Of a DNA stretch of 58,762 bases, positions 1-58,762 are shown piece after piece (positions within the stretch are counted from its first letter, which is position 1; each line of letters starts with the position of its first letter). The position numbers and the translations under genes are program-made. The DNA comes from Bacillota bacterium (GTDB lineage Bacteria > Bacillota > DTU025 > JANLFS01): the NCBI GenBank assembly GCA_024655925.1, contig JANLFS010000005.1, forward strand, positions 1 to 58,762. Reading direction: 5' to 3'. A model generated the notes under the pieces. That model ran no database searches. It saw only the letters and a list, made by a program, of their open reading frames with translations, and was not told where the DNA came from.

Positions 1-2
1 TG

Positions 3-1226
3 GATACGTCGGCGCTGGGAGACCCGCCGGTTCTCACGGGGCGCGAACCGCCGGTCCTTGCGGACCTTGCGGCCGCGGTCCGCGAACGGATCGCCCGGCC
101 CATTGGCAGCGCCACGCTTTTGGAGGAGATCAGGCGGCGAAATGCCAGGCGAGTTGTGGTGATCGTCAACGACGTCACCAGGCCCACACCTTACGACAGT
201 ATCCTCCCACCTCTGCTTGCGGAGATCGAGGCCGCAGGGGTGAGGAAGCCTGATGTCACATTCGTGGTGGCAACGGGTATACACCGTGGCATGACCGAAG
301 AGGAAATGAAGGCCATACTGGGGTCCAATGTCATGGCGGCCCACCCTGTCATGAACCATGACTGCGACGACACGGCGAACCTGGTCCACCTAGGCAGGCT
401 CAGCCACGGAAGCGAACTCTACGTGAACCGCGTCGTTCTGGAGACTGACATGGTCATCACCACGGGTGTCATCGCTCCCCACTATTTCGCCGGGTTCTCT
501 GGGGGCAGGAAGTCGATCCTGCCAGGAGTGGCGGGGAGGGAGACCATAAGCCACAATCACTCTCTGATGACGTCGGACTTCGCCGAAGTCTGTAACATCG
601 AGGAGAATCCCGTGCACCAGGAGATGGTTGAGGCCGCCCGCAAGGTGGACGTCGGGTTCATGGTGAATGTCGTTGTGGACGCCCACGGGGATGCCGTGGG
701 GGTCGTGGCGGGGGACATCGAGCAGGCCTGGCTCGAAGGCGTGCGGATGGGGCGTGAGATCTCAGTCACCCATATCGACCGCCTGTATGATGTCGCCATC
801 GCAAGCCCGGGCGGGTACCCGAAGGACATCAACGTCTACCAGGCCCAGAAAGGCCTGGACAACGCGGCGCGCGCTGTGAGGTCTGGGGGCACTGTGATAC
901 TGGTTGCGGAGTGCCCCGAGGGTTACGGCGAGCCAACGTTCGAGGAATGGATGGAAGAGGCGCATTCCCCGGGAGACATCTTCGCAAGATTCGCTGCCGG
1001 ATTCGAACTGGGAGGGCACAAGGCCTACTCTCTCGCCAGGGTAATGCGTGACCGGGAAGTGGTCCTGGTGTCTGGTCTTGGGGAGGCCTTCACCCGGAAG
1101 CTATTCATGACCCCGGCTCCGAGTCTGGACGCGGCGATAGACTACGTCCGGGCCAAGCACGGGCCGGGGTTCACTTCAGTGATACTGCCCCACGCGGGCA
1201 TCGTCGTCCCCACATTGAAGTCCTGA
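3..1226 (+). CDS. LarA-family nickel-pincer-cofactor 2-hydroxyacid racemase/epimerase (5' end runs off the window)
   Basis: The frame is open from nt 3 (DTSALGDPPVL...PIGSATL precedes the listed TTG at 120). LarA hallmarks are readable: NDVTRPTP, ATGIHRG, PHYFAGFSGGRKS (cofactor-tethering Lys region), SHNHS, YQAQKG. Confidence 0.8.
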   Translation, partial: DTSALGDPPVLTGREPPVLADLAAAVRERIARPIGSATLLEEIRRRNARRVVVIVNDVTRPTPYDSILPPLLAEIEAAGVRKPDVTFVVATGIHRGMTEEEMKAILGSNVMAAHPVMNHDCDDTANLVHLGRLSHGSELYVNRVVLETDMVITTGVIAPHYFAGFSGGRKSILPGVAGRETISHNHSLMTSDFAEVCNIEENPVHQEMVEAARKVDVGFMVNVVVDAHGDAVGVVAGDIEQAWLEGVRMGREISVTHIDRLYDVAIASPGGYPKDINVYQAQKGLDNAARAVRSGGTVILVAECPEGYGEPTFEEWMEEAHSPGDIFARFAAGFELGGHKAYSLARVMRDREVVLVSGLGEAFTRKLFMTPAPSLDAAIDYVRAKHGPGFTSVILPHAGIVVPTLKS

Positions 1227-1248
1227 GCATGATGATAGGAGGGCGCAC

Positions 1249-2325
1249 ATGGACACTTTGGAGATAGCCGTTGTTCCCGGCGACGGAGTTGGCCGCGAGG
1301 TCGTGGCGGAAGCAATCAAAGTGCTTGCCGCAGTGTCAGACCTGCACGGGGGCGTGAAGTTCTCGTTTACGGAGTTCCCGTGGGGGTGTGAGTATTACCT
1401 GAGAACTGGGAGGATGATGGAGGAGGGTGGCCTTCGAGCGCTCGAGGATCACAGGGCTATTCTCTTAGGAGCTGTGGGGGCGCCAGGGTTGGTGCCGGAC
1501 CATGTATCTCTGTGGGGACTCCTTCTTCCCATAAGGAAGACCTTCGACCAGTACGTGAACCTCCGACCCATCAAGCTGCTCCGGGGCATTCCCAGTAGGC
1601 TGGTGGGCAAAGGGCCGGAGGACATAGACTTCATGGTGGTCAGGGAGAACACAGAAGGGGAATACTCAGGCGTAGGCGGGAGGGTACACGTCGGCACGCC
1701 CCAGGAGGTGGCGGTCCAGAGCGCCGTATTCACACGACATGGGACGGAGCGGGTGATGAGGTACGCCTTCGAGCTTGCCAGGGGGAGACGGCGCGCAGGA
1801 CGCGTGGTGTCGATCACCAAGTCGAATGCGTGCAACTACAGCATGGTTTTCTGGGATGAGGTGTTCCACCAGGTCGCGAAGGATTATCCCGAGATCGAGG
1901 CAACTCAGGTCCACGTGGATGCAGCAGCGATGTACCTGATAACCAAGCCCGAGTGGTTCGACGTCGTGGTTGCAACCAATCTGTTCGGGGACATCCTGAC
2001 CGATGAAGGCGCCGCGATTCAGGGAAGCATCGGCCTTGCCCCAGGCGCGAACCTGAACCCCGAAAGGAAGTACCCGTCGATGTTCGAGCCGATTCATGGG
2101 TCCGCACCAGACATCGCCGGACAAGGCATCGCAAATCCGATCGGCACCATCTGGGCCGCTGCGATGATGCTGGACTTTCTTGGCTATCCAGATCTCGGAG
2201 GAGAAGTCGTGTCCGCCATAGAACAAGTATTGTTAGCTGACGGCCCCAGGCCCGTGGACCTCGGCGGTACCGCTACCACCAGCCAGGTGGGGGATGCCGT
2301 CGCGGAGGCACTCAGGGCCGGGTGA
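1249..2325 (+). CDS. tartrate dehydrogenase/decarboxylase or D-malate dehydrogenase (decarboxylating), isocitrate/isopropylmalate dehydrogenase family
   Basis: ATG preceded by AGGAGGG. Strong resemblance to Pseudomonas tartrate dehydrogenase as I recall it (VPDHVSLWGLLLPIRK, VVRENTEGEYSG, FPSMFEPIHGSAPDIAGQGIANP). Confidence 0.85.
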   Translation: MDTLEIAVVPGDGVGREVVAEAIKVLAAVSDLHGGVKFSFTEFPWGCEYYLRTGRMMEEGGLRALEDHRAILLGAVGAPGLVPDHVSLWGLLLPIRKTFDQYVNLRPIKLLRGIPSRLVGKGPEDIDFMVVRENTEGEYSGVGGRVHVGTPQEVAVQSAVFTRHGTERVMRYAFELARGRRRAGRVVSITKSNACNYSMVFWDEVFHQVAKDYPEIEATQVHVDAAAMYLITKPEWFDVVVATNLFGDILTDEGAAIQGSIGLAPGANLNPERKYPSMFEPIHGSAPDIAGQGIANPIGTIWAAAMMLDFLGYPDLGGEVVSAIEQVLLADGPRPVDLGGTATTSQVGDAVAEALRAG

Positions 2326-2352
2326 ATTCGAGGTCCGGAGGGAGGGGCTCAC

Positions 2353-2931
2353 ATGACTCACATCCATGAACTCAAGCCGCGCCACAGGCCCCGGCGCACG
2401 AAGAGGGTCCGCCCAGTCGGGGCAGTGGCTTTGGTCGCTTTCGTTCTTGTGCTGGTCGCCTTCGCCTTCTTAGGCCAAACGAAGGCGTTGGCTGACACCA
2501 CCTCTCTGAAGAACAAACCCGCGCCGGTTTTCGAGCTCCCTGATATGGAGGGCAAGCTTATTAGTCTTCGCGACCTCAAAGAAGTCGTCCTCCTCGACTT
2601 CTTCACCACCACGTGTCCAAACTGCGATGAACTGGCGCCTCACGTTCAAGGGCTCTACGAGGAATATGCTGAAAAGGGCCTGAAGGTATTTGGAGTCTCC
2701 ATGGGCGACCCTCCGTCGAGGCTCAGGACATACGTGGCCGATAAGAAGCTGACGTACCCCGTGCTCATTGGCACGTCAGCCGTTGCACGGGCATATCAGA
2801 TCCCGGGCGTGCCGGTGGTGGTGATTATCGACCGGGGAGGAATCGTTCGGCACGTCCAAATCGGGTTCCGGAACGGGTTAGGTCTTGAGGCCGCCATGGA
2901 GCGCGTCATCCGGGAGTTGCTGGGGCTATGA
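2353..2931 (+). CDS. membrane-anchored TlpA/ResA-like thioredoxin-fold thiol:disulfide oxidoreductase
   Basis: N-terminal basic stretch plus TM helix (AVALVAFVLVLVAFAFL), then a redoxin fold with a CPNC active site (FFTTTCPNCDELAP) and the YPVL / IPGVP motifs. Confidence 0.8.
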   Translation: MTHIHELKPRHRPRRTKRVRPVGAVALVAFVLVLVAFAFLGQTKALADTTSLKNKPAPVFELPDMEGKLISLRDLKEVVLLDFFTTTCPNCDELAPHVQGLYEEYAEKGLKVFGVSMGDPPSRLRTYVADKKLTYPVLIGTSAVARAYQIPGVPVVVIIDRGGIVRHVQIGFRNGLGLEAAMERVIRELLGL

Positions 2932-3086
2932 CTTCTGCTGGCCGCAGAACCTCCATCGTTTCGCCTTACGCGATCCTGCTCGGGGCGGGCATCGCCCTGC
3001 TCGCCCTGGGCTTGGCATTCGGGGACTTCCCGCTCATTCTCCAAAATGCCAGGCTCATATGTTTCTCGTGCATAGGGCTTGAGTAA
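2928..3086 (+). CDS. 52-aa small membrane protein with C-terminal CXXC (CD1871A-like); absent from the ORF track because it is under 60 aa
   Basis: ATGA start/stop overlap with the thioredoxin gene. Translation: MTSAGRRTSIVSPYAILLGAGIALLALGLAFGDFPLILQNARLICFSCIGLE. One TM helix and a terminal C-x-x-C-I-G motif, sitting between a thioredoxin and a polyferredoxin gene. Confidence 0.55.
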   Translation: MTSAGRRTSIVSPYAILLGAGIALLALGLAFGDFPLILQNARLICFSCIGLE

Positions 3087-3090
3087 GGCG

Positions 3091-3948
3091 ATGGGAGCGA
3101 AGACTCGGCATCAAAGGCCCTGGGCGAGAAAACGGGTTCTTGTGCAGATCGGGGCGACGGTCGCCATGAACTCCTACTTTCTCTCGTTCCTCAAGTTCTG
3201 TCCAACCCCCGCTCTGAACTGCTACGCATGCCCTTTGGCCACGACGGCATGTCCCATCGGCTCGTTCCAGTACTTCCTTGCCATCCGAAGAGTGCCGTTC
3301 GCGCTCTTAGGTTTCGTGACGGCGATCGGAGCACTAGTGGGCAGGGCGACGTGTGGATGGGCGTGCCCGTTTGGGTTCATCCAGGATCTGCTCGCGAGGC
3401 TTTGCCTGGATCCAAAGAGAAAGCTCGCGCGGGGGATAGGCCCCGGCTGGGTCCGGTACTTCGTCCTGGTTGGCCTGGTAGGTGCGGGGGCATTCATCGT
3501 CAGATCACCGATTTTCTGTAAACTCTGCCCCGCTGGGACTCTCGAGGCAGGCATCCCGCTTGCCCTGACCAAGCCCTACGTCAGGGACCTCATCGGCCCT
3601 CTTTACTGGGCGAAGCTCGGGATCCTCGCTGCACTCGTGGCCGCTGCGGTCCTCATAAAGCGGCCATTCTGCCGTTTCATCTGCCCCCTTGGCGCCGCGT
3701 ATTCCCCGTTCAACCGCCTGAGCCGGATGAGGCTCTCGGTTGACCATACCCGCTGCACCAACTGCGGCCTGTGCAGGAACCTCTGCCCTGTTGAGCTCGA
3801 AGTCCACAAGGATCCCGGCTCCGACGCATGCATCCGATGCCTCGAGTGCACAAGGTGCCCGGCAGTATCTGTGGAATGGGGAAAGGGACCCGCATGGGCC
3901 TCGAAGGCAGCCGGGGATGTGGCTGCAAAGCTGAGCAGAAACAGCTGA
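3091..3948 (+). CDS. integral-membrane 4Fe-4S polyferredoxin (NapH/MauN-like)
   Basis: Multiple TM segments carrying CxxC and CP motifs (NCYACPLATTACPIG, CGWACPFG, CKLCPAG, CRFICPLG). C-terminal 2x CxxCxxC-type ferredoxin motifs (CTNCGLCRNLCP, CIRCLECTRCP). ATG at 3091 is preferred over the listed TTG at 3079. Confidence 0.75.
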   Translation: MGAKTRHQRPWARKRVLVQIGATVAMNSYFLSFLKFCPTPALNCYACPLATTACPIGSFQYFLAIRRVPFALLGFVTAIGALVGRATCGWACPFGFIQDLLARLCLDPKRKLARGIGPGWVRYFVLVGLVGAGAFIVRSPIFCKLCPAGTLEAGIPLALTKPYVRDLIGPLYWAKLGILAALVAAAVLIKRPFCRFICPLGAAYSPFNRLSRMRLSVDHTRCTNCGLCRNLCPVELEVHKDPGSDACIRCLECTRCPAVSVEWGKGPAWASKAAGDVAAKLSRNS

Positions 3949-4030
3949 GCGAGTCGGGAAGCGGCTTAGCAAATCAGAGATGCTTGAGAAAACCGGAGAC
4001 AAGGCAGAAACCAAGAGGGATAACGGCGAC

Positions 4031-4069
4031 CGCCGGGAGCACGCATTGCCTTCACATGCGTTCCCGGCG
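4031..4069. terminator. imperfect 14-bp hairpin between convergent genes
   Basis: CGCCGGGA(GC)ACGCAT-9 nt-ATGCGTTCCCGGCG. There is no U-tract, so its function as a terminator is uncertain. Confidence 0.3.
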
Positions 4070-4108
4070 GCCTCGGTCTTGCCCGCAACTGCGGGCTGAG
4101 CTTCACTT

Positions 4109-5044
4109 TCAGGAGAAGCAGATGCCGAGAAGCTCAGATGAGATGTACTTGTCCGTGGTGTAGACATTCGCTGCGAATCCCGAATAGAGCGCGGTCATGA
4201 CTTTCCAGGACGCGTAGACCAGGTCAGCGTGGGCGGGAATCTCCATTGAGAGCCTTGCCAGGTGGTTCATGTGTTCTTTCAAAGCTCGGTTCTCCTCAGG
4301 CGAGAACAGGCTAACGTCCCTGGATATGAACTGAGCGTCCAGATTCGACGAGGCGAGCTCAAGGTAACTCGTGGCTTCATGCATGGCCTTTCTTGCTTTC
4401 TGCGCGGCGTTCGCATCGGCGAACTGGACTTCGCGGGCTGCTCCCCAGCCAGCAAGGTACGCGGCGAGCTCCATCTGCCGCACAGCGCCGGTGATCTCTG
4501 TGAACGCTGCAGTGTTCGTGGGACTCGAACGCGCCCGAGTCCGGGCTATGTTTAGCAGGGGCTCGATGTCCCTCGCGACCAGAGCGTCGATTTCCGCGAG
4601 CGCGGACGAGAGCGCAAGGCGGCCTGACACGAACGCGGTCATCCTGTCGCCCATCCGCCTCACCAGCTCAATGCTGCCGGCCCGCATAGCCTCAAGATGG
4701 TCCACCGCAGCGGGAATGCGCTCAGCGATGTCGGGAACCGCCTTGATCTGCGCAAGAACCCCTTTCATCGCCTCGAGCGCTTCCATGGCAGCGGCTCGGA
4801 ACTTGAGGTCTCTGGTTTCGATCATGGTATCCACAGCCGCCAAGGCCTGGAGATTGAGAACTCCCAGCACATCGCAGAGCTCGTCAAGCTGGAACCGGGC
4901 ACCGGCCGGAGCTGTGAAACGCCCGAGCTCGCCGGGGGCTGAAAGGACCGCCCCGGCAGGGCCGAGAGCCGACACTAGCACGAGAAACCCGACCGCGACC
5001 TGCAGGGCGAAGGGCCGACTGACACTGCTCTGACCAGTGATCAT
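4109..5044 (-). CDS. hypothetical secreted/periplasmic all-helical protein
   Basis: Signal-peptide-like N-terminus (FALQVAVGFLVLVSALGPAGAVLSAP) and an Ala/Leu/Glu-rich helical remainder. It is the last gene of the tctCAB-malic enzyme transcription unit. No recognisable motif. Confidence 0.5.
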   Translation of the reverse strand: MITGQSSVSRPFALQVAVGFLVLVSALGPAGAVLSAPGELGRFTAPAGARFQLDELCDVLGVLNLQALAAVDTMIETRDLKFRAAAMEALEAMKGVLAQIKAVPDIAERIPAAVDHLEAMRAGSIELVRRMGDRMTAFVSGRLALSSALAEIDALVARDIEPLLNIARTRARSSPTNTAAFTEITGAVRQMELAAYLAGWGAAREVQFADANAAQKARKAMHEATSYLELASSNLDAQFISRDVSLFSPEENRALKEHMNHLARLSMEIPAHADLVYASWKVMTALYSGFAANVYTTDKYISSELLGICFS

Positions 5045-5104
5045 TGCCGTGCACCTCCCGGACCGTTACCAACGGGCCGCTCTTTCCGAGGCAATCCTTC
5101 CGCG

Positions 5105-6445
5105 CTACTCCTCGGGGGCTTGGGGGATGAAGCCTTCCTTCATCATCAGGGCGGTGAGGTCGCGGGCTTGCTTGATCGCCGACGAGGCCTTGGCCACGAG
5201 TTCATCCCAGGAGAGCGTGATCCGGGCTATCCCCTGTTTGACGGCCATGGCGCCAACGGCGGCAGCTTCTCTCGGGTAGACCTCCCACTCGTCCATTGTC
5301 GGGATGATATAGTCCGCGCTCAGGCCTTTCTCCTCCGCGCACCGGGCAAGCTCCTGTGCCGCAGCTATGCACATCTCGTCGGTGATGCCGCGCGCCCTCA
5401 CGTCAAGGGTCCCACGGAAGATCGCGGGGAACCCAAGCGAGTTGTTGGCCTGGTTCGGGAAGTCCGACCTTCCCGTCGCCACCACGGCGGCGCCAGCCTG
5501 CTTGGCGTCCCAAGGCCAAATCTCGGGGACCGGGTTCGCACACGCGAAGACGATGGGGTCGGAGGCCATGCCCCTTATCCATTCAGGCAGAATGACGTCC
5601 GGGCCAGGCTGTGAGCACCCGATGACGGCGTCCGCGCCCGCCATGGCCTCGGCAATCCCCCCAGTGACTCCCTCCGCGTTTGTGGTCTTGCACATCTCCC
5701 ACTTGGGGCCGGGAGCGCCTTCAAGGTCGTGGCGCCCGCGGTGAAGAGTGCCCCGGGAGTCGCACATGATGATCTTGCCCGGGTCTACCCCGGCCGCCAC
5801 CAAGAGCTTGACGGTGCGCACATTGGCGGCGCCCGCTCCGACCATGGCGACCTTCACCGAGCCGATGTCCTTTCCGACGAGCTTCAGGGCGTTGATGAAC
5901 GCAGCCAGGATGACTGCGGCCGTTCCCTGCTGGTCATCATGCCAGACCGGGATCTCGCATTCCGCACGGAGCCTGTCGAGGATGTCGAAGCACTTGGGCT
6001 GCTCGATGTCTTCGAGGTTGATCCCACCGAAGGAGGGCTGGATCCACTTAACGGCGGAGATGATCTCTTCGGGATCACGCGTGGCAAGACAGATGGGGAC
6101 TGCGTCGACTCCGCCCAGGTACTTGAAGAGGAGCGCCTTCCCTTCCATGACCGGAAGCCCGGCTTCAGGCCCGATGTTCCCAAGGCCCAGGACTCTGGTT
6201 CCGTCTGACACCACGGCGATGGTGTTGGATTTCCACGTGTACTCGTAAGCCAGGTCACGGTTCTTCTGGATTGCCAGGCACGGCTCCGCCACGCCGGGCG
6301 AGTACCAGATTGCGAAGTCGTTGAACGATCTCACCGCGCACCTGGGAGCGGTCTGCACCTTGCCTCGGTAGAACGGGTGCAGACGCAGGGCATCCCGTCC
6401 GGGCTTCTTTGCTTTCTCTACAAGATCTTCTGTTGTCATGTGCAT
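5105..6445 (-). CDS. NAD(P)-dependent malic enzyme (short type, no PTA domain)
   Basis: HPFYRGKV, IWYSPGVAEPC, VVSDGTRVLGLGNIGPEAGLPVMEGKALLFK, GINLEDI and the GAGAA dinucleotide fold are all present. Confidence 0.9.
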   Translation of the reverse strand: MHMTTEDLVEKAKKPGRDALRLHPFYRGKVQTAPRCAVRSFNDFAIWYSPGVAEPCLAIQKNRDLAYEYTWKSNTIAVVSDGTRVLGLGNIGPEAGLPVMEGKALLFKYLGGVDAVPICLATRDPEEIISAVKWIQPSFGGINLEDIEQPKCFDILDRLRAECEIPVWHDDQQGTAAVILAAFINALKLVGKDIGSVKVAMVGAGAANVRTVKLLVAAGVDPGKIIMCDSRGTLHRGRHDLEGAPGPKWEMCKTTNAEGVTGGIAEAMAGADAVIGCSQPGPDVILPEWIRGMASDPIVFACANPVPEIWPWDAKQAGAAVVATGRSDFPNQANNSLGFPAIFRGTLDVRARGITDEMCIAAAQELARCAEEKGLSADYIIPTMDEWEVYPREAAAVGAMAVKQGIARITLSWDELVAKASSAIKQARDLTALMMKEGFIPQAPEE

Positions 6446-6482
6446 GCCTCCTCGTGTGTGTCAGTCTCGTGATGGGGCGGGT

Positions 6483-6926
6483 CTAGATCAAGATCCCCCG
6501 GGGAAGGGGGACAGTGAGCAAGTTCACGAACACATAGTAGAACACCAGGATCTCTATTGCTGCTATCAAGATCGCTGGCAAGAACACCTTCAGGTCACGC
6601 GCGCTCCGATCGACCATGACCATGAGAACGCCGAAGGAGAGGATGCTCGCGACCACGAAACCCAGCCAGGACATGAGAATCGCCCACAAGACCACAATTG
6701 CGGCTGCGGCAACAGCAGTACGTATGTCCACGAACCGAAAAGTCTTAGCTGGGGATGGCTTCACGAAGCTCTTTACAAGCAGGATTGTAGAAAGCACAAC
6801 CAGGATCGTCAGCACCGCCCTGGGGAACACCACGCCCAGGTAAGTCAGGTTCCCCATCTGGGAGATGAACACCACCGCCACGATGAGCATGAGGATCGCG
6901 CCGACCCTGTCCGTGTTGCTACGCAT
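6483..6926 (-). CDS. tctB: tripartite tricarboxylate transporter small membrane subunit TctB
   Basis: 147-aa protein with four TM helices. It overlaps the tctA stop by 8 nt, the typical TctB position. Confidence 0.75.
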   Translation of the reverse strand: MRSNTDRVGAILMLIVAVVFISQMGNLTYLGVVFPRAVLTILVVLSTILLVKSFVKPSPAKTFRFVDIRTAVAAAAIVVLWAILMSWLGFVVASILSFGVLMVMVDRSARDLKVFLPAILIAAIEILVFYYVFVNLLTVPLPRGILI

Positions 6927-8436
6927 TCACGGTGCCTCCTTTCCGGTGCTTTGCTAAGAAGGCTGACACAAACGGCCACGTGAGCGAGACGACAGTCATG
7001 ACGATCAAGATGATGCAAATCGGGCGGCCGAAGAAAACGTGCGAGGGCGAAGGGAAGGCTTTGGCCATCAACATGGACTGGGCGAACCCCTCCTCGGCCA
7101 GGGGACCAAGGATCAGACCCAGTACGATCGGTGCCGGGTGGATCTCTATCTCCTTGAGAATGTAACCGATGAACCCGCAGGCAAGCATGAGGAACACGTC
7201 CATCGTGTTGTTCCTGATGGCGTAGGAGCCTATGATGGTCAGAAAGACAATCGAAGGCACCAGGAGCCTGAGCGGCAACCGCGACACGAGCCTGTGCAAA
7301 GCTGTCCCTATCGCCAGGCCCACAACCAGCATCATGAGCGTCGACAAGAACAGGGAAAAAATGAAACCATACGTTACGTCTGCATGAATAGTGAACAGCT
7401 CGGGGCCAGGCCGCAGCCCGTGTATCAGAAGTGCCCCGTTGACGCTGTCATCTACGGGGGTTCCCGGGACGCCGAGCGTGAGGAGGGGAACCAGGCCTCC
7501 GCCGACAGTGGCATTGTTCGCGGCCTCCGTCGCGACCACCCCATCCAGGATTCCTGTGCCGAACTTCTCGGGATGCTTGGATCCCCGGACCGCCTCGTTG
7601 TATGAGACGAGGTTGGCAATGCTCCCGCCAGCGCCAGGTATGATCCCGATCACGGTCCCTATCACGCTCGAGCGGATGAGGTTGACCGGCATCGAGAGAA
7701 CCTTGCGGAAAGTCTTCATGATGACCCCCGAAACGTGCACCACGTTTACTCCCTCGTAGGACTGTGTCCCTTGCACGATCAGGGACAGGACCTCGGAAAT
7801 ACAGAACAACCCGATCAATGCTCCAACTAGGTCTATGCCTCCCTGCATCATCGGCTGCCCGAACGTGAACCTCACGTCCCCGCCGATTGGGGCGATGCCG
7901 ATGGTGCTTATGAGAAGGCCGACGACTCCGCCTATAAGCCCCTTGATCAGGGACTTCGACGCGAGACTTGCGATTATGCTCAGCCCGAAGACGCTGACCC
8001 AGAAGTACTCCGGGGGTCCGAACTTCAGCGCGACGCGCGCAAGGGGCGGAGCGAGGAACGCAAGAACCACAAGGCCGAAGAGGCCTCCGAAAACTGACGC
8101 AACCGTAGCCCCGACGACGGCTTCCTGGCCCCGGCCGGATTTGGCCATCGGGTACCCGTCAAAACACGTGCCTATAGAGGACGGTGTTCCAGGAGTGTTG
8201 ATCAGAATGGCCGAGAAGCAGCCACCGTAGATGGCGGCCATATACACGGCTCCCATGGTGGCTAGACCGGTCACCGAAGTCATGGTGAAAGTGAACGGCA
8301 CAAGAAGTGCCACTGCCATCGTGGCCGTCAGGCCCGGCAGCGCGCCGGCTGTGAGTCCGGCGATTGTGCCGACGAACATCAGAAACAAGGTCTGGAAGTT
8401 CAACACTTGGCCGATACCCTGAAGAAGGGCGTCCAA
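6919..8436 (-). CDS. tctA: tripartite tricarboxylate transporter large permease TctA
   Basis: 505-aa polytopic protein with TctA-type motifs (LPGLTATMAVALL, GIIPGAGGSIA, NNATVGGGLVPLLTLGVPG). Confidence 0.9.
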   Translation of the reverse strand: MDALLQGIGQVLNFQTLFLMFVGTIAGLTAGALPGLTATMAVALLVPFTFTMTSVTGLATMGAVYMAAIYGGCFSAILINTPGTPSSIGTCFDGYPMAKSGRGQEAVVGATVASVFGGLFGLVVLAFLAPPLARVALKFGPPEYFWVSVFGLSIIASLASKSLIKGLIGGVVGLLISTIGIAPIGGDVRFTFGQPMMQGGIDLVGALIGLFCISEVLSLIVQGTQSYEGVNVVHVSGVIMKTFRKVLSMPVNLIRSSVIGTVIGIIPGAGGSIANLVSYNEAVRGSKHPEKFGTGILDGVVATEAANNATVGGGLVPLLTLGVPGTPVDDSVNGALLIHGLRPGPELFTIHADVTYGFIFSLFLSTLMMLVVGLAIGTALHRLVSRLPLRLLVPSIVFLTIIGSYAIRNNTMDVFLMLACGFIGYILKEIEIHPAPIVLGLILGPLAEEGFAQSMLMAKAFPSPSHVFFGRPICIILIVMTVVSLTWPFVSAFLAKHRKGGTVNA

Positions 8437-8466
8437 AGGTCTCCCCCCGATCTCTCAGATTGCATA

Positions 8467-8496
8467 CTGGGCCGGGATGATGCAATCCCGGCCCAG
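8467..8496 (-). promoter_or_regulatory. perfect 12-bp intercistronic stem-loop between tctC and tctA
   Basis: CTGGGCCGGGAT-GATGCA-ATCCCGGCCCAG. It lies directly 3' of the binding-protein gene. This placement is typical of hairpins that raise SBP:permease stoichiometry (inference). Confidence 0.5.
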
Positions 8497-8534
8497 TCCT
8501 GTCCGGTGAGAACCGAAATCAGCCGGATGAGTGC

Positions 8535-9500
8535 CTACTTGATGGCACCCACGTCACGGAGCAGTTTGGTGTAGTACGGGATCCTGTCCTTCACGAAGGC
8601 GGTGTACTCAGCCGGCCCCATGTCCACGATGTCGAAGGCCATCTCCTTCATCTTCGCGATGTACTCAGGATTCTGATTGACCTTGCGGAACGCATCCGCG
8701 AGGACCCGGACGATCTCGTCCGGTGTTCCCGGAGGCACCGAGACTCCGCGGTAGGCACCTTCGACAATGTCGTAGCCTAGCTCCCTGAAGGTCGGGGCAT
8801 TTGGAAGCACCGGTGACCGTTCCTCGGCGGCTACCGCGAGAACCCTCATCTGGTCAGGATACTGAGCTGCCATGGTGGTGTAGGACATCAGGGCTCCGAC
8901 GTGCCCACCGAGGAGAGCGGGAACCGCGGAACCGGACCCAGTGAACGGGATGTAGGTGAGCTTGACACCTGCAGCCTGCTCCAGTTCGATGGTGCCCAGG
9001 TGATTCGCGGACCAGCTTGCGCTTCCTCCGATGGTGACGGCCTCAGGATACTTCTTAGCGTAGGCGATGAGATCGTCAAGGGTTTTGAACGGGCTGTCTT
9101 TCCGCACGAGCAGGGCGTTGGGCGTTGCCTCGAAACAGTAGACCCGCTTCAGATCCTCAGTCTTGTAGCCTGCGTCCCCACGCTGCAGAGGCTGTAGGAT
9201 CGTGTGGGGGAGGTTGTCGCCGGCTATGGTGTACCCGTCTGGCTTTGCGCGGACCAGTTCGGACCAGCCTGTGGCGCCGCCTCCGCCGATCTTGTACTGG
9301 ATCACGACTTTGACCCCGAGGATCTCCTCGAGATACTTCTGCTGAAGCCTAGCCGTGAGGTCTGATTCGCCGCCGGGATTGAAGCAGATGATGTAGTTGA
9401 TCGGCTTGTCAGGATACTTCGCCGCCACAGCGACTGTGAATCCTCCGAGGACCAACAGCATGGCCAATCCGAGAACTGCAAGTCTGGTTTTGGCACGCAT
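8535..9500 (-). CDS. tctC: tripartite tricarboxylate transporter substrate-binding protein TctC (Bug family)
   Basis: Signal peptide, then Bug-family motifs (YPDKPI, NPGGESD, KPDGYT, IPFTGSG). Confidence 0.9.
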   Translation of the reverse strand: MRAKTRLAVLGLAMLLVLGGFTVAVAAKYPDKPINYIICFNPGGESDLTARLQQKYLEEILGVKVVIQYKIGGGGATGWSELVRAKPDGYTIAGDNLPHTILQPLQRGDAGYKTEDLKRVYCFEATPNALLVRKDSPFKTLDDLIAYAKKYPEAVTIGGSASWSANHLGTIELEQAAGVKLTYIPFTGSGSAVPALLGGHVGALMSYTTMAAQYPDQMRVLAVAAEERSPVLPNAPTFRELGYDIVEGAYRGVSVPPGTPDEIVRVLADAFRKVNQNPEYIAKMKEMAFDIVDMGPAEYTAFVKDRIPYYTKLLRDVGAIK

Positions 9501-9633
9501 CCGTCTCTACCTCCCTATGTATTGTCCTTGCCTGAGTGCCTCATGTTCCGAACGCCAACAAACCGCCTTCAACAGGTCTTTCTTCTCACTACCACTCCTT
9601 CAACGGGTTTTATGGGCCACACCTGTGTACCAC

Positions 9634-9648
9634 GCAACTGTCGTGCCA
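9634..9648 (-). promoter_or_regulatory. sigma-54 (-24/-12) promoter for the tctC operon
   Basis: The minus strand reads TGGCACGACAGTTGC, matching TGGCACG-N4-TTGC. It is about 135 nt upstream of the tctC start and next to a sigma-54 activator gene. Confidence 0.65.
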
Positions 9649-9743
9649 GCGCGGGAAAGCACGAAAGATGCTGCGGAGCCGGAGGTCCGAAGCGAGAACC
9701 TCGCGGAGGATGGCCCCAGCGTTTCCGGTCCGCAACAACTGTG

Positions 9744-11666
9744 CTACGTGCTTGAAACAGATCTGTCCGACCGATTCTTCAGTTTTCGCCACAGAGTCAC
9801 TCTACTTATGCCGAGCCTCTTGGCGGCGAGGCTCTTGTTCCCGTGGCATTCCTCGAGCGCCGCCAATACAGTCTCGACCTCCAGGTCGTTCACGACCTCT
9901 CTCAGGTTTCCAGGACATGCCCCCCCATGTTCGGAGCAAGAAAGGAAGTCGGGTGGAAAGTCCAGGATTCCCTGCAGATCGGCTGAGGTTACGAGATGCT
10001 TATCGTGAAGTGTTATGACCCGTTGGATTATGTTCTTGAGCTCCCTCACATTGCCAGGCCAGTCGTATCTGCAGAGAAGGTTGACCGCGTCCGGCGATAG
10101 GGTCTTCCGATGCTTGCCTGTGGCTCGAGTGTAAACATCGAGGAAAAAGTCGGCGAGGAGTGGGATATCGTCTTTCCTGGTCCTAAGTGGGGGGATGAAG
10201 AGACGCAGGACGTCCAGACGGAAGTAGAGATCCGAGAGGAACTGACCCGATGCCACGAGTGCCTTGAGGTCACGGTTGGAGGCGGCAATCACCCTGACGT
10301 CCACAGGAATAACCTTGTCGTCTCCGATCCTCATGACCTCTCTCTCCTCAAGTACCCTGAGGAACCTCTCCTGGAGAGGCAGCGGCATTCCTGCGATCTC
10401 GTCAAGGAACACGGTACCTCCGTGGGCTTGCTCGAAGAGCCCCACTTTCCCGGCCTTTCGGGCACCGGTAAAGGCACCATCCACGTACCCGAAGAGCTCG
10501 CTCTCGAGCAGGGTGTCGGGAAAAGCGGCGCAGTTGACCGCGACAAAAGGGCCATGCCTGCGGGGGCTGCCGTTGTGGATGCTTTGGGCGAAGAGCTCCT
10601 TGCCAGTTCCAGTCTCGCCCAAAATCAGGACTGTATAGGAAGACTCCGCGAACCTGCGTGCGGTGTCCAACGCAGTGTTAATACCTTTACTGTTCCCGAC
10701 TATGTCTTCGAAGGTGAACCTCGCCACATGCCCGTGAGCCATGAGCTTTTGCCTCACGTTACGTTCGAGATTCTGCAGGCTCGTGACCTTCTGGAGGGTG
10801 GCTACGGCACCCAGGCATCTGCCGTGACACGTTATTGGATACTTGTTGATAGTCACCTGGACGCCTCCGACCTTCTGGACCTCTCCGGTCTCTGCCTCAC
10901 CCGTCCTCACGACGTTCAGGACTTCTATGTTTGGAAAGAGACTGGCGATGTGGCGCCCGAGCACCCCTGCTGCGGGTAACCCAGTCATTTGCTGAGCCGC
11001 TTTATTGAACTCGAGGACCCTGCCAACTTTGTCTACCGCGATTATCCCATCTGATACACTATTGATTACCTGATGCAGAATGCTCGACCTGTCTTCCCTA
11101 CCCTCCTGGCTGAGGATCACCTCGTTCGCCTGCTGTATCGCCCATTCGAGGCTGTTTCTGCCGGACTCGATCAGTATTCCGGTCAGGTTGAACCTCGGGG
11201 CATTCTGCACACCTATGACTCCCCCAACTACGACGCGTATTCCCATTCGGCGCAGTTCGCGCAGGCGGTCGCGGGCTTCGTCCTCGTTATCGATGGGGAC
11301 ATCAATGATCTCTGCTCCAAAGACTTCCGAAAGGACTTTGGTGTCAGGCGACAAGATATTGCGAAAGAACATGACCGCGACTCTCCGGTCGATCTCAAGG
11401 GCCTTCATGACAGCGCGCGCGATCTCGTAGCCGGTAATAGGCACCGTGACCAGTGGCAGGCCCACGTCTTCTGCTTCCTTGATGCATATGGCGGTTCCAC
11501 CTCTGCTCACAAGGACCTTTGCCCCGAGCGCCTTAGCCTGCCTTGCTGCCCGTACTCCCTCGTCCATGAGTCCTTTCACGATGGTCAAAGGTGTCCCGGA
11601 CCCGGCAATGTCACTCGCAATGCTAGCGAGGCCCTCGTAGGGAGCAACTACAGCAATCCCTGCCAT
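9744..11666 (-). CDS. sigma-54-dependent transcriptional activator (PrpR-type N-terminal domain, PAS, AAA+, Fis-type HTH)
   Basis: GETGTGKE Walker A, the GAFTGA loop (here YVDGAFTGARK), RVIAASNRDL, and a C-terminal HGNKSLAAKRLGISRVTLWRKL HTH. Start taken at MAGIAVVAPYEG (ATG 11666) rather than the listed 11735. Confidence 0.85.
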   Translation of the reverse strand: MAGIAVVAPYEGLASIASDIAGSGTPLTIVKGLMDEGVRAARQAKALGAKVLVSRGGTAICIKEAEDVGLPLVTVPITGYEIARAVMKALEIDRRVAVMFFRNILSPDTKVLSEVFGAEIIDVPIDNEDEARDRLRELRRMGIRVVVGGVIGVQNAPRFNLTGILIESGRNSLEWAIQQANEVILSQEGREDRSSILHQVINSVSDGIIAVDKVGRVLEFNKAAQQMTGLPAAGVLGRHIASLFPNIEVLNVVRTGEAETGEVQKVGGVQVTINKYPITCHGRCLGAVATLQKVTSLQNLERNVRQKLMAHGHVARFTFEDIVGNSKGINTALDTARRFAESSYTVLILGETGTGKELFAQSIHNGSPRRHGPFVAVNCAAFPDTLLESELFGYVDGAFTGARKAGKVGLFEQAHGGTVFLDEIAGMPLPLQERFLRVLEEREVMRIGDDKVIPVDVRVIAASNRDLKALVASGQFLSDLYFRLDVLRLFIPPLRTRKDDIPLLADFFLDVYTRATGKHRKTLSPDAVNLLCRYDWPGNVRELKNIIQRVITLHDKHLVTSADLQGILDFPPDFLSCSEHGGACPGNLREVVNDLEVETVLAALEECHGNKSLAAKRLGISRVTLWRKLKNRSDRSVSST

Positions 11667-12174
11667 GACGATCAAGTCCCCCGCACGGAGTATTGAAAAG
11701 CCTGAGACGGGTACTCGGCAAACTTGGTTGTGCAATTGAAACAGATCCCGGCTGTCTGAGCCAACGCCTTGCGGTTGGCGGTTGTTTATGCTGCGACTTC
11801 CAGTATTTTCGACGTCGAGCGCGCATACCCTTCATTTCGTTCAAGGTTACGCCAGTTTTCTGATCGTATGTTAACGTGGCGTAACGCCCTCGTTGCCGAA
11901 CTGAAACGCAACGGCGTCGAACGGCGCTCCATCAGGTGCCGAGGCGCAGCCGTGAGTGGCAGAGGGATTCGAGGTACTGCCCTCTACGCACTGGGAGTCG
12001 CGCGGCAGATCCTGAACGACCTGGTGCACGATACTGCAGTAGGGAGCTGGAAGAATCCGTAGAGTAAGATCCAGCTGCATAGTAACTGACGGCCCGGACG
12101 GGACCTCGCTCGAGCGTCGGTCCCGTCCTCGTCATGTACCCGCCTGCGCGCTGTCTCTACACGCTGACAGGGGA

Positions 12175-12204
12175 TTGACACACCGATGTCTGGAGGCGTA
12201 GTAT
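12175..12204 (+). promoter_or_regulatory. sigma-A-type promoter upstream of the GbsR-like gene
   Basis: TTGACA - 18 nt - TAGTAT, about 50 nt upstream of the ATG at 12256. Confidence 0.45.
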
Positions 12205-12255
12205 GATGGTGCCGCCGTTAACAAAATTGTAAACACCGTGAACAGAGGTGATCTC

Positions 12256-12780
12256 ATGGGCCTTGCAGAAGAACCCGAGAGCATCGGCGAGCGATTTGCG
12301 CGTGAGATGGGCAACTACTTCGAGACCTACGGGGCGAGCAGCATTTGCGGGCGAATACTAGGAAGGCTGATCTTCTCCACCAGGCCGCTCTCGCTCGATG
12401 AGATCGCCCAGGATCTTCAGATCTCCAAGCCCGCCGCAAGCGTGAACGTGCGTGTGCTCAGCCAGATGAGCATGGTTGAGAAAGTGACGGTCCCCGGCGA
12501 CAGGCGCGATTTCTACCGGATGCATCCGGACTGCGACCGGGTCATGCTGATCGGCGCAATCCAGAAACTGCAGGGCATGACTGAGATACTTGAGCGCGCA
12601 GCCCGGGCCCTGTCAGAGAGAGTGTCCCGGGGAACCCCCGCTGCGGAGGAGGCATCGGTGGTGTTGGAGAGGCTGGAGCAGTTCGCGGCGCTTTACAGAG
12701 TGTTTCAAAGGATGGCCATGGAGCTGGCCCAATCTGGCATGAATGAGGCTCGCTCAATGAAGCCAGAGAGTGAGGTGTAA
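12256..12780 (+). CDS. GbsR/MarR-family winged-helix transcriptional regulator
   Basis: FETYGASSICGRILGRLIFSTRPLSLDEIAQDLQISKPAASVNVRVL is the GbsR-type wHTH pattern. The ATG at 12256 has an AGAGGTGA RBS. Confidence 0.75.
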   Translation: MGLAEEPESIGERFAREMGNYFETYGASSICGRILGRLIFSTRPLSLDEIAQDLQISKPAASVNVRVLSQMSMVEKVTVPGDRRDFYRMHPDCDRVMLIGAIQKLQGMTEILERAARALSERVSRGTPAAEEASVVLERLEQFAALYRVFQRMAMELAQSGMNEARSMKPESEV

Positions 12781-12784
12781 GTGC

Positions 12785-13471
12785 ATGCCTGTAGTGGAGA
12801 CCCACGACCTTACGAAGAACTACTCCCACGGCCGGATGGCTGTGCCCGCTCTGCGCGGGGTGAATCTGACAATCGAGCCCGCCGAGTTCGCAGCTCTCGC
12901 CGGACCATCGGGGTCCGGAAAGACTACCCTCCTGAATATCGTGGGCTGCCTGGATCGACCTTCCGGCGGCAAGCTCTTCATCAACGGTCAAGACGTATCA
13001 GGGTACAGCCAAGCAAACCTCGCGGATCTCAGGCGCCAGAAGATCGGGTTCATATTCCAGACATACAACCTGATCCCTGTCCTCACCGCCTACGAGAATG
13101 TGGAACTCCCGTTGGTGCTGCTGCGGAGGAAGTCTGAGCGGGATATCCGGGATCGAGTCATGGCTCTCCTCGCCGAAGTAGGACTGGCTGGCCTTGAAAC
13201 TAGGCGCCCCGTGGATCTCTCTGGCGGTCAGCAGCAGAGGGTCGCTATTGCCCGGGCGCTCGTGAAGGAGCCTTCGCTAGTTCTGGCTGACGAGCCAACG
13301 GCGAATCTGGATTCGGAGAATGCCGAGGCCATCCTCGCCCTCATGAAGAAGCTCAATGAGGCCAAGGGGGCGACGTTCCTCTTCTCCACCCACGACCCGC
13401 TCGTGATGGACTACGCGAGGAGACTGATCAACATGCGCGATGGCAAGATTGTGAAGGACGAAAGGAGGTAG
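12785..13471 (+). CDS. ABC transporter ATP-binding protein (MacB/LolD type)
   Basis: Walker A GPSGSGKTT, Q-loop, signature LSGGQQQRVAIARAL, Walker B LVLADEPTANLD, and H-loop STHD. Confidence 0.9.
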   Translation: MPVVETHDLTKNYSHGRMAVPALRGVNLTIEPAEFAALAGPSGSGKTTLLNIVGCLDRPSGGKLFINGQDVSGYSQANLADLRRQKIGFIFQTYNLIPVLTAYENVELPLVLLRRKSERDIRDRVMALLAEVGLAGLETRRPVDLSGGQQQRVAIARALVKEPSLVLADEPTANLDSENAEAILALMKKLNEAKGATFLFSTHDPLVMDYARRLINMRDGKIVKDERR

Positions 13472-13473
13472 GA

Positions 13474-14718
13474 GTGATGTTCCGCTTCTACCTCGGTCTC
13501 ACGGCCAAGAATCTGTGGCGGCAGAAGAGGCGCACTTTCCTGACCGCCGGCGCTATCGCGATAGGGATAATGTACTTCATCGTCTTCGACTCCCTGCTAT
13601 CCGGAGCGGACAGGGAAGCGGTAGACAACATGATCGACTTCGAAACCGGCCACGTGCAGGTTGTGTCTGCGGCTGCGTCGCAAGATCGGAGGCCTCGGCC
13701 CGAGGAGCTGCTGCCGGACGGCGGGGATCTTGCACGGGAGATCTCGGCGTTGCCTCGGGTGAAGGCTGCCACGCCCAGGCTGACGTTCCCGGCCTCTGTC
13801 ATCGTTGGACTGGAGGAACTCCCTATCCTCGGCGTTGGAGTTGATCCGGATCTCGATGCTCGGGTTTTCCGTATCCCCGAGCACGTCACAGCCGGGAGGT
13901 GGCTAAGACCTGGCGAGGAAGGTGTGGTTCTGGGCAAGCGCATCGCCGACCTCCTGGAACTCGAACCTGGGGACATGCTGACTATCAGGACTCAGACGGT
14001 GGGGATGGCGTTCCAGGCAGTTGACCTGACCGTTCTGGGCATTGTCTCGACCCCGCACCCATCCGTCAACCAGGCGCACGTATTCCTCCCTCTCGATGTC
14101 GCACAGGCGGCGCTTGGGGCTGGGTCAGGCGCAACCATGGTTGCTGTCCGGGCAGAGTCCGAACGGGACATTGCAGGCATCGCCGACTCGATCCGAGGGC
14201 TTGGCATGTGGGACGCGGTGTGGGAGATCAAACCGTGGCGGGAAGCCGCGACGTTCCTCGCGATCGGAGCGGGCAAGAGGAGTCTCGGCATGGTCTTCTT
14301 GGGGCTCGTCCTGGTCATAGCCACTATCGGCGTGGTCAACTCTATACTCCTGTCGACCCTGGAGCGTGTGAGGGAGATCGGGATACTCAAGGCCATGGGC
14401 ATGAACGAAGCCAACATCACCAGGCTATTTGTACTCGAAGGATGCGGGCTCGGCATCCTTGGAGGTGTTCTCGGCGCCATTATGGCCATAGGCGCCAACG
14501 CCTACCTGGTTAACGTTGGGATTAACCTTGAGATGTTCATGGGCGAGATGGACATCGATATCGGGTATCCCATTGCCCAACGTATGTTCGGAGCCTGGAA
14601 CTGGCCCACGCTCTTCGGCGCCATTGCATTCGGGGTCGTAGTCGCGCTGGCGGCGAGCTACTTTCCGGCGAAGAGGGCTGCACATCTTGACCCTGTCGAG
14701 AGCCTGCGCCGGGTCTGA
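13474..14718 (+). CDS. FtsX/MacB-type ABC permease with a large extracytoplasmic domain
   Basis: One N-terminal TM helix, a loop of about 230 aa, then three C-terminal TM helices with REIGILKAMGM and a YFPAKRAAHLDPVESLR tail. Confidence 0.85.
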   Translation: MMFRFYLGLTAKNLWRQKRRTFLTAGAIAIGIMYFIVFDSLLSGADREAVDNMIDFETGHVQVVSAAASQDRRPRPEELLPDGGDLAREISALPRVKAATPRLTFPASVIVGLEELPILGVGVDPDLDARVFRIPEHVTAGRWLRPGEEGVVLGKRIADLLELEPGDMLTIRTQTVGMAFQAVDLTVLGIVSTPHPSVNQAHVFLPLDVAQAALGAGSGATMVAVRAESERDIAGIADSIRGLGMWDAVWEIKPWREAATFLAIGAGKRSLGMVFLGLVLVIATIGVVNSILLSTLERVREIGILKAMGMNEANITRLFVLEGCGLGILGGVLGAIMAIGANAYLVNVGINLEMFMGEMDIDIGYPIAQRMFGAWNWPTLFGAIAFGVVVALAASYFPAKRAAHLDPVESLRRV

Positions 14719-14743
14719 CCGCTGAAGGGAGGACGGTTGCACG

Positions 14744-15997
14744 ATGAACTACCTTATGAGGATGGCCTGGCGCAACCTGGGCCGGCACCGAGGACGGACC
14801 GCTCTGAGCCTGCTCGCCGTGGTCATGGGTGTGTTCGTGGTGGTGATGGCAAAGGGCTTCGTCGACGGCATGCTCGACTCCTGGATTATGTATAACATCA
14901 GCTTGAATTCCGGGCATGTGAGGATCATCCAGCCAGAGTACGAACTCAAGGAACGGATGCTCTCCCTGGCCCACCCAGTGGGAGACGATGAGAGACCTTA
15001 CAGCGACATAGTGGAGGACATCCGGCGGCTGCCGGAGGTCTCCGCGGCCACTGGCCGCATCCGGTTCGGGATGATGCTGGTGGCGGGGGAAGATCTGCAG
15101 GAGACGGCTTTTGGAATCGGGACCGAGCTCGACCAGGAGGAGAGAGCGGTCCGCCTGAGCCGGTTCCTGGCAGATCGGGATGCAGGCAGGCTTCCTGAGC
15201 CTGGCCGGCAGGAGATCGTCATGGGTGAGCAACTCATGGCCAAGTTGAGGTTGAGAGTCGGGGACAAGGTCACAGGGCTGTTCTCGACATCCTTCGGCTC
15301 ACTCGGACTTGCCACCTTCCAGGTGGTGGGCAGAATGTCCAGCGGCCTCAAGCTTCTCGACGAGACTTCTGTATACATCCCCCTCGACGTGGCGATGCGT
15401 CTTCTCGATATGGACGACGCCGTCACAGAGATCGTAGTGTTCGGCCAAAACACGGCCCAGACTCCGGCTCTCATGGCCGGTGTCCAGCGGGTGGTCGGGC
15501 CGGGCCTGAAGGCGGTCCCGTGGAACGAATACAACGAGCTGATCTCCTATATGCAGCAGGTGCGCGCCATCTACACGGTGATCTACGCGTTTCTAGTGGT
15601 CCTCGCTTCATTCGTAGTGTTCAACACGCTGCTCATGGTCGTGTCCGAGCGGACGCGGGAGATCGGCATGCTCTCGGCCTTGGGACTCAATCCCGCGTCC
15701 ATAAGGCACCTCTTCCTTCTGGAGGGCGCAATAGTGGCCGTGGCCGGGAGCATCGCGGGCGCGGTGATGGGATGGGCATTCAACTGGTGGTTCGGCCAGG
15801 TGGGATTAGACATCGCTTCCATGACGGAGGCTCTCGGTGGAGACATTCTCATGACACCCAGGGTCTATCCCACGACCGATCTCTCGGTCGCGGTCTTCTC
15901 GTTCATCCTGGGCGTGGCCGTCACAATGATTGCAGTTTACCTTCCGGCAAGAAGGGCGGGATCCCTCCGGCCGACGGAGGCACTCAGGACAGCATGA
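14744..15997 (+). CDS. second FtsX/MacB-type ABC permease
   Basis: Same architecture as the previous gene (REIGMLSALGL, YLPARRAGSLRPTEALR). Confidence 0.85.
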   Translation: MNYLMRMAWRNLGRHRGRTALSLLAVVMGVFVVVMAKGFVDGMLDSWIMYNISLNSGHVRIIQPEYELKERMLSLAHPVGDDERPYSDIVEDIRRLPEVSAATGRIRFGMMLVAGEDLQETAFGIGTELDQEERAVRLSRFLADRDAGRLPEPGRQEIVMGEQLMAKLRLRVGDKVTGLFSTSFGSLGLATFQVVGRMSSGLKLLDETSVYIPLDVAMRLLDMDDAVTEIVVFGQNTAQTPALMAGVQRVVGPGLKAVPWNEYNELISYMQQVRAIYTVIYAFLVVLASFVVFNTLLMVVSERTREIGMLSALGLNPASIRHLFLLEGAIVAVAGSIAGAVMGWAFNWWFGQVGLDIASMTEALGGDILMTPRVYPTTDLSVAVFSFILGVAVTMIAVYLPARRAGSLRPTEALRTA

Positions 15998-16022
15998 TTC
16001 AGGAACTCTGGGAGGTAGCGAA

Positions 16023-16793
16023 ATGGCGAGATTCGCACTTACTCGCATGTTGGCGTCTGCGGCCCTGGTCGCCGTGGCCCTTGTATTTGGCCCGGGCGCG
16101 GCCTTGGCTGCTCCCACTCCCGCTGAGATAATCGGGAGGATGGAGAGGAATACGGAGTTCACGACCGCCTATTATGAGGCGCGGATGGAGATGACTCTCG
16201 GCGGGCGGAGCAACACCAAGACCATGAGGGCATGGGTGGAAGGCAATGACCGGGCCTTCGTGGAGTTCACCAACAAGCGCGATTTCGGAACTCGGATCCT
16301 CAAGATCGGGGACGACTTGTGGCTCTTTTCTCCCACTGCCGAGGAGGAGGTCAAGCTCTCCGGGGAGATGCTCAAGCAGGGCATGATGGGCAGCGACTTC
16401 TCCTACCAGGACGCGCTCGAGAGCGCAAGACTGCTGGAGCTGTATGATGCCCGGGTGGCCGGGCAGGAGACCCTGGAAGGCCGCCCCTGCTTTGTTCTGG
16501 AACTCGTGGCCAAGGAAGGCGCCCGGGTCAGCTACCACAGGCGGAAGATCTGGGTCGATTCCGAACGCTACGTCGCACTGCGCGAGGAGCTGTATGCCCC
16601 ATCAGGCAAGCTGCTCAAGCGGTCCACTACTGAGAAGGTTGAAAAGGTGGCAGACCGCTACTATCCTATGTCCATCGTCATGGAGGACATGGCGAGGAAG
16701 GGATCCTCGACCCGGTTCGTCGTGGAGAAGATCATGTTCGATCAGCCCATTCCGGCGGCCACCTTCACTAGGCAGAGGCTGACAAGCAGGTAG
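16023..16793 (+). CDS. LolA-like outer-membrane lipoprotein-sorting family protein
   Basis: Signal peptide MARFALTRMLASAALVAVALVFGPGAALAAP. The remainder resembles LolA-like/DUF1329-type proteins (TMRAWVEGNDRAFVEFT, GDDLWLFSP, MMGSDFSYQD). The ATG at 16023 has a GGGAGG RBS. Confidence 0.65.
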   Translation: MARFALTRMLASAALVAVALVFGPGAALAAPTPAEIIGRMERNTEFTTAYYEARMEMTLGGRSNTKTMRAWVEGNDRAFVEFTNKRDFGTRILKIGDDLWLFSPTAEEEVKLSGEMLKQGMMGSDFSYQDALESARLLELYDARVAGQETLEGRPCFVLELVAKEGARVSYHRRKIWVDSERYVALREELYAPSGKLLKRSTTEKVEKVADRYYPMSIVMEDMARKGSSTRFVVEKIMFDQPIPAATFTRQRLTSR

Positions 16794-16812
16794 GCGGAGG
16801 AGGAGCAGCTCA

Positions 16813-17859
16813 ATGCATGTGACGATGAGAAGGCTGAGTCTCACGATAGTGGCGACTGCTGTGGCCTTCGTCGTAGTCGCGGTATTGACGGCGCGAACGG
16901 CCTCAGCTGCGGCGCCGGAGGGGTTCACCCTCCGCGGTGAGTTCGATGCCAGGTATGCTTTCGGGAACCTGGTGTCGGATCCTGTAGCTTCGTGGAACCT
17001 TAGACTCTCAGGTGACCTTGGTTGGGCCATCCTGCCCGGGCTCAATCTCACAGCCCGGGCACACGCAGCGGCTTCATTCCTTGACCTCCAGCCTGAGCTG
17101 GGCGTGGACCGACTATTTGTGCAGTACGAAGCCGGGCGCACAAGGCTCACCATGGGGCGTCAGGCGATAAACTGGGGGTTGGCGACAATGTTCCGGCCGA
17201 CCGATCTCATCACACCGAGGGATCCCACGACCTCGGATGAGAGCCGCCCCGGGAAGGTGCTCGCCACCCTCTACTGGAGGACATCGCCGGTCACCGGAGT
17301 CGAGCTCGTTGCCGGGGAAGACGTCTATGCCGTGCGAGCGGGTGTCGCCATTGGGCAGACCAACATGAGAGTGCTGGGAGTCTCACAGCCAGGTGCAAGG
17401 CATGCCCTGGGTGTGGACTTCGAGGGGGGCCTCGGCGGGTTGTACGGCGAAGCGTGCTATGATTGGGCAGACGGCGCTCCTGAGGACTACAGCACCGCCG
17501 GCACGCTGGGGTGGAAGAAGGCCTTCGGCAGCGGGAAACTGGTGTTTGCGGAGTATCACCGAAAGGATGTTCGCCAGGGGGGTATTCATCTACCATTTAG
17601 TTTCGCGGCTGCGGGTATCACATACCCCTTGGATGAGTTTACCACCGCAAGTGCGGCGTTAGTCGCGGACCTGCGCGGTGGGACGAAGACTGCCACAGGA
17701 ACGCTTTCTATGCTTGTAGCGGACGACCTGGACCTCAACTTCGGCGTGGTGGTGTCCGTGGTTCCCAGCGGTGGCCCGAGCCCGGCAGGCGCGGGGGGCG
17801 CGGGGGGAGACACGCGCCTGAAAGGCCAGGCTATGGTGGGGTTGAGGTGGTACTTGTAA
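16813..17859 (+). CDS. putative outer-membrane beta-barrel protein (DUF1302/alginate-export-like)
   Basis: Signal peptide ending ASAAAP, alternating amphipathic strands, an LTMGRQAINWG motif, and an aromatic C-terminus (GLRWYL). Confidence 0.5.
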   Translation: MHVTMRRLSLTIVATAVAFVVVAVLTARTASAAAPEGFTLRGEFDARYAFGNLVSDPVASWNLRLSGDLGWAILPGLNLTARAHAAASFLDLQPELGVDRLFVQYEAGRTRLTMGRQAINWGLATMFRPTDLITPRDPTTSDESRPGKVLATLYWRTSPVTGVELVAGEDVYAVRAGVAIGQTNMRVLGVSQPGARHALGVDFEGGLGGLYGEACYDWADGAPEDYSTAGTLGWKKAFGSGKLVFAEYHRKDVRQGGIHLPFSFAAAGITYPLDEFTTASAALVADLRGGTKTATGTLSMLVADDLDLNFGVVVSVVPSGGPSPAGAGGAGGDTRLKGQAMVGLRWYL

Positions 17860-17931
17860 CCCATCATGATCGTCTACACCTTCTTCCAAAGACAGATCGT
17901 GCAGGGGATCGCGCTGACTGGAATGAAGTGA
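17860..17931 (+). pseudogene. C-terminal relic (23 codons) of a carbohydrate ABC transporter permease
   Basis: PIMIVYTFFQRQIVQGIALTGMK* is the canonical tail of MalF/G-type sugar permeases. It starts immediately after the stop of the barrel gene, with no start codon or upstream body. Confidence 0.5.
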
Positions 17932-17960
17932 CGGGCGACGCGGATATCACAATGAATGAA

Positions 17961-17998
17961 GAGCCCGGGTCCGCTTGGGGGGAAGCGGTCCCGGGCTC
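17961..17998. terminator. 15-bp GC-rich hairpin between convergent gene relics
   Basis: GAGCCCGGGTCCGCTT-GGGGGG-AAGCGGTCCCGGGCTC with one mismatch. On the minus strand it is followed by TTCATTCATT. Confidence 0.45.
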
Positions 17999-18034
17999 AG
18001 TGCTGACTGATGTGTCCCGTCTGGGTGTCTCAGG

Positions 18035-18160
18035 CTACGGCAGGTAGTGGTCGGGCTCGTCGAGTCCGACTACCCTCTTGAGCCACGACTCGGGGTAGCT
18101 GACTGCGTTGAGCTTGCCGTTCTCGGTCACGAAGCCCATGTTGTACTTCCAGATCAGGTA
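18035..18160 (-). pseudogene. 41-codon C-terminal fragment of an unknown protein, truncated by the IS end
   Basis: YLIWKYNMGFVTENGKLNAVSYPESWLKRVVGLDEPDHYLP* abuts the IS terminal repeat at 18161. The original product cannot be assigned. Confidence 0.4.
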
Positions 18161-18990
18161 TGAAGTTTACCAACTTTAGTGGACACTTTTCGGCTACGCG
18201 GCGGAGTGGGTATTGGATGCCTCTCTTAGCTTCCGAGCGGCCTCGTATTCCATGGGGCTCATGTACCCCAGGGCCGAGTGCCTTCGGCGCCTGTTATGGA
18301 ATCCCTCTATGTACTCGAATACTGCAGATGCCAGAAAACGCCGTGTTGGCCAGGCGTGACGGTCTAACAGCTCTGTTTGCAGGGCCGCGAAAAAGCTCTC
18401 TGCAACTGCGTTGTCCAAAGCGTCCCCGACTGTGCCCATCGAGCCTACTATGCCGCACCCACGCGGCGTCTTTCCGAGTATGAGTGAGGTGTACTGGCAA
18501 CCGTGATCTGAGTGGTGAATGAGGCCTGGCTCGGGTCTGCGGTTCCAGATTGCCATGTTGACCGCATTCACGGCCAGTTCAGCGGAAGCGGTTTCACCCA
18601 TGGACCACCCAACCACTTTGCGCGAGAAGACGTCGATCACTGCGGCCAAATACAGCTTGCCTTCATCCGTGGGGTGTTCAGTTATGTCGGCAACCCACAG
18701 TCGGTCTGGAACGTCCGCTACGAACCGGCGGCTCACAAGATCATCAGAGAGCTTGGCTTTAGGGTCGCGGCGAGTAGTGCCGTACCTACTGCGGCGATGG
18801 ATTCTCTCTGGCCCCCTAACCCATTTGGAGAACCTGGCAGTCCTGGGGAGGGCGTTTCGGAACCTTTGCGGCATATCGGCGCGAGTATCCGGTCAGCTCG
18901 ACCAGGTTGTCGAAGAGCTTGGTCTTCTCTTTCTTCGGCGCGCGCACTTCGCGGGAAGCTGCATGGTAACGCGCTGCCTGTCGCAAACGG
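18161..18990 (-). mobile_element. decayed IS3-family insertion sequence (one end intact, the other lost)
   Basis: The terminal sequence TGAAGTTTACCAACTTTAGTGGACAC at 18161 is a TG...CA-type IS3 end. An OrfB-like DDE core lies inside. Upstream there is only an out-of-frame HTH scrap (KKEKTKLFDNLVELTGYSRRYAAKV). No matching inverted repeat is found near 19000-19120. Confidence 0.65.
18194..18874 (-). pseudogene. IS3-family transposase OrfB (DDE/rve core), N-terminally truncated
   Basis: LWVADITEHPTDEGKLYLAAVIDVFSRKVVGWSM, HHSDHGCQYTS, NAVAESFFAALQTELL and FHNRRRRHSALGYMSPMEYE are present. The OrfA and frameshift region are missing or scrambled. Confidence 0.75.
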
Positions 18991-19129
18991 TGAGGGGCAT
19001 GTCTTGTCCACCTCTTCCTGTGGGAGGAGTTGCCATTCTAGGCATTCCCAACTCGCCCCCTTCGCGAACATTTTTGATCTGAGGCAATGAATCGATTTCG
19101 CGTCCATTTTTGCTGAGGCAACTCGAGCG

Positions 19130-19158
19130 TTGACTTCCGTTCTATCATCGTCTACAAT
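19130..19158 (+). promoter_or_regulatory. sigma-A promoter of the pyr operon
   Basis: TTGACT - 17 nt - TACAAT. Confidence 0.65.
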
Positions 19159-19167
19159 CAAGTAGAA

Positions 19168-19201
19168 CCTTTAAGTCAGCCCTGTGAGGCTGGCAAGGTC
19201 G
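19168..19201 (+). promoter_or_regulatory. PyrR-binding loop 1 (anti-antiterminator) of the pyr leader
   Basis: CCTTTAAGTCAGCCCTGTGAGGCTGGCAAGG matches the PyrR RNA motif (UUUAA..CAG.C...GAGGCUGGCAAG). GAGGCTG can alternatively pair with CAGCCTC in the terminator 5' arm, forming the antiterminator. Confidence 0.8.
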
Positions 19202-19215
19202 CAACGGGGATGTAA

Positions 19216-19251
19216 GCCTGCTCAGCCTCACGGCTGGTGCAGGCATTTTTT
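19216..19251 (+). terminator. intrinsic attenuator terminator of the pyrR leader
   Basis: GCCTGCTCAGCC-TCAC-GGCTGGTGCAGGC (12 bp with one bulge), followed by ATTTTTTCT. Confidence 0.8.
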
Positions 19252-19269
19252 CTGAGGAAAGGGGGATGA

Positions 19270-19821
<552 letters not shown>

Positions 19822-19830
19822 GTAATTAGT

Positions 19831-19865
19831 CCCTTTAAGCTAGTCCTGCGAGGCTGGCAAGGGAG
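19831..19865 (+). promoter_or_regulatory. PyrR-binding loop 2 (pyrR-pyrB intercistronic)
   Basis: CCCTTTAAGCTAGTCCTGCGAGGCTGGCAAGGGAG is a second copy of the PyrR motif. I could not find a clean U-tailed terminator downstream. Confidence 0.7.
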
Positions 19866-20016
19866 ACCGCGCCTGCGGAGCGGCGCCAACCTTCCTTGTA
19901 TCACGCGGCCAGGTAGGCCACCTTCGTGAGCCAGACCTGCCGCGGAAGGGCTCCCTGACCCGAACAGACGGGGCATAGCCAGAACCGGGACAGTGAGAGA
20001 GGGAGGAGGGGCTGAA

Positions 20017-20958
20017 GTGGGATTCGATCAGAGAAAAGACCTCCTTGGCCTGCGGGATCTCGGCAGGGAAGAGATTGAACAGATTCTTGACACTGCGATT
20101 CCCATGAAAGACATCGTCCAGCGAGAGATCAAGAAAGTGCCGACCTTGAGAGGCAAGGGCCTCATCACCGTCTTCTACGAGAACTCCACCCGCACCAGGA
20201 CTTCTTTCGAGCTCGCCGGCAAATACTTGAGCGCAGACACCTCCAATCTCGCAGTCTCTACCAGCAGCGTGCAAAAAGGGGAGACCCTGAGGGACACGAT
20301 CAAGACCATCGAGATGATGGGTCCCCAGGTGATCATCATGCGCCACTCGATGAGCGGGGCCCCACACTACGTGGCACGCAATACCTCCATGAGGGTCATC
20401 AACGCCGGGGACGGCACAAACGAGCACCCAACCCAGGGCCTGCTCGACATGTTCACCATCCGCGAGCACAAAGGGAGATTGGACGGCCTGAAGGTTGCGA
20501 TTCTCGGTGACATCCTTCATAGCCGGGTGGCGCGGTCCAATATCTACGGTTTGCTCAAATTCGGGTGTGAGGTCAGAGTTGCCGGCCCACCGACCCTCAT
20601 ACCCCCCGACGTGGAGAGACTCGGCGTCAAGCCGTGTTTCACGCTCGAGGAAGCCATCCGGGGCGCGGACGTCATAAACGTCCTCCGCATTCAGAAAGAA
20701 CGCCAGCAGGCCGGGCTATTCCCCTCGGTGGACGAGTACTCGAACCTTTACATGCTCCGCCCGGACCACCTGCGCCTTGCCGCTCCCGGCGCAATAGTCC
20801 TCCATCCGGGACCCATGAACAGAGGCGTGGAGATATCCAGCGAGATGGCGGATGGGCCGAGGTCGGTCATCAACGAGCAAGTAATGAACGGAGTGGCCGT
20901 CCGGATGGCGGTTCTCTTCCTCATGATGGGAGGTGGCAGAGATGAGGCTGCGAGTTAG
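20017..20958 (+). CDS. pyrB: aspartate carbamoyltransferase catalytic subunit
   Basis: [38 protein letters not shown]. The GTG at 20017 behind GGGAGGAGGGG is preferred over the listed 19993. Confidence 0.9.
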
Positions 20959-22246
20959 GGACGGGCGGATCATAGACCCTGCGCACAATGTGGACAGTGT
21001 GGCGGATGTTCTGATTGAGGACGGAAGAATCGTGGGTCTCGAACCTGCCACGGATCCAGATAGGGGCTCCACCCAGGGTGACGCTCAGGTAATCGACGCG
21101 ACTGGCAAGATAGTATGCCCCGGCTTCATCGACATGCACGTGCATTTTCGGGACCCGGGATACGAGTACAAGGAGGACATCGAGACCGGATCGCGGGCCG
21201 CCGCCGCCGGGGGCTTCACCACCGTGTGCTGCATGCCCAACACTGACCCTGTGATAGACAACGGGGCCGTGGCCTCCTACGTACGGAAGAGAGCGCAGGA
21301 CGCAGGCGTCATTGACGTGTTGCCGTTCGGGAGTATCACCAAGAGACAGGCAGGCGAGGAGCTGAGCGAGATGGGCGAGCTCGTCCGAGCGGGATGTGTG
21401 GGGTTCTCCGACGACGGCAAGCCGGTGATGAGGGCAGACGTGATGCGCAACGCCCTGAGCTACTCCCGCATCTTCAACGCGCCCATAATCTCTCATTGCG
21501 AAGACTTGAACCTCACTCGCGACGGGCAGATGCACGAGGGCTACTATTCCTTCGTGTTCGGGCTCAAGGGGATTCCCGCCGAGGCCGAGGAAACGATGGT
21601 TGCCAGGGATCTCCTTCTCGCCAGACTGACCGGGGGCCGGTTGCACGTGTGTCACGTGTCGACTCGGGGCTCGCTCGAGCTCATACGTCGGGCGAAGGCA
21701 GAAGGGATAGCGGTCACCTGCGAAGTGACGCCGCACCATCTGACCCTCACCGACGAAGTGGTGGGCTCCTACGACACCAACACCAAAGTGAACCCGCCCC
21801 TTCGGTCCGAGGACCACGTTCAAGCTTTGCGTCAGGCGCTTTCGGAAGGCCTCATTGACTGCATCGCAACTGACCACGCTCCCCACCACCTGGAAAGCAA
21901 GGATTGCGAGTACGCTGCGGCCGCCCCGGGAATAGCAGGTCTTGAAACGGCCGTAGCGGTCATAATGGATCGGCTGGTGCACTCGGGTGCCCTCGACATC
22001 ACAAAGATGGTGAGCCTCTTTACGGTCGGACCCGCGCGGGTGCTGGGCCTGGATCGCGGGACGCTGTCCCCCGGGGCCAGGGCGGACATCACCATCATCG
22101 ATCCAGATCGGGTGAAGAGGGTGAACCCTGAGACCTTCAATTCCAAGGCTCGGAACACGCCGTTCGCTGGGATGGAGCTTCGCGGGTGGCCCTGGATGAC
22201 TATATCGGAAGGCCGGGTCGTGGCCCATGACGGAAGTGTCGGCTGA
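20942..22246 (+). CDS. pyrC: dihydroorotase (multifunctional-complex type)
   Basis: [33 protein letters not shown] behind GGGAGGTGG. Confidence 0.9.
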
Positions 22247-22309
22247 GCCATTGGGCCGAGAGCCTAGTTGTGCGGTAAGCGCGGCCCAAACCAGAGTGGA
22301 GGCATGCAC

Positions 22310-23098
22310 ATGCCCGTCGTTGAGAAAGCCCGAGTGGTGAGAAACGAACAAGTAGGACCAGATCTCTACGAGATGGAGTGCGCGGCGCCCAGGATCGCGT
22401 CCTCGTGCGCGCCGGGGCAGTTTGTGCATGTCCGGACGAGCCCGGCTTACCATCCGCTGCTGAGACGGCCGCTCAGCCTGTATGACGTGCGCAGGAGCTG
22501 CGGGACTATACACCTCCTGTACAAGTCCTGCGGCCTCGGCACGGGGCTACTGTCCGCCGCAGCGCCGGGAGAGACCATCGACATCCTGGGGCCGCTCGGG
22601 ACCGGGTTCACGTTGATTGAGGCGGGACGGCGGGCACTCCTGGTGGGGGGAGGGGTAGGCATCGCCCCGCTTGTCCACCTCGCCAGGGCATTGAGAGAGC
22701 GAGGGCGCGAGGTGCGAGTACTCTACGGCGCGAACACTGCCTGTGAACTCGCCGCATCCACGCGCCTGGACGCCCTGGGTGTGGACTGGCTTGCCGCCAC
22801 ACTGGATGGCAGCGCAGGCTTCACGGGGCTCGTTACCGAATTGCTAAGCGAGCAGACCAGCCAGGGCGCGGTGGACTTCATCTATACGTGCGGCCCTGAG
22901 CCGATGATGGTCCAGGTGGCTGAATACGCCGGAGCAAGGGGCATACCCGGAGAAGCCTCGCTCGAGGCCAGGATGGCTTGCGGGGTGGGGGCGTGCCTCG
23001 GCTGCGCAGTGCGGCTTGTCGGCCCGGGAGAGCAGTACGCCCGCGTCTGTCGTGACGGGCCGGTGTTCCCGGTGCACGCGGTGGAGTTCCGGTATTGA
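22310..23098 (+). CDS. pyrK: dihydroorotate dehydrogenase B electron-transfer (FAD/2Fe-2S) subunit
   Basis: RRPLSL flavin motif and a C-terminal C-x-C..C-x-x-C...C cluster ([13 protein letters not shown]...CRDGPVF). Confidence 0.85.
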
Positions 23099-23124
23099 GC
23101 GCTTCCTGGCGAGGGGGGATTTGC

Positions 23125-24066
23125 GTGGAGGGACGAGAGCCTTTCCTTCAGGGAAGACCGGACCTCAGTGTGGACCTGGGCGGAATCAGGCTGGCGAACC
23201 CGGTGGTGGTCGCCGCTGGGACGTTCGGCTACGGGCAGGAATATGAGGAACTGCTGGACCTATCTCGCATCGGCGGCATCGTTGTCAAGGGGACCACGAG
23301 GCACCCCCGGCCGGGCAACCCCGCTCCGCGTATCGTCGAGACTCCGTGCGGAATGCTCAACTCCATCGGGCTTCAGAACCCCGGCATCGATGTGTTCATA
23401 GAAGAGCACCTTCCCCGCCTGTTAGACAGAGGGGCCACTGTGATTGCCAACATCGCGGGAGACAGCGTCCGCGAGTATGCCGAGATGGCCCAGATGATCG
23501 AGAAACATCCAGGTGTGGCTGGGATAGAGCTGAACATCTCTTGCCCCAATGTGAGTCACGGGGGAATGCACTTCGGGTCTGATCCAGCTCTCACCCGCGA
23601 GGTGGTGCGCGCGGTGAGGGAGGTGACGACGCTGCCGGTCATCGCCAAGCTCTCACCGAACGTCGGCGACATCGTGTCCATCGCCGTGGCGGCTCAGGAT
23701 GCCGGGGCGGACGCGCTTTCGATGATCAATACCTTGCTCGGAATGGCAGTGGACGTCGATGCGAGGAAGCCGGCCTTGGGCAACGTCTTCGGAGGGCTTT
23801 CGGGCCCGGCGATCAAACCCATTGCCCTGCGCATGGTTTACCAGGTGCGCCGAGAAGTGGATCTGCCCATCCTGGGGGGCGGAGGGATCATGAGTACACG
23901 AGACGCACTGGAGTTTCTCATGGTTGGCGCCGGCGCCGTGTCCATCGGCACGGGGACATTCGTCAACCCGACGCTCCCGCTGGAAGTGGTGAAAGGACTC
24001 GAGGACTACCTTCGGGCTCACGGCCACTGCCGCATTTCGGAGATCGTAGGAGCGGCGCTCGTGTGA
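23125..24066 (+). CDS. pyrD: dihydroorotate dehydrogenase B catalytic subunit
   Basis: [42 protein letters not shown]. The start is uncertain (23095 TTG or 23125 GTG). Confidence 0.9.
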
Positions 24067-24105
24067 TTGATTGCTCAAGGCCGCCGCTGATTGGAGGACT
24101 TCGAG

Positions 24106-24840
24106 TTGAAACCAAGAGACCGCGTCATCCTAGCGCTGGATGTGGATAAAGAGGACGAGGCGCTCGCCCTTGTTGAGAAGGTGGCCGGGAACGTGTGGGC
24201 CTTCAAAGTGGGAATGCAGCTTTTCAACAGCGCAGGTCAAGACATTGTCAGGAGGATTCAGGACCTCGGAGGCAGAGTCTTCGTGGACCTGAAGTTCCAC
24301 GATATCCCCAACACCGTGGCCCGAGCCGTGCGGGTCGTCACCAGGCTGGGATGCCTCATGTTGGACGTACATGCTTCCGGCGGTACGGACATGATGCGGG
24401 CCGCGGCGGAGGCGGCCCTGGATGAGGCAGCCCGGCTCGGCATCCCCGCCCCGCTCATTCTGGCGGTGACTGTATTGACCAGCATAGACCAACGTCAGTT
24501 GGAGGAGGAGCTGTTGATTCGGGGCGAAAGCGTCGAGAGAGTGGCTGCCAAATGGGCGCGGATGGCCCAAAGCTCCGGTATCAGCGGCGCGGTGTGTTCG
24601 CCGAGAGAGATCGCCGCCGTCCGGGCTGCATGTGGCCCTGACTTCGTAATAGTGACCCCTGGAATCCGCCCGGCCTGGGCTGCCAACAACGACCAGAAAC
24701 GGGCCTTGACGCCGGGAGAGGCGATCAAGCTTGGCGCGGACTATGTTGTAGTCGGGCGGCCCATAACTCACGCTGAGGACCCCGCCTGTGCCGCCAGGAT
24801 GGTCATCGAAGAGATGGAGGGGACAAGCTGTGCTCAGTGA
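24106..24840 (+). CDS. pyrF: orotidine 5'-phosphate decarboxylase
   Basis: ILALDV, KVGMQLF, VDLKFHDIPNTV, VTPGIR. The start is either TTG 24091 or TTG 24106. Confidence 0.9.
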   Translation: MKPRDRVILALDVDKEDEALALVEKVAGNVWAFKVGMQLFNSAGQDIVRRIQDLGGRVFVDLKFHDIPNTVARAVRVVTRLGCLMLDVHASGGTDMMRAAAEAALDEAARLGIPAPLILAVTVLTSIDQRQLEEELLIRGESVERVAAKWARMAQSSGISGAVCSPREIAAVRAACGPDFVIVTPGIRPAWAANNDQKRALTPGEAIKLGADYVVVGRPITHAEDPACAARMVIEEMEGTSCAQ

Positions 24841-25456
24841 AGAACTAGCGTTAGAGATTCTCGAGGAATCCGGTGCACTCCTGGAAGGCCATTTCGTCCT
24901 CACTTCAGGCAGGCACAGCGACCGCTACGTCCAGTGCGCTCAGGTTCTCAGGTATCCTCACTACACCGAACAGCTGGCGCGGCACCTGGCAGAGCAGTTC
25001 TCAGGTGACCGCGTGGACCTCGTCATTGGTCCCGCCATCGGCGGCATCATAGTCTCTTACGAAGTCGCGCGGCAGCTCGGAGCCCCAAGCTTGTTCACGG
25101 AGCGAGTGGACGGGATAATGACCCTGCGCCGTGGATTCTCTATCTTCCCGGGTCAGCGTGTTCTTGTGGTAGAGGACGTGACCACCACCGGTGGGTCAGT
25201 CCGTGAGGTCATGGACGTGGTGGAGAAGCATGGTGGGCAGGTAGTTGGAGTAGGCGCCTTGGTTGACCGATCCAACGGCAGGGTGGATTTCGGCGTGAAG
25301 CAGCGCGCCGTAGTCACGCTGGACATGAGGTCCTGGGACCCCGGTGAGTGCGCATTGTGCAGAGAAGGGCGGATACCTGCAATCAAGCCCGGGAGCCGCG
25401 TCAACACCGGGGGAGATTCTCCTACTGTGGTGGAAGGAAGCAGGGGATGTTGCTAG
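24830..25456 (+). CDS. pyrE: orotate phosphoribosyltransferase
   Basis: GHFVLTSGRHSDRY and the PRPP motif VLVVEDVTTTGGS. The GTG at 24830 overlaps the pyrF stop. The listed start 24788 lies inside pyrF. Confidence 0.85.
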   Translation: MLSEELALEILEESGALLEGHFVLTSGRHSDRYVQCAQVLRYPHYTEQLARHLAEQFSGDRVDLVIGPAIGGIIVSYEVARQLGAPSLFTERVDGIMTLRRGFSIFPGQRVLVVEDVTTTGGSVREVMDVVEKHGGQVVGVGALVDRSNGRVDFGVKQRAVVTLDMRSWDPGECALCREGRIPAIKPGSRVNTGGDSPTVVEGSRGCC

Positions 25457-25529
25457 AAATACTACTATTGGCTCGGAAAGGGGTAGATCGCTCTGAGCCA
25501 GGAATCAAGAGCAAGGCAGGGGTTGACCT

Positions 25530-26450
25530 ATGAAGCAGCCGTGGAAGGCGTATCTCAAAGCCGGTATTGTCCAGTTCATGGCCTATCCTCAGGTAATGAA
25601 GGGTGAGGGGCCTGTCTATGAGACGGTCAAGAAGATAGTGGACGACGAGTTCTTCGGGTCTGTGGAGATCACCCACATTGCCGACGTGAACGAGCGGAAG
25701 CGAGTGGCCCAGATTCTTGCCACCGGGCACATCGAAGTCGGCTATGGCGCCCAGCCCGTCCTCCTGTCGAACAAGCTGGACATCAACTCACTGAATCCGG
25801 ACGAACGGCGCCGTGCAATGGACCGCGTCAAGCTGGCGATCGACGAGGCGTATGAAGTGGGCGCAGGCAAACTTGCCGTATTATCCGGGAAGGACGTCGC
25901 CAGGCCGGATCGGGCGCGTGCCACTGCGCTCCTGGTAGCATCCCTCAAGGAGATGTGTGCCTACGCTGCAAGCAAGGGCACGCTCACCATAGTCCTGGAG
26001 ACCTTCGACGATGTGGTGGACAAGAAATGCCTGATTGGTCCGTCGACCGCGGCCGCCGAAGTCGCTGCGGCCGTCCGTGCCGAGCACTCGAACTTCGGAC
26101 TGATGGTTGACCTCAGCCACATACCGATGCTGAATGAGACTTCTATCGAGTGTCTTGCGGCTGTCAGGGATTACCTCGTCCATGTACATGTCGGCAACTG
26201 CCTGTTCAACCAGCCCGGCCACCCCGCCGATGGGGACCAGCACCCCAGGTTCGGAATCCCCGGGGGCAAGAACGACGTGCCGGAGCTTGCCGAGTTCCTG
26301 CGCGGCCTGTTCGCCATCGGATACCTAGGAGACCGGAAGGCCTTCCTGCCGACGGTGGCATTTGAAGTCAAGCCGCTGCCCGGAGAGGACTCTGATGTCC
26401 TGGTCGCCGGCACAAAGCGGGCCTTCGAGGAAGCCTGGGCCCTGGTGTAG
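25530..26450 (+). CDS. sugar phosphate isomerase/epimerase (xylose-isomerase-like TIM barrel)
   Basis: Pattern typical of this fold (LVLETF, VDLSHIPML, HVHVGN, metal-ligand E/D/H spacing). Substrate unknown. Confidence 0.6.
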   Translation: MKQPWKAYLKAGIVQFMAYPQVMKGEGPVYETVKKIVDDEFFGSVEITHIADVNERKRVAQILATGHIEVGYGAQPVLLSNKLDINSLNPDERRRAMDRVKLAIDEAYEVGAGKLAVLSGKDVARPDRARATALLVASLKEMCAYAASKGTLTIVLETFDDVVDKKCLIGPSTAAAEVAAAVRAEHSNFGLMVDLSHIPMLNETSIECLAAVRDYLVHVHVGNCLFNQPGHPADGDQHPRFGIPGGKNDVPELAEFLRGLFAIGYLGDRKAFLPTVAFEVKPLPGEDSDVLVAGTKRAFEEAWALV

Positions 26451-26484
26451 TGGGGCTTCAGCAGAATTGTGAGGTGGAAGGGCT

Positions 26485-27546
26485 GTGTTCGACCCGAACG
26501 ACTTCGTGCCGGAGTCGCTCTTTGAGCGCATAACCGCAGTCCGGGTTGACTACCCCGGGGCGATCATGGAGGAAGCACTTGCACGGGGGCGTCGAGAGGT
26601 CCTAGCGCCCGACGGGAAGCTCTGCATTCTCGCGTGCGACCACCCGGCGCGCCGCGTGACCAGTGCTCTTGGTGACCCCACGGCGATGGGGGACCGTCAC
26701 GACTACCTAGGCCGCATACTTCGAGTGATGTCTCATCCGGAGATCGACGGGGTGATGGCCACACCTGACATAATCGAGGACCTTCTGATCGTATCCCACC
26801 TACTCAGGCGGCACCGCGGAGGCGGGTCCTTCCTGGACGGCAAGATATTGATAGGTTGCATGAACCGTGGGGGCCTCGCCGGCACTGTGTTCGAGCTGGA
26901 CGACGCAATGACATCGTACACCGTCGAAAGCATGGTGGCGCATAGACTTGACGCCGCGAAGATGATGTTCCGGCTGGACCCTTCCAACCCGGACTCCCTG
27001 GCCACCATGGTGTACTGCGCCGAGGCCATGAATGCCCTAAACCGGGTGAAGATGCCCGTGTTCCTTGAACCGCTCCCCATAGAGAAGACCGACTGCGGGT
27101 ACCGGGTGAAGAAGACTTCCCTCGATATGATCCAGACCATCGGTGTCGCGTCTGCCATGGGGGAATCCACGGCGAGGCTCTGGCTCAAGATCCCCATCGT
27201 GCCGGAGTTCGAGAGGGTGGCACGGTCGACCACACTTCCCCTTCTGCTCCTAGGTGGCGAATCCTCGGGCAATCCCACCGAGGTCATTCGCGAATTCCGC
27301 CGGGCCTTGAACGCGGGGGCGAACGTGAGGGGCGCACTGATCGGCCGGAACGTGCTTTACCCGGGTGATGTCGACCCGCTAGGGGTGGCGCTCGCCATAA
27401 GCAGGATGATTCACCGCGGGTATTCTGCGGACCAGGCCATAGCCGAGATAAACGAGGTGGCGGGTTTCGGTCGGGATCTCTACCGGATGGAGTCAGCTAC
27501 CCCACGGCTAAAGCCGGAGGCTTGCGATAAGCAAGCCTGGAGCTGA
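26485..27546 (+). CDS. class I aldolase-like (DeoC/FbaB, Cgl0159-type) TIM-barrel protein
   Basis: LCILACDHPARR, DGVMATPDIIEDLL, VFLEPLP, LKIPIV, LLLGGES resemble the DeoC/LacD aldolase superfamily. The last ~17 codons (ATPRLKPEACDKQAWS) look foreign (see the IscB-like relic finding). Confidence 0.5.
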   Translation: MFDPNDFVPESLFERITAVRVDYPGAIMEEALARGRREVLAPDGKLCILACDHPARRVTSALGDPTAMGDRHDYLGRILRVMSHPEIDGVMATPDIIEDLLIVSHLLRRHRGGGSFLDGKILIGCMNRGGLAGTVFELDDAMTSYTVESMVAHRLDAAKMMFRLDPSNPDSLATMVYCAEAMNALNRVKMPVFLEPLPIEKTDCGYRVKKTSLDMIQTIGVASAMGESTARLWLKIPIVPEFERVARSTTLPLLLLGGESSGNPTEVIREFRRALNAGANVRGALIGRNVLYPGDVDPLGVALAISRMIHRGYSADQAIAEINEVAGFGRDLYRMESATPRLKPEACDKQAWS

Positions 27547-27547
27547 C

Positions 27548-27825
27548 CAGCCTCAGCTCATCGGCCGTAAGGCCTTCGGGCTACGTTATTCAGGTCATGA
27601 CACCCTGGGATGCGTGCCATTTCCAGGCTCTGTCGCTCGGCATTAGACAGGCATACCGACCGGATAGCCGTCCGGCATAGGCCCTGTTTCAAGTTGAACG
27701 GCTTCGACGTGCATCCAAAGTACCTGCGGCTGCTTCAAAAAGCCGATGGATACGAGTATACCCAGAAAGGGGGAAGCGGCGTCTCCTCCCCACGCCTGAA
27801 GGCGGGAGCTCCCGACGCCGCGTAG
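27548..27825 (+). pseudogene. C-terminal relic of an IscB/HNH-type IS200/IS605-superfamily protein
   Basis: The listed ORF 27610-27825 ends RIAVRHRPCFKLNGFDVHPKYLRLLQKADGYEYTQKGGSGVSSPRLKAGAP. From memory this matches the IscB tail (..VAVR..GSF.I....V.GI..RYC.LLQRADGY.Y followed by a ..PP.LKAG.. tail). No HNH or RuvC body is present. Confidence 0.3.
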
Positions 27826-27829
27826 GCTG

Positions 27830-28867
27830 GTGGTGGACCGCGGTGACGTCACTGACGAAACGCTTCTCCGCCTCATAAGAATCGTGAATCTGCTCCGGAC
27901 TGCCCCAGATGGCATGACCTTGGCGGAACTCGCCGAGAGGTGCGGTGTCCCCGCTGCGCTGGTAAGGGAGGACCTCATCAGGCTCTCCGAGTACTGCCGC
28001 GCGCCCCTCGTCAGCAGCCTGGACGCCCCCGACGCCCACGAGGATTCAAGCCCTGAAGAAGAAGTGTGGAGCCTCGCGTCCACTTACTTCTCCTTTCCGA
28101 TCACGTCACTTTCCAGGGGTGAGGCTTTGACACTCCTTCGCATCCTGAGGCGGGCGGATGGGGAGTCCGCCGCAGCTTCCGCCAGGAAGAAGGTGGAGCG
28201 CAGCCTCGACCTGACGAAATCTCCAGCTGAGGTGGATCGTGCCCTGGGTCGGAGAGTCGTGAAGACCGGCAGGACCATGTACGGCTCCGGGCAGGAGGAG
28301 TCCAGACTCGATGCTTTGGAGAAGTTCGCGTCCGACGGGACCGCTCTTTCGATCATTTACGAGGATACCCGTGGCCGCCGCACAGAAAGGGATACCTGCC
28401 CTGCCGCGCTAGTGTACGACTGGCGCACGTGCGCCTGGTACTTGTACGGTTACAACCCGCGAGACGGCGGGTTCCGCCATTTCCGGGTGGACCGGATTCG
28501 GCGCTTCTGGCCGTCTTCGAAGAGCCTCCCGGCGCCGGACTCCGCCGAAGTGGACCGGCACGTTCGTTCGTGCTGGGGGGTGGAGTGCACCGGCCCTCCG
28601 GTTGCGGTGGCTGTCCGGTTCGCGAACGATTTCAACGTCATCGAAAGGATGCGTGCGGACACAGCTGACAGGCAGTCCGCAACTTACGAAGAGTGCGCTG
28701 ACGGATCTGTCATATACCGCGACATCATGCCCGGGTACAACGAGTTCCGCACTTGGGTGCTGTCCTTCGGCGAGTCGGCGGAGGTGCTGGCTCCGAAGGA
28801 GCTGCGGGACAGTGTGGCCGCAAGTGTCGCCCGGGTGCTCGAACGGTACAGAATCCGGGTGGAATAG
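27830..28867 (+). CDS. HTH-WYL-WCX transcriptional regulator (PafBC/BrxR/CapW-like architecture)
   Basis: N-terminal wHTH (LLRLIRIVNLLRTAPDGMTLAELAERCGV). WYL core (LSIIYEDTRGRRTERDTCPAALVYDWRTCAWYLYGYNPRDGGFRHFRVDRI). C-terminal extension ending SFGESAEVLAPKELRDSV. Confidence 0.8.
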   Translation: MVDRGDVTDETLLRLIRIVNLLRTAPDGMTLAELAERCGVPAALVREDLIRLSEYCRAPLVSSLDAPDAHEDSSPEEEVWSLASTYFSFPITSLSRGEALTLLRILRRADGESAAASARKKVERSLDLTKSPAEVDRALGRRVVKTGRTMYGSGQEESRLDALEKFASDGTALSIIYEDTRGRRTERDTCPAALVYDWRTCAWYLYGYNPRDGGFRHFRVDRIRRFWPSSKSLPAPDSAEVDRHVRSCWGVECTGPPVAVAVRFANDFNVIERMRADTADRQSATYEECADGSVIYRDIMPGYNEFRTWVLSFGESAEVLAPKELRDSVAASVARVLERYRIRVE

Positions 28868-28956
28868 CCCTATCCACGCACGCGCACATCCGCCATTCTG
28901 GGAGTAGCATTCAGGGAGGTTGATGCAGGCCCTATCCACGCACGCGCAGATCCGCC
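28867..28956 (+). repeat. two 28-nt direct repeats (27/28 identical) with a 62-nt period, possibly degenerate CRISPR repeats
   Basis: GCCCTATCCACGCACGCGCA(C/G)ATCCGCC at 28867-28894 and 28929-28956. The core CCACGCACGCG resembles the CCACGCGTGTG core of the intact repeat at 29011. The 62-nt period fits a 29+33 type I-E unit. Confidence 0.5.
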
Positions 28957-29010
28957 CCGTGCTTCGTCCACTTGTCCTGAAGACCCATAGAGTCATCAAG
29001 TCCACGTCTC

Positions 29011-29039
29011 GTTGTCCCCACGCGTGTGGGGGTGAACCG
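29011..29039 (+). CRISPR. single intact type I-E-like CRISPR repeat (orphan; no cas genes in the window)
   Basis: GTTGTCCCCACGCGTGTGGGGGTGAACCG is 29 nt with a CCCCAC/GTGGGG hairpin. It is very close to the Thermus thermophilus I-E repeat GTAGTCCCCACGCGTGTGGGGATGGACCG as I recall it. Confidence 0.6.
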
Positions 29040-29298
29040 GCCATAGTGCCTATCTGAAGCCCGGGCTACACCTGTGCCTCTGGGCTTCAGTCGTGTTTTT
29101 GGGCACTTCCACGCGACGAGGAAGGAAAATGCGATTAGGCGGAGAAATACTTAGATCTGACGACCATGGAGCCCCTAATCGTGAAGAATCGTGCGTATTC
29201 CCCATAGATAGTCAAAATCGCCGAGTTTTCATGGATGACCTCGAGAGGCTCACGGTCCTGTCGAACCCGCGTGCCGCGCGGGACCGGGAGGCACGGCT

Positions 29299-30498
29299 TT
29301 GGAAGCCATTAGAATCATTCACACATCCGACCTGCACTTAGACTACACCCTCACTGACTACAGGCGGGAAGTTCGAGCCATACGCCGGGCGGAACTCATC
29401 GAGGCTTTCAATTTCCTCGTCGATGAGGCGATCCGGGCTGAGGCGAAGCTTTTCGTAATCGCAGGGGACCTTCTCTGCGCGGAGTCGGTGGCGGACACGA
29501 CCATGGGGGTGGTTCGTGCCGGGTTCGCCCGCCTCATGAAGGCGGGCACTTACGTCGTCCTCGTGCCGGGGGAGGCGGAGGAGGGGTGCGGCCTCGATGC
29601 ACTGCAGGAGGTGGCCTGCGAAAGCAATGTGCACCTGTTCGCAGGAGAGGAGTGGGCCAAATTCACCCCGTTTCCTGAGTTCACAGTGTACGGCCTGCGA
29701 ACTACGGGTAGGAACGCCGGTTCGGCGGTGCTTGCGAACCTGGCAATCGAGGGCCCTGGCCGCCACATGGGTGTGATGCATGGGACGTTCTCAGGGACCC
29801 CCGGGTTCGAAAAGCCCCTATCCCCGGTTTCCTCTGAGGACCTGTCTGCAGCGGGCCTGGATTACCTGGCGTTGGGCCACTACCACAACATGGTGAACTG
29901 CTCCGTTGGCCGGGCGACATGTTGGTACTCGGGTGCCCCGGCACACCACGGGTTCGACACGAGGGGAGAGCGGCACGCCCTCCTAGTCACCTTCAGGGAC
30001 CAAGGCACAAGAGTCAGCCCGATCAAGGTCCCCAGCCGGGCGCAGCGGGTCATATGTGTGGACGTGACAGGGAAGTCCAAAGACCAGCTTTTCGCCAGGC
30101 TCAAGAGCCTCGAAAGCGAGGATCTGTGTCTCAAGGTTGAGCTCCAGGGACACTTGGACGAAAGAGACGCATCAGTCCCTCGGGAACTCGTCGAAGAGTT
30201 CTCTGGCCGGTTCTTCCACCTGGAGGTGGTGGATAGGACTGCTGTTGGACTGGGCAGGCGGGGGCGACGCGCGGAACGGCCCCAAGGTTCTGACCTGGGA
30301 CCTCCTGTTCGGGCATTTCTCCGGAAGGTCACAGAGATCTCGTCCGGGGCTCGGAGTGCGAGCGGGGCTTTCGGGGATGTGCCTGCTTCTGTGCTCGCGC
30401 GAGCGGTGAAGTATGGCCTCTCGGCGCTGGGGGAGGTGCGAGGGATTGAGAATCGAGAAGCTGGCGATTCAGGGAAGGGACAAGTACCCCCTGCTTGA
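29299..30498 (+). CDS. SbcD/Mre11-family (YhaO-like) metallophosphoesterase with a degenerate motif III
   Basis: Motif I IHTSDLHLD, motif II IAGDLL, motif IV VMHGTFSG and motif V LALGHYHN are present. Motif III reads VPGEAEE instead of GNH(D/E). TTG start behind GGGAGG. Confidence 0.7.
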   Translation: MEAIRIIHTSDLHLDYTLTDYRREVRAIRRAELIEAFNFLVDEAIRAEAKLFVIAGDLLCAESVADTTMGVVRAGFARLMKAGTYVVLVPGEAEEGCGLDALQEVACESNVHLFAGEEWAKFTPFPEFTVYGLRTTGRNAGSAVLANLAIEGPGRHMGVMHGTFSGTPGFEKPLSPVSSEDLSAAGLDYLALGHYHNMVNCSVGRATCWYSGAPAHHGFDTRGERHALLVTFRDQGTRVSPIKVPSRAQRVICVDVTGKSKDQLFARLKSLESEDLCLKVELQGHLDERDASVPRELVEEFSGRFFHLEVVDRTAVGLGRRGRRAERPQGSDLGPPVRAFLRKVTEISSGARSASGAFGDVPASVLARAVKYGLSALGEVRGIENREAGDSGKGQVPPA

Positions 30499-32839
30499 GC
30501 TCGAGTTCGCTCCTGACTTCTCGCTGATACTCGCGCGGGACCCCGAGATTCGGAGGCTGGTGGTTGGCGCTCTGGAGTCGTTGGGATCCCAAGGCGGGGC
30601 GATGAAAGACCCTGGCACGGCTGTGCGTTCAGCTGTGACCGTGGTAGATGAATCCGACCGCAAGCTCATGTTCGTCCGTGACTTCCTGTCAGGCGGCGGC
30701 CTGCGTGTCGTAGACCTGGACACCGGCCTCGAGGCACGTCCCCCTGAGCGGGTTGCCGAATCCCTTACGCTGCTCGATCGGGAGTTCGGCAAGCTAGACG
30801 GCAAGAAGGTGATCGGCAGGATCCCTCTCTCGGAGCTTCTGGGGGACGACGGTGTGAGGCTTGCAGGCGCTGTAGATATCATTGATGCAAGGATCGCCTC
30901 GGTGGAGTCACACCGCAAACCCGGGGCTGCCGATGTCCGCAATCGGATCTCTGAGATACTCTCGATGCGCGCGCGACGTGACGAACTCAGGGAGAGGTTG
31001 ACTTGGCTTTCGGAGCGCATCGTCTACCTGGATTCGCGGATCTCCTATATCGACCAGGCCTTGCGTGCGCATGCGGAGCGCAAAGAAATCGAGGAGTACA
31101 TAGCCAGGCTCAAAGCAGAGTTCGATACTACGAGGAAAAGGCTTTCCGACGTGACCTCCGCGGAGACATCCCTCGCCACGGCCAAGGCAGCGCTGAAAGC
31201 ATTTTGCGGGCGGGAGAGCGCGTTTGACCCGTCGATTGCATCTGAGATCCGGGCGCTCCAGAACACTCTGGGACCCCTGGAGAGGCAGGCGGTGGAGCAG
31301 GAGGCCCAGCAGTCCCAGTGGTCCGGGCGGTTCACCCGCCTCAAAGCGGATCTGGCATCGGTTGTGCAAAGCTTGGAGGAGATGGACTCGGCGAGGCTTT
31401 CGCGGGAGACGGCGGGACAGATCCAGTCACTCGCCATAAGCGTGGAGGAGCGCGAACTCCGTCTCGCGTCGCTCGAGGAGAGTATCGCCGCTCTCGACCG
31501 GGCTCTGCTCCGCCAGAGGCTCTGTGAGGTGCTGTCGCTCTCCGGCGGGATACTGACTGTCCTCTGTGTACTCGGATTCCTTTCGCCCGGCCGAAGCTTC
31601 TGGCTGTTCGGCCGGGCGATTCCAGGTAATCCGCTGCTCTTTGCGGGGCTCGCCACAGGTGTGGCTGCAGCAGCCATCGGCCTCATGGGCGGGGCGAGAC
31701 TCGAAGCGAAGCACGAGGCCAAGGAGAGATTGGAGAAGGAGAGAACAACCCTCTGGCGGCAGTTGGGTTGGAGCCGCCAGCAGTTGGCAGTGGTCCTGGG
31801 GGGCCACAGCCTGGAGCAGTACATGGCTGACCTCGAGACCCATAGGCGTCTGGTCGAAAGGAGGGCCGAGCTCGAGAAGTCCGTGGAGGCGGCGGGGATC
31901 GACCTGACTCGGGCGCGGAACGAGGCCGACCTCCTCAGGGTACGTATCCAGCGGTGCCGGGAGCGGCTCTCTGAGCTCCTGCGGATCGTGGGGTTCAGTT
32001 CATCCGCTAAGTACCTCGAGGAATGCGAGCACTACCGCAGAGTGGAGCTCGCAGCGGAGGAGGCCGCGGCAAGGCTCCGCTCGGTCCTGGGGAACCGGTC
32101 CAGGTGGACGCTGGAGACGGATCTTGAGATCATCGTGGAAGAGATCGCGTCTGCCGAGGCGGAGAGGGATGCACTTGCGGACCCCAAGACATCTGAGCGT
32201 GTCATGGATCTTGTGGAGGAGTACGCGCTCAAGATAACAGAGCGGATGGCGCTCGCCCGTGAATCGGAGATGGGCGCCGCTGAACTCGCCCGAATTGAAC
32301 AGGACCTGAGCGGTCTGGATATGTGGGAGCTGGCGAGCGATGCGGCGGAACTCGAGAAGGACGAGAGCGAACGCGGCGAAGACCGTGCTGCCCTCTCCAT
32401 CGCTCGTCTGATCCTCCTGGAAGTGATGGAGGACGCGGGCTCCTTTGCCGGGGCCAAGCTCGCTTCCCTGACTTCGGACATTCTCGATTTCATGACTGGG
32501 GCCGCGGGGCACCGGGTGGCTCATCGGATTGAAGGCGACGAGTTGGTGCTCACCATTGATGAGCAGGACGCGGATACGTTGGTTCGCGCCGCTCTCGCCG
32601 CAAGGCTCGCGGCGAGCGAGTGTGCGAACGGGCATGGGGTTCACCCCCTGCTGCTAGTGTACCCGCCACTACAGGCAGGTGTATGCAAGGGCAGAGCAGG
32701 GAGGCGCACTCAAGACGTGGCGAGACAGATACTTCCCGCGCTCAGAAAGCTTGCCCGCACCCGGCAGGTGATATGGCTCGCGGAAGGGGTGGACCTGGAA
32801 GAAGCCTTCCCAGAAGGCCAACCAGTCAATATCATCTGA
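30446..32839 (+). CDS. Rad50/SbcC/YhaN-like long coiled-coil protein lacking Walker A/B, with a central double TM hairpin
   Basis: The N-terminus (M)RIEKLAIQGRDKYPLLELEFAPDFSLILARDPEIRRL aligns to SbcC/YhaN heads, but the P-loop G-x4-GKS/T is replaced by ARDPEIRR. The C-terminal head has HPLLLVYPP where hhhhDE is expected. Two hydrophobic helices lie at about nt 31521-31700, flanked by long heptad-rich regions. The TTG at 30446 behind GGGAGGTG is preferred over ATG 30413. Confidence 0.6.
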   Translation: MRIEKLAIQGRDKYPLLELEFAPDFSLILARDPEIRRLVVGALESLGSQGGAMKDPGTAVRSAVTVVDESDRKLMFVRDFLSGGGLRVVDLDTGLEARPPERVAESLTLLDREFGKLDGKKVIGRIPLSELLGDDGVRLAGAVDIIDARIASVESHRKPGAADVRNRISEILSMRARRDELRERLTWLSERIVYLDSRISYIDQALRAHAERKEIEEYIARLKAEFDTTRKRLSDVTSAETSLATAKAALKAFCGRESAFDPSIASEIRALQNTLGPLERQAVEQEAQQSQWSGRFTRLKADLASVVQSLEEMDSARLSRETAGQIQSLAISVEERELRLASLEESIAALDRALLRQRLCEVLSLSGGILTVLCVLGFLSPGRSFWLFGRAIPGNPLLFAGLATGVAAAAIGLMGGARLEAKHEAKERLEKERTTLWRQLGWSRQQLAVVLGGHSLEQYMADLETHRRLVERRAELEKSVEAAGIDLTRARNEADLLRVRIQRCRERLSELLRIVGFSSSAKYLEECEHYRRVELAAEEAAARLRSVLGNRSRWTLETDLEIIVEEIASAEAERDALADPKTSERVMDLVEEYALKITERMALARESEMGAAELARIEQDLSGLDMWELASDAAELEKDESERGEDRAALSIARLILLEVMEDAGSFAGAKLASLTSDILDFMTGAAGHRVAHRIEGDELVLTIDEQDADTLVRAALAARLAASECANGHGVHPLLLVYPPLQAGVCKGRAGRRTQDVARQILPALRKLARTRQVIWLAEGVDLEEAFPEGQPVNII

Positions 32840-32907
32840 GCGTCGCAGGAACTCGAGGCGTGGTATGGAATTTCCTATGGGAATACTGCGCCGGGGAGGC
32901 TCTGCCT

Positions 32908-34158
32908 TTGCAGTTCGTCTCGGGATTCACCTGCGTCTCATGCGGACAGTCCGTGGGCTCCCTCCCAGTGGGCTACACCTGCCCGGTCTGCGGCGGAGTC
33001 CTGGACGTGAAGTATGACTATGACTCCATTGCCTCATCTGTTTCGCATGCCACACTTCGGGCAGATCCGGAAATCTCCATCTGGCGATACGAACCGTTCC
33101 TGCCGGTCGACCCGGGGAGTCCGCGACCCCGGCTCCGCGTGGGCGGTACCCCGCTGTATAGCTCGGAAGCGCTCGCATCCGAGCTCGGCTTGGCCTCCGT
33201 ACTTGTCAAAGACGACGGCATGAACCCGACCGCATCACTGAAGGACCGGGCATCCGCAGTCGCGGTCGCCCGGGCAATGGAGGCCGGAGCCACCACCATC
33301 AGCTGCTCCTCCACCGGGAATGCTGCATCATCGCTGGCCGGAAGCGCCGCATCGGTTGGCATGCGTGCTGTGATTTTCGTGCCCGAACGCGCCCCGGCCG
33401 GAAAGATCGCTCAGCTTCTTATCTTCGGCGCTGTGGTGGTACGGGTCGAGGGCAGTTACGAGGACGCGTTCAACTTGTCCTCCGAGGCCATTAGGGTATA
33501 CGGGTGGTACAACCGGAACGCGGCGATAAACCCGTACATGCTTGAGGGAAAGAAGACTGTGTCTTTCGAAATCTGTGAGCAGATGGGGTTTGACGTTCCT
33601 GACTGGGTCGCGGTGTCTGTAGGAGATGGGTGCACAGTTGCGGGGGTATGGAAGGGATTCCGCGAATTCCATAAGGTGGGCCTTATATCGAGAACCCCGA
33701 GGATCCTGGGGGTGCAGGCGGAGGGGTCGAATCCAATAAGCACTGCGTTCCGCACAGGACGACGCGTCGAACCAGGGCGCGAGGACACAATCGCCGATTC
33801 TATCGCAGTAGCAGTCCCGAGAAACCCCGATAAGGCCCTCGCTGCCATACGTGAATCCGGTGGGACTATGGTCGATGTCTCTGACGAGGAGATCCTCGAC
33901 GCCATGCGCCTTCTGGGCCGGACCGCAGGCGTCTTTGGGGAGCCCGCCGGAGTAGCGGGCCTCGCTGGCCTTCGCCGCTCTGTCCGGTCTGGCGTGGTTG
34001 ACCCCACATCTAGGGCCTGCGTGATAGTTACCGGAAACGGTCTGAAGGACATCGTCTCGGGGGCTCGGGCAGCCGGGGAGCCGATCACCATTCCTCCCGA
34101 CCTCGCGCTCCTGGACCGCAAGCTTGCAGCGGTCGCGCCATTTGCGATCTCGACCTGA
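32908..34158 (+). CDS. threonine-synthase-like fold-type II PLP enzyme with an N-terminal zinc ribbon
   Basis: CVSCGQ...CPVCGG ribbon, the PLP-lysine motif NPTASLKDRAS, SSTGNAASSLA, VSVGDGCT. The listed ORF start (32620) overlaps the previous gene. The TTG at 32908 has a GGGGAGG RBS. Confidence 0.75.
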   Translation: MQFVSGFTCVSCGQSVGSLPVGYTCPVCGGVLDVKYDYDSIASSVSHATLRADPEISIWRYEPFLPVDPGSPRPRLRVGGTPLYSSEALASELGLASVLVKDDGMNPTASLKDRASAVAVARAMEAGATTISCSSTGNAASSLAGSAASVGMRAVIFVPERAPAGKIAQLLIFGAVVVRVEGSYEDAFNLSSEAIRVYGWYNRNAAINPYMLEGKKTVSFEICEQMGFDVPDWVAVSVGDGCTVAGVWKGFREFHKVGLISRTPRILGVQAEGSNPISTAFRTGRRVEPGREDTIADSIAVAVPRNPDKALAAIRESGGTMVDVSDEEILDAMRLLGRTAGVFGEPAGVAGLAGLRRSVRSGVVDPTSRACVIVTGNGLKDIVSGARAAGEPITIPPDLALLDRKLAAVAPFAIST

Positions 34159-34252
34159 AGGACAACGGAGAGCGTGCCGGTCGGGGTACCCGGACCACCT
34201 GAGACACAATCGCGTCTGGGTGGCTGGAGACGGGACACGAGGGGTGTGGTCC

Positions 34253-35632
34253 ATGGAGGACCTCTTGATCCGGGGGGGCACAGTCGTCACGCCAGATTCA
34301 GCGGAACCTGCCGACGTGTGGGTATCGCGAGGCAAGATCGTATCCATCGATCCGCCTTCCGGCCCTGACGGGGGTGCGGCGGCGCGCGAAGTCGTCGATG
34401 CCCGCGGTCTTCTGGTTCTGCCCGGGGTCATTGACGCACATGTTCATTTCGGCCTCAGGTCGCGAAACGCGACAACCGCTGACGACTTCGCCTCCGGGAC
34501 CAGGGCGGCCGCCATGGGCGGTGTGACCACTGTCATAGACTTCGCAGACCATCTTCCAGGCCTTACCCTGTCTCAATGCGCTGCACTGCGCCTTGAGGAG
34601 GCGGCCCCTCAGGCCGCGGTGGACTACACGGTCCACCAGAACGTAACCAGGGTACGCCCCGGCATCGAGCGGCAGCTTTCGGACTTGAGGGAGTCGGGGA
34701 TCGCGAGCGTGAAGGTATTCACAACATACCGAGATGCCGGGTACATGCTGGACCCGGCTGATTTGGCTGCGCTTTTCCGCGCAGCGCGATCCAGCCAGAT
34801 CCTAGTCACGGTGCATGCAGAAGATGACGCGGCGATCTCTGCAGCCCGACAGGATCTCGAGAGTTCAGGCCGGACCGCACCACAGTATCATCCATGGTCG
34901 AGGCCGGCGCGAGCCGAGGCAGCAGCGGTCCAGCAGGTTCTTGGGGTGGCGTGCTCCGCCGGAGGAGCTGTGTACTTCGTGCATATCTCAACAGGACGCG
35001 CGGCACTGGAGATCATCCAGGCAAGGGAACGGGGGTGTGCGGCATATATGGAGACGTGCCCACACTACCTGCTACTGGGAGAAGACCGGTACACGGGGAA
35101 CCACCCTGGGTTGTATATCATGAGCCCCCCTCTAAGGACGCCCCTGGACCGCGCCACACTCTGGGGTGCTGTACTCGGCGGGCACGTGGACGTCATAGCC
35201 ACAGACCACTGCGCCTACACGGTTGCCCAGAAATCCCAAGCTACGTCCTGCTTCGACACCTTGCCCGGGATTCCGGGCGTTCAGGCTTTGCTCCCCCTCT
35301 TGTACACCTATGGAGTATGTGTGGGGAAGCTGTCCCTGCCTGACCTTGCGAGGATGCTCTCCTCAAACCCTGCTAAGCTGTTCGGGCTGTTTCCCCGAAA
35401 AGGCGAGATAGCCCCGGGCGCGGATGCTGACATAGTCCTCTACGATCCTGCTGGTACAAACGTGATCCGGGGGGAAGCCCTTGCATCAGCGGCGGGGTAC
35501 TCACCATTCGACGGCATGGAAGTGCGCGGTCGGGTCAACCGAGTCTTTCTCCGCGGAACCACGGTGGCGCATCGGGGGGAATTCACTGGGTCACCAGGGC
35601 GCGGCGAGTTTGCCCGCACTGCAGTTACTTGA
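34253..35632 (+). CDS. dihydropyrimidinase / D-hydantoinase (HyuA-like cyclic amidohydrolase)
   Basis: PGVIDAHVHF, the carbamylated-Lys context SVKVFTTY, VTVHAED, YFVHIST, IATDHCAY. ATG at 34253. Confidence 0.85.
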   Translation: MEDLLIRGGTVVTPDSAEPADVWVSRGKIVSIDPPSGPDGGAAAREVVDARGLLVLPGVIDAHVHFGLRSRNATTADDFASGTRAAAMGGVTTVIDFADHLPGLTLSQCAALRLEEAAPQAAVDYTVHQNVTRVRPGIERQLSDLRESGIASVKVFTTYRDAGYMLDPADLAALFRAARSSQILVTVHAEDDAAISAARQDLESSGRTAPQYHPWSRPARAEAAAVQQVLGVACSAGGAVYFVHISTGRAALEIIQARERGCAAYMETCPHYLLLGEDRYTGNHPGLYIMSPPLRTPLDRATLWGAVLGGHVDVIATDHCAYTVAQKSQATSCFDTLPGIPGVQALLPLLYTYGVCVGKLSLPDLARMLSSNPAKLFGLFPRKGEIAPGADADIVLYDPAGTNVIRGEALASAAGYSPFDGMEVRGRVNRVFLRGTTVAHRGEFTGSPGRGEFARTAVT

Positions 35633-35656
35633 GTCTCGTGGAAGGGAGTCTTGAGA

Positions 35657-36862
35657 GTGAACCACGTTACATCCGCAGTACTCGAAAGGGCAAAGGCATA
35701 CGAAGGCAAGATGGTGCAATTTCTCCGAGATCTGATACGTATTCCGAGCCCGAGCGGCAAAGAAGGCCCCGCCATGCGGCGGATTGCCCAGGAGATGCAG
35801 GAATTGGGCCTGCCTGATGTGTCCATAGATGAGATTGGGTGCGTGGTTGGCCGGCTTGGATCGGGTGATCTCAGGGTCCTCTACGATTCCCACATCGACA
35901 CGGTGGGAGTGGGTGACCCCGACGCCTGGGCCCATGACCCGTACGAGGGCAAGCTCGAGGGCGGTGTGATATACGGGCTTGGGGCTTCTGACAACAAGGC
36001 TGCCATTGTGTCCATGGTCTATGGCGCCAGGATCATGATGGACCTGGATTTGGGGCGGGGGGCCACCCTTTACGTCGCCGGAGTGCCTCAAGAGGAGGAT
36101 TCCGACGGGTGGGCGGTGGGAGAAATGATATCCCGGGGGTTTGTGACTCCTGACTGCGTGGTCCTGGGGGAGTGCACGAACCTGGGGATCAACCGTGGCC
36201 ACCGGGGCAGGTGTGAGGTCCTGGTGACGGCGCGGGGTGTCTCGTGCCATGCCAGCGCGCCTGAACGTGGTGATAACGCCATCTACAAGATGGTTCCGGT
36301 AATCCAGGCGCTCGAGGCTCTCTCAGCCCGCACCCTGGACGACCCCTTCCTGGGACGGGGGACCCTCGCAGTCACCAGGATCGAGAGCCACAGCGGCTCC
36401 CTGAATGTTGTCCCAGACAAGTGTCAGGTATACATAGACAGACGCATGACTCTCGGCGAGACCGCTGCCGATGTCATGGAGGCGGTGCAGGCTGCCGCCG
36501 GTCCTGACGTTTTGGTGTCGCTCCTGCGCTATGCCGAGTCAAGCTGGACGGGGTACCGTGCCGACATGGTGAAGGACTACCCAACATGGGCTCTACCGGA
36601 GGATCACCCACTGGTCAAGGCAGGTGTCGAGGCAGCCCAGGCTGTCCTGGGCGCGACGCCGCCGGTGGGGAAATGGGAGTTCAGCACGGATGGGGTGTCC
36701 ACCATGGGCAAGCATGGAATCCCGACTATCGGGTTCGGACCCGGGGAGGAGAAGTACGCCCACACAGTGCAGGACCAAGTCCCCGTGGACCACTTGGTCC
36801 GGGCCGCTTCATTCTATGCTGTCTTCCCGGGCGTCGCCGCGCGGATGATCTCGAGGCAGTAA
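35657..36862 (+). CDS. ygeY: YgeY-family M20 peptidase/amidohydrolase (selenium-metabolism-linked hydrolase family)
   Basis: Long stretches match E. coli YgeY as I recall it: FLRDLIRIPSPSGKE, HIDTVGVGD, RGHRGRCEV, GVSCHASAPERGDNAIYKM, FSTDGVSTMGKHGIPTIGFGPG. Confidence 0.8.
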   Translation: MNHVTSAVLERAKAYEGKMVQFLRDLIRIPSPSGKEGPAMRRIAQEMQELGLPDVSIDEIGCVVGRLGSGDLRVLYDSHIDTVGVGDPDAWAHDPYEGKLEGGVIYGLGASDNKAAIVSMVYGARIMMDLDLGRGATLYVAGVPQEEDSDGWAVGEMISRGFVTPDCVVLGECTNLGINRGHRGRCEVLVTARGVSCHASAPERGDNAIYKMVPVIQALEALSARTLDDPFLGRGTLAVTRIESHSGSLNVVPDKCQVYIDRRMTLGETAADVMEAVQAAAGPDVLVSLLRYAESSWTGYRADMVKDYPTWALPEDHPLVKAGVEAAQAVLGATPPVGKWEFSTDGVSTMGKHGIPTIGFGPGEEKYAHTVQDQVPVDHLVRAASFYAVFPGVAARMISRQ

Positions 36863-36893
36863 CGTCATTCCAGATGACGAGGGGGAATAGGAT

Positions 36894-37361
36894 TTGGAGG
36901 CTTCCCGCGTCAGGATGGTTGTCAATGGCCAGGAAGTCATACGAACCGTCCCTACATCCATGACACTCTTGGAGTTCCTACGGCAGGAACTTGGGCAGAC
37001 CGGCACGAAGGAAGGGTGCGGCAAAGGTGAGTGCGGCGCGTGCACGGTCATACTCGACGGGGCCGCCGTCGACTCCTGCCTCGTTTTCGCCTACCAGTGC
37101 CACGGCAAGAAGATCACCACCATAGAGGGGCTGGCGCGTGGAGGGAGGCTCGACCCTCTCCAGGAGGCTTTCATCCGCCACGGGGCTGTTCAGTGCGGTT
37201 TCTGCACCCCGGGGATGATAATGTCTGCCCGTGCACTCCTGGACTCAAGCCCTTGCCCCACTGACGCGGAAATCGCCAGGGCCATCTCGGGAAACCTGTG
37301 CCGGTGCACTGGATACAGGAGCATCATGGAGGCGATTCGGGATGTCCGCGACCAACGCTGA
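36894..37361 (+). CDS. molybdenum hydroxylase small (2x[2Fe-2S]) subunit, copy 1
   Basis: GCGKGECGACTV and QCGFCTPGM...CRCTGY motifs. Confidence 0.9.
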   Translation: MEASRVRMVVNGQEVIRTVPTSMTLLEFLRQELGQTGTKEGCGKGECGACTVILDGAAVDSCLVFAYQCHGKKITTIEGLARGGRLDPLQEAFIRHGAVQCGFCTPGMIMSARALLDSSPCPTDAEIARAISGNLCRCTGYRSIMEAIRDVRDQR

Positions 37362-38013
37362 CACCCCTCGGGTGGCTGCCATTGTGGTCGCGGCCGGAGC
37401 ATCGGTCCGGATGGGCACACCCAAGCAGCTTCTTCTGTGGGATGGTGTACCCATGATCAGGCATGTCACCAGAGTGTTCATGCTGTCCCGCGCAAGCGAG
37501 GTCATAGTGATGGTCGGCTGCCGCCCCTCCGAGGTCGGGGCGGAGGCGCTTGCCGGGTGGATTCCAGACGGGCACAAGCCCCTGACGGTCTCCATCAACC
37601 CAGACTGGGAGCACGGCGAGATGCTCTCTTCCATCAAGCGCGGCATCCAACTGTCGTCACCTGGGGTGGACGGATACCTCATCGGCTTAGCGGACCATCC
37701 TGCGGTGGACGGGAGCTCCGTCGACCTCCTCATATCGGCCTCTTTGGAGTGCCCGCCACATCTCCGCGGTGAGCGGGTATTTGTCCCCACCTTCCGCGGA
37801 AGGCGAGGGCACCCGGTGCTTGTTGGAGCGCGACTAGCACAGGAGATACTGTCGCTTCCTCCAGGCGGGACCCTCGCAGACGTCATCAGACCACACCTCG
37901 TGCCCGAGAGCATGGTAGAAGTGGACTCCGCCGGGGTACTGCTGGATATCGATACACTTGCGGAGTATGAGGCCGCAATATCACCGGAGGGCAGCGATGG
38001 TCGGGACGATTGA
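37342..38013 (+). CDS. MobA/MocA-like molybdenum cofactor nucleotidyltransferase
   Basis: AAIVVAAGASVRMGTPKQLL is the GT-A NTP-transferase signature. It overlaps the previous gene by 20 nt. The listed start 37231 lies inside the 2Fe-2S gene. Confidence 0.75.
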   Translation: MSATNADTPRVAAIVVAAGASVRMGTPKQLLLWDGVPMIRHVTRVFMLSRASEVIVMVGCRPSEVGAEALAGWIPDGHKPLTVSINPDWEHGEMLSSIKRGIQLSSPGVDGYLIGLADHPAVDGSSVDLLISASLECPPHLRGERVFVPTFRGRRGHPVLVGARLAQEILSLPPGGTLADVIRPHLVPESMVEVDSAGVLLDIDTLAEYEAAISPEGSDGRDD

Positions 38014-38809
38014 GATTCTGGAGAGACTGGTGGAGACTGTGAAGTCCGGGTCCGACGCGGCTCTTGTCACTGTTGTGTCTGCTCGGGGATCCTCCCCGGG
38101 TAGAGAAGGGTTCAAGATGGTAGTGGTCGAAGGCGGCAAGACCTTCGGCACGGTCGGCGGTGGGCCCCTCGAAGCCGCAGCGATCAAGGCTGGCCTGGAC
38201 GCGATTGCGGCAGCTGCCTCCTCTCGGGTCTCGCTTGGGCGAGAGCAGGGGGGGCTTGCGGCTCTCGGCATGGCGTGCGGGGGCGAGGTGGAACTTCTCG
38301 TAGAGTACGTGTCGGCGGGGCCCAGGGCATACATCTTCGGCGCCGGCCATGTCGGGCTCGCCGTGGGTGAGCTTGCCAAATTCGCAGGGTTCGGAGTGAC
38401 ACTCATCGACGACCGCGAGGAGTTCGCCAATCGTGACCTAGCGCCATGGGCAGATAGGATAGTGGTTTCGGATTTCCAGGAGGCTGCGTTGAGCATACCG
38501 GGAGGATTGCGTTCCTACGCGGTGATCGTCACTCGAGGACATGAGTGGGATGAGGTGGTCCTCGAAACGATACTCTCCCTGCCTGAGCAGCCCTTCTATG
38601 TGGGAATGATAGGCAGCCGCAGGAAAGTGCGGGAATGCTTCGCGAATCTCGAGGCGAGAAGGATCACGAAGAATGCCCTTGCCAGGGTTCACGCACCAAT
38701 CGGCCTCGATATCGGAGGCGTAACACCCCGAGAAATTGCCGTGAGCGTCGTGGCGGAGATGGTCGCCGCGAGGTACGGCCGGGACCCGAGGCACACGGAA
38801 GGAGAGTGA
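37997..38809 (+). CDS. XdhC/CoxI-family molybdenum hydroxylase maturation factor
   Basis: LVTVVSARGSSPGREGFKMVV, GTVGGG, and a Rossmann-like IFGAGHVG. Typical accessory gene of xanthine-dehydrogenase-family loci. Confidence 0.8.
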   Translation: MVGTIEILERLVETVKSGSDAALVTVVSARGSSPGREGFKMVVVEGGKTFGTVGGGPLEAAAIKAGLDAIAAAASSRVSLGREQGGLAALGMACGGEVELLVEYVSAGPRAYIFGAGHVGLAVGELAKFAGFGVTLIDDREEFANRDLAPWADRIVVSDFQEAALSIPGGLRSYAVIVTRGHEWDEVVLETILSLPEQPFYVGMIGSRRKVRECFANLEARRITKNALARVHAPIGLDIGGVTPREIAVSVVAEMVAARYGRDPRHTEGE

Positions 38810-40194
38810 CGCATTTGGCGTCGCGTCAGAGACCTGACCACAAAGACCCGGAGGAGAGGGAGTCTCCTCTCGCCGAGGTGAAGAAGACATTCAAACCCCA
38901 CCGGGCAATGGCGGAAGCCGGGCGGTGCCTGTTCTGCCACGATGCGCCGTGTGTTCGGGGTTGTCCGGTTGGAATCGACATCCCCGGTTTCATCCGCAGG
39001 CTCTCCCAGCGGAACTTCGCGGGGGCCGCAAGGCTGATAAGGACGGCAAACCCGTTCGGGGCTGTATGCGCAAGGGTGTGCCCCGCGGAGGTCCTGTGCG
39101 AGAAGAGCTGCACCAGCTCGGGCCTGGCCGAGCCTATTGCCATCGCAGACCTCCAGAGATTCGCGATGGAGCACGCGGTGGCCCGAGCGGGCAGTGCCTC
39201 GCCCAAGCCTGTTCCCACGGGCCGCAGTGTCGGAGTGATCGGTGCGGGACCCGCTGGTCTGTCTGCCGCCCTTCTGCTGGCACAGGAAGGCCACTCTGTC
39301 ACGGTGTTCGAGGCCGAGCAGGAGCCCGGTGGCATCATGCGTTATGGTATACCATCCTATCGGCTCCCGAAGGAGGTTGTCAGGGCTGAAGTCGAGCAGG
39401 TAGAGCGTGCGGGGGTCGAGATCCGTCTTGGAGTGACGGTAGGGAAAGACGTGCCAGCGGACTCTCTGCTGTCCAGTTTCGATGTGGTGTTCATCGGGGC
39501 GGGCCTGGGCAAGCCACTGGCCCCCCAGCTTCCCGGGGATGAGGTGGCGGGTGTGATCTCTGCCTACTCATTTCTGCACCATGTGAGTGACCCGGATGGG
39601 CACGGCCCGCACCCAGACATACCAGACCCACTGGGGAGAGTGGTAGTGCTGGGCGGGGGGAATGTGGCGGTGGACGCGGCGTGTGTCGCGAAAAGACTCG
39701 GGGCGGACAGTGTAACCATCGCCTACAGGAGGACCCAGGCGGAGATGCCCGCGTGGCCCCGTGAGATCGAATTCGCCCGGCAGGAGGGAGTCGAGTTCGA
39801 GTTCCTCATCTCCCCGGTTGAGGTCATCGGTGCAGATGGCAAGGTAATAGGGGTGAAGGTAGCTCACATGAGGCTCGAAGGCACCGATGAATCGGGGAGG
39901 GCTAGACCCGTGCCGGCTGGAGAGCCTGACGAACTGATCGGTGCGGACACGGTCATCCTCGCTTTCGGCCAAGGGCCGAACGAGGAGGTATTCCGGATGT
40001 TCGATGGGCTCGAGAGAGACGCGCGCGGGATGGTCTGGGTGGACGAGAAGACTGGAGCCACATCAGTTCCGGGGGTGTTCGCCGGGGGAGACGGGGTGAA
40101 CGGGGGCTCGACTGTTGTGGAGGCAGTGGCGGAAGGGATCCGTGCGGCCCGGGGGATCTCCCAGTACCTCCGGGGCGCAACGGCGACCTCATAA
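38806..40194 (+). CDS. preT: glutamate-synthase-small-subunit-like NAD(P)H oxidoreductase (PreT-type dihydropyrimidine dehydrogenase subunit)
   Basis: N-terminal Fe-S cysteines (CLFCHDAPC, CPVGIDIP, CARVCP..C), two dinucleotide folds (VIGAGPAGLSAA, VVVLGGGNVAVD), and GVFAGGD. GTGA overlap with xdhC, RBS GGAAGGAG. Confidence 0.65.
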   Translation: MTHLASRQRPDHKDPEERESPLAEVKKTFKPHRAMAEAGRCLFCHDAPCVRGCPVGIDIPGFIRRLSQRNFAGAARLIRTANPFGAVCARVCPAEVLCEKSCTSSGLAEPIAIADLQRFAMEHAVARAGSASPKPVPTGRSVGVIGAGPAGLSAALLLAQEGHSVTVFEAEQEPGGIMRYGIPSYRLPKEVVRAEVEQVERAGVEIRLGVTVGKDVPADSLLSSFDVVFIGAGLGKPLAPQLPGDEVAGVISAYSFLHHVSDPDGHGPHPDIPDPLGRVVVLGGGNVAVDAACVAKRLGADSVTIAYRRTQAEMPAWPREIEFARQEGVEFEFLISPVEVIGADGKVIGVKVAHMRLEGTDESGRARPVPAGEPDELIGADTVILAFGQGPNEEVFRMFDGLERDARGMVWVDEKTGATSVPGVFAGGDGVNGGSTVVEAVAEGIRAARGISQYLRGATATS

Positions 40195-40213
40195 GGAGAG
40201 TGGGGGGATCAGG

Positions 40214-41410
40214 ATGTCGGTAGACCTTTCTATCAGTTTTGCGGGGATAAGGTTTGAGAACCCATTTACCTTGGCGGCCTCACCGTGCACTGACAGTGCG
40301 GAGATGGTGTCCAGGGCGTTCGAGGCGGGGTGGGCCGGCGCAGTCATGAAGACCACCTCGGTAGAGGAAGAGGTTGTGGAGCTGTGCTATCCCATGATGG
40401 CAGGCCTGGATTTTGACGACAAGAAGGTCGTGGGCCTTGAGAACATCGACCTCATCTCCGAGCGCCACATCGACCTCGTTGAACAGGATGTCCGAGAGCT
40501 CAAGGCCAACTACCCCACGAAAATCGTGGGAGCGAGCATCATGGGAGCGAGAAAGGAGCATTGGCAGACCCTCGTCCGGAGGCTCGAGGCCGCGGGCGTG
40601 GACTTCATAGAGTGCAGTTTCTCCTGCCCCCACGGGATGCCTGAGAGGGGAATGGGGTCCACCATCGGGCAGGACCCGGAACTCACAGAACGGACTGCCC
40701 GGTGGGTTCGGGAGGCGGCAACCAGAGTCCCAGTGGTGATCAAAGTCACGCCTCTCGTCGCAGATCTGCCTGCCATCGCCAGAGCCGTGGTCCGGTCCGG
40801 GGCGCACGCGGTCTGTGCAATAAACACGGTCAAGAGCCTGATAGGCGTGGACCTCGACACCTTCGTGCCCTATCCGAATGTGGGGGGGAAGTCCACTTAC
40901 GGTGGGTACTCCGGGGCTGCGATCAAGCCGATCGCGCTGAGATGTGTCGCCGAGGTGGCAAAGGCCGTGAACATCCCGATTGCGGCCACGGGCGGCATTA
41001 CAACATGGAGGGATGCAGCGGAGTTCCTGCTCGTGGGGGCGACGAATCTTCAGATTTGTACGGCTGTAATGAAACATGGGTTCAGGGTCATCGACGACCT
41101 CATTGATGGACTCTCCATCTACCTCGAGGAGAAGGGTCTATCCGGGGTGGAGGAGCTCGTGGGCCGGGCGCTTCCAAACATCGTGGACCATAGCGAGCTT
41201 TCCCGGTCTTACCGACCTGTGTCCGAGATCAACCTGGAGACCTGCATCAAATGCGACGTCTGCTACATCTCCTGCAGGGACGGAGGACACCAGGCCATAT
41301 CTCTCGACGAGAACAGGCTTCCCAGGGTGGACGAGGAGAAATGCGTTGGCTGTGGCATGTGCGCCACAGTCTGCCCCGTGTGGGACTGCGTTCGGCTCGT
41401 TCCGAGATAG
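40214..41410 (+). CDS. preA: dihydroorotate-dehydrogenase-like FMN subunit with C-terminal 2x[4Fe-4S] (PreA-type dihydropyrimidine dehydrogenase subunit)
   Basis: [35 protein letters not shown], plus CIKCDVCYISC and CVGCGMCATVCP. Confidence 0.7.
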   Translation: MSVDLSISFAGIRFENPFTLAASPCTDSAEMVSRAFEAGWAGAVMKTTSVEEEVVELCYPMMAGLDFDDKKVVGLENIDLISERHIDLVEQDVRELKANYPTKIVGASIMGARKEHWQTLVRRLEAAGVDFIECSFSCPHGMPERGMGSTIGQDPELTERTARWVREAATRVPVVIKVTPLVADLPAIARAVVRSGAHAVCAINTVKSLIGVDLDTFVPYPNVGGKSTYGGYSGAAIKPIALRCVAEVAKAVNIPIAATGGITTWRDAAEFLLVGATNLQICTAVMKHGFRVIDDLIDGLSIYLEEKGLSGVEELVGRALPNIVDHSELSRSYRPVSEINLETCIKCDVCYISCRDGGHQAISLDENRLPRVDEEKCVGCGMCATVCPVWDCVRLVPR

Positions 41411-41435
41411 GGGCTGAAGGCCGGGAGGTGGGTGT

Positions 41436-42704
41436 GTGCGTACTTTCAAGACTGTGTGGGCGAGGTCTGGGCCTGAGGCTGTGGCGGCACTTGCCGCCGA
41501 TTCGGGCGCGATGATCCTTGCGGGCGGGACAGACCTGGTCGTCAAGATGAAAGAGGGGAGAGCCGTCCCAAACACCCTCGTGAACATTGAGGGTGCTTCC
41601 GACCTGTCCTGCATCGAGGATCTGGGCGACCAGATCCGGGTGGGGGCCGCGTGCACACACCATGCGATCACCTCATCCACTCTCATCCGCACAAAGGCCC
41701 CGCTTCTCGCGGAGGCGTGTCTTTCGATAGGCTCACCCCAGATCAGAAACAGAGGGACCATCGGTGGGAATCTGTGCACCGCGTCCCCTGCCGGAGACGC
41801 CATAGCCGCACTCGTTGCGCTTGAGGCCATAGTGGAGATCCTGGGCCCTGGCGGTGTCAGAGAGATTGCTGTCTCCGAGTTCCTGGTAGGCCCAGGCCGC
41901 ACCACGCTGGCCGGGGACGAGATCGTCCGGGCGGTACGAGTCCCGGTGGATACCGGGGAACATGTGTGGGGATTCCGCAAGCTGGGCCAGAGGCGGGCCA
42001 TGTCCATCTCGATTGCCAGCGTCGCCGCGCGCGCCAGGCTTTGCCAGGGAGTTCTCTCAGATCTCAGGGTCTCCCTGGGATCGGTCGCTCCCACGGTGGT
42101 CCGCGCTTACGAGCTGGAGCGCGAGACACTCGGAGTCGAGTCGACTCCGGACGCCCTCGCCGCTGCATGTAGGAAGGCCAGGAACGCGGCCTGCCCCATC
42201 TCCGACATTCGCGGGTCTCGCGAGTACCGTCTCGCCGTGGTGGAGGCTCTATCCTATCAGGTCATCGTCGGGATGCTCCGGCCCGACCAGTTCCGGCCCA
42301 CCCTACAGGTGGATGACCGGGACCTGGAGACGCGCGGGGTTGCTCAGGCGTCGTGGCGTGAACAGAGCGGGCAGACTCTTCAGCCAGCCGGATCCTGCGA
42401 TGCTTGTCCGGTCGGATCCCTCGATCTGTCGGACGGGCGGCGCGGTCAGCTAGGCGGGCCGCGAGGGGGCACGATCCGCGTGTCTATCGAGTTCTTTGGG
42501 GACCTGAGGCCTCTCGCGCCGGGCGGGCGACTCGACCGGGAACTCCCTGCGGGGTCCACCGCAGCGGATCTTCTGGGGTCTCTGCCCATTGGTGACAGGT
42601 CCTACGTGGTTGTGCTCGTCAACATGCGACGCGCGTTCGATGACACGGTCCTCGCCGACGGGGATAGCATCTCGCTGATGAACCCCGTGGGCGGCGGCGC
42701 ATGA
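41436..42704 (+). CDS. molybdenum hydroxylase FAD-binding medium subunit fused to a C-terminal MoaD/ThiS-like beta-grasp domain
   Basis: ILAGGTDLVVKMK and RNRGTIGGNL are CoxM/XdhB motifs within the first ~285 aa. After a ~60-aa linker, the last ~77 aa read IRVSIEFFGDLRPL...LADGDSISLMNPVGGGA, a MoaD-like pattern. Confidence 0.75.
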   Translation: MRTFKTVWARSGPEAVAALAADSGAMILAGGTDLVVKMKEGRAVPNTLVNIEGASDLSCIEDLGDQIRVGAACTHHAITSSTLIRTKAPLLAEACLSIGSPQIRNRGTIGGNLCTASPAGDAIAALVALEAIVEILGPGGVREIAVSEFLVGPGRTTLAGDEIVRAVRVPVDTGEHVWGFRKLGQRRAMSISIASVAARARLCQGVLSDLRVSLGSVAPTVVRAYELERETLGVESTPDALAAACRKARNAACPISDIRGSREYRLAVVEALSYQVIVGMLRPDQFRPTLQVDDRDLETRGVAQASWREQSGQTLQPAGSCDACPVGSLDLSDGRRGQLGGPRGGTIRVSIEFFGDLRPLAPGGRLDRELPAGSTAADLLGSLPIGDRSYVVVLVNMRRAFDDTVLADGDSISLMNPVGGGA

Positions 42705-42715
42705 GGTGATGTGGC

Positions 42716-44992
42716 ATGGGGGACTTCAGGTGGGTTGGAAAACCTGTTGCTAGGGTGGATGCTGTTGACAAAGTCGCCGGGTCTCAGAGGTACATGGGCG
42801 ACCTTGTATTCCCGGGGATGGTCTACGGCCGCGTGCTGCGGAGTCGGCATCCGCATGCTCTGATCAAGTCCATAGATACCTCGAGGGCGGAAAAGGCCCC
42901 TGGGGTGATCAGGGTGCTCACTTGGCGTGACGTCCCGGGGTTGAATGCCTACGGAATCGTTGTCCCCGATCAGCCCGTGTTGTGCCACGAGAAGGTCCGG
43001 TACATGGGTGACGCAGTGGCACTCATCATCGCTGAATCAGAGGGAGAGGCGGAGGCAGCCCTCGATCTGGTCGCTATCGAGTATGACCCTCTACCCGTGG
43101 TCACCGACGCAGAGGCCGCGATGTCAGCGGACTCCCCAATGGTCCACGAACCCGGAAACATCCATCTCCATACGCATGTGGAGAATGGCAACACCGAGGC
43201 AGGGTTCGCCCAGGCTGATGTGGTGGTGGAGGGCGTGTACTATACCCCCAGGCAGATGCACGCCTTTCTTGAGCCTGAGTCTGGAGTGGGAGTGCCTGAG
43301 AAGGGTGGGGGAGTCACAGTCTACTGCGGATCCCAGCACCCCTACAGAGACCAGATGCAGATCTCCAGGTCCCTCAGGATGAAGCCTTCCCAGATCCGTG
43401 TAGTCTCCACTCCGGCTGGAGGGGCGTTCGGGGGAAAAGACGAAATCACCCTGCAGATTCTTGTGGCGCTCGGGGCGATGGCGACCGGGCTGCCGGTCAA
43501 GATAGTCCTCTCCCGTGAAGAGTCAGTCATCGCCGGGTGGAAGCGCCACCCGATGAAAATCTACATGAAAACAGGAGCCCTACGCGACGGCACTTTGATT
43601 GCCCATGAGGCCCGGGTCGTCGCCGACACAGGCGCCTACGCTTCGCTCGGCGGGCCTGTCACCAACCTGTGCCTTGAGAACTGCTGCGGCGTATACCGGA
43701 TCCCGAACATCTCACTCTCCGGCTTCTGCGTCTACACGAACAACGGTGTGTCAGGCGCGTTTCGCGGATTCGGGGTTCCGCAGGCCACCTTCGCGATGGA
43801 GACCCAGATGGACAAGATTGCAGACGCCCTGGGCATGGACCGCCTCGAGATCAGGAAGCAGAACGCACTGAGGGGCGGGGAGAAGTCGCCCCTCGGGCAC
43901 ACGATGGCAGACGCGGTCGGGACCTCCCGCACTCTTGAGGAAGCCGGCAGACACGAGTTGTGGGTGCGCAGGGAGGAGTTGAAGAAAGAGTCATCCGCCC
44001 CGTGGCGCAAGCGAGGGGTTGGACTGGCGGTCCAGATGCAAGGCACTGGCCTCGGGATGGGGCTTCCCGACTATGGTGCCGCCCTCATCCGCCTGGTGTC
44101 CGGAGGCAGGTTCGTGGTGTCGCTCTCCTGCCCCGAAATCGGGCAGGGAAACTCCACGACATATGCGCAGATGGCAGCGGAATCTCTGGGATGCGGCATT
44201 GGGGATGTGACGGTCATAACGGGCGACACCGCCCTCGGGCCCGACTCAGGGAGCTGCACCGCGTCGAGGTCCGTTTACACAGGGGGCAATGCTATATCCC
44301 TTGCTGCACGACAGATGAGAGAGAAACTCCAGGCTGAGGCAGGTCGTGTGCTCGGGGTCGAACCCGAGGGTGTGGTGATCGAGTCGGGAGCAGCGCGAGC
44401 CGGCGAAAGGCGTGTCTCGTTCTCAGAGCTTGCGGCGATGGTTTCCGCAGAAGGCCGCGAAATCTCTGCAGACGGGGCGTTCATCTGGCCTGTCGCCGAC
44501 AAGCCGGTTCAGGGTGCGGTGGGTCTTCCACACCTCATCAACTCCTACGTGACCCACCTCGCTCTGGTGGAGGTGGACGAGATGACCGGGGAGACAGAGG
44601 TCCTGCGCATAGTGGCCATAACCGACGCCGGCCGGGTCGTGAATCCTCAGGGGCTCGTCGGGCAGTCCGAGGGCGGCGCGGTCATGGGGATGGGGTATGC
44701 CCTCATGGAGGACACGATCATCGAGGACGGCATCACGAAGACGCCGAATTTCTCCACCTACATAGTCCCCACCAGCATGGACACTCCGGAAGTGGAAACC
44801 AGGGCCGTCGAGGTCCTCGAACCCACGGGGCCTTTTGGGGCGAAAGGAATAGGTGAGGCGGTGATGGTTCCGGTTGCCCCGGCGATCACAGGAGCCATCA
44901 GAGACGCAGTCGGTGTCTGGCTGGACAGGATACCGGCCACTGCGGAGCGAGTGTTGGCGAAGATCTGGGAGAACCGGGAGAATCGGAGGTGA
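42716..44992 (+). CDS. xanthine-dehydrogenase-family molybdopterin-binding large subunit, copy 1
   Basis: VDAVDKVAGSQRY, GGAFGGK, GAFRGFGVPQ, GQGNSTTYAQ, GAKGIGEA. Confidence 0.9.
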   Translation: MGDFRWVGKPVARVDAVDKVAGSQRYMGDLVFPGMVYGRVLRSRHPHALIKSIDTSRAEKAPGVIRVLTWRDVPGLNAYGIVVPDQPVLCHEKVRYMGDAVALIIAESEGEAEAALDLVAIEYDPLPVVTDAEAAMSADSPMVHEPGNIHLHTHVENGNTEAGFAQADVVVEGVYYTPRQMHAFLEPESGVGVPEKGGGVTVYCGSQHPYRDQMQISRSLRMKPSQIRVVSTPAGGAFGGKDEITLQILVALGAMATGLPVKIVLSREESVIAGWKRHPMKIYMKTGALRDGTLIAHEARVVADTGAYASLGGPVTNLCLENCCGVYRIPNISLSGFCVYTNNGVSGAFRGFGVPQATFAMETQMDKIADALGMDRLEIRKQNALRGGEKSPLGHTMADAVGTSRTLEEAGRHELWVRREELKKESSAPWRKRGVGLAVQMQGTGLGMGLPDYGAALIRLVSGGRFVVSLSCPEIGQGNSTTYAQMAAESLGCGIGDVTVITGDTALGPDSGSCTASRSVYTGGNAISLAARQMREKLQAEAGRVLGVEPEGVVIESGAARAGERRVSFSELAAMVSAEGREISADGAFIWPVADKPVQGAVGLPHLINSYVTHLALVEVDEMTGETEVLRIVAITDAGRVVNPQGLVGQSEGGAVMGMGYALMEDTIIEDGITKTPNFSTYIVPTSMDTPEVETRAVEVLEPTGPFGAKGIGEAVMVPVAPAITGAIRDAVGVWLDRIPATAERVLAKIWENRENRR

Positions 44993-44996
44993 TCGA

Positions 44997-47339
44997 TTGG
45001 TACGGCATCAGCGGTGGTCTGGGACCTGGTTTCCCGTTTCCGCTCCAGCTCCCAGAGTGGATGGAAGAGACAAGGTTACCGGGGCTGCAGTCTACGGGGC
45101 GGATCTTTCCTTCGACGGAATGCTTCACGCAGTGGTGGTCAGGGCGCGCTACCCCCACGCCGTCGTGAACGCGATACACACCGAACAGGCGAGACGGGCT
45201 CCTGGGGTTGTGGCTGTTCTCACCGCGGCCGACATCCCCGGGCGCAATGCTTTCGGAGTAGTCATACAGCATCAGCCCTTTCTTGCATCTGAGCGAGTCA
45301 GGTACCTGGGCGACGGCCTTGCCCTGGTCGCTGCGGAGACACGGGATCAGGCCGAGAGGGCCGCCGGCCTTGTGAGGGTGGACTATACCGAGCTGCCGGC
45401 AGTCTTCTCACCGGAGGAAGCCCAGGCCCCCGCCGCGCCAGTGATCCATGAGGAATACCCGGGGAACGTGGTCGTGCATCATCCAGTGAGAAAGGGAGAT
45501 GTGGAGCGGGGTTTTGCGGAGTCCGACGTGATCCTGGAGAGGGAATACCGCACCGCGCTGATAGAGCACGCCTACATCGAGCCCGAGGCCGTAGTGGCGA
45601 TGCCCGGACCTGGTGGGTCCGTGACGGTCTGGGGGTCCATCCAGAACCCGTTCTCCGCGCGCAGGGCCGTCGCGGGTGCGCTTGCGCTTCCCCTTGCTCG
45701 GGTAAGGATAATCCAGACCAACATGGGTGGATCCTTCGGAGGCAAGGATGAGGTGATGTCGGCCATGGCAGGCCGCGCCGCCCTTCTCGCGAGAGCCACC
45801 GGACGCCCTGTGAAGATGGTTAACACTCGCGAGGAATCACTCATCGAGTCGTACAAGCGTCATCCCTACGTGATGAGCTACAAAGTCGGGGCGAAACGCG
45901 ATGGAAAGATCATGGCGATGCAGGTCAGAATGGTGGCAGACGCGGGCGCCTACGCTTCGATGAGCCCCTTCGTGACGTGGCGTTCGACAGTGCAGGCCAC
46001 GGGGCCTTACGAGATACCAAATGTGCGGACAGACGTCATAGCCGTCTTCACCAACAACACCTACACAGGGGCCATGAGGGGATTTGGGTCACCTCAGGCG
46101 ATCTTCGGCAACGAGTCTCTCATGGACGAACTCGCCGACGAGCTCGGAATGGACCCCCTCGCCCTGCGCATGAAGAACGGGTTCAGGGCGGGGTCAGTGA
46201 CCGCCACAGGGCAAATCCTGGACAACCACACCGTGTCCCTGGTCGAGGTGATGGAGAAAGCGGCCACGGAGGCGGGGTATGCCGAGAAACGCCGGAACCT
46301 GCCCCAGTTGTCGGCCGGCAATCCAGTCAAACGGGGCATCGGCCTTGCCGCAAGTTTCCGCGGGTGCAGCTTGGGTGCTGAGGGTGTGGATGCCACGGGA
46401 GCGATCGTGTCAGTGCAAACTGACGGAAGCGTCCTGGTCTTCTCGGGGCTGGCTGAGAACGGGCAAGGGCTCAAGACCATATTCTCTCAGATTGCCGCGA
46501 CAGAATTGGGAGTCTCTCTGGGCAGGATCGTCTTCATGGACACGGACACGTCCACGGTCCCGGACGGTGGTCCCACAGTAGCCTCGAGAAGTACGGTCAT
46601 GGGGGGGAACGCAGTCCGGATCGCAGCGGCCAAAGCACGGCAGGCCCTGTTCGAGGCAGCGGCCCAGGCTCTCTCCTGTTCGCCTTCTGAACTTGCCGCT
46701 GAGCGTGATAGGATCTTCGTCCGAGCGCAGCCCGAGCGTGGAATGGAGTTCGATGAAGCGGTTGGGCTTGCATGGAACGAAGGGAAGCTCATGGCGGAGT
46801 TTGGGTGGTATGGGGCCCCCAAGGTCGACTGGGACGAGGCAACCGGACAGGGTCGCGCCTATTTCACCTACGTCTACGGCTGCCAGGTGGCGGAGGTCGC
46901 AGTGGACACTGAGACCGGGCAGGTGGTGGTGGAGCGAATCACCGCTGCCCATGACGTCGGCCGGGCCATAAACCCTCAGATGGTTCAGGGCCAGGTCTTC
47001 GGAGGCGTGGCGATGGGACTAGGCTACGCGCTGCTCGAGGAAGTGGAGCTGGACGCGGGGAGGACCAAGACACAGAACTTCGACGAATACCTGATTGCCA
47101 CAGCTTCGGACGTCCCTGAGGTTGTTCCTTTGATCATCGAGAACCCTGACTCTCACGGGCCGTACGGAGCCAAGACTGTGGGTGAGCCCACCTGCGAGCT
47201 TGCGGCGGCCGCAATAGCCAACGCCATTGCCCACGCATGTGGCAGACGAGTGAGAGACCTGCCCATAGACATGGAGAAGGTCCTGCTCGGACGGTCGCTG
47301 AGACCGATGCGCGGCGGAAGGGGGAGTGAGGCGCGGTGA
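44997..47339 (+). CDS. xanthine-dehydrogenase-family molybdopterin-binding large subunit, copy 2
   Basis: VDGRDKVTGAAVY, GGSFGGK, GAMRGFGSPQ, GQGLKTIFSQ, GAKTVGEP. The TTG at 44997 lies 7 nt after GGAGG. The listed start 44874 is inside copy 1. Confidence 0.85.
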   Translation: MVRHQRWSGTWFPVSAPAPRVDGRDKVTGAAVYGADLSFDGMLHAVVVRARYPHAVVNAIHTEQARRAPGVVAVLTAADIPGRNAFGVVIQHQPFLASERVRYLGDGLALVAAETRDQAERAAGLVRVDYTELPAVFSPEEAQAPAAPVIHEEYPGNVVVHHPVRKGDVERGFAESDVILEREYRTALIEHAYIEPEAVVAMPGPGGSVTVWGSIQNPFSARRAVAGALALPLARVRIIQTNMGGSFGGKDEVMSAMAGRAALLARATGRPVKMVNTREESLIESYKRHPYVMSYKVGAKRDGKIMAMQVRMVADAGAYASMSPFVTWRSTVQATGPYEIPNVRTDVIAVFTNNTYTGAMRGFGSPQAIFGNESLMDELADELGMDPLALRMKNGFRAGSVTATGQILDNHTVSLVEVMEKAATEAGYAEKRRNLPQLSAGNPVKRGIGLAASFRGCSLGAEGVDATGAIVSVQTDGSVLVFSGLAENGQGLKTIFSQIAATELGVSLGRIVFMDTDTSTVPDGGPTVASRSTVMGGNAVRIAAAKARQALFEAAAQALSCSPSELAAERDRIFVRAQPERGMEFDEAVGLAWNEGKLMAEFGWYGAPKVDWDEATGQGRAYFTYVYGCQVAEVAVDTETGQVVVERITAAHDVGRAINPQMVQGQVFGGVAMGLGYALLEEVELDAGRTKTQNFDEYLIATASDVPEVVPLIIENPDSHGPYGAKTVGEPTCELAAAAIANAIAHACGRRVRDLPIDMEKVLLGRSLRPMRGGRGSEAR

Positions 47340-48289
47340 CGAGGTTTGACTACTTCCGGCCCGCCGGGCTTGTTCAGGCCTGCGAGTTTCTCTCTGCTCA
47401 CTCAGGGTGGGCGAAAGTCATTGCGGGAGGGACCGATCTGCTGATCGCCGTGAGGCGAGGACAGTGGCCCCCTGCGGGGAGTAGGGGTGCGGAGGAGCAG
47501 GGCGCAGTTCCTATCGACAACCTGTCGCCGGAACGGACCAGGGCGTGGGTTGTGGATGTATCTTGTCTGCAGGAACTCCGCGGCATCCGGGATCACGAGG
47601 GGCTTATAGTCTCCATCGGCGCCGCATGCACACACACACAGGTAGCGGAATCCACGGAGATCAAGCGGTTTGCCCCGATGCTGGCGGTAGCGTCCGAAAG
47701 CGTGGGGTCTGTTCAGATCAGGAACCGGGGCACCATCGGCGGCAACATAATGAATGCTTCGCCAGCCGCAGACACTCTCCCCGCGCTGGTTGCGTTGGAC
47801 GCCCGAGCGGTTCTGGTGTCTCCGTCCGGCACACGAGAGCTCGCAGTGGCCGAACTCGTCACCGGACCCTACCGGACCTGTGCTCGAGAGGATGAGATCC
47901 TCGCGAGGGTGGAGTTCCAGAAGCTGCCGCAGGGTGCCAGAATGGCCTTCACCAAGCTCGGCAGGAGGAGTTCCATGGCAATTGCGAGGCTCTCGTGTGC
48001 GGTGGCACTGGTGCCGGGTCCGGACGGAACCGTAAGGGAAGCTCGGATATCCGCCGGGGCGGCATTCCCGAGACCCGTCAGGATCGGCGCGGCCGAAGAG
48101 GTTCTCGTGGGGAGAGTGCCTGATGCCGAGGCTGCCAGAGAGGCAGGAGAGAAGGCCGCTCTCGAGATGGTGCGGGTGACTGGAGTCAGGTGGTCCACGG
48201 ACTACAAACACCCGGTTCTTTCCACCTTGGTGGCCAGGACGATCATGAAGTGCTTGGGCAGGGAGGAGGGTTCAGCGTGGGCCAGGTGA
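47336..48289 (+). CDS. molybdenum hydroxylase FAD-binding medium subunit, copy 2
   Basis: IAGGTDLLIAV, RNRGTIGGNI. GTGA overlap with the preceding gene. Confidence 0.85.
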   Translation: MTRFDYFRPAGLVQACEFLSAHSGWAKVIAGGTDLLIAVRRGQWPPAGSRGAEEQGAVPIDNLSPERTRAWVVDVSCLQELRGIRDHEGLIVSIGAACTHTQVAESTEIKRFAPMLAVASESVGSVQIRNRGTIGGNIMNASPAADTLPALVALDARAVLVSPSGTRELAVAELVTGPYRTCAREDEILARVEFQKLPQGARMAFTKLGRRSSMAIARLSCAVALVPGPDGTVREARISAGAAFPRPVRIGAAEEVLVGRVPDAEAAREAGEKAALEMVRVTGVRWSTDYKHPVLSTLVARTIMKCLGREEGSAWAR

Positions 48290-48747
48290 GAGTGAAATTC
48301 TCGGTTAACGCGACTGCGGTGTCGGTGGATGTGCCAGATGATGAAAGGCTCGTTGACACTCTCCGGACCAGGCTACGCCTGACAGGCACGAAGGAAGGGT
48401 GCGGGATAGGAGAGTGCGGCGCGTGCACGGTCATCCTGAACGGGCTGGCGGTGAACTCGTGCCTGGTCCTCACCACTTCGTGTCAAGAGGCGGAGATCAC
48501 TACCGTGGAGGGGCTTGCATGTGGCGAGGCACTCCACCCGCTCCAACAGGCCTTCATCGATCACGGGGCGGTGCAGTGTGGGTTCTGCACTCCCGGCATG
48601 CTCCTATCGGCGAAAGCCCTCCTCGATCGGAATCCCAACCCTAGTAGGGACGAGATACGAAAGGCGATCTCGGGGAACCTTTGCAGGTGCACTGGGTACG
48701 AACAGATAGTGAGAGCCATCGAGTCAGTAGCGGGGGGACGTCAATGA
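48277..48747 (+). CDS. molybdenum hydroxylase small (2x[2Fe-2S]) subunit, copy 2
   Basis: GCGIGECGACTV, QCGFCTPGM, CRCTGY. GTG at 48277 behind GGGAGGAGGG. Confidence 0.85.
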   Translation: MGQVRVKFSVNATAVSVDVPDDERLVDTLRTRLRLTGTKEGCGIGECGACTVILNGLAVNSCLVLTTSCQEAEITTVEGLACGEALHPLQQAFIDHGAVQCGFCTPGMLLSAKALLDRNPNPSRDEIRKAISGNLCRCTGYEQIVRAIESVAGGRQ

Positions 48748-50081
48748 AGGCGAGACTCGTGATCGGGAACGCAGTCGTCCTGACGTTGGGCGAAGAGCCG
48801 AGGGTGATAGAGAACGGGGCTGTGGCCATCTCCGGCGAATTCATCGTGGACATCGGGACCACGGCTGAGTTGAGGCAGAGATACCCGGATGCCCGATTTA
48901 CGGGAGTTGACGGGAAGCTAGTGATGCCCGGCATGACCTGTACTCACATGCACCTGTACAGCACGTTCGCCCGGGGGATCCCGCTCCCTGGCGAACCCGC
49001 CAGGACTTTCGGGCAGATACTGGAAAGACTTTGGTGGCGTCTGGACAGAGCGCTGGGCCCTGAGGACGTATGGATGAGTGCTGTCATGCCCTTGATCTGG
49101 TGTGTCAAGAACGGGACCACCACCATACTGGACCATCACTCCAGCCCGAACTGCATCCCGGGGTCGTTGGACATCATCGCTGACGCGGTCGAAAAGACCG
49201 GCATCAGGGCTTCTCTCGCCTACGAAGTATCCGACCGTGACGGGGCGCGAGCGACAAAGGAGGGCATCGCCGAGAATCTGAGGTTCATCGAAAGGTGTAA
49301 CCGGACGAAGTCCACCCGCCTGCGCGCGACCTTTGGGCTGCACGCGTCGTTTACGCTTTCCGACGAAACACTCAGAAGGTGTGCTGAGCTTTCCGAGGCG
49401 CGGGAAGCGGGGTTCCACATTCACACGGCCGAGGGCATTGAGGACCTTGTGGACAGCGTTCGCCATCACGGTATGCCAGTGGTGAAGCGACTGGACGGTT
49501 TCGGGATTTGGAACAAGAAGGCGCTGGCGATCCACTGTGTTCACGTTTGCCCGGAGGAGATGGAGATCCTTCGGACAAGAGGCGCGAACGTGGTGCACAA
49601 CCCGGAGTCCAACATGGGCAATGCCGTGGGGGTTGCCCCGGTCCTCGAGATGATCAAGCGGGATGTGACTGTGGGGATGGGGACCGATGGGTACACCACC
49701 GACATGTTTGAAACCATCAAAGTGGCCAACTGCCTGCACAAACTCAAGGAGGCAGACCCGCAGGCCGCCTGGTCAGAAGTCCCGGCCATGGCCTTTTCCA
49801 ACAACTCTCGCATCCTTGCGAAGTACTGGCAAACCCCCTTGGGCGTTCTGACCCCAGGTGCTTATGCCGACCTCATAGTGGTGGATTACAGGCCGCCGAC
49901 ACCCATGACCGAACACAACTGGTACAGCCACATCCTCTTTGGCGTATCCGGAGGGATGGTTGACAGCACCATGGTGGGAGGGAAGTTCCTCATGAGACGG
50001 AGGAAGCTCACCACCCTGGATGAGGAGGAGATGGCTGCCAGATCCCGTGAACTTGCGAGGAGACTGTGGGATAGGTTGTAG
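48744..50081 (+). CDS. ssnA: SsnA-family aminohydrolase (amidohydrolase superfamily)
   Basis: Resembles E. coli SsnA as I recall it: MPGMTCTHMHLYS, LWWRLDRAL (identical), ILDHHSSP, FHIHTAE, VHNPESNM, GTDG. ATGA overlap with the previous gene. Confidence 0.8.
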   Translation: MKARLVIGNAVVLTLGEEPRVIENGAVAISGEFIVDIGTTAELRQRYPDARFTGVDGKLVMPGMTCTHMHLYSTFARGIPLPGEPARTFGQILERLWWRLDRALGPEDVWMSAVMPLIWCVKNGTTTILDHHSSPNCIPGSLDIIADAVEKTGIRASLAYEVSDRDGARATKEGIAENLRFIERCNRTKSTRLRATFGLHASFTLSDETLRRCAELSEAREAGFHIHTAEGIEDLVDSVRHHGMPVVKRLDGFGIWNKKALAIHCVHVCPEEMEILRTRGANVVHNPESNMGNAVGVAPVLEMIKRDVTVGMGTDGYTTDMFETIKVANCLHKLKEADPQAAWSEVPAMAFSNNSRILAKYWQTPLGVLTPGAYADLIVVDYRPPTPMTEHNWYSHILFGVSGGMVDSTMVGGKFLMRRRKLTTLDEEEMAARSRELARRLWDRL

Positions 50082-50116
50082 CAGGAAGAGTTGCAGAACA
50101 AGCAAGGTGATGGGGA

Positions 50117-50145
50117 CCCCGGTCATGCGGACCGGGGTGTTTCCA
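50117..50145 (+). terminator. putative terminator after ssnA
   Basis: CCCCGGTC-ATGCG-GACCGGGG followed by TGTTTCC (weak U-tract). Confidence 0.4.
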
Positions 50146-50161
50146 TCTATTTCGCCTTCAG

Positions 50162-50190
50162 TTGACCGCAGCCGGCCGAGGTGATATACT
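50162..50190 (+). promoter_or_regulatory. sigma-A promoter of the LuxR-type gene
   Basis: TTGACC - 17 nt - TATACT. Confidence 0.55.
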
Positions 50191-50231
50191 CATACTACCA
50201 ATAACGGAGATTTTTGGAAGGAGGGCCCCGC

Positions 50232-50705
50232 ATGTATGAGTCCACGCCAGACCCTGGGCCGGGAGTCGAGCCTCGCCCCATCGCTTGTGTGATGGAAGCG
50301 GCGCTGAGGCCGCTGCCCGAGTCCGGACACGACATATCAGCTTTGGTCGCTGCAGGGCTCGGTGGGCTAGAACCCTTACAGCCCGGTTCGCCGGGGCGAG
50401 GCCGGGGGATCATTCTCTTGTACATCAACCCACCTGCAGTCCGGGGTGGCTCGGACGTTCAGGTTGTGGAGAGGCCGGGTAAGGCTTCTGCCCCCTGTCT
50501 GGATATCCTGCGTCCGAGGCTCACCAGAGCTGAGAAAACCGTCATGGCCCTGCTCGCGGAGGGCAAGACGAACCGTGCGATCGCGCGGGAACTCTTCATC
50601 TCGGTCAATACGGTTAAGACCCATGTGCGCTCGATCTTTCAGAAGTTGGGTGTGGGGACCAGAAGCTCCGCGGTGCGAAGGGCTCTCGAAGCAGGACTCA
50701 TCTGA
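50232..50705 (+). CDS. LuxR/FixJ-type HTH regulator without a receiver domain
   Basis: The C-terminal LTRAEKTVMALLAEGKTNRAIARELFISVNTVKTHVRSIFQKLGV is a GerE/LuxR HTH. The N-terminal ~95 aa are Pro/Gly-rich with no recognisable domain. ATG at 50232 behind GGAAGGAGGG. Confidence 0.75.
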   Translation: MYESTPDPGPGVEPRPIACVMEAALRPLPESGHDISALVAAGLGGLEPLQPGSPGRGRGIILLYINPPAVRGGSDVQVVERPGKASAPCLDILRPRLTRAEKTVMALLAEGKTNRAIARELFISVNTVKTHVRSIFQKLGVGTRSSAVRRALEAGLI

Positions 50706-50849
50706 TCCTCACACGGGCGCATTCCGCCTCACAATTCACCCGTTCAGGCAATGGTAGTGGATTCGACGTGAATGGTATGATTTGCCTGCAAGCACCACCG
50801 CGCTGGAGGGCCGTCACCCGTGGCGCGCAACGGGAGGAGGTGAGCGGGA

Positions 50850-50951
50850 GTGTTCAGGGTTCTCGCAGGTCGCAAGGCCCGGGTCAACGTCTCCATCAAC
50901 AGCTTCTGCATCTCGTTTCCACTCTGGGGGCACTTCATAACGATCGGATGA
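50850..50951 (+). CDS. candidate RiPP precursor peptide (33 aa); not in the ORF track
   Basis: GTG start 9 nt after GGGAGGAGG. Translation: MFRVLAGRKARVNVSINSFCISFPLWGHFITIG. Third codon positions are mostly G/C, like the real genes here. It lies immediately upstream of the RRE-containing radical SAM gene, with a hairpin between them. Confidence 0.4.
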   Translation: MFRVLAGRKARVNVSINSFCISFPLWGHFITIG

Positions 50952-50984
50952 CTTCCCAGAGGGACCTCCACTCCAACCAGGCTC

Positions 50985-51016
50985 GGCGGGGGCCGTTTCG
51001 CGCACTGGTCCCCGCC
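50985..51016 (+). promoter_or_regulatory. 10-bp GC stem-loop between the candidate precursor and the radical SAM gene
   Basis: GGCGGGGGCC-12 nt-GGTCCCCGCC (one G-U pair), followed by a pyrimidine-rich CTCTTCTT. A possible attenuator or processing site. Confidence 0.4.
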
Positions 51017-51047
51017 CCCCAACACTCTTCTTGTGAGGTGTGGCGCG

Positions 51048-52370
51048 ATGGACGAACCCCAGACAGTATGGACTCTCCATCCCGGCGCCAGGGTCATCAA
51101 ATCGGAGTCAGCGTGGCTTGTGATGAACCCAGGGCTCGGAACATGGGCCAAGCTGTCGCCAGTGGCAGGGGCTGTGTGCCAGAATGATGCTGGAGAGGAC
51201 CTCCCAACCCTCGTGAATCGGGTCAGTACTGCTTTCGGGGCCTCAGGGGACGAGATACAGGGCTTCGTGCGGGACATGGCTGCGCGGGGATTGATATCTT
51301 GCGCCCCGACCGTCGCTCGGGCGGAGGAGGTCGCCCCGAGGCCCAAAGTGTTCCTGTCTGTGTGTGAACGCTGCAATCTTGCCTGCACCACCTGCTACCG
51401 AGGAGACCTATCAGGCCGCGATGCTCCAACCGAGGTTGCCCTGGACACCATGAGCAGGATTGTAGAGTTGCGTCCACGGGAGTTGGTTCTGACAGGGGGC
51501 GAGCCCTCTCTCAGGGACGACCTTCCTGACCTGCTCGAGATGGCACGGTCCGTCGCCCCTATGGTGACCCTGGCCACCAACGGCACTTCTATATCTCCTG
51601 CCCTCGCGCGGGCCATCGCCAGCTTCGACATCCGGGTGCAGGTGAGTATCGACTCCTCAGACCCCGGGGAGAATGACCGCGTCAGAGGCCCGGGTTCATT
51701 CGCGCGTGCCCTGGGTGGACTCGCCACATTGGCACGGGCGGGTGTCGCTTCCATAGAGCTTGTCGCCACCATGGTGGACCCAGCCACCTTCGACCCGGAC
51801 CGCCTGACCTCTCTCGCCCGGGAGTTCGGGGCGGGTTTTCATTCAAGCCTTTTTATGGAGGTGGGCAGAGGGCGGTGCACACCCAGGCACTCCAGGAGAG
51901 AACCGTCAGCTTTTGCCCGTGCCTTGCTGTCCTACCTCCTGCGCGCGTACCGTGCTGGTCTCATTCCAGCTGGGGCCAGTCTTGACGACGTTCTGGGGAT
52001 TGTGCCGAGGACCGCCTGTGGGGCGGGGACCCTCATTCTTGCCGTGTCTGCCTGGGGAACGGTGTATCCGTGTCACCTGCTCATGTCGGACGAGTTCGGT
52101 GTATCCTTCGACGAGGTCCTCTCCTGTGCTGGGGCCGGGTCGCCCTGGAGTATCCCCGGTGTCGACTCTTTGAAAGGATGCTCGGAGTGCAAGGTCAGGT
52201 ACCTGTGTGCGGGCGGCTGCAGGGCCTCCGCCCTTGCCGCAGGAGACTTGGCCGGCCGGGACCCGATGTGCGAGTCCTACCGTGCCTTCCTGGAGGCCGT
52301 CGTATGGCCCTGGGACGACTCTCGGGGGACAGAGGAAAACCTCAAACACGCCTGGGCGGCCTTACAGTGA
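51048..52370 (+). CDS. radical SAM/SPASM peptide maturase with an N-terminal PqqD-like RiPP recognition element
   Basis: aa 1-95 follow the PqqD/RRE pattern (LHPGARVI..SAWLVMNP..GTWAKLSPVAGAVC...LVNRVSTAFG...IQGFVRDMAARGLI). CNLACTTCY is CxxxCxxC. The SPASM region reads CGAG..GTVYPCH...CSECKVRYLCAGGC...CESY. Confidence 0.8.
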   Translation: MDEPQTVWTLHPGARVIKSESAWLVMNPGLGTWAKLSPVAGAVCQNDAGEDLPTLVNRVSTAFGASGDEIQGFVRDMAARGLISCAPTVARAEEVAPRPKVFLSVCERCNLACTTCYRGDLSGRDAPTEVALDTMSRIVELRPRELVLTGGEPSLRDDLPDLLEMARSVAPMVTLATNGTSISPALARAIASFDIRVQVSIDSSDPGENDRVRGPGSFARALGGLATLARAGVASIELVATMVDPATFDPDRLTSLAREFGAGFHSSLFMEVGRGRCTPRHSRREPSAFARALLSYLLRAYRAGLIPAGASLDDVLGIVPRTACGAGTLILAVSAWGTVYPCHLLMSDEFGVSFDEVLSCAGAGSPWSIPGVDSLKGCSECKVRYLCAGGCRASALAAGDLAGRDPMCESYRAFLEAVVWPWDDSRGTEENLKHAWAALQ

Positions 52371-53068
52371 GTTCCGCGTGGCTCTACGGGGTTCTTGGGC
52401 TGTCAGTGGCGTCCCGGGCCCTTTGCGGCAGGCGTGGGGGGAGCACTCAGGTGGACGGCGGGGATGTGCTTCTCGGGTTAATCATGTGTCTTACGTGGGC
52501 CGCGACAGGCTCAGACCCTGGTGCCGTCTGGAAAGTGACCGGAACCCATATTGGCCGGGCGCACATTGTGAGGTGGGGGCTGGTCGCGTTGGTCATGTTG
52601 GTGACGAACGAGTGCATTCACATCTGGCTAACACGGCGGCACGGTCGCTGGATGGTGAGGGCCGGCGTCAACCCCGGCGGCGCTTACCTCGCGCTCAGGC
52701 ACCTCTCGACGGGGCGTGCCGCCCTTCTTGGGCTGCTGTTCACCTCCTCCGGTGCATTCCTCGAGGAGTTGCTGTTTCGAGGGATCATCTCGGAGGCGGT
52801 CGAGACTGTGGCTGGGCACGGTGCCGCCCTGATCGGGCAGGCTTTACTGTTCGGTGCGGTCCACTGGCTTCCCATGGCTGTCCGGCGTGCCCCCGGGCCG
52901 GTAGTGGTGTACGCGACCTTGATGCCCACCGCAGCCGGAGTGGTCCTCGGGTTCATCGCGCACCTGGAGGATAGCCTGATGGGGCCCTGGGTTATCCACT
53001 GGAGTCTGAACTACGGGGCGCTTCTGATCGCGGTATCGCGAAGGGCAAGTGAGCGCGCCTCGGCGTGA
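52367..53068 (+). CDS. CPBP-family (CAAX/Abi) intramembrane glutamic protease
   Basis: GTGA overlap with the radical SAM stop. Multiple TM helices. Motif 1 FLEELLFRG (EExxxR), motif 2 LLFGAVHW (FxxxH), and a later HWSLN. Confidence 0.75.
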   Translation: MSSAWLYGVLGLSVASRALCGRRGGSTQVDGGDVLLGLIMCLTWAATGSDPGAVWKVTGTHIGRAHIVRWGLVALVMLVTNECIHIWLTRRHGRWMVRAGVNPGGAYLALRHLSTGRAALLGLLFTSSGAFLEELLFRGIISEAVETVAGHGAALIGQALLFGAVHWLPMAVRRAPGPVVVYATLMPTAAGVVLGFIAHLEDSLMGPWVIHWSLNYGALLIAVSRRASERASA

Positions 53069-53126
53069 CGGTCCCATCGACTGCTTGAGGGCAGGTTGGA
53101 GCGGTCCAGGGGAGGGGGAACAGAAG

Positions 53127-53387
53127 TTGCACATTGGCCAGGTGTTTGCCATGCTGGGTAGGGCTTTCCTCGACCGGGCTCGGCACGCGTCCGACCGTGC
53201 CCGCCGTGAGCGGTTGGCCTGGAACGCATGCCGTTCCTTCTCGATGGCGTGGGCGTTGGGTGATTCGTCGCCGTCTGTGCCCAGAGGCCTTGTGGAGGCG
53301 GCAGGCATTCTGAGCGGTTCGCACCAAGGTTCTGCGGCATGGCAGAAGAAGGATTATGGGAACAAGCTGTCGAATGAACAATTATAG
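53127..53387 (+). CDS. hypothetical 86-aa protein
   Basis: TTG start 8 nt after GGGGAGGGGG. Helical and Arg-rich with no motif. Codon bias weakens toward the 3' end. Confidence 0.3.
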   Translation: MHIGQVFAMLGRAFLDRARHASDRARRERLAWNACRSFSMAWALGDSSPSVPRGLVEAAGILSGSHQGSAAWQKKDYGNKLSNEQL

Positions 53388-53441
53388 CAGCTTTCGGCAC
53401 CAACTCCACGATAAGTCTAGGGTTGAGGGGTTGTCGCGTGG

Positions 53442-55651
<2,210 letters not shown>

Positions 55652-55666
55652 CGGGACGGTGTTGAG

Positions 55667-56326
55667 ATGCAGCGCGTCGCCATAATGGGCGGGACGTTCG
55701 ATCCTATACACTACGGCCACCTCGTGACGGCAGAGGAAGCCTTCTTTCGCTACTCTCTCAACCGCGTGGTTTTCGTTCCTTCCGGCCAGCCCCCTCACAA
55801 GCTCGGACAGCGAATATCCTCCGCAGCTGACAGGTACATGATGACAGTACTTGCTACCATGTCCAATCCGCATTTCGAGGTGTCTTCCATTGAGACGGAC
55901 AGGCCCGGCCCTTCCTACGCCGTCGACACAGTGCGGGCATTCCGCGAGCTGTATCCCGACGACACCAAACTCTATTTCATTACCGGTGCGGACGCCATTC
56001 TCGAAATATTCGGGTGGAAAGACGCGCATACTCTTCTTCAGTTGTGCGATTTCGTCGCAGCCACGAGGCCAGGCTACACCCTCCCCGTGGATAGAGTTGA
56101 GGAGACCTTCGGGATCTACGCCTCTCGCATTCAATTCTTCGAGGTTCCAGCCTTGGCCATATCATCCACTGATATCCGCAGGCGAGTGAGAGAAGGACGG
56201 CCCATACGGTACCTGCTTCCTGAGAGTGTGTCCAACTACATCTACAAGGCTGGCCTGTACCAGGACGAACGAAACGCCGGCCCTGCGCATAACGGCCATG
56301 ACCGCGCGGCACACTACGATCGATAG
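55667..56326 (+). CDS. nadD: nicotinate-nucleotide adenylyltransferase
   Basis: GGTFDPIHYGHL, PSGQPPHK, ISSTDIRRR. Confidence 0.9.
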   Translation: MQRVAIMGGTFDPIHYGHLVTAEEAFFRYSLNRVVFVPSGQPPHKLGQRISSAADRYMMTVLATMSNPHFEVSSIETDRPGPSYAVDTVRAFRELYPDDTKLYFITGADAILEIFGWKDAHTLLQLCDFVAATRPGYTLPVDRVEETFGIYASRIQFFEVPALAISSTDIRRRVREGRPIRYLLPESVSNYIYKAGLYQDERNAGPAHNGHDRAAHYDR

Positions 56327-56338
56327 CGAGGTGCTGGC

Positions 56339-56596
56339 ATGAGCAAGACACTCTATGTCGGGAATCTTCCGTGGGCGTTCAGCGAGCAAGAACTCGAGCA
56401 GGTTTTCTCGCCCTATGCCGAGGTGATCGCGAGCAGGATCATAACGGACCGTGAGACTGGCAGGTCTCGCGGGTTCGGGTTCGTCGAGGTCGCCAACGAT
56501 GACGTAGAGCCCATCATCAGGTCTCTCGACCGCACCCTTGTGGGGGGCAGGGAGATAACCGTGAACGAGGCTAAAGAGAAGCCCGGCAGAATCTAG
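56339..56596 (+). CDS. RRM (RNP-1/RNP-2) RNA-binding protein
   Basis: RNP-2 LYVGNL and RNP-1 RGFGFVEV. Confidence 0.85.
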   Translation: MSKTLYVGNLPWAFSEQELEQVFSPYAEVIASRIITDRETGRSRGFGFVEVANDDVEPIIRSLDRTLVGGREITVNEAKEKPGRI

Positions 56597-56712
56597 CCCT
56601 TCAAGGTACAGAGGCATCGCCTCCCGGGATGGAACCCCAGGGGGCGATGTGCTATTATGTGGTGTATGGTTGTTGCTCTTGTACCGGCGGAAGGCAGGTG
56701 GGCGGGCACAGG

Positions 56713-57330
56713 GTGTCCAGGGACGAGATATGTCGGCGACTTGCTTCCATGGTGACTCCTTCCCGTTACCAGCACTCACTCAGGGTGGAAGAAGAGGCAC
56801 GCCGTCTCGCGCTCCGGTTTGGGGCGAATGAGGAGGTCTGCGCACTGGCAGGTTTGCTCCACGATTGCGCAAGGGATCTCCCCCATGAGGAACTCCTGGC
56901 TCAGGCCCGGGCGTTGAGCCAGGCGAAGGTGGACACCAGGCTCTCCGATCCAGTGTTGCTCCATGGGATTGTCGGTGCCCATCTCGCGATGGAGAGTTTC
57001 GGTGTGTGCGACAGTCGTGTGTTGCAGGCAATCGGCCTGCACACCACGGGCGGGGTTTCCATGTCCAGGGAGGACAAGGTGGTCTGTCTGGCGGACTACA
57101 CGGAACCCGGTAGGGCTTTCCCAGGGGTGGAATCGATCCGCAGGGCCGCTCAGGAGGATCTGGACACTGCCTTACTCCTTGGGTTCGATTGCACAATAAG
57201 GCATCTGATCAACACAGGCAGGCAGATCGACCCTTCAACGGTGCTCGCGAGAAACGCACTGCTCGCCTCGGTGGAGAGTAAAGGCTACCAACGTTGCCAG
57301 CTGAGGAAGGCCGGAGGGGAGAGCGAATAA
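56713..57330 (+). CDS. yqeK: HD-domain bis(5'-nucleosyl)-tetraphosphatase YqeK
   Basis: RYQHSLRV, AGLLHDCARD, GLHTTG, and its position between nadD and rsfS. The GTG at 56713 is preferred over the listed 56629. Confidence 0.8.
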   Translation: MSRDEICRRLASMVTPSRYQHSLRVEEEARRLALRFGANEEVCALAGLLHDCARDLPHEELLAQARALSQAKVDTRLSDPVLLHGIVGAHLAMESFGVCDSRVLQAIGLHTTGGVSMSREDKVVCLADYTEPGRAFPGVESIRRAAQEDLDTALLLGFDCTIRHLINTGRQIDPSTVLARNALLASVESKGYQRCQLRKAGGESE

Positions 57331-57719
57331 TGCCACTTGCCGCCGAAGCACATGCACGGGCCGCGGCCCAGGCTGCGATCGACAAAAAGGCGGAGGACAC
57401 TGTGGCCCTGGACATCTCCGGGGTATCGCTCATGGCAGACTTCTTTGTCCTTTGCAGTGTTCGTACACAGGCACACGCAAGGGCGGTGAGGGAGGAGGTG
57501 ACCCGTGTCCTGGAAACCCAGGGGCTCACCCTCAAGCACCGGGAGGGCTCAGACGATTCCGGGTGGGTGCTGATGGATTGGGGTGACGTAGTGGTGCATA
57601 TCTTCGGTGAAACGGAGCGGCGCTACTACGATCTGGAGCGCCTGTGGGGGGACGCCCCTGTACTCGATCTGGAAGGAACATATCACGAAGCAGGTCAGGG
57701 GGTTGACGCGTCCGACTAG
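57330..57719 (+). CDS. rsfS: ribosome silencing factor RsfS
   Basis: AIDKKAEDTVALDISGVSLMADFFVLCS, W.LMDWGDVVVHIF, RRYYDLERLW. TAATG overlap with yqeK. Confidence 0.9.
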   Translation: MPLAAEAHARAAAQAAIDKKAEDTVALDISGVSLMADFFVLCSVRTQAHARAVREEVTRVLETQGLTLKHREGSDDSGWVLMDWGDVVVHIFGETERRYYDLERLWGDAPVLDLEGTYHEAGQGVDASD

Positions 57720-57731
57720 GGCCGGTATAAT
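57703..57731 (+). promoter_or_regulatory. sigma-A promoter of the T-box/tRNA leader
   Basis: TTGACG - 17 nt - TATAAT, overlapping the rsfS 3' end. Confidence 0.6.
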
Positions 57732-57932
57732 CAAAGCTGACTTGAAAATAGGAAACGGAAACGCTATGAAGAGGAGCAGTAGGGCCTGACGGGCTCCAAG
57801 AGAGCCGGAGGAGGGTGCGATCCGGCAGCCTCGAGGTTCCAAACTCGCCTCGGAGCGGCGCGGGTGAACTTCTCAGTAGCTCGCGACGGGACTCACCGTT
57901 ATACGGTTTCAAAGATGCGCCACGCATTTAGT

Positions 57933-58008
<76 letters not shown>

Positions 58009-58061
58009 TTCTCATGTATGGGTGGCGTGCGTACCAGGGTGGTACCGCGAACAGAGATTCG

Positions 58062-58091
58062 CCCCTGGCAGTTGATCTGCCAGGGGTTTTT
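58062..58091 (+). terminator. T-box expression-platform terminator
   Basis: CCCCTGGCAG-TTGAT-CTGCCAGGGG + TTTTT. Its 5' arm CCCCUGG is shared with the antiterminator helix (CCAGGG...CCCUGG). Confidence 0.85.
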
Positions 58092-58095
58092 CTGG

Positions 58096-58762
58096 GTACG
58101 CCTGGCATGGAGCTATGTCTACAGGGTGAAAGTCCCGAGCGGCGAAGGCGGCAGTAGCCATAGCTCAAGGCAAGGGTGTCCGCCGCGAGGCGGAATCTGA
58201 AGGAAGCCGGCGGCAAACCTCCGGCCCGACGAACAGAAACCCCATACAAGGCCAGGGACAGTTGGATGAGCTTGCCTAGCAAAGCGAAGTCCTTGCCGCC
58301 GAAGGCTGCCCAGGGTAGATGGGGCGGGTAGATGGAGGGAAAGACATAGTCCTTATCCAGGGAGGCCTGCCGGGAACGCTGGAGAATCCGGCAACCCGCG
58401 TCGGAAGGCGCGGCTGAACCGGCAGGAGTCAGCAGAGGCCATACTACCCGGAGGCGGCGCCGCGTCCGGGGAAGGGCCGAACGTGAGACGAGGGTGTGAA
58501 ATGCCGAGCTCGAGAGAGGGACGCCGACAGCCGAATATCCCGCAATGGAGCTGCCTGCGGAAGGATGCGGCGAATCCGCAAGGGGCCGCGGGAGCGCCTA
58601 GTTCCTCTTCGGCGCGAAGCATGGAGCGACCCTGCGGGAGATCTGGGGGAGTGATGGAACTCATCATTGAACCGGCCAATGCGAAGGCAGCCCTCAAGCG
58701 AGTGGAGCGAAACCGGGGGGCAGCTGGTCCTGATGGCATGGCGGCGGAGGTCCTCCGCCGCC
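58096..58762 (+). mobile_element. group IIC intron (domains I-IV, 3' part beyond the window)
   Basis: GUACGCCUGGCAUGG, AGGGUGAAAGUCCCGAGC, GGGUGUCCGCCGCGAGGCGGAAUCUGAAGGAAGC, GGAUGAGCUUGCC, GGGAAAGAC and CAGCAGAGGCCAUACUACCC follow the Oceanobacillus iheyensis IIC intron sequence as I remember it. It begins 5 nt after the terminator U-tract. Confidence 0.8.
58654..58762 (+). CDS. group II intron reverse transcriptase/maturase (N-terminal 36 codons, 3' partial)
   Basis: MELIIEPANAKAALKRVERNRGAAGPDGMAAEVLRR matches the ..A..RV..NKGAAGVDG.. RT-0 motif. ATG behind GGGGGAG. Confidence 0.8.
   Translation, partial: MELIIEPANAKAALKRVERNRGAAGPDGMAAEVLRR

What the first reader, a model, noticed from the sequence alone, without database searches (positions are those of the whole stretch)
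27830..32839. WYL-WCX regulator followed by an Mre11/Rad50-like pair in which both catalytic cores are degenerate and the Rad50-like protein carries a membrane hairpin
The 399-aa SbcD/YhaO-like protein keeps phosphoesterase motifs I, II, IV and V, but motif III GNH(D/E) reads GEAE, so the Asn metal ligand and the catalytic His are lost. The ~800-aa partner has the SbcC/YhaN head-coiled-coil-head layout. Its Walker A is replaced by ARDPEIRR and its Walker B by LLLVYPP. Two hydrophobic helices interrupt the coiled coil where Rad50 and SbcC have the zinc hook. Together this predicts a membrane-tethered, ATPase-dead scaffold rather than a canonical DSB-processing nuclease. The upstream HTH-WYL-WCX regulator belongs to the architecture that controls DNA-damage regulons (PafBC) and defence systems (BrxR, CapW). 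The neighbourhood holds CRISPR and IscB relics. A damage- or phage-responsive function is conceivable but unproven.
Basis: partly seen in the sequence, partly recalled or inferred. Interest (0 to 1): 0.6.

Follow-up and report, generated by a model that had tools for sequence, protein, structure and literature searches.

The report
ATPase-dead membrane-anchored Mre11/Rad50-like pair
An uncultured group of Bacillota keeps, next to DNA-damage-type WYL regulators, an extra membrane-anchored copy of the SbcE/SbcF (Rad50/Mre11-like) repair pair that has lost every ATP-handling motif and the key nuclease histidine yet is still preserved by selection, so it probably works as a non-enzymatic scaffold.

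Summary
Window 27830-28867 encodes an HTH-WYL-WCX regulator. Window 29299-30498 encodes an Mre11/SbcD-fold protein whose motif III GNHD reads GEAE. Window 30446-32839 encodes a Rad50/SMC-fold protein with no Walker A, signature, Walker B or H-loop, and with two central hydrophobic helices.

The pair is not the lineage's ordinary YhaO/YhaN. The same genome also carries an intact SbcCD and an intact YhaO/YhaN. The central hairpin is not new: every YhaN/SbcE homologue I examined has it. Profile comparison places both proteins in the YhaO/YhaN (SbcF/SbcE) lineage.

The degenerate pair occurs in 14 of the 21 species genomes of this class. It was not found in about 380 other genomes of the phylum, and has only 13 hits among 1.84 billion representative proteins. 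dN/dS is 0.08-0.26.

In the main family (f4), an ECF-type sigma factor and two WYL paralogues lie directly upstream in 10 of 10 loci with enough upstream sequence. The sister family f3 has an intact compact pair instead.

My best reading is a WYL-controlled, membrane-tethered, ATP-independent DNA-end or protein scaffold; this function is inferred. It is a new variant of a known kind. Earlier notes of this scan describe similar dead YhaN-type pairs in other phyla.

The parts
27830..28867 (+). WYL1: HTH-WYL-WCX transcription regulator, 345 aa
   Evidence: Pfam finds WYL, WCX and HTH domains. PADLOC WYL models match at E 9e-28. The nearest solved relatives are DriD 8tp8 and PafBC 6sj9. Orthologues of 50-57% identity lie directly upstream of the pair in 10 of 10 f4 loci. 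dN/dS is 0.10-0.18.
29121..29154 (+). Conserved bipartite element GA[AG]GG[AG]AA-N12-G-NN-GAA-N7-G upstream of the SbcD-like gene; candidate operator or promoter
   Evidence: It is the only invariant block in an alignment of 11 otherwise diverged intergenic regions from five genera. It lies 179-181 nt before the start codon in three genera. Its function is inferred.
29299..30498 (+). D: YhaO/SbcF-type Mre11/SbcD-fold phosphoesterase, 399 aa, with motif III GNHD changed to GEAE (nt 29569-29580)
   Evidence: hhalign to this genome's own YhaO gives prob 98.6, E 6e-16. hhalign to the intact f3 homologue gives prob 99.4, E 2.7e-21. dN/dS is 0.08-0.20.
30446..32839 (+). CC: YhaN/SbcE-type SMC-like protein, 797 aa, lacking all ABC-ATPase motifs. 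The Walker A position (nt 30533-30556) reads ARDPEIRR; the Walker B position (nt 32648-32668) reads LLLVYPP.
   Evidence: The gene overlaps the D gene by 53 nt. dN/dS is 0.10-0.26.
31529..31690 (+). Coding region of the central two-helix hydrophobic hairpin (residues 362-415 of CC)
   Evidence: Kyte-Doolittle means are 1.95-2.15, and the hairpin is conserved in 13 of 13 orthologues. AF2 predicts helix-loop-helix with a low-confidence loop at residues 383-393. hhalign places it on the hairpin of YhaN.
27492..27829 (+). Multi-copy ~337-nt repeat with a HEARO (IscB omega-RNA-like) core, inserted directly before WYL1. It is not part of the system, but it explains why the second WYL gene is missing here.
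   Evidence: Rfam RF02033 scores 75.7 bits, below its gathering score of 83, at E 5.5e-15. At least 10 copies occur in the genome. Contig C155, which carries sigma-WYL2, ends 55 nt into this same repeat.
28867..29040 (+). Lineage-specific insert between WYL1 and D: two 28-nt direct repeats (28867-28894, 28929-28956) and one solitary type I-E CRISPR repeat (29012-29040)
   Evidence: The insert is absent from the 12 orthologous intergenic regions.

Best explanation
Shown. The two genes are a third, lineage-restricted Mre11/Rad50-type pair of the YhaO/YhaN (SbcF/SbcE) kind. The large subunit keeps the family architecture: split head, two long antiparallel coiled-coil arms, and a two-helix membrane hairpin at the apex. 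It has lost Walker A, signature, Walker B and H-loop. The small subunit keeps the Mre11 fold and six metal ligands, but has Glu-Ala where the Asn metal ligand and the catalytic His sit.

Inferred. The two proteins still form an Mre11(2)-Rad50(2)-like complex. This rests on overlapping genes, a conserved C-terminal helix on D, and a conserved coiled-coil base on CC. The complex hangs from the cytoplasmic face of the membrane. It cannot run the ATP-driven clamp-and-cut cycle. It would instead act as a passive, membrane-tethered binder of DNA ends, ssDNA or partner proteins.

Also inferred. The upstream PafBC/DriD-like WYL heterodimer, with an ECF-type sigma factor, probably sets expression through the conserved element about 180 nt upstream of D. 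That would make the pair part of a response to DNA damage or foreign DNA.

Evolutionary picture. The class ancestor had two YhaON-type pairs. Family f3 kept only the compact one, intact. Families f1, f2 and f4 kept the canonical pair, and the compact one lost catalysis.
For: - Motif losses are shared by all 13 orthologues and confirmed against solved Mre11 and against YhaN.
- Fold: Mre11/SbcD for D; Rad50/SMC for CC.
- Homology of CC to YhaN: full length prob 98.2, E 4e-14. N-head alone E 1.7e-5; C-head alone E 4.5e-7. Crossed controls give nothing. The A2 profile also hits the C-heads of YhaN-type ATPases in other families directly, at E 1e-10 to 1e-18.
- D is nearer to YhaO (E 6e-16) than to SbcD (E 3e-6).
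- The hairpin is present in 10 of 10 YhaN homologues. The SbcE paper reports a hydrophobic, insoluble central domain (PMC2811018).
- Intact SbcCD and YhaON are in the same genome. Canonical YhaN is in the same 14 of 21 genomes.
- Purifying selection: dN/dS 0.08-0.26.
- Conservation is inverted relative to an ATPase: the N-head has 0 of 130 columns at 90% or above, while the second coiled-coil arm has 30 of 204.
- Both WYL genes lie upstream in 10 of 10 f4 loci. The block M42 x2-3, radical-SAM/SPASM, ECF sigma, WYL2, WYL1, D, CC is conserved.
- The WYL proteins are closest to DriD and PafBC.
- The f2 orthologue of D has lost 5 of 7 metal ligands, so catalysis is dispensable there.
- Tree: the degenerate D clade groups with the intact f3 clade, away from YhaO + SbcD, with support 91/80.
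Against: - No experiment exists for any member, and the organisms are uncultured MAGs.
- In 12 of 13 orthologues, D11, H13, D57, H161, H194 and H196 stay conserved. Metal binding, and perhaps a residual or altered hydrolytic activity, may therefore still matter.
- Complex formation and membrane insertion are predictions only. No multimer model or dedicated TM predictor was available.
- The regulatory link rests on gene order and one conserved DNA element, not on binding data. The f2 genome has the pair without sigma or WYL genes.
- Synteny of the whole block could reflect slow rearrangement rather than function.
- The tree join of the two long branches carries a long-branch warning.
Confidence: 0.55

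Rival explanations
1. Membrane-tethered nuclease or phosphodiesterase. D is still a metal-dependent hydrolase in which Glu92 replaces the Asn ligand and another residue takes over the role of the lost His. CC serves only as an ATP-independent membrane anchor and DNA-binding arm.
For: Six metal ligands are conserved in 12 of 13 orthologues despite about 50% overall divergence. Glu can coordinate metal. The solved P. furiosus Mre11-H85S is deposited as bound to branched DNA and manganese (3dsd, hit 2). Motif III always reads G-[ED]-[AS]-[ED]-E, a conserved acidic pattern rather than random decay.
Against: The f2 orthologue has lost D11, H13, D57, H161 and H196 yet keeps an intact ORF beside its partner.
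Confidence: 0.2
2. Anti-phage or anti-plasmid defence module. The WYL proteins act like BrxR/CapW repressors, and the Rad50-like protein acts as a sensor of foreign DNA ends, as LmuB does in Lamassu.
For: WYL1 matches PADLOC WYL models at E 9e-28. The CC model resembles LmuB and JetC among other SMC proteins. A solitary CRISPR repeat and an IscB-type RNA relic flank WYL1.
Against: PADLOC gives no hit for D and only coiled-coil-level hits for CC, with E at 1e-4 or worse. No effector is present. The locus sits in a conserved metabolic and housekeeping block and is present in 14 of 14 genomes of three families in the same gene order, the opposite of the patchy distribution of defence islands. The CRISPR repeat and HEARO element occur only in this genome's locus.
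Confidence: 0.1
3. Modulator of the canonical SbcE/SbcF complex. The dead subunits co-assemble with the intact YhaN/YhaO of the same cell, through hairpin, coiled coil or heads, and tune or inhibit it.
For: The degenerate pair and canonical YhaN co-occur in the same 14 of 21 genomes. Family f3 lacks both and has a single intact compact pair.
Against: The pattern amounts to a single phylogenetic contrast. The arm lengths differ (797 aa against about 970-1035 aa). The pair has its own dedicated D partner, which is conserved with it.
Confidence: 0.1
4. Decaying duplicate genes (pseudogenes in progress) with no function.
For: Catalytic motifs have been lost in both proteins.
Against: Full-length ORFs are intact in 14 genomes of 7 genera. 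dN/dS is 0.08-0.26 at dS 0.6-2.9. Confident AF2 folds were obtained.
Confidence: 0.02

Closest known systems
Bacillus subtilis SbcE (YhaN) / SbcF (YhaO), Pfam AAA_27 + Metallophos (Krishnamurthy et al. 2010, PMC2811018)
   Same: Adjacent SbcD-like and SMC-like genes. Head / coiled-coil / hydrophobic central hairpin / coiled-coil / head layout, with no CxxC zinc hook. Profile-profile homology of both subunits.
   Different: SbcE keeps recognisable Walker A, Walker B and signature motifs, and YhaO keeps GNHD; here all are lost. CC is shorter (797 aa against 963-1035 aa). It gets no AAA_27 hit. It coexists with a canonical YhaON in the same genome and is linked to WYL regulators.
Intact compact YhaO/YhaN-type pair of sister family f3 (unnamed; e.g. 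G002:C31, G014:C9)
   Same: It is the closest relative of D: hhalign prob 99.4 over 357 columns, including the C-terminal helix, and sister in the tree. Sizes are similar (374 + 870 aa). It has a central hairpin.
   Different: It keeps GNHD, NESGKST, LSQGTKDQ, FFDD and LSH. No WYL or sigma genes are nearby, and the neighbours differ.
Mre11-Rad50 / SbcCD
   Same: Fold of both subunits. Phosphoesterase motifs I, II, IV and V. Gene pairing.
   Different: No ATPase motifs, no zinc hook, no motif III Asn-His, and a membrane hairpin at the apex.
PafBC (Actinomycetota) and DriD (Caulobacter): WYL-domain DNA-damage regulators
   Same: HTH-WYL-WCX architecture. Two adjacent paralogues, like PafB and PafC. 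These are the best solved-structure matches.
   Different: Sequence similarity is only distant (E 1e-4 to 1e-7). WYL2 has a roughly 100-aa longer linker. The genes lie behind an ECF-type sigma gene. Ligand and regulon are unknown.
Lamassu LmuB/LmuC and Wadjet JetC (SMC-like defence proteins)
   Same: SMC/Rad50-like fold.
   Different: Those are active ATPases with effectors and a patchy distribution. Here there is no ATPase, no effector, and vertical inheritance.

Membership tests
Mre11/SbcD nuclease (calcineurin-like phosphoesterase) | Mre11 nuclease plus capping-domain fold | tested here: met
   The AF2 model (pLDDT 76) gives Foldseek E 7e-15 to 1e-12 against Mre11/SbcD structures.
Mre11/SbcD nuclease (calcineurin-like phosphoesterase) | Motifs I (DxH), II (GD), IV (H) and V (GHxH) | tested here: met
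   D11/H13, D57, H161 and H194/H196 are conserved in 12 of 13 orthologues.
Mre11/SbcD nuclease (calcineurin-like phosphoesterase) | Motif III GNH(D/E): Asn metal ligand plus catalytic His | tested here: not met
   It reads G-E-A-E here and G-[ED]-[AS]-[ED] in all 13 orthologues. It aligns to GNHD of T. maritima Mre11 and of this genome's own YhaO.
YhaO/SbcF | Closer to YhaO than to SbcD, and encoded directly upstream of a YhaN-type gene | tested here: met
   hhalign gives E 6e-16 against YhaO and 3e-6 against SbcD. The gene overlaps CC by 53 nt.
Rad50/SbcC/SMC ABC ATPases | Split head joined by a long antiparallel coiled coil | tested here: met
   AF2 secondary structure and Foldseek hits to Rad50, Smc5/6 and MukB.
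Rad50/SbcC/SMC ABC ATPases | Walker A GxxxxGK(S/T) | tested here: not met
   ARDPEIRR sits at the aligned position. No orthologue or distant family member has a P-loop.
Rad50/SbcC/SMC ABC ATPases | Signature LSGG-like motif, Walker B hhhhDE/DD, and H-loop | tested here: not met
   The aligned positions read xxLAARLA, PLLLVYPP and RQVIWLAEG.
Rad50/SbcC/SMC ABC ATPases | CxxC zinc hook or hinge at the coiled-coil apex | tested here: not met
   The apex is a two-helix hydrophobic hairpin.
YhaN/SbcE (Pfam AAA_27, PF13514) | Match to the AAA_27 model | tested here: not met
   hmmscan finds no hit at E up to 1. A genome-wide PF13514 search finds this genome's YhaN and SbcC but not this gene.
YhaN/SbcE (Pfam AAA_27, PF13514) | Profile-level homology over both heads | tested here: met
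   hhalign gives prob 98.2 end to end. N-head alone gives E 1.7e-5 and C-head alone E 4.5e-7; crossed controls are negative.
YhaN/SbcE (Pfam AAA_27, PF13514) | Central hydrophobic (membrane) hairpin | tested here: met
   Present in 13 of 13 orthologues and in 10 of 10 YhaN homologues. Actual membrane insertion is not testable here.
PafBC/DriD-type WYL regulators | HTH + WYL + WCX domains | tested here: met
   Pfam finds them in WYL1 and WYL2.
PafBC/DriD-type WYL regulators | Two adjacent paralogous subunits | tested here: inconclusive
   They are adjacent in 9 f4 loci and appear fused in one reading frame in one. In this genome WYL2 is on contig C155, which ends inside the same repeat that precedes WYL1. 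Reads could not be checked.
PafBC/DriD-type WYL regulators | ssDNA or ligand sensing and control of damage genes | not testable with these tools
   Only a conserved upstream element was found.
Known anti-phage defence systems (PADLOC) | Match of the core proteins to a defence-system model, and patchy island-like distribution | tested here: not met
   No hit for D. CC gets only weak coiled-coil hits to LmuB and DruC, at E 1.6e-4 or worse. Synteny is conserved in 14 of 14 genomes.

The most novel reading that the evidence does not exclude
The sigma-WYL2-WYL1-D-CC block is a signalling device. The catalytically dead, membrane-anchored Mre11/Rad50-like complex would act as a receptor for DNA ends or ssDNA at the membrane, for example incoming or broken DNA. 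It would pass that signal to the PafBC-like WYL heterodimer and/or hold the ECF-type sigma factor in the manner of an anti-sigma factor. A repair machine would thus have been converted into a sensor.
Probability: 0.1. Interest if true: 0.8.

Novelty: new variant of a known kind. Interest (0 to 1): 0.5.

Why it matters
SbcE/SbcF (YhaN/YhaO) is the least understood of the bacterial Mre11/Rad50-type machines, and its membrane hairpin has hardly been discussed in the literature. This locus offers a natural dissection of it. One small bacterial class holds three versions: the canonical pair, an intact compact pair (f3), and a version of the compact pair that lost ATPase and nuclease chemistry yet stays under selection and is wired to PafBC/DriD-like regulators. 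If the dead pair is a scaffold or sensor, part of what these complexes do is independent of ATP and cutting. It would also link WYL damage regulators of Bacillota to a defined target. Earlier notes of this scan report comparable dead YhaN-type pairs in several other phyla (not checked here). If they hold, repeated conversion of this machine into a pseudoenzyme would be a general phenomenon worth a dedicated study.

Tried and rejected
- The word-indexed homologue search with CC returned only the query itself.
- Exhaustive phmmer gave only 13 hits, all P-loop-less where I inspected them.
- hhalign of the CC profile against single YhaN or SbcC sequences was uninformative (prob below 2). It became significant only against a YhaN alignment.
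- PADLOC, NCBIfam and Pfam gave only coiled-coil noise for CC.
- I considered that the pair was the ordinary YhaON orthologue. I rejected this after finding the intact one split over contigs C161/C175.
- I considered a recent duplication of the canonical YhaO. The tree puts D with the f3 clade instead.
- A genome-wide search for the upstream element gave 7 hits against 0.4 expected. Most are plain purine-rich ribosome-binding sites (for example before PPDK), so no regulon can be claimed.
- The consensus promoter/terminator scan found nothing useful near the operon.
- The literature search for WYL with SbcC/SbcD found no description of such a locus.
The WYL2-repeat-WYL1 junction and transcription therefore could not be checked with reads.
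- No multimer prediction or dedicated TM predictor was available.

Full report
**Anatomy.** The window is contig C188 of a 3.2-Mb, 62% G+C metagenome-assembled genome. Record titles of relatives name only uncultured Bacillota/Clostridia MAGs, such as UBA5389, UBA1393, UBA10085 and DTU025.

Three co-oriented genes match the finding:
- WYL1, 27830-28867;
- an SbcD-like gene D, 29299-30498;
- a large coiled-coil gene CC.

The gene call on record for CC (797 aa) and the sequence (TTG at 30446, preceded by GGAGG) place its start at 30446. D and CC therefore overlap by 53 nt. The flanks are metabolic. Pyrimidine biosynthesis genes, a sugar-phosphate isomerase-like gene and a Cgl0159-like gene lie upstream. 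An N-heterocycle catabolic cluster lies downstream.

WYL1 has HTH, WYL and WCX domains.

For D, a 13-sequence profile aligned to T. maritima Mre11 puts PGEAE on PGNHD. Motifs I, II, IV and V are intact. The AF2 model of D (pLDDT 76) hits Mre11/SbcD structures only, at E 1e-13 to 1e-14.

CC has no ABC or AAA domain hit. Its AF2 model (pLDDT 80) shows beta-rich half-heads at both ends, about 550 residues of helix, and a central helix-loop-helix. The best structural matches are Rad50, Smc5/6, MukB and LmuB. Two 19-residue windows with Kyte-Doolittle means of about 2 occur at the midpoint in all 13 orthologues.

**What it is related to.** The SbcE/YhaN paper describes a unique hydrophobic, insoluble central domain with no CxxC hook (PMC2811018). 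I collected ten YhaN homologues from the phylum. All have an intact G-x-N-E/R-x-GK-T/S and a central hydrophobic segment.

hhalign of the CC alignment against this YhaN alignment gives prob 98.2 and E 4e-14 from end to end. Hairpin lies on hairpin. Coiled coils can inflate such scores, so I repeated the comparison with heads only:
- N-head: E 1.7e-5;
- C-head: E 4.5e-7;
- crossed controls: nothing.

The alignment places ARDPEIRR on NEAGKTT, PLLLVYPP on LPLIMDDIL, and RQVIWLAEG on QVLFFTCH. Nothing corresponds to LSRGTxEQL.

Independently, the CC profile hits the C-heads of YhaN-type ATPases in seven other families, at E 1e-10 to 1e-18. One of these carries GKTT, LSTGTRDQ and FLDD.

D is nearer to this genome's YhaO (prob 98.6, E 6e-16) than to its SbcD (prob 88, E 3e-6).

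**Not the ordinary orthologue.** The same genome has two further pairs:
- SbcD plus SbcC on C202, with GNHD and GPTGSGKT;
- a canonical YhaO (GNHD) followed by YhaN. The first ~70 residues of YhaN (GPNESGKT) end contig C161. Its remaining 902 residues (hairpin, LSHGTEQQ, PVIVDD, FTCH) begin contig C175. The two pieces abut in register.

**Distribution and selection.** The class holds 21 species genomes in the collection searched. The degenerate pair is in 14 of them: f1 (own genome), f2 1/1, f4 12/12, f3 0/7. Canonical YhaN is in the same 14.

A sample of about 380 further genomes of the phylum has no member. Exhaustive phmmer over 1.84 billion representatives finds 13 proteins, and those I inspected lack a P-loop.

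Pairwise dN/dS values:

| Gene | dN/dS |
|---|---|
| D | 0.08-0.20 |
| CC | 0.10-0.26 |
| WYL1 | 0.10-0.18 |

Conservation within CC is the reverse of that of an ATPase. The N-head has no column at 90% or above. The second coiled-coil arm has 30 of 204.

In the f2 orthologue of D, five of the seven metal ligands are replaced (HTSNLCLD, AGGII, LLYGT, GHYE). In the other 12 orthologues, all ligands except motif III are kept.

**Family f3.** Its genomes carry a compact, fully intact YhaO/YhaN-type pair. The small subunit (374 aa) has GNHD. The large subunit (870 aa) has NESGKST, LSQGTKDQ, FFDD, LSH and a central hairpin.

The D profile matches the f3 protein better and longer than it matches canonical YhaO: prob 99.4, E 2.7e-21, over 357 columns including the C-terminal helix.

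In a PMSF maximum-likelihood tree, three clades are each strongly supported: degenerate D, f3 D and YhaO. The split {degenerate D + f3 D} against {YhaO + SbcD} has support 91/80, with a long-branch warning.

The simplest reading is two ancestral YhaON-type pairs. The compact one stayed active where it is the only one (f3). It lost catalysis where the canonical one persists.

**Regulators and block.** tblastn shows WYL1 directly upstream of D in all ten f4 loci with enough sequence. A second, longer WYL paralogue (HTH, long linker, WYL, WCX; about 415-445 aa) lies directly upstream of WYL1. Both are closest to DriD and PafBC among solved structures.

Clustering of flanking ORFs shows a conserved block: M42 peptidases (2-3), a radical-SAM/SPASM protein, an ECF-type sigma factor, WYL2, WYL1, D and CC.

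In this genome, the part from M42 to WYL2 lies on contig C155. That contig ends 55 nt into a ~337-nt multi-copy repeat. The repeat's core matches HEARO, the IscB-associated RNA, at 75.7 bits against a gathering score of 83 (E 5.5e-15). In the window, this same repeat directly precedes WYL1. WYL2 is therefore most likely still upstream, separated by that insertion, and the assembly is broken or mis-joined there. Reads could not be consulted.

The f2 genome has D-CC directly after the radical-SAM gene, with no sigma or WYL orthologues.

The WYL1-D spacer is otherwise unconserved. It contains one invariant bipartite element, GA[AG]GG[AG]AA-N12-G-NN-GAA, lying 179-181 nt before D in three genera. 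This is a candidate operator or promoter. A genome-wide search did not define a regulon.

**Mechanism, mostly inferred.**

What is shown:
- the architecture;
- loss of every nucleotide-binding motif;
- an altered nuclease motif III;
- purifying selection;
- linkage to WYL genes.

What is inferred:
- D and CC still assemble. The genes overlap, and the D C-terminal helix ALKxGLxALGE and the CC coiled-coil base SWLxER are conserved.
- The hairpin inserts in the membrane with both arms cytoplasmic.
- The complex binds DNA ends, ssDNA or partner proteins without ATP-driven clamping or processive cutting.
- The WYL pair switches it on in response to a nucleic-acid signal.

A residual, altered hydrolytic activity of D cannot be excluded.

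A defence role is unlikely. There is no effector, no match to a defence model, and a vertical, syntenic distribution.

**Novelty.** I found no paper describing such a locus.

Earlier AI notes of this scan report dead or degenerate membrane-anchored YhaN-type proteins in Hydrogenedens, Chloroflexota, spirochaetes and CPR bacteria. They also report a WYL-linked intact pair in Dormibacterota. I did not test those. They suggest that this is one more case of a recurrent theme rather than a one-off.

I class it as a new variant of a known kind, the SbcE/SbcF family. What sets this case apart is coexistence with both canonical machines, an intact sister pair in the same class, and a PafBC-like WYL pair with an ECF-type sigma factor.

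Noticed in passing
window 29012-29040; genome contigs C5, C11, C55, C65, C148, C150, C170, C211, C214: A perfect 29-nt type I-E CRISPR repeat (GTTGTCCCCACGCGTGTGGGGGTGAACCG) stands alone in the WYL1-D spacer. The genome has true arrays of it (C145, C147, C221, C161, C214). It also has about 10 solitary copies with unrelated flanks, one beside a scaffold gap. These could be real solo repeats or assembly joins through the repeat.
   Followed up: partly
window 28867-28894 and 28929-28956: Two 28-nt direct repeats (27/28 identical) lie 62 nt apart, starting at the last base of the WYL1 stop codon. They are unique in the genome and absent from orthologous loci.
   Followed up: partly
window 27492-27830: A ~337-nt element with a HEARO (IscB omega-RNA-like) core (75.7 bits, below Rfam's gathering score of 83; E 5.5e-15) is present in at least 10 copies in the genome, several at contig ends. 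The listed 71-aa ORF 27610-27825 lies inside it and is probably not a gene.
   Followed up: partly
G000 contigs C161:1-1481 and C175:22187-24895: The canonical yhaO-yhaN operon is split by an assembly break inside yhaN. The two contig ends abut in register.
   Followed up: yes
L020:4652-7045 (G003): In one relative, WYL2 and WYL1 lie in a single 797-codon open frame. This is a possible natural PafB-PafC-like fusion, as in the solved fused PafBC.
   Followed up: no
window 57757-58477: A T-box leader match (57757-58069) has a tRNA match nested inside it (57933-58005). Group II intron domains D1-D4 follow at 58179-58477.
   Followed up: no
L103:6303-10036 (G002), L104:6120-9865 (G014): Family f3 carries a compact intact YhaO/YhaN-type pair (374 + 870 aa) that my YhaN query missed at E 1e-8. 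It is the closest active relative of the degenerate pair and a natural control for experiments.
   Followed up: partly
G000:C58:~3235 (-): A copy of the bipartite upstream element lies 186 nt before the dnaG-like primase gene, a distance similar to that before D. It may be chance.
   Followed up: no

Follow-up and report, generated by a model that had tools for sequence, protein, structure and literature searches.

A regulator, peptide, radical SAM/SPASM enzyme and CPBP protease cassette of uncultured Bacillota: a probable peptide-modifying system, a new family of a known type

Described systems nearest to the cassette

The closest known gene set to the locus described here is skfA-skfB-skfC, the genes of the sporulation killing factor (SKF) of Bacillus subtilis, of which skfC is described as coding for a putative Rce1-like CAAX protease (PMC8172795, PMC9415966). 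In both gene sets the gene for a short precursor comes first, then that for an RRE-bearing radical SAM enzyme, SkfB being a thioether synthase, and then that for a CAAX/Rce1-like membrane protein (PMC8172795, PMC9415966). SKF has a single Cys-to-Cα thioether, and the cassette peptide has a single invariant cysteine. However, a twitch domain with a single auxiliary cluster in SkfB stands against a complete seven-Cys SPASM domain in the cassette maturase, skf has in addition a thioredoxin-like protein and an ABC exporter/immunity pair, neither of which the cassette has, and SkfA and the cassette precursor share no sequence similarity; the CPBP protein of the cassette is likened to SkfC by description, not by sequence. 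A preliminary description of the same DNA had missed this precedent for a CAAX-type protease paired with an RRE-radical SAM enzyme.

As for the enzyme, CteB (thermocellin), the StsB-type maturases and the cassette maturase all combine a radical SAM core with an N-terminal RRE and a seven-Cys SPASM domain, but the gene context differs, and CteB/StsB-type precursors carry several cysteines, unlike the single-Cys precursor of the cassette. Mycofactocin resembles the cassette in its short conserved peptide with an invariant C-terminus, its radical SAM/SPASM enzyme and the lack of an exporter. However, the RRE of mycofactocin is a separate protein, MftB, whereas that of the cassette is fused to the maturase, counterparts of MftD, E and F are absent from the cassette, and MftA ends in Val-Tyr, unlike the cassette peptide, which ends in T-[IV]-G. 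In the agr system AgrB modifies the peptide by forming a thiolactone, and there is no radical SAM enzyme; no dedicated exporter is known for the AIP pathway either, and the sensor kinase next to the cassette in two loci adds to the likeness. MroQ is described as an Abi/CAAX-type integral membrane protease with a direct role in the biosynthesis of the AIP pheromone from AgrD (PMC9388083). TigE, the full-length structural match with the highest TM-score to the cassette maturase (0.60/0.59), acts on a substrate whose motif contains T-I-G with a modified Ile (PMC10878394), which the T-[IV]-G end of the cassette peptide resembles. TvgB/TigE have a strictly conserved GYW, the Tyr of which is a ligand of auxiliary cluster I (PMC10878394), and their substrates are TIGSVS and TVGG repeat peptides, while the cassette peptide is not repetitive; identity with these cyclopropyl synthases was rejected, GYW being absent from 8/8 maturase family members checked. 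The cassette represents a new family of a well-known type of peptide-modifying system.

Gene content, precursor peptide and control elements

The window, that is, the whole stretch of 58,762 nucleotides analysed from contig JANLFS010000005.1, contains on its + strand, in this order, the genes for a regulator, a peptide, a radical SAM enzyme and a CPBP protease (50232-53068), which together probably form one self-contained cassette making a RiPP. As the preliminary description had stated, the cassette is located between a catabolic operon and housekeeping genes and contains no transporter. The operon, of a molybdopterin-dehydrogenase and an amidohydrolase, is on its 5' side and the housekeeping genes (Obg, NadD and more) are on its 3' side; no transporter is found in any relative's locus either. 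The range proposed there, 50162-53387, is right at its start, which coincides with a promoter-like site, but not at its end, where the last ~320 bases (53069-53387) are outside the unit. These bases belong to a 112-codon ORF (53049-53387), itself outside the unit, which has no family match and no counterpart in relatives and is apparently unannotated in the public record. Upstream neighbours differ in three related loci (L027, L083, L089) and the order of regulator, peptide, enzyme and protease is nevertheless kept, so the four genes form one unit.

The promoter-like site TTGACC-17-TATACT with a TG-extended -10 (50162-50190, +), found by a consensus scan 5' of the regulator gene, is a pattern match only, with agreement at 10 of 12 consensus positions, and is separated from the upstream operon by a terminator-like hairpin (~50113-50137). 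The regulator (50232-50705, +, 157 aa) is of the LuxR/GerE type and has a C-terminal HTH only (Pfam GerE PF00196, residues 103-157, 1e-18, 67 bits against a cut-off of 23.5); neither a receiver nor an autoinducer-binding domain was found in it, in agreement with the receiver-less regulator described earlier. Its HTH is ~55-76% identical among relatives, its N-terminal tail is of low complexity and variable in length and sequence, and the gene is present in every family locus reaching far enough upstream.

The precursor peptide gene (50850-50951, +), which has no annotation in the record of the contig, starts with GTG and encodes 33 aa (MFRVLAGRKARVNVSINSFCISFPLWGHFITIG), a peptide that is basic in its N-terminal half and hydrophobic in its C-terminal half. 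The preliminary description had listed it as a small ORF, and it is a real gene by several lines of sequence evidence, namely a conserved start with a ribosome-binding site, substitutions of the coding type in this frame only and invariant residues. The ORF is directly 5' of the radical SAM gene in every related locus covering that upstream stretch; the start codon is GTG or, at the same codon in L019, L041, L043, L083, L084 and L090, ATG. The ribosome-binding site GGAGGTG (50836-50842, +) is 7 nt before the start codon, and GGAGGTG or GGGGGTG is found 6-7 nt 5' of the peptide start in all distinct loci. Pairwise codon changes in the peptide frame number 800 synonymous against 975 non-synonymous, compared with 269/1414 and 149/1515 in the other two frames, and variable sites are distributed over the three codon positions as 20/12/31. 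Across 17 variants 13 of the 33 residues are invariant, including M1, F2, A6, G7, R8, S15, C20, F23, W26, G27, T31 and G33, with either R or K at position 11 and either I or V at position 32, so that every variant ends in T-[IV]-G; Cys20, the sole conserved cysteine, is kept in 17/17. For two relatives the NCBI annotation includes a 33-aa protein here (P0099, P0100), and the peptide matches no NCBIfam model. Peptide identity among relatives (58-77%) is on a par with that of housekeeping proteins such as Obg (60-70%), and because the conservation extends along the full length, no leader/core boundary is visible in the sequence.

An alignment of the DNA of five loci has a conserved block, ATG.TA.G.T followed by TGCAAGC, and its extended -10 element TGgTATGAT (50773-50781, +) is part of a putative promoter of the peptide gene. 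Between the peptide and maturase genes there is an RNA hairpin (50985-51016, +) with an 11-bp stem, a 10-nt loop and no U tract. Every locus examined has the hairpin, its loop being ~4-10 nt long, and in an alignment of 10 related sequences pairing holds for 87% of the cells, compared with 32-53% after sliding of the partner; both sides have changed in five pairs, and the A-U/G-U swaps fit pairing in sense-strand RNA. Its stability in the window does not exceed that of shuffled sequences (z = -0.2), and it has no match in Rfam.

The radical SAM maturase and the CPBP protease

The maturase (51048-52370, +) is a radical SAM/SPASM enzyme of 440 aa with a fused N-terminal RRE, assigned by Pfam, cysteines and fold, and its start is the same in the NCBI entry MCR4424850.1, "radical SAM protein". 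Pfam Radical_SAM matches at 3.3e-17, and the CX3CX2C motif of the SAM-binding [4Fe-4S] cluster (C109, C113 and C116; 51372-51395, +) is invariant in 14/14 family members. The Pfam SPASM model PF13186 gives no match to the maturase; the enzyme does have the SPASM pattern (C324-x12-G-x4-C342, C378-x2-C381-x5-C387-x3-C391, C408; 52017-52271, +), and all seven of these cysteines are likewise invariant in 14/14 members, so the CxxxCxxC site and the full SPASM set of the preliminary description are borne out by ten invariant cysteines in all. A further cysteine, C277, is missing in 4/14 members; only seven SPASM cysteines are thus conserved family-wide, and one auxiliary cluster may have an open site. 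CteB has one auxiliary cluster with an open site.

The AlphaFold model of the maturase has a pLDDT of 85 and a pTM of 0.84. The RRE occupies roughly residues 6-87 (~51063-51308, +), where the models have a β-sheet (strands at ~residues 7-36) followed by three helices (38-79). Pfam PqqD matches 7/12 family members, at best 5.5e-8, and the window's own copy at only E = 0.21. The best ~27 structural matches to a model of residues 1-97 are almost all RRE domains, those listed including TbiB1, lasso B1 (6jx3), TruD, McbB, PqqD, PbtF and CteB, with TM 0.60-0.74 and rmsd ~2.1-2.8 Å for TbiB1, lasso B1 (6jx3) and PqqD. The N-terminal domain as modelled therefore has the RRE fold, as had been supposed, and its recognition role is predicted.

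In full-length structural comparison by Foldseek, CteB was the best match (1.8e-15, 449 aligned columns, sequence identity ~18%), followed by SuiB, TigE and SkfB, and the C-terminal part of the maturase aligns with the SPASM domain of CteB; the enzyme thus stands apart from the non-RiPP SPASM enzymes, a point on which the preliminary description had staked its reading. Its two further sequence-based conditions, an RRE in the maturase and a small ORF kept in homologous loci, likewise came out in support of that reading. The best PDB sequence matches to the family profile are SkfB (3.2e-16, limited to the radical SAM core at residues 115-292) and CteB (5e-16). Of 58 NCBIfam families matched, 25 were listed, and among these the maturase reaches the cut-off of no model, the AlbA model is absent and the top raw score is that of the mycofactocin maturase MftC, TIGR03962 (6.6e-29, 101 bits against a cut-off of 265). 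The StsB model scores 94.8 bits against a cut-off of 625; it aligns from residue 25, so its alignment covers the RRE, and it is the commonest best model among the nearest neighbours of the maturase, whose representatives are also below every NCBIfam cut-off. With no peptide match either, the earlier statement that no named RiPP family fits holds. The closest relatives of the enzyme seem to be sactipeptide-type maturases (StsB model, CteB, SkfB), a weak placement because the raw scores are far below the cut-offs. Identity with MftC was rejected on its score and because no mft partner genes were seen in any locus.

The last gene (52367-53068, +; NCBI entry MCR4424851.1) encodes a CPBP (type II CAAX, Rce1-like) intramembrane glutamic protease of 233 aa, assigned by Pfam PF02517 (Rce1-like; 2.7e-12, 47 bits against a cut-off of 22.4) and by its motifs EELLFR (aa 133-138; 52763-52780, +), FGAVH (aa 162-166; 52850-52864, +) and HWSLN (aa 211-215; 52997-53011, +), the three corresponding patterns EExxxR, FxxxH and HxxxN/D being kept in all relatives. 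Its GTG start overlaps the TGA stop of the maturase gene (GTGA), as noticed in the preliminary description; a 4-nt GTGA/ATGA overlap is found in most relatives and a longer one in a few. The protein is a putative leader peptidase or else an immunity protein.

Distribution, proposed pathway and alternative readings

Only 10 of 185,579 species genomes bear the cassette, all in one clade of uncultured anaerobic Bacillota from digesters and fermentations, and all sampled members of the clade have it. The four genes are always found together, always just upstream of obg and, wherever a family locus has enough flanking DNA, in the same order; in the nearest outgroup, L087/L088 (Obg 59%), all four are absent. 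The cassette is a vertically inherited, fixed-position locus of one clade, unlike a typical mobile bacteriocin cluster. This mode of inheritance had not been noticed in the preliminary description.

All biochemical steps proposed for the cassette are inferred, as follows. The LuxR/GerE-type protein would control transcription of the cassette, the extended -10 promoter would drive the gene for the 33-residue precursor, and the hairpin 3' of the peptide gene probably keeps the level of the peptide message above that of the enzyme message. The maturase should cross-link the peptide: its radical SAM core would abstract a hydrogen atom, and its two SPASM clusters would bring an intramolecular cross-link to completion within the hydrophobic C-terminal half, in C20-x2-F23-x2-W26-G27-x3-T31-[IV]32-G33. 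The translationally coupled CPBP protease would then cut off the leader at the membrane and may help to release the product. As for the chemistry, a single thioether from the sulfur of Cys20 to carbon, of the sactipeptide or ranthipeptide type, is put forward tentatively, with rather less than even confidence, because there is one invariant cysteine, the closest characterised enzymes are sactisynthases and the family as a whole shares only seven SPASM cysteines; next in likelihood would be a carbon-carbon link at Trp26 or Phe23. The full-length conservation of the peptide, together with the fixed position and vertical inheritance of the locus, fits a signal or a self-directed function better than an arms-race bacteriocin.

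The same RiPP cassette could be read with the CPBP protein as a self-immunity factor, the leader being removed by a general cellular protease. CPBP/Abi proteins are bacteriocin immunity proteins in lactic acid bacteria, where the catalytic motifs are needed too, and the Abi/CAAX immunity proteins of class II bacteriocins offer a model; in addition, a hydrophobic peptide core would suit a membrane-active product, and no other dedicated immunity gene is present. However, the protease gene is translationally coupled to that of the maturase in most loci, as if it were a partner in biosynthesis, CPBP proteins have precedents in peptide maturation in skfC and MroQ, and so high a conservation of the core is unlike an antimicrobial under diversifying selection, so that this division of labour is considered unlikely. 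Somewhat less likely still is that the cassette makes, in the manner of mycofactocin or PQQ, a peptide-derived cofactor or intracellular metabolite which is not secreted, the enzyme modifying the T-[IV]-G end and the protease trimming. MftA and PqqA are similarly constrained, and the invariant C-terminus, the Obg-like conservation of the peptide, the absence of a transporter from every locus, the fixed position with vertical inheritance in all sampled clade members and the redox-enzyme operon that often adjoins the cassette would all agree with it, as does the top rank of the MftC model. That model, however, falls far short of its cut-off, MftB, D, E and F and PqqB and C all lack counterparts here, the one further enzyme encoded is an intramembrane protease, which suggests that processing takes place at the membrane, and the dehydrogenase operon is absent 5' of the cassette in L027, L083 and L089, which retain the cassette.

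It is very improbable that the enzyme is a non-RiPP SPASM type, anSME-like or of the AhbD/NirJ-like heme pathway, with the small ORF being no gene at all or coding for a small membrane protein that has nothing to do with the enzyme. NirJ2, AhbD and NirJ do give raw NCBIfam matches at 1e-22, and anSME is among the structural matches (TM 0.57/0.68), but the former span the radical SAM core only and are far below their cut-offs, such enzymes are without the RRE that the maturase has, there is no adjacent sulfatase or heme-pathway gene, and the small ORF shows coding-type conservation and is with the enzyme wherever the upstream stretch is included.

A SpoOB-type sensor kinase gene (53442-54344), between the protease gene and obg, adjoins the cassette in the window and in L089. 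It is missing from most cassette-bearing relatives, goes with obg and is older than the cassette.

Gene layout and borders of the cassette

Four genes lie in one orientation on the + strand within 50162-53068. The first (50232-50705, +) encodes a LuxR/GerE-type regulator of 157 amino acids, the C-terminal residues of which match Pfam GerE (1e-18). No receiver or autoinducer domain was found in it by the Pfam and NCBIfam scan. Conservation among the relatives is limited to the helix-turn-helix and one short hydrophobic motif, and the N-terminal tail differs in length and sequence. The second gene (50850-50951, +) encodes the precursor peptide. The third (51048-52370, +) encodes the radical SAM enzyme of 440 amino acids, the same protein as in the NCBI record (MCR4424850.1); a GTG at 51033 was considered as its start and dropped for the ATG at 51048, which is preceded by GAGGTG, aligns with the relatives and is the start of the NCBI protein. 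The fourth (52367-53068, +) encodes a CPBP/Rce1-like protein of 233 amino acids (Pfam, 2.7e-12; NCBI, MCR4424851.1), the GTG start of which overlaps the TGA stop of the enzyme gene and which carries the motifs EELLFR, FGAVH and HWSLN.

Upstream of the regulator, pattern matching gives a promoter-like site, TTGACC-17-TATACT with a TG upstream (50162-50190, +). Directly 3' of the amidohydrolase stop, the hairpin CCCCGGUC-AUGCG-GACCGGGG and the U-rich stretch behind it resemble a terminator (50107-50145, +; z = -2.3 against shuffles). This terminator-like element marks the cassette off from the catabolic operon as a transcription unit of its own.

The RiPP-like cluster proposed at 50162-53387 in the preliminary description is real, being made up of four genes on the + strand with a small ORF that is shown to be coding. 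As to its limits, the start coincides with the promoter-like site and the four genes extend to 53068, so that the start stands and the end does not. The remainder of the range is occupied by an ORF of 112 codons (53049-53387, +), which spans much of a 373-nt gap (53069-53441). This ORF has no Pfam or NCBIfam match, none of the related loci has an equivalent, NCBI apparently does not annotate it, and its codon-position GC bias is weak; probably it is no gene, unless it is one particular to this genome.

The precursor gene and the hairpin behind it

The 33-codon ORF between the regulator and the enzyme, MFRVLAGRKARVNVSINSFCISFPLWGHFITIG, is a real gene. In the contigs of every one of the seven clusters closest to the enzyme, an ORF ending in C-x2-F-x2-WG-x3-T-I-G-stop is found at this place. 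In the DNA alignment the conserved start falls on an invariant GTG at window position 50850, the start codon being ATG in the related loci L019, L041, L043, L083, L084 and L090, and a ribosome-binding site (GGAGGTG or GGGGGTG) is located 6-7 nt 5' of the start in all loci. Among 14 distinct DNA versions, the variable sites are distributed over the three codon positions as 20/12/31, and pairwise codon changes in this frame are 800 synonymous versus 975 non-synonymous, whereas the remaining two frames give 269/1414 and 149/1515. Rival ORFs at 50782-50940 (+, 52 amino acids), 50768-51187 (+, 139 amino acids) and 50744-51391 (-) were ruled out, as only the frame of 50850-50951 is conserved with coding-type substitutions.

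The peptide itself is conserved at twelve positions among 17 variants, namely M1, F2, A6, G7, R8, S15, C20, F23, W26, G27, T31 and G33, and in addition only R or K occurs at position 11 and only I or V at position 32. The peptide has no match among the Pfam and NCBIfam models, and a peptide search with extended ORFs gave only nine clusters, all of the cassette family. Two relatives have NCBI-annotated proteins of 33 residues here (P0099 and P0100). The window's own precursor is absent from the protein collection, that is, it is unannotated in the public record of the contig. In some related contigs, ORFs in a wrong frame or on the opposite strand are called in the region (for example, 5676-5858 of L008 and 5732-5926 of L083).

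The intergenic stretch that separates the peptide gene from the enzyme gene has a stem-loop in all loci (50985-51016, + in the window). In an alignment of 10 sequences, 87% of the cells pair, whereas sliding the partner lowers this to 32-53%; both bases are changed in five pairs, and swaps between A-U and G-U are common. The loop length varies between about 4 and 10 nt, and the stem-loop is not followed by a U tract. The fold of the window's own hairpin is not more stable than shuffles, so the evidence for it is comparative, and Rfam gave nothing relevant in 50000-54500, the hairpin included. It may be an attenuator, a processing site or a stabiliser that sets the ratio of peptide to enzyme. 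A DNA operator for the regulator was also considered and is judged unlikely, since the variation in loop length (about 4-10 nt) and the tolerance of the arms for G-U-type changes speak against it.

The maturase, its relatives and the proposed modification

The radical SAM motif CX3CX2C (C109/C113/C116) and seven SPASM cysteines (C324, C342, C378, C381, C387, C391 and C408) are invariant in 14 of 14 family members, and an eighth cysteine, C277, is present in 10 of the 14 only. An AlphaFold model of the whole enzyme, built with 32 sequences (mean pLDDT 85, pTM 0.84), has as its best full-length structural matches the sactisynthase CteB (1.8e-15), SuiB, TigE and SkfB; anSME, ChlB and PqqE match it in the core and SPASM parts. 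Residues 1-97, modelled separately (pLDDT 79), form a β-sheet followed by three helices, and the best 27 or so structural matches of this model are almost all RREs (TbiB1, lasso B1 (6jx3), TruD, McbB, PqqD, PbtF, TbtB, CteB, ThcOx and MccB), with TM up to 0.74 and rmsd of about 2.1-2.8 Å for the best. Pfam PqqD matches 7 of 12 family members, at best with 5.5e-8, the window's enzyme being a weak match (0.21). When the family profile was compared with solved structures, SkfB (3.2e-16) and CteB (5.3e-16) were the best relatives, and the CteB alignment begins at residue 25 and therefore covers the RRE.

The RRE fold, the CX3CX2C and SPASM cysteines, the structural neighbours and the conserved precursor thus bear out the interpretation of the enzyme as a RiPP maturase. 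The failure to match it to a named RiPP family is likewise confirmed. The highest NCBIfam scores are MftC with 101 bits (cut-off 265) and StsB with 95 bits (cut-off 625), and no NCBIfam model reached its cut-off; the peptide, as described, has no model either. Only seven clusters in a collection of 5.8 billion proteins resemble the enzyme closely (41-47% identity), and a search of 1.84 billion representatives gave about five family representatives above 340 bits, below which the scores of other enzymes fall off gradually; many of the latter align over their full length. None of the ten nearest neighbours checked reached a curated cut-off, StsB being the commonest best model among them. Radical SAM loci with 24-27% identity (L047-L051) were ruled out as family members, being in other contexts and having no such peptide.

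In the proposed mechanism, the RRE would hold the precursor by its basic, conserved N-terminal half. One cross-link would next be placed in the hydrophobic C-terminal half by the radical SAM core together with the SPASM clusters, and the coupled CPBP protease would cut off the leader at the membrane. A thioether at Cys20 is tentatively favoured as the cross-link, because Cys20 is the only invariant cysteine in the peptide, because the nearest characterised enzymes are sactisynthases, and because only seven SPASM cysteines are conserved throughout the family, which would allow an open iron site. CteB has such an open iron site at an auxiliary cluster. Alternatively, the enzyme may form a C-C bond at Trp26 or Phe23, or may change the T-[IV]-G end. 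The high TM-score of TigE and the T-I-G ending also gave rise to the idea of a cyclopropyl synthase, and this was ruled out, since the GYW motif that defines those enzymes (PMC10878394) is absent.

The gene set closest to the cassette is skfA-skfB-skfC, in which the skfB product is a thioether synthase of the RRE-radical SAM type and the skfC product a putative CAAX-family protease resembling Rce1 (PMC8172795, PMC9415966). Unlike skf, the cassette has an enzyme with a full SPASM domain, has no ABC transporter or thioredoxin-like gene, and has an unrelated precursor. The mycofactocin system likewise combines a conserved peptide with the lack of an exporter, but the cassette failed the tests for membership in it. 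The Abi/CAAX-type membrane protease MroQ takes part directly in the production of the AIP pheromone from AgrD (PMC9388083). A literature search on CPBP/CAAX proteases together with radical SAM/SPASM RiPPs found no description of such a cassette. CPBP proteases are very common and most of them have no known substrates, and a radical SAM enzyme with a CPBP protease and no exporter could show whether these proteases are general leader peptidases. Many uncharacterised SPASM clusters exist, and the cassette is an unnamed addition to the radical SAM/SPASM kind of RiPP; what is unusual in it is the strict vertical inheritance at one chromosomal site, the conservation of the precursor over its whole length and the lack of an exporter. 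It is compact, well defined and open to direct testing, and for enzymology it offers a substrate of 33 residues, with a single Cys, a single Trp and a C-terminus that does not vary, together with a maturase outside every curated family.

Distribution, neighbourhood and history

The enzyme family occurs in 10 of 185,579 species (scan with one genome per species), all of them uncultured Bacillota MAGs such as UBA5389, UBA1393 and UBA10085, and a metagenome scan added 19 further loci, many from digester and fermentation samples. Syntrophic oxidation of acetate or butyrate in digesters and pit mud has been proposed for members of two genera of the clade, UBA10085 and UBA5389 (PMC9600251, PMC12460881). 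An Obg search sets the clade apart at about 59-60% Obg identity or more. Compared with the window, full-length Obg matches have 60-70% identity and the peptide has 58-77%, whereas the enzyme reaches only 35-53% and the protease only 34-46%.

Wherever the flank of a locus reaches far enough, the regulator gene is followed by those of the peptide, the enzyme and the protease, and these by obg, nadD and more housekeeping genes. A role in the physiology of the producing cell itself is suggested by this fixed position, the vertical inheritance and a peptide that is conserved from end to end. A more far-reaching proposal, which we regard as improbable, is that the product is no bacteriocin but a lineage-wide, physiologically integrated molecule, either a modified peptide that acts as a signal or a new cofactor derived from a peptide, with an undescribed type of cross-link (for example, at Trp26-Gly27 or at the C-terminal T-[IV]-G) and no dedicated exporter, tied to the adjoining spo0B-like kinase/obg region that controls growth and sporulation.

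The kinase is a membrane sensor kinase of 300 amino acids with SPOB_a and HATPase_c domains (53442-54344, +), and its gene overlaps the start of obg at about 54330-54368, a layout that resembles spo0B-obg of Bacillus. In the closest relative (L089, Obg 66%), both the cassette and a SpoOB-type kinase overlapping obg are present, as in the window; the next lineage out (L087/L088, Obg 59%) has the overlapping kinase-obg and no cassette; and most cassette-bearing relatives have no kinase next to obg. It was therefore ruled out as a member of the cassette. Since the outgroup has kinase-obg without the cassette, the kinase-obg pair appears to be the older arrangement, and the cassette appears to be a clade-specific addition upstream of it, the kinase having later been lost there in most cassette-bearing lineages.

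On the other side, a dehydrogenase/amidohydrolase operon lies upstream in most loci. In the window (42716-50081, +), two tandem large ORFs (42716-44992 and 44874-47339) stand at the positions of the relatives' molybdopterin-dehydrogenase large subunits and are followed by ORFs matching an FAD subunit, a 2Fe-2S subunit and an amidohydrolase; with domains assigned from the Pfam matches of the relatives rather than of the window's own copies, this is a putative catabolic operon of purine or N-heterocycle type. It is syntenic in most relatives, L027, L083 and L089 having other genes there. A functional tie of the cassette to this operon was ruled out, as these three loci keep the cassette without the operon directly upstream.

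Downstream of the conserved block, the related locus L090 has a phage-type integrase and a small ORF (10994-11620, -) inserted between rsfS and leuS. In the outgroup locus L087, a different radical SAM gene (145-1611, +; 488 amino acids, Radical_SAM and Fer4_12) is situated about 5 kb upstream of kinase-obg, and its product matches the window's enzyme over 86 residues only, with 37% identity.

Follow-up and report, generated by a model that had tools for sequence, protein, structure and literature searches.

What does the short open reading frame upstream of a radical SAM enzyme gene encode in an uncultured Bacillota bacterium of the DTU025 lineage (assembly GCA_024655925.1, contig JANLFS010000005.1)? 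In the window, which is the whole 58,762-nucleotide stretch analysed (positions 1 to 58,762 of the forward strand), a 33-codon frame lies between a LuxR/GerE-type regulator gene and a gene for a radical SAM enzyme. A sequence-only reading had proposed that this frame, with its strong ribosome-binding site, extended -10 box, G/C-rich third codon positions and downstream GC hairpin, is the precursor gene of a modified peptide. We find that the frame is a real small gene, conserved in uncultured Bacillota, that very probably encodes the substrate peptide of the neighbouring enzyme and membrane protease; the peptide belongs to no described family, and its chemistry and role are matters of inference from sequence.

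Features of the peptide locus in the window, with positions counted from the first nucleotide of the stretch
Feature	Position	Strand	Remarks
LuxR/GerE-type HTH regulator	50292-50705	+	Open from TTG 50214; probable start ATG 50292
Conserved upstream block, candidate regulator-binding site	50730-50753	+	AATTCACCCGTTCAGGCAAT-like
Extended -10 promoter element	50773-50781	+	TGGTATGAT
Conserved block just downstream of the -10 box	50782-50800		TG(G/C)-GCAAGCG-CG
Ribosome-binding site	50832-50840	+	GGGAGGAGG, 9 nt before the start codon
In-frame TGA	50841-50843	+	Rules out a longer reading of the peptide frame
Precursor peptide gene	50850-50951	+	33 codons plus stop; GTG at 50850, TGA at 50949-50951
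GC-rich stem-loop	50985-51016	+	50985-50995 paired with 51006-51016; 11 pairs including one G-U; 10-nt loop; tail reads CCCCAACACTCTTCTT
RRE-radical SAM-SPASM peptide maturase	51048-52370	+	Open from GTG 51033; probable start ATG 51048, behind GAGGTG
CPBP (CAAX/Rce1-like) intramembrane glutamic protease	52367-53068	+	GTG start overlaps the maturase stop (GTGA)
ORF without counterpart in the other loci	53049-53387		
Histidine kinase	53442-54344	+	300 aa; SpoOB_a plus HATPase_c

Is the frame as described, and is it more than chance? The observation is confirmed in its details, except that the stem, given as 10 bp, has 11 pairs. GC content at the three codon positions is 0.45, 0.45 and 0.79, against 0.68-0.77 at the third position of neighbouring genes. 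Overlapping frames of 139 aa on the + strand and of 215 aa and 88 aa on the - strand were rejected, because only the 33-codon frame is conserved. A degenerate DNA pattern for the peptide occurs once in the window and 0 times in 100 shuffles.

Is the frame conserved with the enzyme? A whole-genome search with the enzyme found orthologues at 27-53% identity in genomes of the same order and in one genome of the same phylum. In all 18 of these loci that include upstream DNA, a frame of exactly 33 codons sits just before the enzyme gene, with start and stop at the same aligned codons. A profile of these peptides, searched in 401 genomes sampled from the phylum, matched 24 genomes in six families, plus one weak false hit inside a 775-aa frame; the 12 new loci, from three further families (here f5, f56 and f132, as against f1, f3 and f4 of the window's order), again show the regulator, a 33-codon frame and the enzyme in that order. 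A GGAGG-type site sits a few nt (about 5-12) before the start in each of these 30 loci. Over 25 distinct sequences the invariant residues are G7, C20, F23, W26, T31 and G33; M1 is nearly invariant, and position 2 is always Phe or Tyr. Within the segment FCISFPLWGHF, the conservation of which had been singled out for checking, only C20, F23 and W26 are invariant, and G27 and H28 are replaced by I and F in family f3. One family member (L052:1501-1599, - strand) has ATC where all others have ATG or GTG, which is either a rare start codon or a sequencing or assembly difference. There are also two length variants (homologues P0026 and P0028), one of 34 residues with an extra Gly after the Trp-Gly, the other of 36 residues with a divergent N-terminus.

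The substitutions are those of a translated gene, as close pairs differ almost only at synonymous sites. Loci L006 and L011 differ by 5 synonymous and 0 non-synonymous changes, and L017 and L019 by 9 and 2; over all pairs mean pS is 0.72, which is saturated, and mean pN is 0.30.

How widely is the gene distributed? The degenerate pattern matched every WG-type locus already collected, and in a genome collection holding one genome for each of 185,579 species it hit 28 contigs. Twenty-four of these are uncultured Bacillota, Firmicutes or Clostridia MAGs, for example DTU025, UBA5389, UBA1393, UBA6811 and AS04akNAM_80, in which the enzyme follows the peptide wherever the fetched DNA reaches that far (22 of 24) and the regulator precedes it wherever the DNA reaches (23 of 24). 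The other four (Singulisphaera, Chitinophagaceae, Rhodobacteraceae and Nigerium) have none of that context and are chance matches. A profile search of 1.84 billion representative proteins found only about ten clusters, all matched at their C-terminal end. The gene is missed by gene calls or called with a wrong, longer start: public calls exist for a few members, named only 'hypothetical protein', and many run to 54-72 aa (for example homologues P0010 and P0023-P0025). The extra N-terminal part is the translated promoter and 5' leader, and in the DTU025 locus (L008:1257-1421) the 54-aa call begins at an ATG inside the aligned -10 block. No Pfam or NCBIfam model matches any of the 25 peptides, even at E 10, and literature searches for the peptide motifs and for radical SAM plus CPBP/CAAX RiPP systems found nothing relevant.

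What surrounds the peptide gene? The regulator matches Pfam GerE at 1e-18, a homologue lies directly upstream of the peptide gene in every locus, and its probable start is inferred from the conserved MEAxL N-terminus of the orthologues. The orthologue in genome G021 (L057:5025-5630) carries a receiver domain plus GerE, whereas the window's regulator has only about 70 N-terminal residues, with a conserved GRG-[IV]-ILLY-[IL]-N segment, and gave no receiver-domain hit at E<=0.01. The protease (Pfam Rce1-like, 6e-12) has the EExxxR, FxxxH and HxxxN motifs, and a protease follows the maturase in every locus that reaches that far. In the window's order (f1, f3 and f4) the four genes lie directly upstream of obg-nadD-yqeK, which indicates vertical inheritance; in the window obg-nadD-RRM-yqeK follow the histidine kinase, a counterpart of which is found in only one other genome (G003, locus L022), so that the kinase is not part of the conserved cassette. 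In f5, f56 and f132 the cassette lies elsewhere, and in 5 of 7 loci checked there an ABC ATPase and an ABC-2 permease immediately follow the protease. No exporter is present in the window's cassette. The window's genome does encode, on another contig (C186, 3183-6944), an ABC-2 permease 34% identical to the one that follows the cassette in G021, next to a likely ABC ATPase, but no link to the cassette could be shown. Might another small ORF, for example one beyond the protease, be the conserved partner? This outcome, named beforehand as one that would overturn the reading, was not found, as the ORF just beyond the protease has no counterpart in the other loci and nothing else conserved lies there in the window.

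The maturase matches Pfam Radical_SAM at 3e-17. CxxxCxxC (C114, C118 and C121) and seven later cysteines in the SPASM pattern are invariant in 20 orthologues. The AlphaFold2 model (pLDDT 85, pTM 0.84) predicts four strands (within residues 12-41) and three helices (within 43-84) before the barrel, the shape of a PqqD-like recognition element, and PqqD (RRE) Pfam hits are on record for two homologues (P0005 and P0007). Foldseek ranks peptide maturases first, over the full length: CteB (8e-15), TigE, SuiB and SkfB, with anSME, ChlB and PqqE following. By sequence, however, the nearest solved structures match only at E about 1e-8, and the enzyme stays below the cut-off of every NCBIfam model, the best weak matches alternating between StsB (NF045574), MftC (TIGR03962) and AhbD/NirJ.

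What of the DNA signals? The motif TGnTAnnnT lies 60-83 nt before the start codon in 12 of 13 loci of f1, f4 and f5, but is not kept in f3; a strict sigma-70 scan did not call it because there is no good -35. The block about 20 nt further upstream aligns across f1, f4 and f5 loci, but it is an imperfect palindrome only in some loci, clear only in one genus, so that it remains a candidate regulator-binding site of inferred function. The block just downstream of the -10 box is also conserved in f1, f4 and f5 loci and could be a 5'-leader element or an operator. For the hairpin, the fold of 101 nt was no better than shuffles (z 0.03), a measure that is uninformative in this GC-rich DNA, and a rank test of local hairpins was used in its place. 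The window's hairpin is in the top 0.3% of 44-nt windows of its locus. All 19 loci examined have a 10-13 bp GC-rich stem in the spacer between peptide and enzyme genes, with at least three unrelated stem sequences, and the best 44-nt window of the spacer lies at a median of 0.3% of all windows of its locus and at or below 1.3% in 17 of 19 loci. No U-tract follows, a terminator scan found no terminator-like site, and there is no Rfam match. The hairpin is therefore a selected structure, but not a classical terminator.

How might these parts work together? With high confidence, we take the frame to be the translated gene for the substrate peptide of the adjacent enzyme, and the regulator, peptide, enzyme and protease to form a four-gene unit for a ribosomally made, enzyme-modified peptide. 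The sequence-only reading of the frame as a precursor gene is thus supported. In the mechanism we envisage, transcription would start from the extended -10 promoter just downstream of the regulator gene, probably under that regulator's control. The hairpin would act as a partial stop or a 3'-end protector, as commonly proposed for precursor genes of modified peptides, so that peptide mRNA exceeds enzyme mRNA; the precursor-to-enzyme ratio suggested in the sequence-only reading remains inference. The basic N-terminal half of the peptide (residues 1 to about 14) would dock as a strand on the RRE, and the enzyme would abstract a hydrogen atom in the aromatic C-terminal half and make one crosslink. 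Our leading guess, a tentative one that we rate slightly less likely than not, is a thioether from the only cysteine, C20, to the alpha-carbon of F23, W26 or T31, as SkfB and StsB do; the one thioether and the aromatic crosslink put forward in the sequence-only reading both remain possible, as do other reactions. The CPBP protease would then trim the leader at the membrane, and the product would leave the cell, in sister lineages through the ABC-2 exporter encoded in the cassette. What the analysis establishes is that the gene is real and under purifying selection on the protein, that it accompanies an enzyme with an RRE-like N-terminal domain, a radical SAM core and a two-cluster SPASM domain, and that a CPBP membrane protease, catalytically complete by its motifs, follows; expression, regulation, docking, the modification and its chemistry, leader removal, export and the hairpin's role are all inferred. 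It should be said that 33 residues is short for a leader-plus-core design, and that conservation of the whole peptide across families is unusual for bacteriocins. The role is more likely that of a conserved signal or a membrane-active self/non-self peptide than of a variable antibiotic, as the whole peptide is conserved and the cassette is inherited vertically beside obg.

Which known systems come closest? With the exporter of the sister lineages, the gene order is that of the Bacillus subtilis sporulation killing factor genes skfA-B-C-E-F: precursor, radical SAM enzyme with an RRE, CAAX/CPBP-type protease, then an ABC ATPase plus permease. In both, the core reaches the precursor's last residue, and SKF has a single Cys4-Met12 thioether, from Cys to the alpha-carbon (PMC8172795); one invariant Cys is available as donor in the present peptide. 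The peptides show no sequence similarity, however, and SkfB has a twitch domain with a [2Fe-2S] cluster (PMC8172795), whereas the present enzyme has a full SPASM domain. SkfB (TIGR04403) is not among the 25 best of the window enzyme's 67 matches at E<=0.1, and one orthologue scores 62 bits against a cut-off of 300. SkfA has 55 residues. There are no skfG/H genes here, and a LuxR-type regulator is part of the unit.

StsB of Streptomyces sparsogenes forms sactionine bonds yet is nearest to MftC by full-length similarity (PMC10288494). It is the best or second-best curated model for the enzyme and its orthologues, and some alignments cover the N-terminal recognition domain through the SPASM region, but the scores are 94.8 bits for the window enzyme and 68-145 bits for orthologues, against a cut-off of 625. 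A Tyr follows CxxxCxxC in both. By the motif landmarks of PMC10288494, the six catalytic-site positions here would be Y122, T154, A181, S205, H348 and L349, against Y113, T147, I174, S199, K338 and L339 in StsB; four of six agree (Y, T, S and L), though this mapping is inferred from offsets and is not an alignment. The StsA core is CxCxCx4GxGxG with several rings, whereas the present peptide has one Cys and an aromatic core. In the CteA/CteB (SCIFF, thermocellin) ranthipeptide system, CteB is the best fold match for the enzyme, and SCIFF is likewise a strongly conserved, vertically inherited peptide of unclear role. SCIFF has six Cys against one here, the TIGR03974 model scores 74-83 bits in orthologues against a cut-off of 425, and SCIFF loci are not known to contain a CPBP protease.

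Could the chemistry be of another kind? The alternative that survives best, though we think it unlikely, is a carbon-carbon or carbon-nitrogen crosslink on the aromatic residues, as in streptide, tryglysin or three-residue cyclophanes, with Cys20 serving another purpose. F23 and W26 are invariant, SuiB, which makes a Lys-Trp crosslink, is among the best fold matches, and the WgkB model (NF050035) gives weak matches. But Cys20 is also invariant, and the usual partner residues are not conserved: no invariant Lys, Arg or Asn lies near W26, there is no conserved Lys in the C-terminal half, and G27-H28 become I-F in f3. WgkB scores 71 bits against a cut-off of 650, and the inferred catalytic-site residues match those of the sactionine-forming StsB at four of six positions.

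Is the peptide a distant relative of the mycofactocin precursor MftA, so that the system would make an intracellular redox cofactor? We consider this very unlikely, but the comparison produced a lead. MftC is the best or near-best NCBIfam match of the enzyme and its orthologues, and a genuine mycofactocin locus in the same phylum (L087:1393-3065, genome G201), with an MftA ending LAIDGICGVY, a short-chain dehydrogenase, MftB and MftC, was the only such hit in 301 genomes sampled from the phylum. Many peptides of the present family read LAIDGFC-x-x-F. Against that single MftA, hhalign gave P 3e-4; against 116 distinct MftA tails collected from metagenomes it gave a probability of 89% and P 2e-6 over columns 13-20 (n-v-s-I-d-g-x-C aligned with E-v-S-I-D-G-M-C). 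In a control with permuted columns of the peptide alignment, 2 of 400 permutations reached the observed score, so that the honest significance is about 0.005. The shared motif, [VIL]-[SA]-I-[DN]-G-x-C, is followed three residues later by an aromatic residue, F23 lying where the modified Tyr does in MftA. The resemblance, if real, is short, and may reflect common descent or a shared way of docking into MftC/StsB-type enzymes. Against the cofactor reading, the MftA model TIGR03969 does not match the peptide at E up to 10. MftC scores 101 bits for the window enzyme, and 99-142 bits in the six orthologues that match it at E<=1e-15, against a cut-off of 265, with no such match in two f3 orthologues. 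The leader is basic rather than acidic, the RRE is fused rather than a separate MftB, no MftD, MftE or MftF gene is adjacent, and the residue after CxxxCxxC is Tyr, not Leu as in the phylum's own MftC. A membrane protease, and an exporter in sister lineages, point to export. MftC chemistry itself is excluded, as the peptide ends in T-I-G, with no C-terminal Val-Tyr, and the aligned residue is an internal Phe.

A regulatory leader peptide that with the hairpin only tunes enzyme expression, or an unrelated small membrane protein, is the least likely reading, for although the frame is short, precedes a hairpin and sits at the 5' end of the operon, amino-acid conservation runs over its full length to the last residue with six invariant positions and pS far above pN, the hairpin has no U-tract and no alternative pairing with the frame, and an RRE-bearing maturase needs a peptide substrate for which no other conserved small ORF exists.

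A more speculative possibility, which we think unlikely though not excluded, is that the peptide and MftA descend from one ancestral precursor, the shared [VIL]-[SA]-I-D-G-x-C-x-x-aromatic segment being the part that positions the substrate in MftC/StsB-type enzymes. If so, this cassette would be a secreted offshoot of the mycofactocin lineage, the invariant F23 would mark the reaction site of a new crosslink, for example a Cys20-Phe23 thioether or a Phe23-Trp26 link, and the product would act as a conserved signal read by the LuxR-type regulator.

What does the finding mean? The gene defines a peptide family without a Pfam or NCBIfam model, paired with a radical SAM enzyme that no curated family claims, in a system that is small: one peptide, one enzyme and one protease. 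The local resemblance to the mycofactocin precursor, if real, would link a cofactor pathway and a secreted-peptide pathway, and would help to predict reaction sites in the poorly resolved MftC/StsB group of enzymes. Unlike most bacteriocin-type peptides, the peptide is conserved over its whole length and inherited vertically, in lineages known only from metagenomes, chiefly of anaerobic digesters, and that pattern points to a physiological role such as signalling or self-recognition.

Follow-up and report, generated by a model that had tools for sequence, protein, structure and literature searches.

A group IIC intron directly behind the T-box terminator of a leuS leader: probable homing under the general terminator rule

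Group II introns of the bacterial class C (IIC), e.g., B.h.I1 of Bacillus halodurans, GsI-IIC of Geobacillus stearothermophilus and the Oceanobacillus iheyensis intron, are reportedly found inserted after intrinsic terminators. In the stretch of DNA analysed here (the window, 58,762 nt from a Bacillota bacterium, representing the entire contig C188), the terminator concerned is the expression platform of a T-box riboswitch, and the contig end falls 667 nt into the intron. The earlier note on this DNA took the arrangement for a coupling of a mobile ribozyme to amino-acid starvation signalling. The question raised by the locus is whether this pairing represents a regulatory device or a consequence of the way in which such introns find their targets, and which gene lies beyond the intron.

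The T-box leader and the 5' boundary of the intron

The features of the window which bear on this question are the following:

57703-57731, plus strand: strong sigma-70-type promoter of the leader (TTGACG-17-TATAAT, 11/12 matches)
57757-58069, plus strand: T-box leader with a Leu specifier (RF00230, 109.4 bits against the Rfam cut-off of 93)
57933-58008, plus strand: tRNA-Ala(GGC) gene, lying within the loop of Stem III
58061-58091, plus strand: T-box terminator hairpin and its U5 (11 pairs, stem end 58086/58087, from the terminator scan)
58092-58095, plus strand: IBS1 (CUGG), the four bases with which the 5' exon ends, pairing with the EBS1 CUAG
58096-58762, plus strand: 5' 667 nt of the group IIC intron, comprising D1-D3, the D4 leader and the first 36 RT/maturase codons
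58276-58279, plus strand: EBS1 (CUAG) in the D1 terminal loop 58274-58281 (from the D1 alignment and the RF02001 structure line)
58654-58762, plus strand: start of the intron-encoded RT/maturase (MELIIEPANAKAALKRVERNRGAAGPDGM...), with the ATG at 58654 and the ORF open at the contig end

Membership of the leader in the T-box class is apparent from its Stem I with the specifier loop, the UGGN bulge, the terminator followed by a U-tract, and the cognate gene leuS downstream, which is encountered directly in the relatives and via contig C172 in the genome of the window. The specifier loop reads GAA-CUC-G (Leu), the bulge in the T-box sequence is UGGU, and the specifier context GAACUCGCC is kept in nine related leader-leuS loci.

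It is the nested tRNA-Ala, rather than the intron, that makes for the more unusual feature of the locus. This tRNA-Ala(GGC) gene is complete, with the CCA encoded, and occupies a 101-nt insertion in the Stem III loop, the closing pairs around it being approximately UGCGCCAC/GUGGCGUG. The same nested gene is present in the Leu-specifier leaders of nine leader-leuS loci belonging to three families of the same order. Three more T-box leaders of the genome (C195:6195-6589, C111:28619-28975 and C190:16101-16412) are overlong as well, measuring 312-395 nt vs. the 219 positions of the model, and may harbor insertions resembling the nested tRNA.

The U5 of the terminator (58087-58091) is followed by CUGG (58092-58095) and by GUACG (58096-58100), the intron starting at 58096, i.e., 9 nt past the terminator stem and 4 nt past the U-run. 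The aptamer, the antiterminator, the terminator stem and the U-run have all been left intact by the insertion.

Homologues of the intron were retrieved by a DNA search of 21 genomes of the same order (G003, G005, G013, G017 and others). In four related genomes, the alignments of the homologous introns begin at window position 58095/58096; the base preceding the intron start varies among the homologues (G or U) and hence belongs to the exon. Seven homologous 5' junctions from four related genomes, each located 5-11 nt 3' of a GC-rich hairpin, display a GUGCG start in all copies but one (L023, GCGCG), the window intron starting with GUACG. The boundary is also marked by a 4-bp EBS1/IBS1 pairing, which consists of C-G, U-A, G-U and G-C pairs in the window and covaries in three variants. 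The EBS1/IBS1 sequences are CUAG/CUGG in the window, CACA/UGUG in L022 and UACG/CGUG in L023, whereas the copies of G003 combine CUAA with UUAG, AUAG or UCAG. Covariation of this kind across copies sets the 5' splice site between 58095 and 58096. The first base of the 3' exon is U in each of the four copies in which it was seen (4/4), consistent with a one-base IBS3.

The stem end at 58086, the end of U5 at 58091 and the intron start at 58096, as given in the earlier note, are all borne out by the sequence and the terminator scan, and both the start of the homologue alignments and the EBS1/IBS1 covariation place the 5' boundary where the note had it. The reading of GUACG in place of the usual GUGYG is correct, too. 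The same 5' end recurs in three independent T-box-adjacent introns of the same type (L042, L048 and L049), and GUACG is, judged by these sequences, a natural variant of the GUGYG consensus. The GUGCG at 58027, which the note had already placed inside the T-box, was rejected as an intron start: it forms part of the 3' strand of Stem III of the T-box, and the homologue alignments do not reach beyond 58095 in the 5' direction.

A comparison with the Rfam group II models, proposed in the note as a check, returned matches within the window intron to group-II-D1D4-3 (RF02001; 58179-58351, 145.6 bits, E 2e-31) and to group-II-D1D4-1 (RF01998; 58392-58477, 66 bits). D1-D3 extend from 58096 to ~58477 (~382 nt), and the next 175 nt before the ATG constitute the D4 leader. 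The beginning of the window RT is similar to that of the full-length homologue P0001 (aa 1-35, 63% identity in tblastn).

Class of the intron

The class was assigned from three sources, namely the full-length homologue L022, the C-terminal protein fragment encoded in the genome of the window, and the 3' RNA of the same genome. The homologue (from G005) is ~1.89 kb long, gives D1D4-3, D1D4-1 and domain V matches, and encodes a 415-aa protein, P0001, whose Pfam domains are RVT_1 and GIIM only. In PDB, P0001 was aligned end to end with the GsI-IIC RT (6AR1, E 1.4e-163); the other matches were the E. rectale IIC maturase (7UIM, E 3.6e-111), LtrA of class IIA (5G2X, E 2.7e-37) and a IIB maturase/RT (6ME0, E 8.9e-34). 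The genome's own 157-aa C-terminal fragment, P0002 (contig C172), is 69% identical to P0001 and found only the GsI-IIC RT (2e-41) and the E. rectale IIC protein (3e-18) in PDB; it reaches the C-termini of these IIC proteins, hence there is no endonuclease (En) domain.

Domain V of class C is said to carry a CGC rather than an AGC triad and to form a shortened, 32-nt helix. The domain V of the genome (RF00029, 43.3 bits on C172), the match to which ends exactly at the 3' boundary shared by the intron copies, reads ACCGCCGUAU-ACC-GAAC-GGU-AC-GUACGGUGGU, i.e., it features a CGC triad and a length of 32 nt, with two bulged nucleotides and an upper helix of 3 bp. In domain VI, an A located 7 nt before the 3' end is bulged, and domains V and VI together fold with z = -4.8. 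Further hallmarks of the class include a short EBS1-IBS1 pairing of 3-4 bp, the lack of EBS2-IBS2, and insertion after a terminator-like stem-loop. As to the latter, the window copy is situated 9 nt past the stem, and every copy examined sits after a hairpin.

The ORF begins only after 558 nt of intron sequence, for which reason membership of another class was considered; it was rejected, as D1-D3 occupy no more than the first ~382 nt, the D4 leader accounts for the remainder, and both the protein and domain V are of class C. Overall, the window intron is, on the evidence of its protein and RNA sequences, a bacterial class C group II intron. The IIC identity put forward in the earlier note therefore stands on the RT matches to IIC proteins, the CGC domain V, the missing En domain and the hairpin-adjacent insertion.

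Like other IIC introns, the window intron combines small D1-D3 (~380 nt), the CGC triad, the 32-nt domain V and a 4-bp EBS1/IBS1 pairing with a position a few nucleotides 3' of a GC hairpin bearing a U-tract, and it is a multicopy element that breaks assemblies. With GsI-IIC, it shares an En-less RT/maturase, its homologue being a close full-length match to the GsI-IIC RT. It differs from the usual IIC introns in its 5' end (GUACG, not GUGCG). Whereas the usual IIC site is an end-of-operon terminator, the hairpin of the window is an attenuator, terminating conditionally within a 5' UTR, so the intron forms part of the transcription unit to which an essential gene belongs.

The 3' end of the intron and the leuS gene

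Domain V was matched three times in the assembly of the same genome, each time at a contig end (C172, C63 and C35). Differences among the three intron 3' ends are confined to 2-3 of 120 positions; the sequences are common through ...CUACCCGAU plus U and diverge thereafter. At the level of sequence, such near-identical 3' ends suggest a young, probably active family. On C172, base 25326 is the last of the intron, and leuS begins 28 nt later, after the Shine-Dalgarno sequence GGGAGGGGGA. This leuS is intact (829 aa, MRDKYFFEDIESRWQ...FPYPSGRVHMGH) and single-copy in the genome, the next tblastn matches being paralogues of 24-26% identity. The predicted ligated exons read ...GGGGUUUUUCUGG joined to UGGCAGAGG....

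The two flanks, i.e., C188 up to 58095 and C172 after the intron, were joined by a script. Eight related loci match the joined flanks in one collinear HSP that spans the junction, and a ninth (L012) matches in two HSPs. In all of these related loci (9/9), the leader, with its CUC specifier and nested tRNA-Ala, runs directly into leuS without an intron. From this synteny, we infer a single recent insertion, the two sides of which are found on C188 and C172. The insertion is, judged by the nine related leader-leuS loci compared, in which the site is empty, recent, and the site is not conserved as an occupied one.

The earlier note had situated the intron between the leader and a regulated gene lying outside the window. 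This gene is identified, by synteny via C172, as leuS, which matches the CUC (Leu) specifier, and the downstream sequence, to which the note had looked for a test, shows domains V/VI, the intron 3' end and an intact leuS 28 nt on. The claim that the mRNA needs splicing to be restored has to be abandoned: the insertion is located in the 5' UTR, and leuS retains in the 3' exon its own Shine-Dalgarno sequence and ATG, placed as in the relatives, so that its frame is intact in the unspliced RNA and splicing is dispensable for it.

About 666 nt of the intron (RT residues ~37-258) are absent from the bin, and both ORF ends are open. The assembled ends include one full intron 5' end, one 5'-truncated copy (on C16) and three 3' ends, and a search for RF02001 elsewhere in the assembly gave nothing beyond the single match in the window. 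A chance 18-mer on C155 was tried as a further 5' end in this genome and rejected, as the sequence does not continue as an intron.

Recurrence of the arrangement and the terminator rule

The recurrence of the arrangement was followed with a pattern composed of the T-box sequence, a gap of 32-62 nt and the intron 5' motif, applied to one genome per species in 185,579 species. The scan returned 16 loci, and 13 of these are genuine, possessing a T-box terminator with a U-run and, 2-5 nt on, the intron (T-box E 1e-10 to 3e-32 with the full model). The hosts are Alteribacillus, Ureibacillus, Alicyclobacillus tolerans, two Ligilactobacillus, Alkalibacterium, Alloiococcus otitis and Lederbergia, along with three Bacillota MAGs and two Anaerolineales MAGs. 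The remaining loci (L035 of Bipolaricaulota, L039 of Dinghuibacter and L044 of Opitutaceae), with neither a terminator nor a continuation as an intron, were discarded as chance matches. The full unit can be seen in Alloiococcus otitis ATCC 51267, where the T-box and its terminator are followed by UUUUUAU, the intron starting with GUGCG, domain V and, 30 nt later, valS.

The window intron belongs to the same lineage (5' GURCGCNYGGCAUG...GGUGNRAGUCC) as those at Alloiococcus otitis valS and in Lederbergia galactosidilytica, Ureibacillus, Alicyclobacillus tolerans and others, and it resembles the other T-box/IIC genomes in that the intron follows 2-5 nt after the U-tract of the T-box terminator. 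Unlike the window, those cases arose independently, the leaders and phyla involved being different; one of them (G134) has a tandem array of ORF-less introns.

Of 401 genomes sampled evenly from the window phylum, 87 together contained ~247 intron-type 5' ends, with zero control matches; four of the ~247, the window included, lie behind a T-box (1.2-1.6%). The genome of the window contains 16 T-box leaders and ~217 terminators as called by a stringent home-made predictor, the crudeness of which makes the expected T-box share (~7%, a few percent of targets) only a rough figure. Enrichment of T-box sites among IIC targets was not found when the 401-genome sample was compared with the terminators of this genome. 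The special coupling of the ribozyme to starvation signalling, as advanced in the earlier note, is thus overstated: the arrangement is found in at least 13 other species, at a rate near that of random terminator homing.

A closely comparable case is on record for another riboswitch. Sherlock et al. (2022, RNA Biol 19:1059; PMC9481103) noted a IIC intron placed directly after a SAM-I riboswitch whose terminator stem is not interrupted; they regarded the case as a potential false positive, explained by terminator homing and not by a ribozyme serving as the expression platform. The window locus is similar in that the terminator stem of the riboswitch is uninterrupted and the IIC intron stands at once 3' of it. 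It is dissimilar in having a T-box/tRNA aptamer, and for this locus it has also been determined which gene follows, that relatives have the site unoccupied, and exactly which bases pair at the splice site. An explicit description of a T-box with a IIC intron was not found in the literature, the remark on SAM-I (PMC9481103) being the only one.

The explanation preferred here, with a probability of roughly 0.88, is that a selfish IIC intron homed on the leuS T-box terminator as a by-product of the general terminator rule; the placement is the general IIC habit, not a dedicated regulatory device. A mobile IIC intron of ~1.9 kb would have retrohomed onto the intrinsic-terminator hairpin constituting the leuS T-box expression platform, this hairpin being the putative DNA stem-loop recognised by the intron. 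With the T-box parts untouched, the sensing of tRNA-Leu should work as before. Upon termination at the T-box, the transcript would end just before the intron, leaving the latter untranscribed; upon read-through, the intron, its RT/maturase ORF and leuS would become parts of one RNA. Splicing would then take ~1.9 kb out of the 5' UTR, and leuS would be translatable from either the spliced or the unspliced form. Expression of the intron would in this way be conditional on uncharged tRNA-Leu.

Co-transcription, splicing and the T-box gating of intron expression are predictions from sequence. The intron is probably able to splice, because its EBS1 matches the local IBS1 and domains V and VI are intact. 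It would be transcribed only by read-through, since it lies 3' of the T-box terminator and the leader promoter is the sole one visible. The promoter scan of the assembled sequence showed the leader promoter as the sole promoter-like site 5' of leuS; the final ~550 nt of the intron and the 3' exon contained none.

Two readings ascribe more to this gating. That it is exploited, with uncharged tRNA-Leu switching on the RT and mobility, and the insert or its splicing reshaping the dose-response or the stability of the leuS mRNA, is quite unlikely; if true, riboswitch-parked IIC introns would form a recurrent, functionally consequential class and not neutral passengers. That the pairing was selected as a regulatory co-option, in which leucine starvation induces the intron RT and mobility and/or splicing tunes the translation of leuS, is distinctly unlikely. 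The T-box promoter is indeed the only visible promoter for the intron, leuS is essential and single-copy, so that the insertion must be compatible with its expression, and other genomes likewise show the arrangement in front of aaRS genes. Still, T-box sites make up only ~1.2-1.6% of the intron-type 5' ends in the 401 genomes, which is not above the T-box share of terminators (~7% by stringent predictions in the window's genome, a rough value), and 0/9 of the related leader-leuS loci examined carry the insertion, which is recent and not conserved. Moreover, the Shine-Dalgarno sequence and ATG belonging to leuS itself make splicing dispensable for the frame, and the SAM-I analogue was judged coincidental by Breaker's group (PMC9481103).

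A dead or mis-joined element, i.e., 667 nt representing a truncated or rearranged remnant, or a 3' partner being C63 or C35 instead of C172, is very improbable: the tally of assembled ends (one full 5' end, the 5'-truncated copy on C16, three 3' ends), the internally deleted copies of related genomes (L029, L031 and L024) and the RT middle missing from the bin could be cited for it, but the relatives have exactly this leader beside exactly this leuS, the specifier is for Leu, C172 has no other leader and just 28 nt from the intron end to the ATG, EBS1 is complementary to the IBS1 of this site, both ORF ends are open, and just 2-3/120 positions differ among the 3' ends.

With terminator homing by a selfish intron as the preferred explanation, the locus provides a clean, precisely mapped case in which IIC introns treat attenuator terminators like other terminators, even when the target is upstream of an essential single-copy aminoacyl-tRNA synthetase gene, and in which a ribozyme of 1.9 kb in the 5' UTR of such a gene appears to be tolerated by the cells. 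The adjacency of a riboswitch and a ribozyme should not be taken for an allosteric ribozyme. For the annotation of MAGs, it is of importance that IIC insertions break assemblies, so that leaders become separated from their genes. The at least 13 independent T-box/IIC junctions could be used as a natural test set for the effect of conditional read-through on intron expression.

Two of the T-box/IIC loci display further peculiarities of the leader. In L042 (Anaerolineales MAG, CBDAFF010000069.1, 156-573), two same-strand tRNA genes are located 140-290 nt upstream of a compact T-box, which is itself followed by a GUACG-type IIC intron. In L079 (G134:C1:2165609-2168676, of the same phylum as the window), a T-box leader of 303 nt (119.5 bits) precedes at least four mini-IIC introns lacking an ORF, arrayed head to tail at a period of 662 nt and each with matches to D1-D4 and domain V. 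The T-box of L079 contains a 75-nt tRNA-like insert matching the tmRNA model (E 2e-15); nested tRNA-like inserts in T-boxes may therefore occur beyond the order of the window.

Incomplete and rearranged intron copies were also encountered. In the genome of the window (G000), contig C16 carries on its minus strand (bases 1-79 and ~120 nt beyond) a 5'-truncated copy of the window intron, starting at the equivalent of window position 58432, 99% identical over 79 nt and placed right after a gene-end GC hairpin; a segment of ~28 nt (GAGCCUCCCCCGCGCCCGCAGAGGCCAU) is duplicated at the junction. This copy looks like a product of abortive retrohoming or of recombination. In L028 (G003:C81:1-1639), the intron lies 7 nt after a hairpin resembling domain VI and the 3' end of another copy (GGGGGCGG...CCGCCCCCUACUCGAU), suggesting a tandem, intron-behind-intron insertion with domain VI as the target hairpin. 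Large internal deletions in L029 and L031 (both from G003) and in L024 (G017) fuse early D1 to the RT coding sequence or to later domains, and the genomes concerned harbor many degenerate intron copies beside intact ones. Finally, the genome of the window contains another maturase (GIIM) remnant, unrelated to the first and interrupted by two in-frame TAG codons (G000:C45:5191-5355), which is probably the decayed ORF of a group II intron of another lineage.
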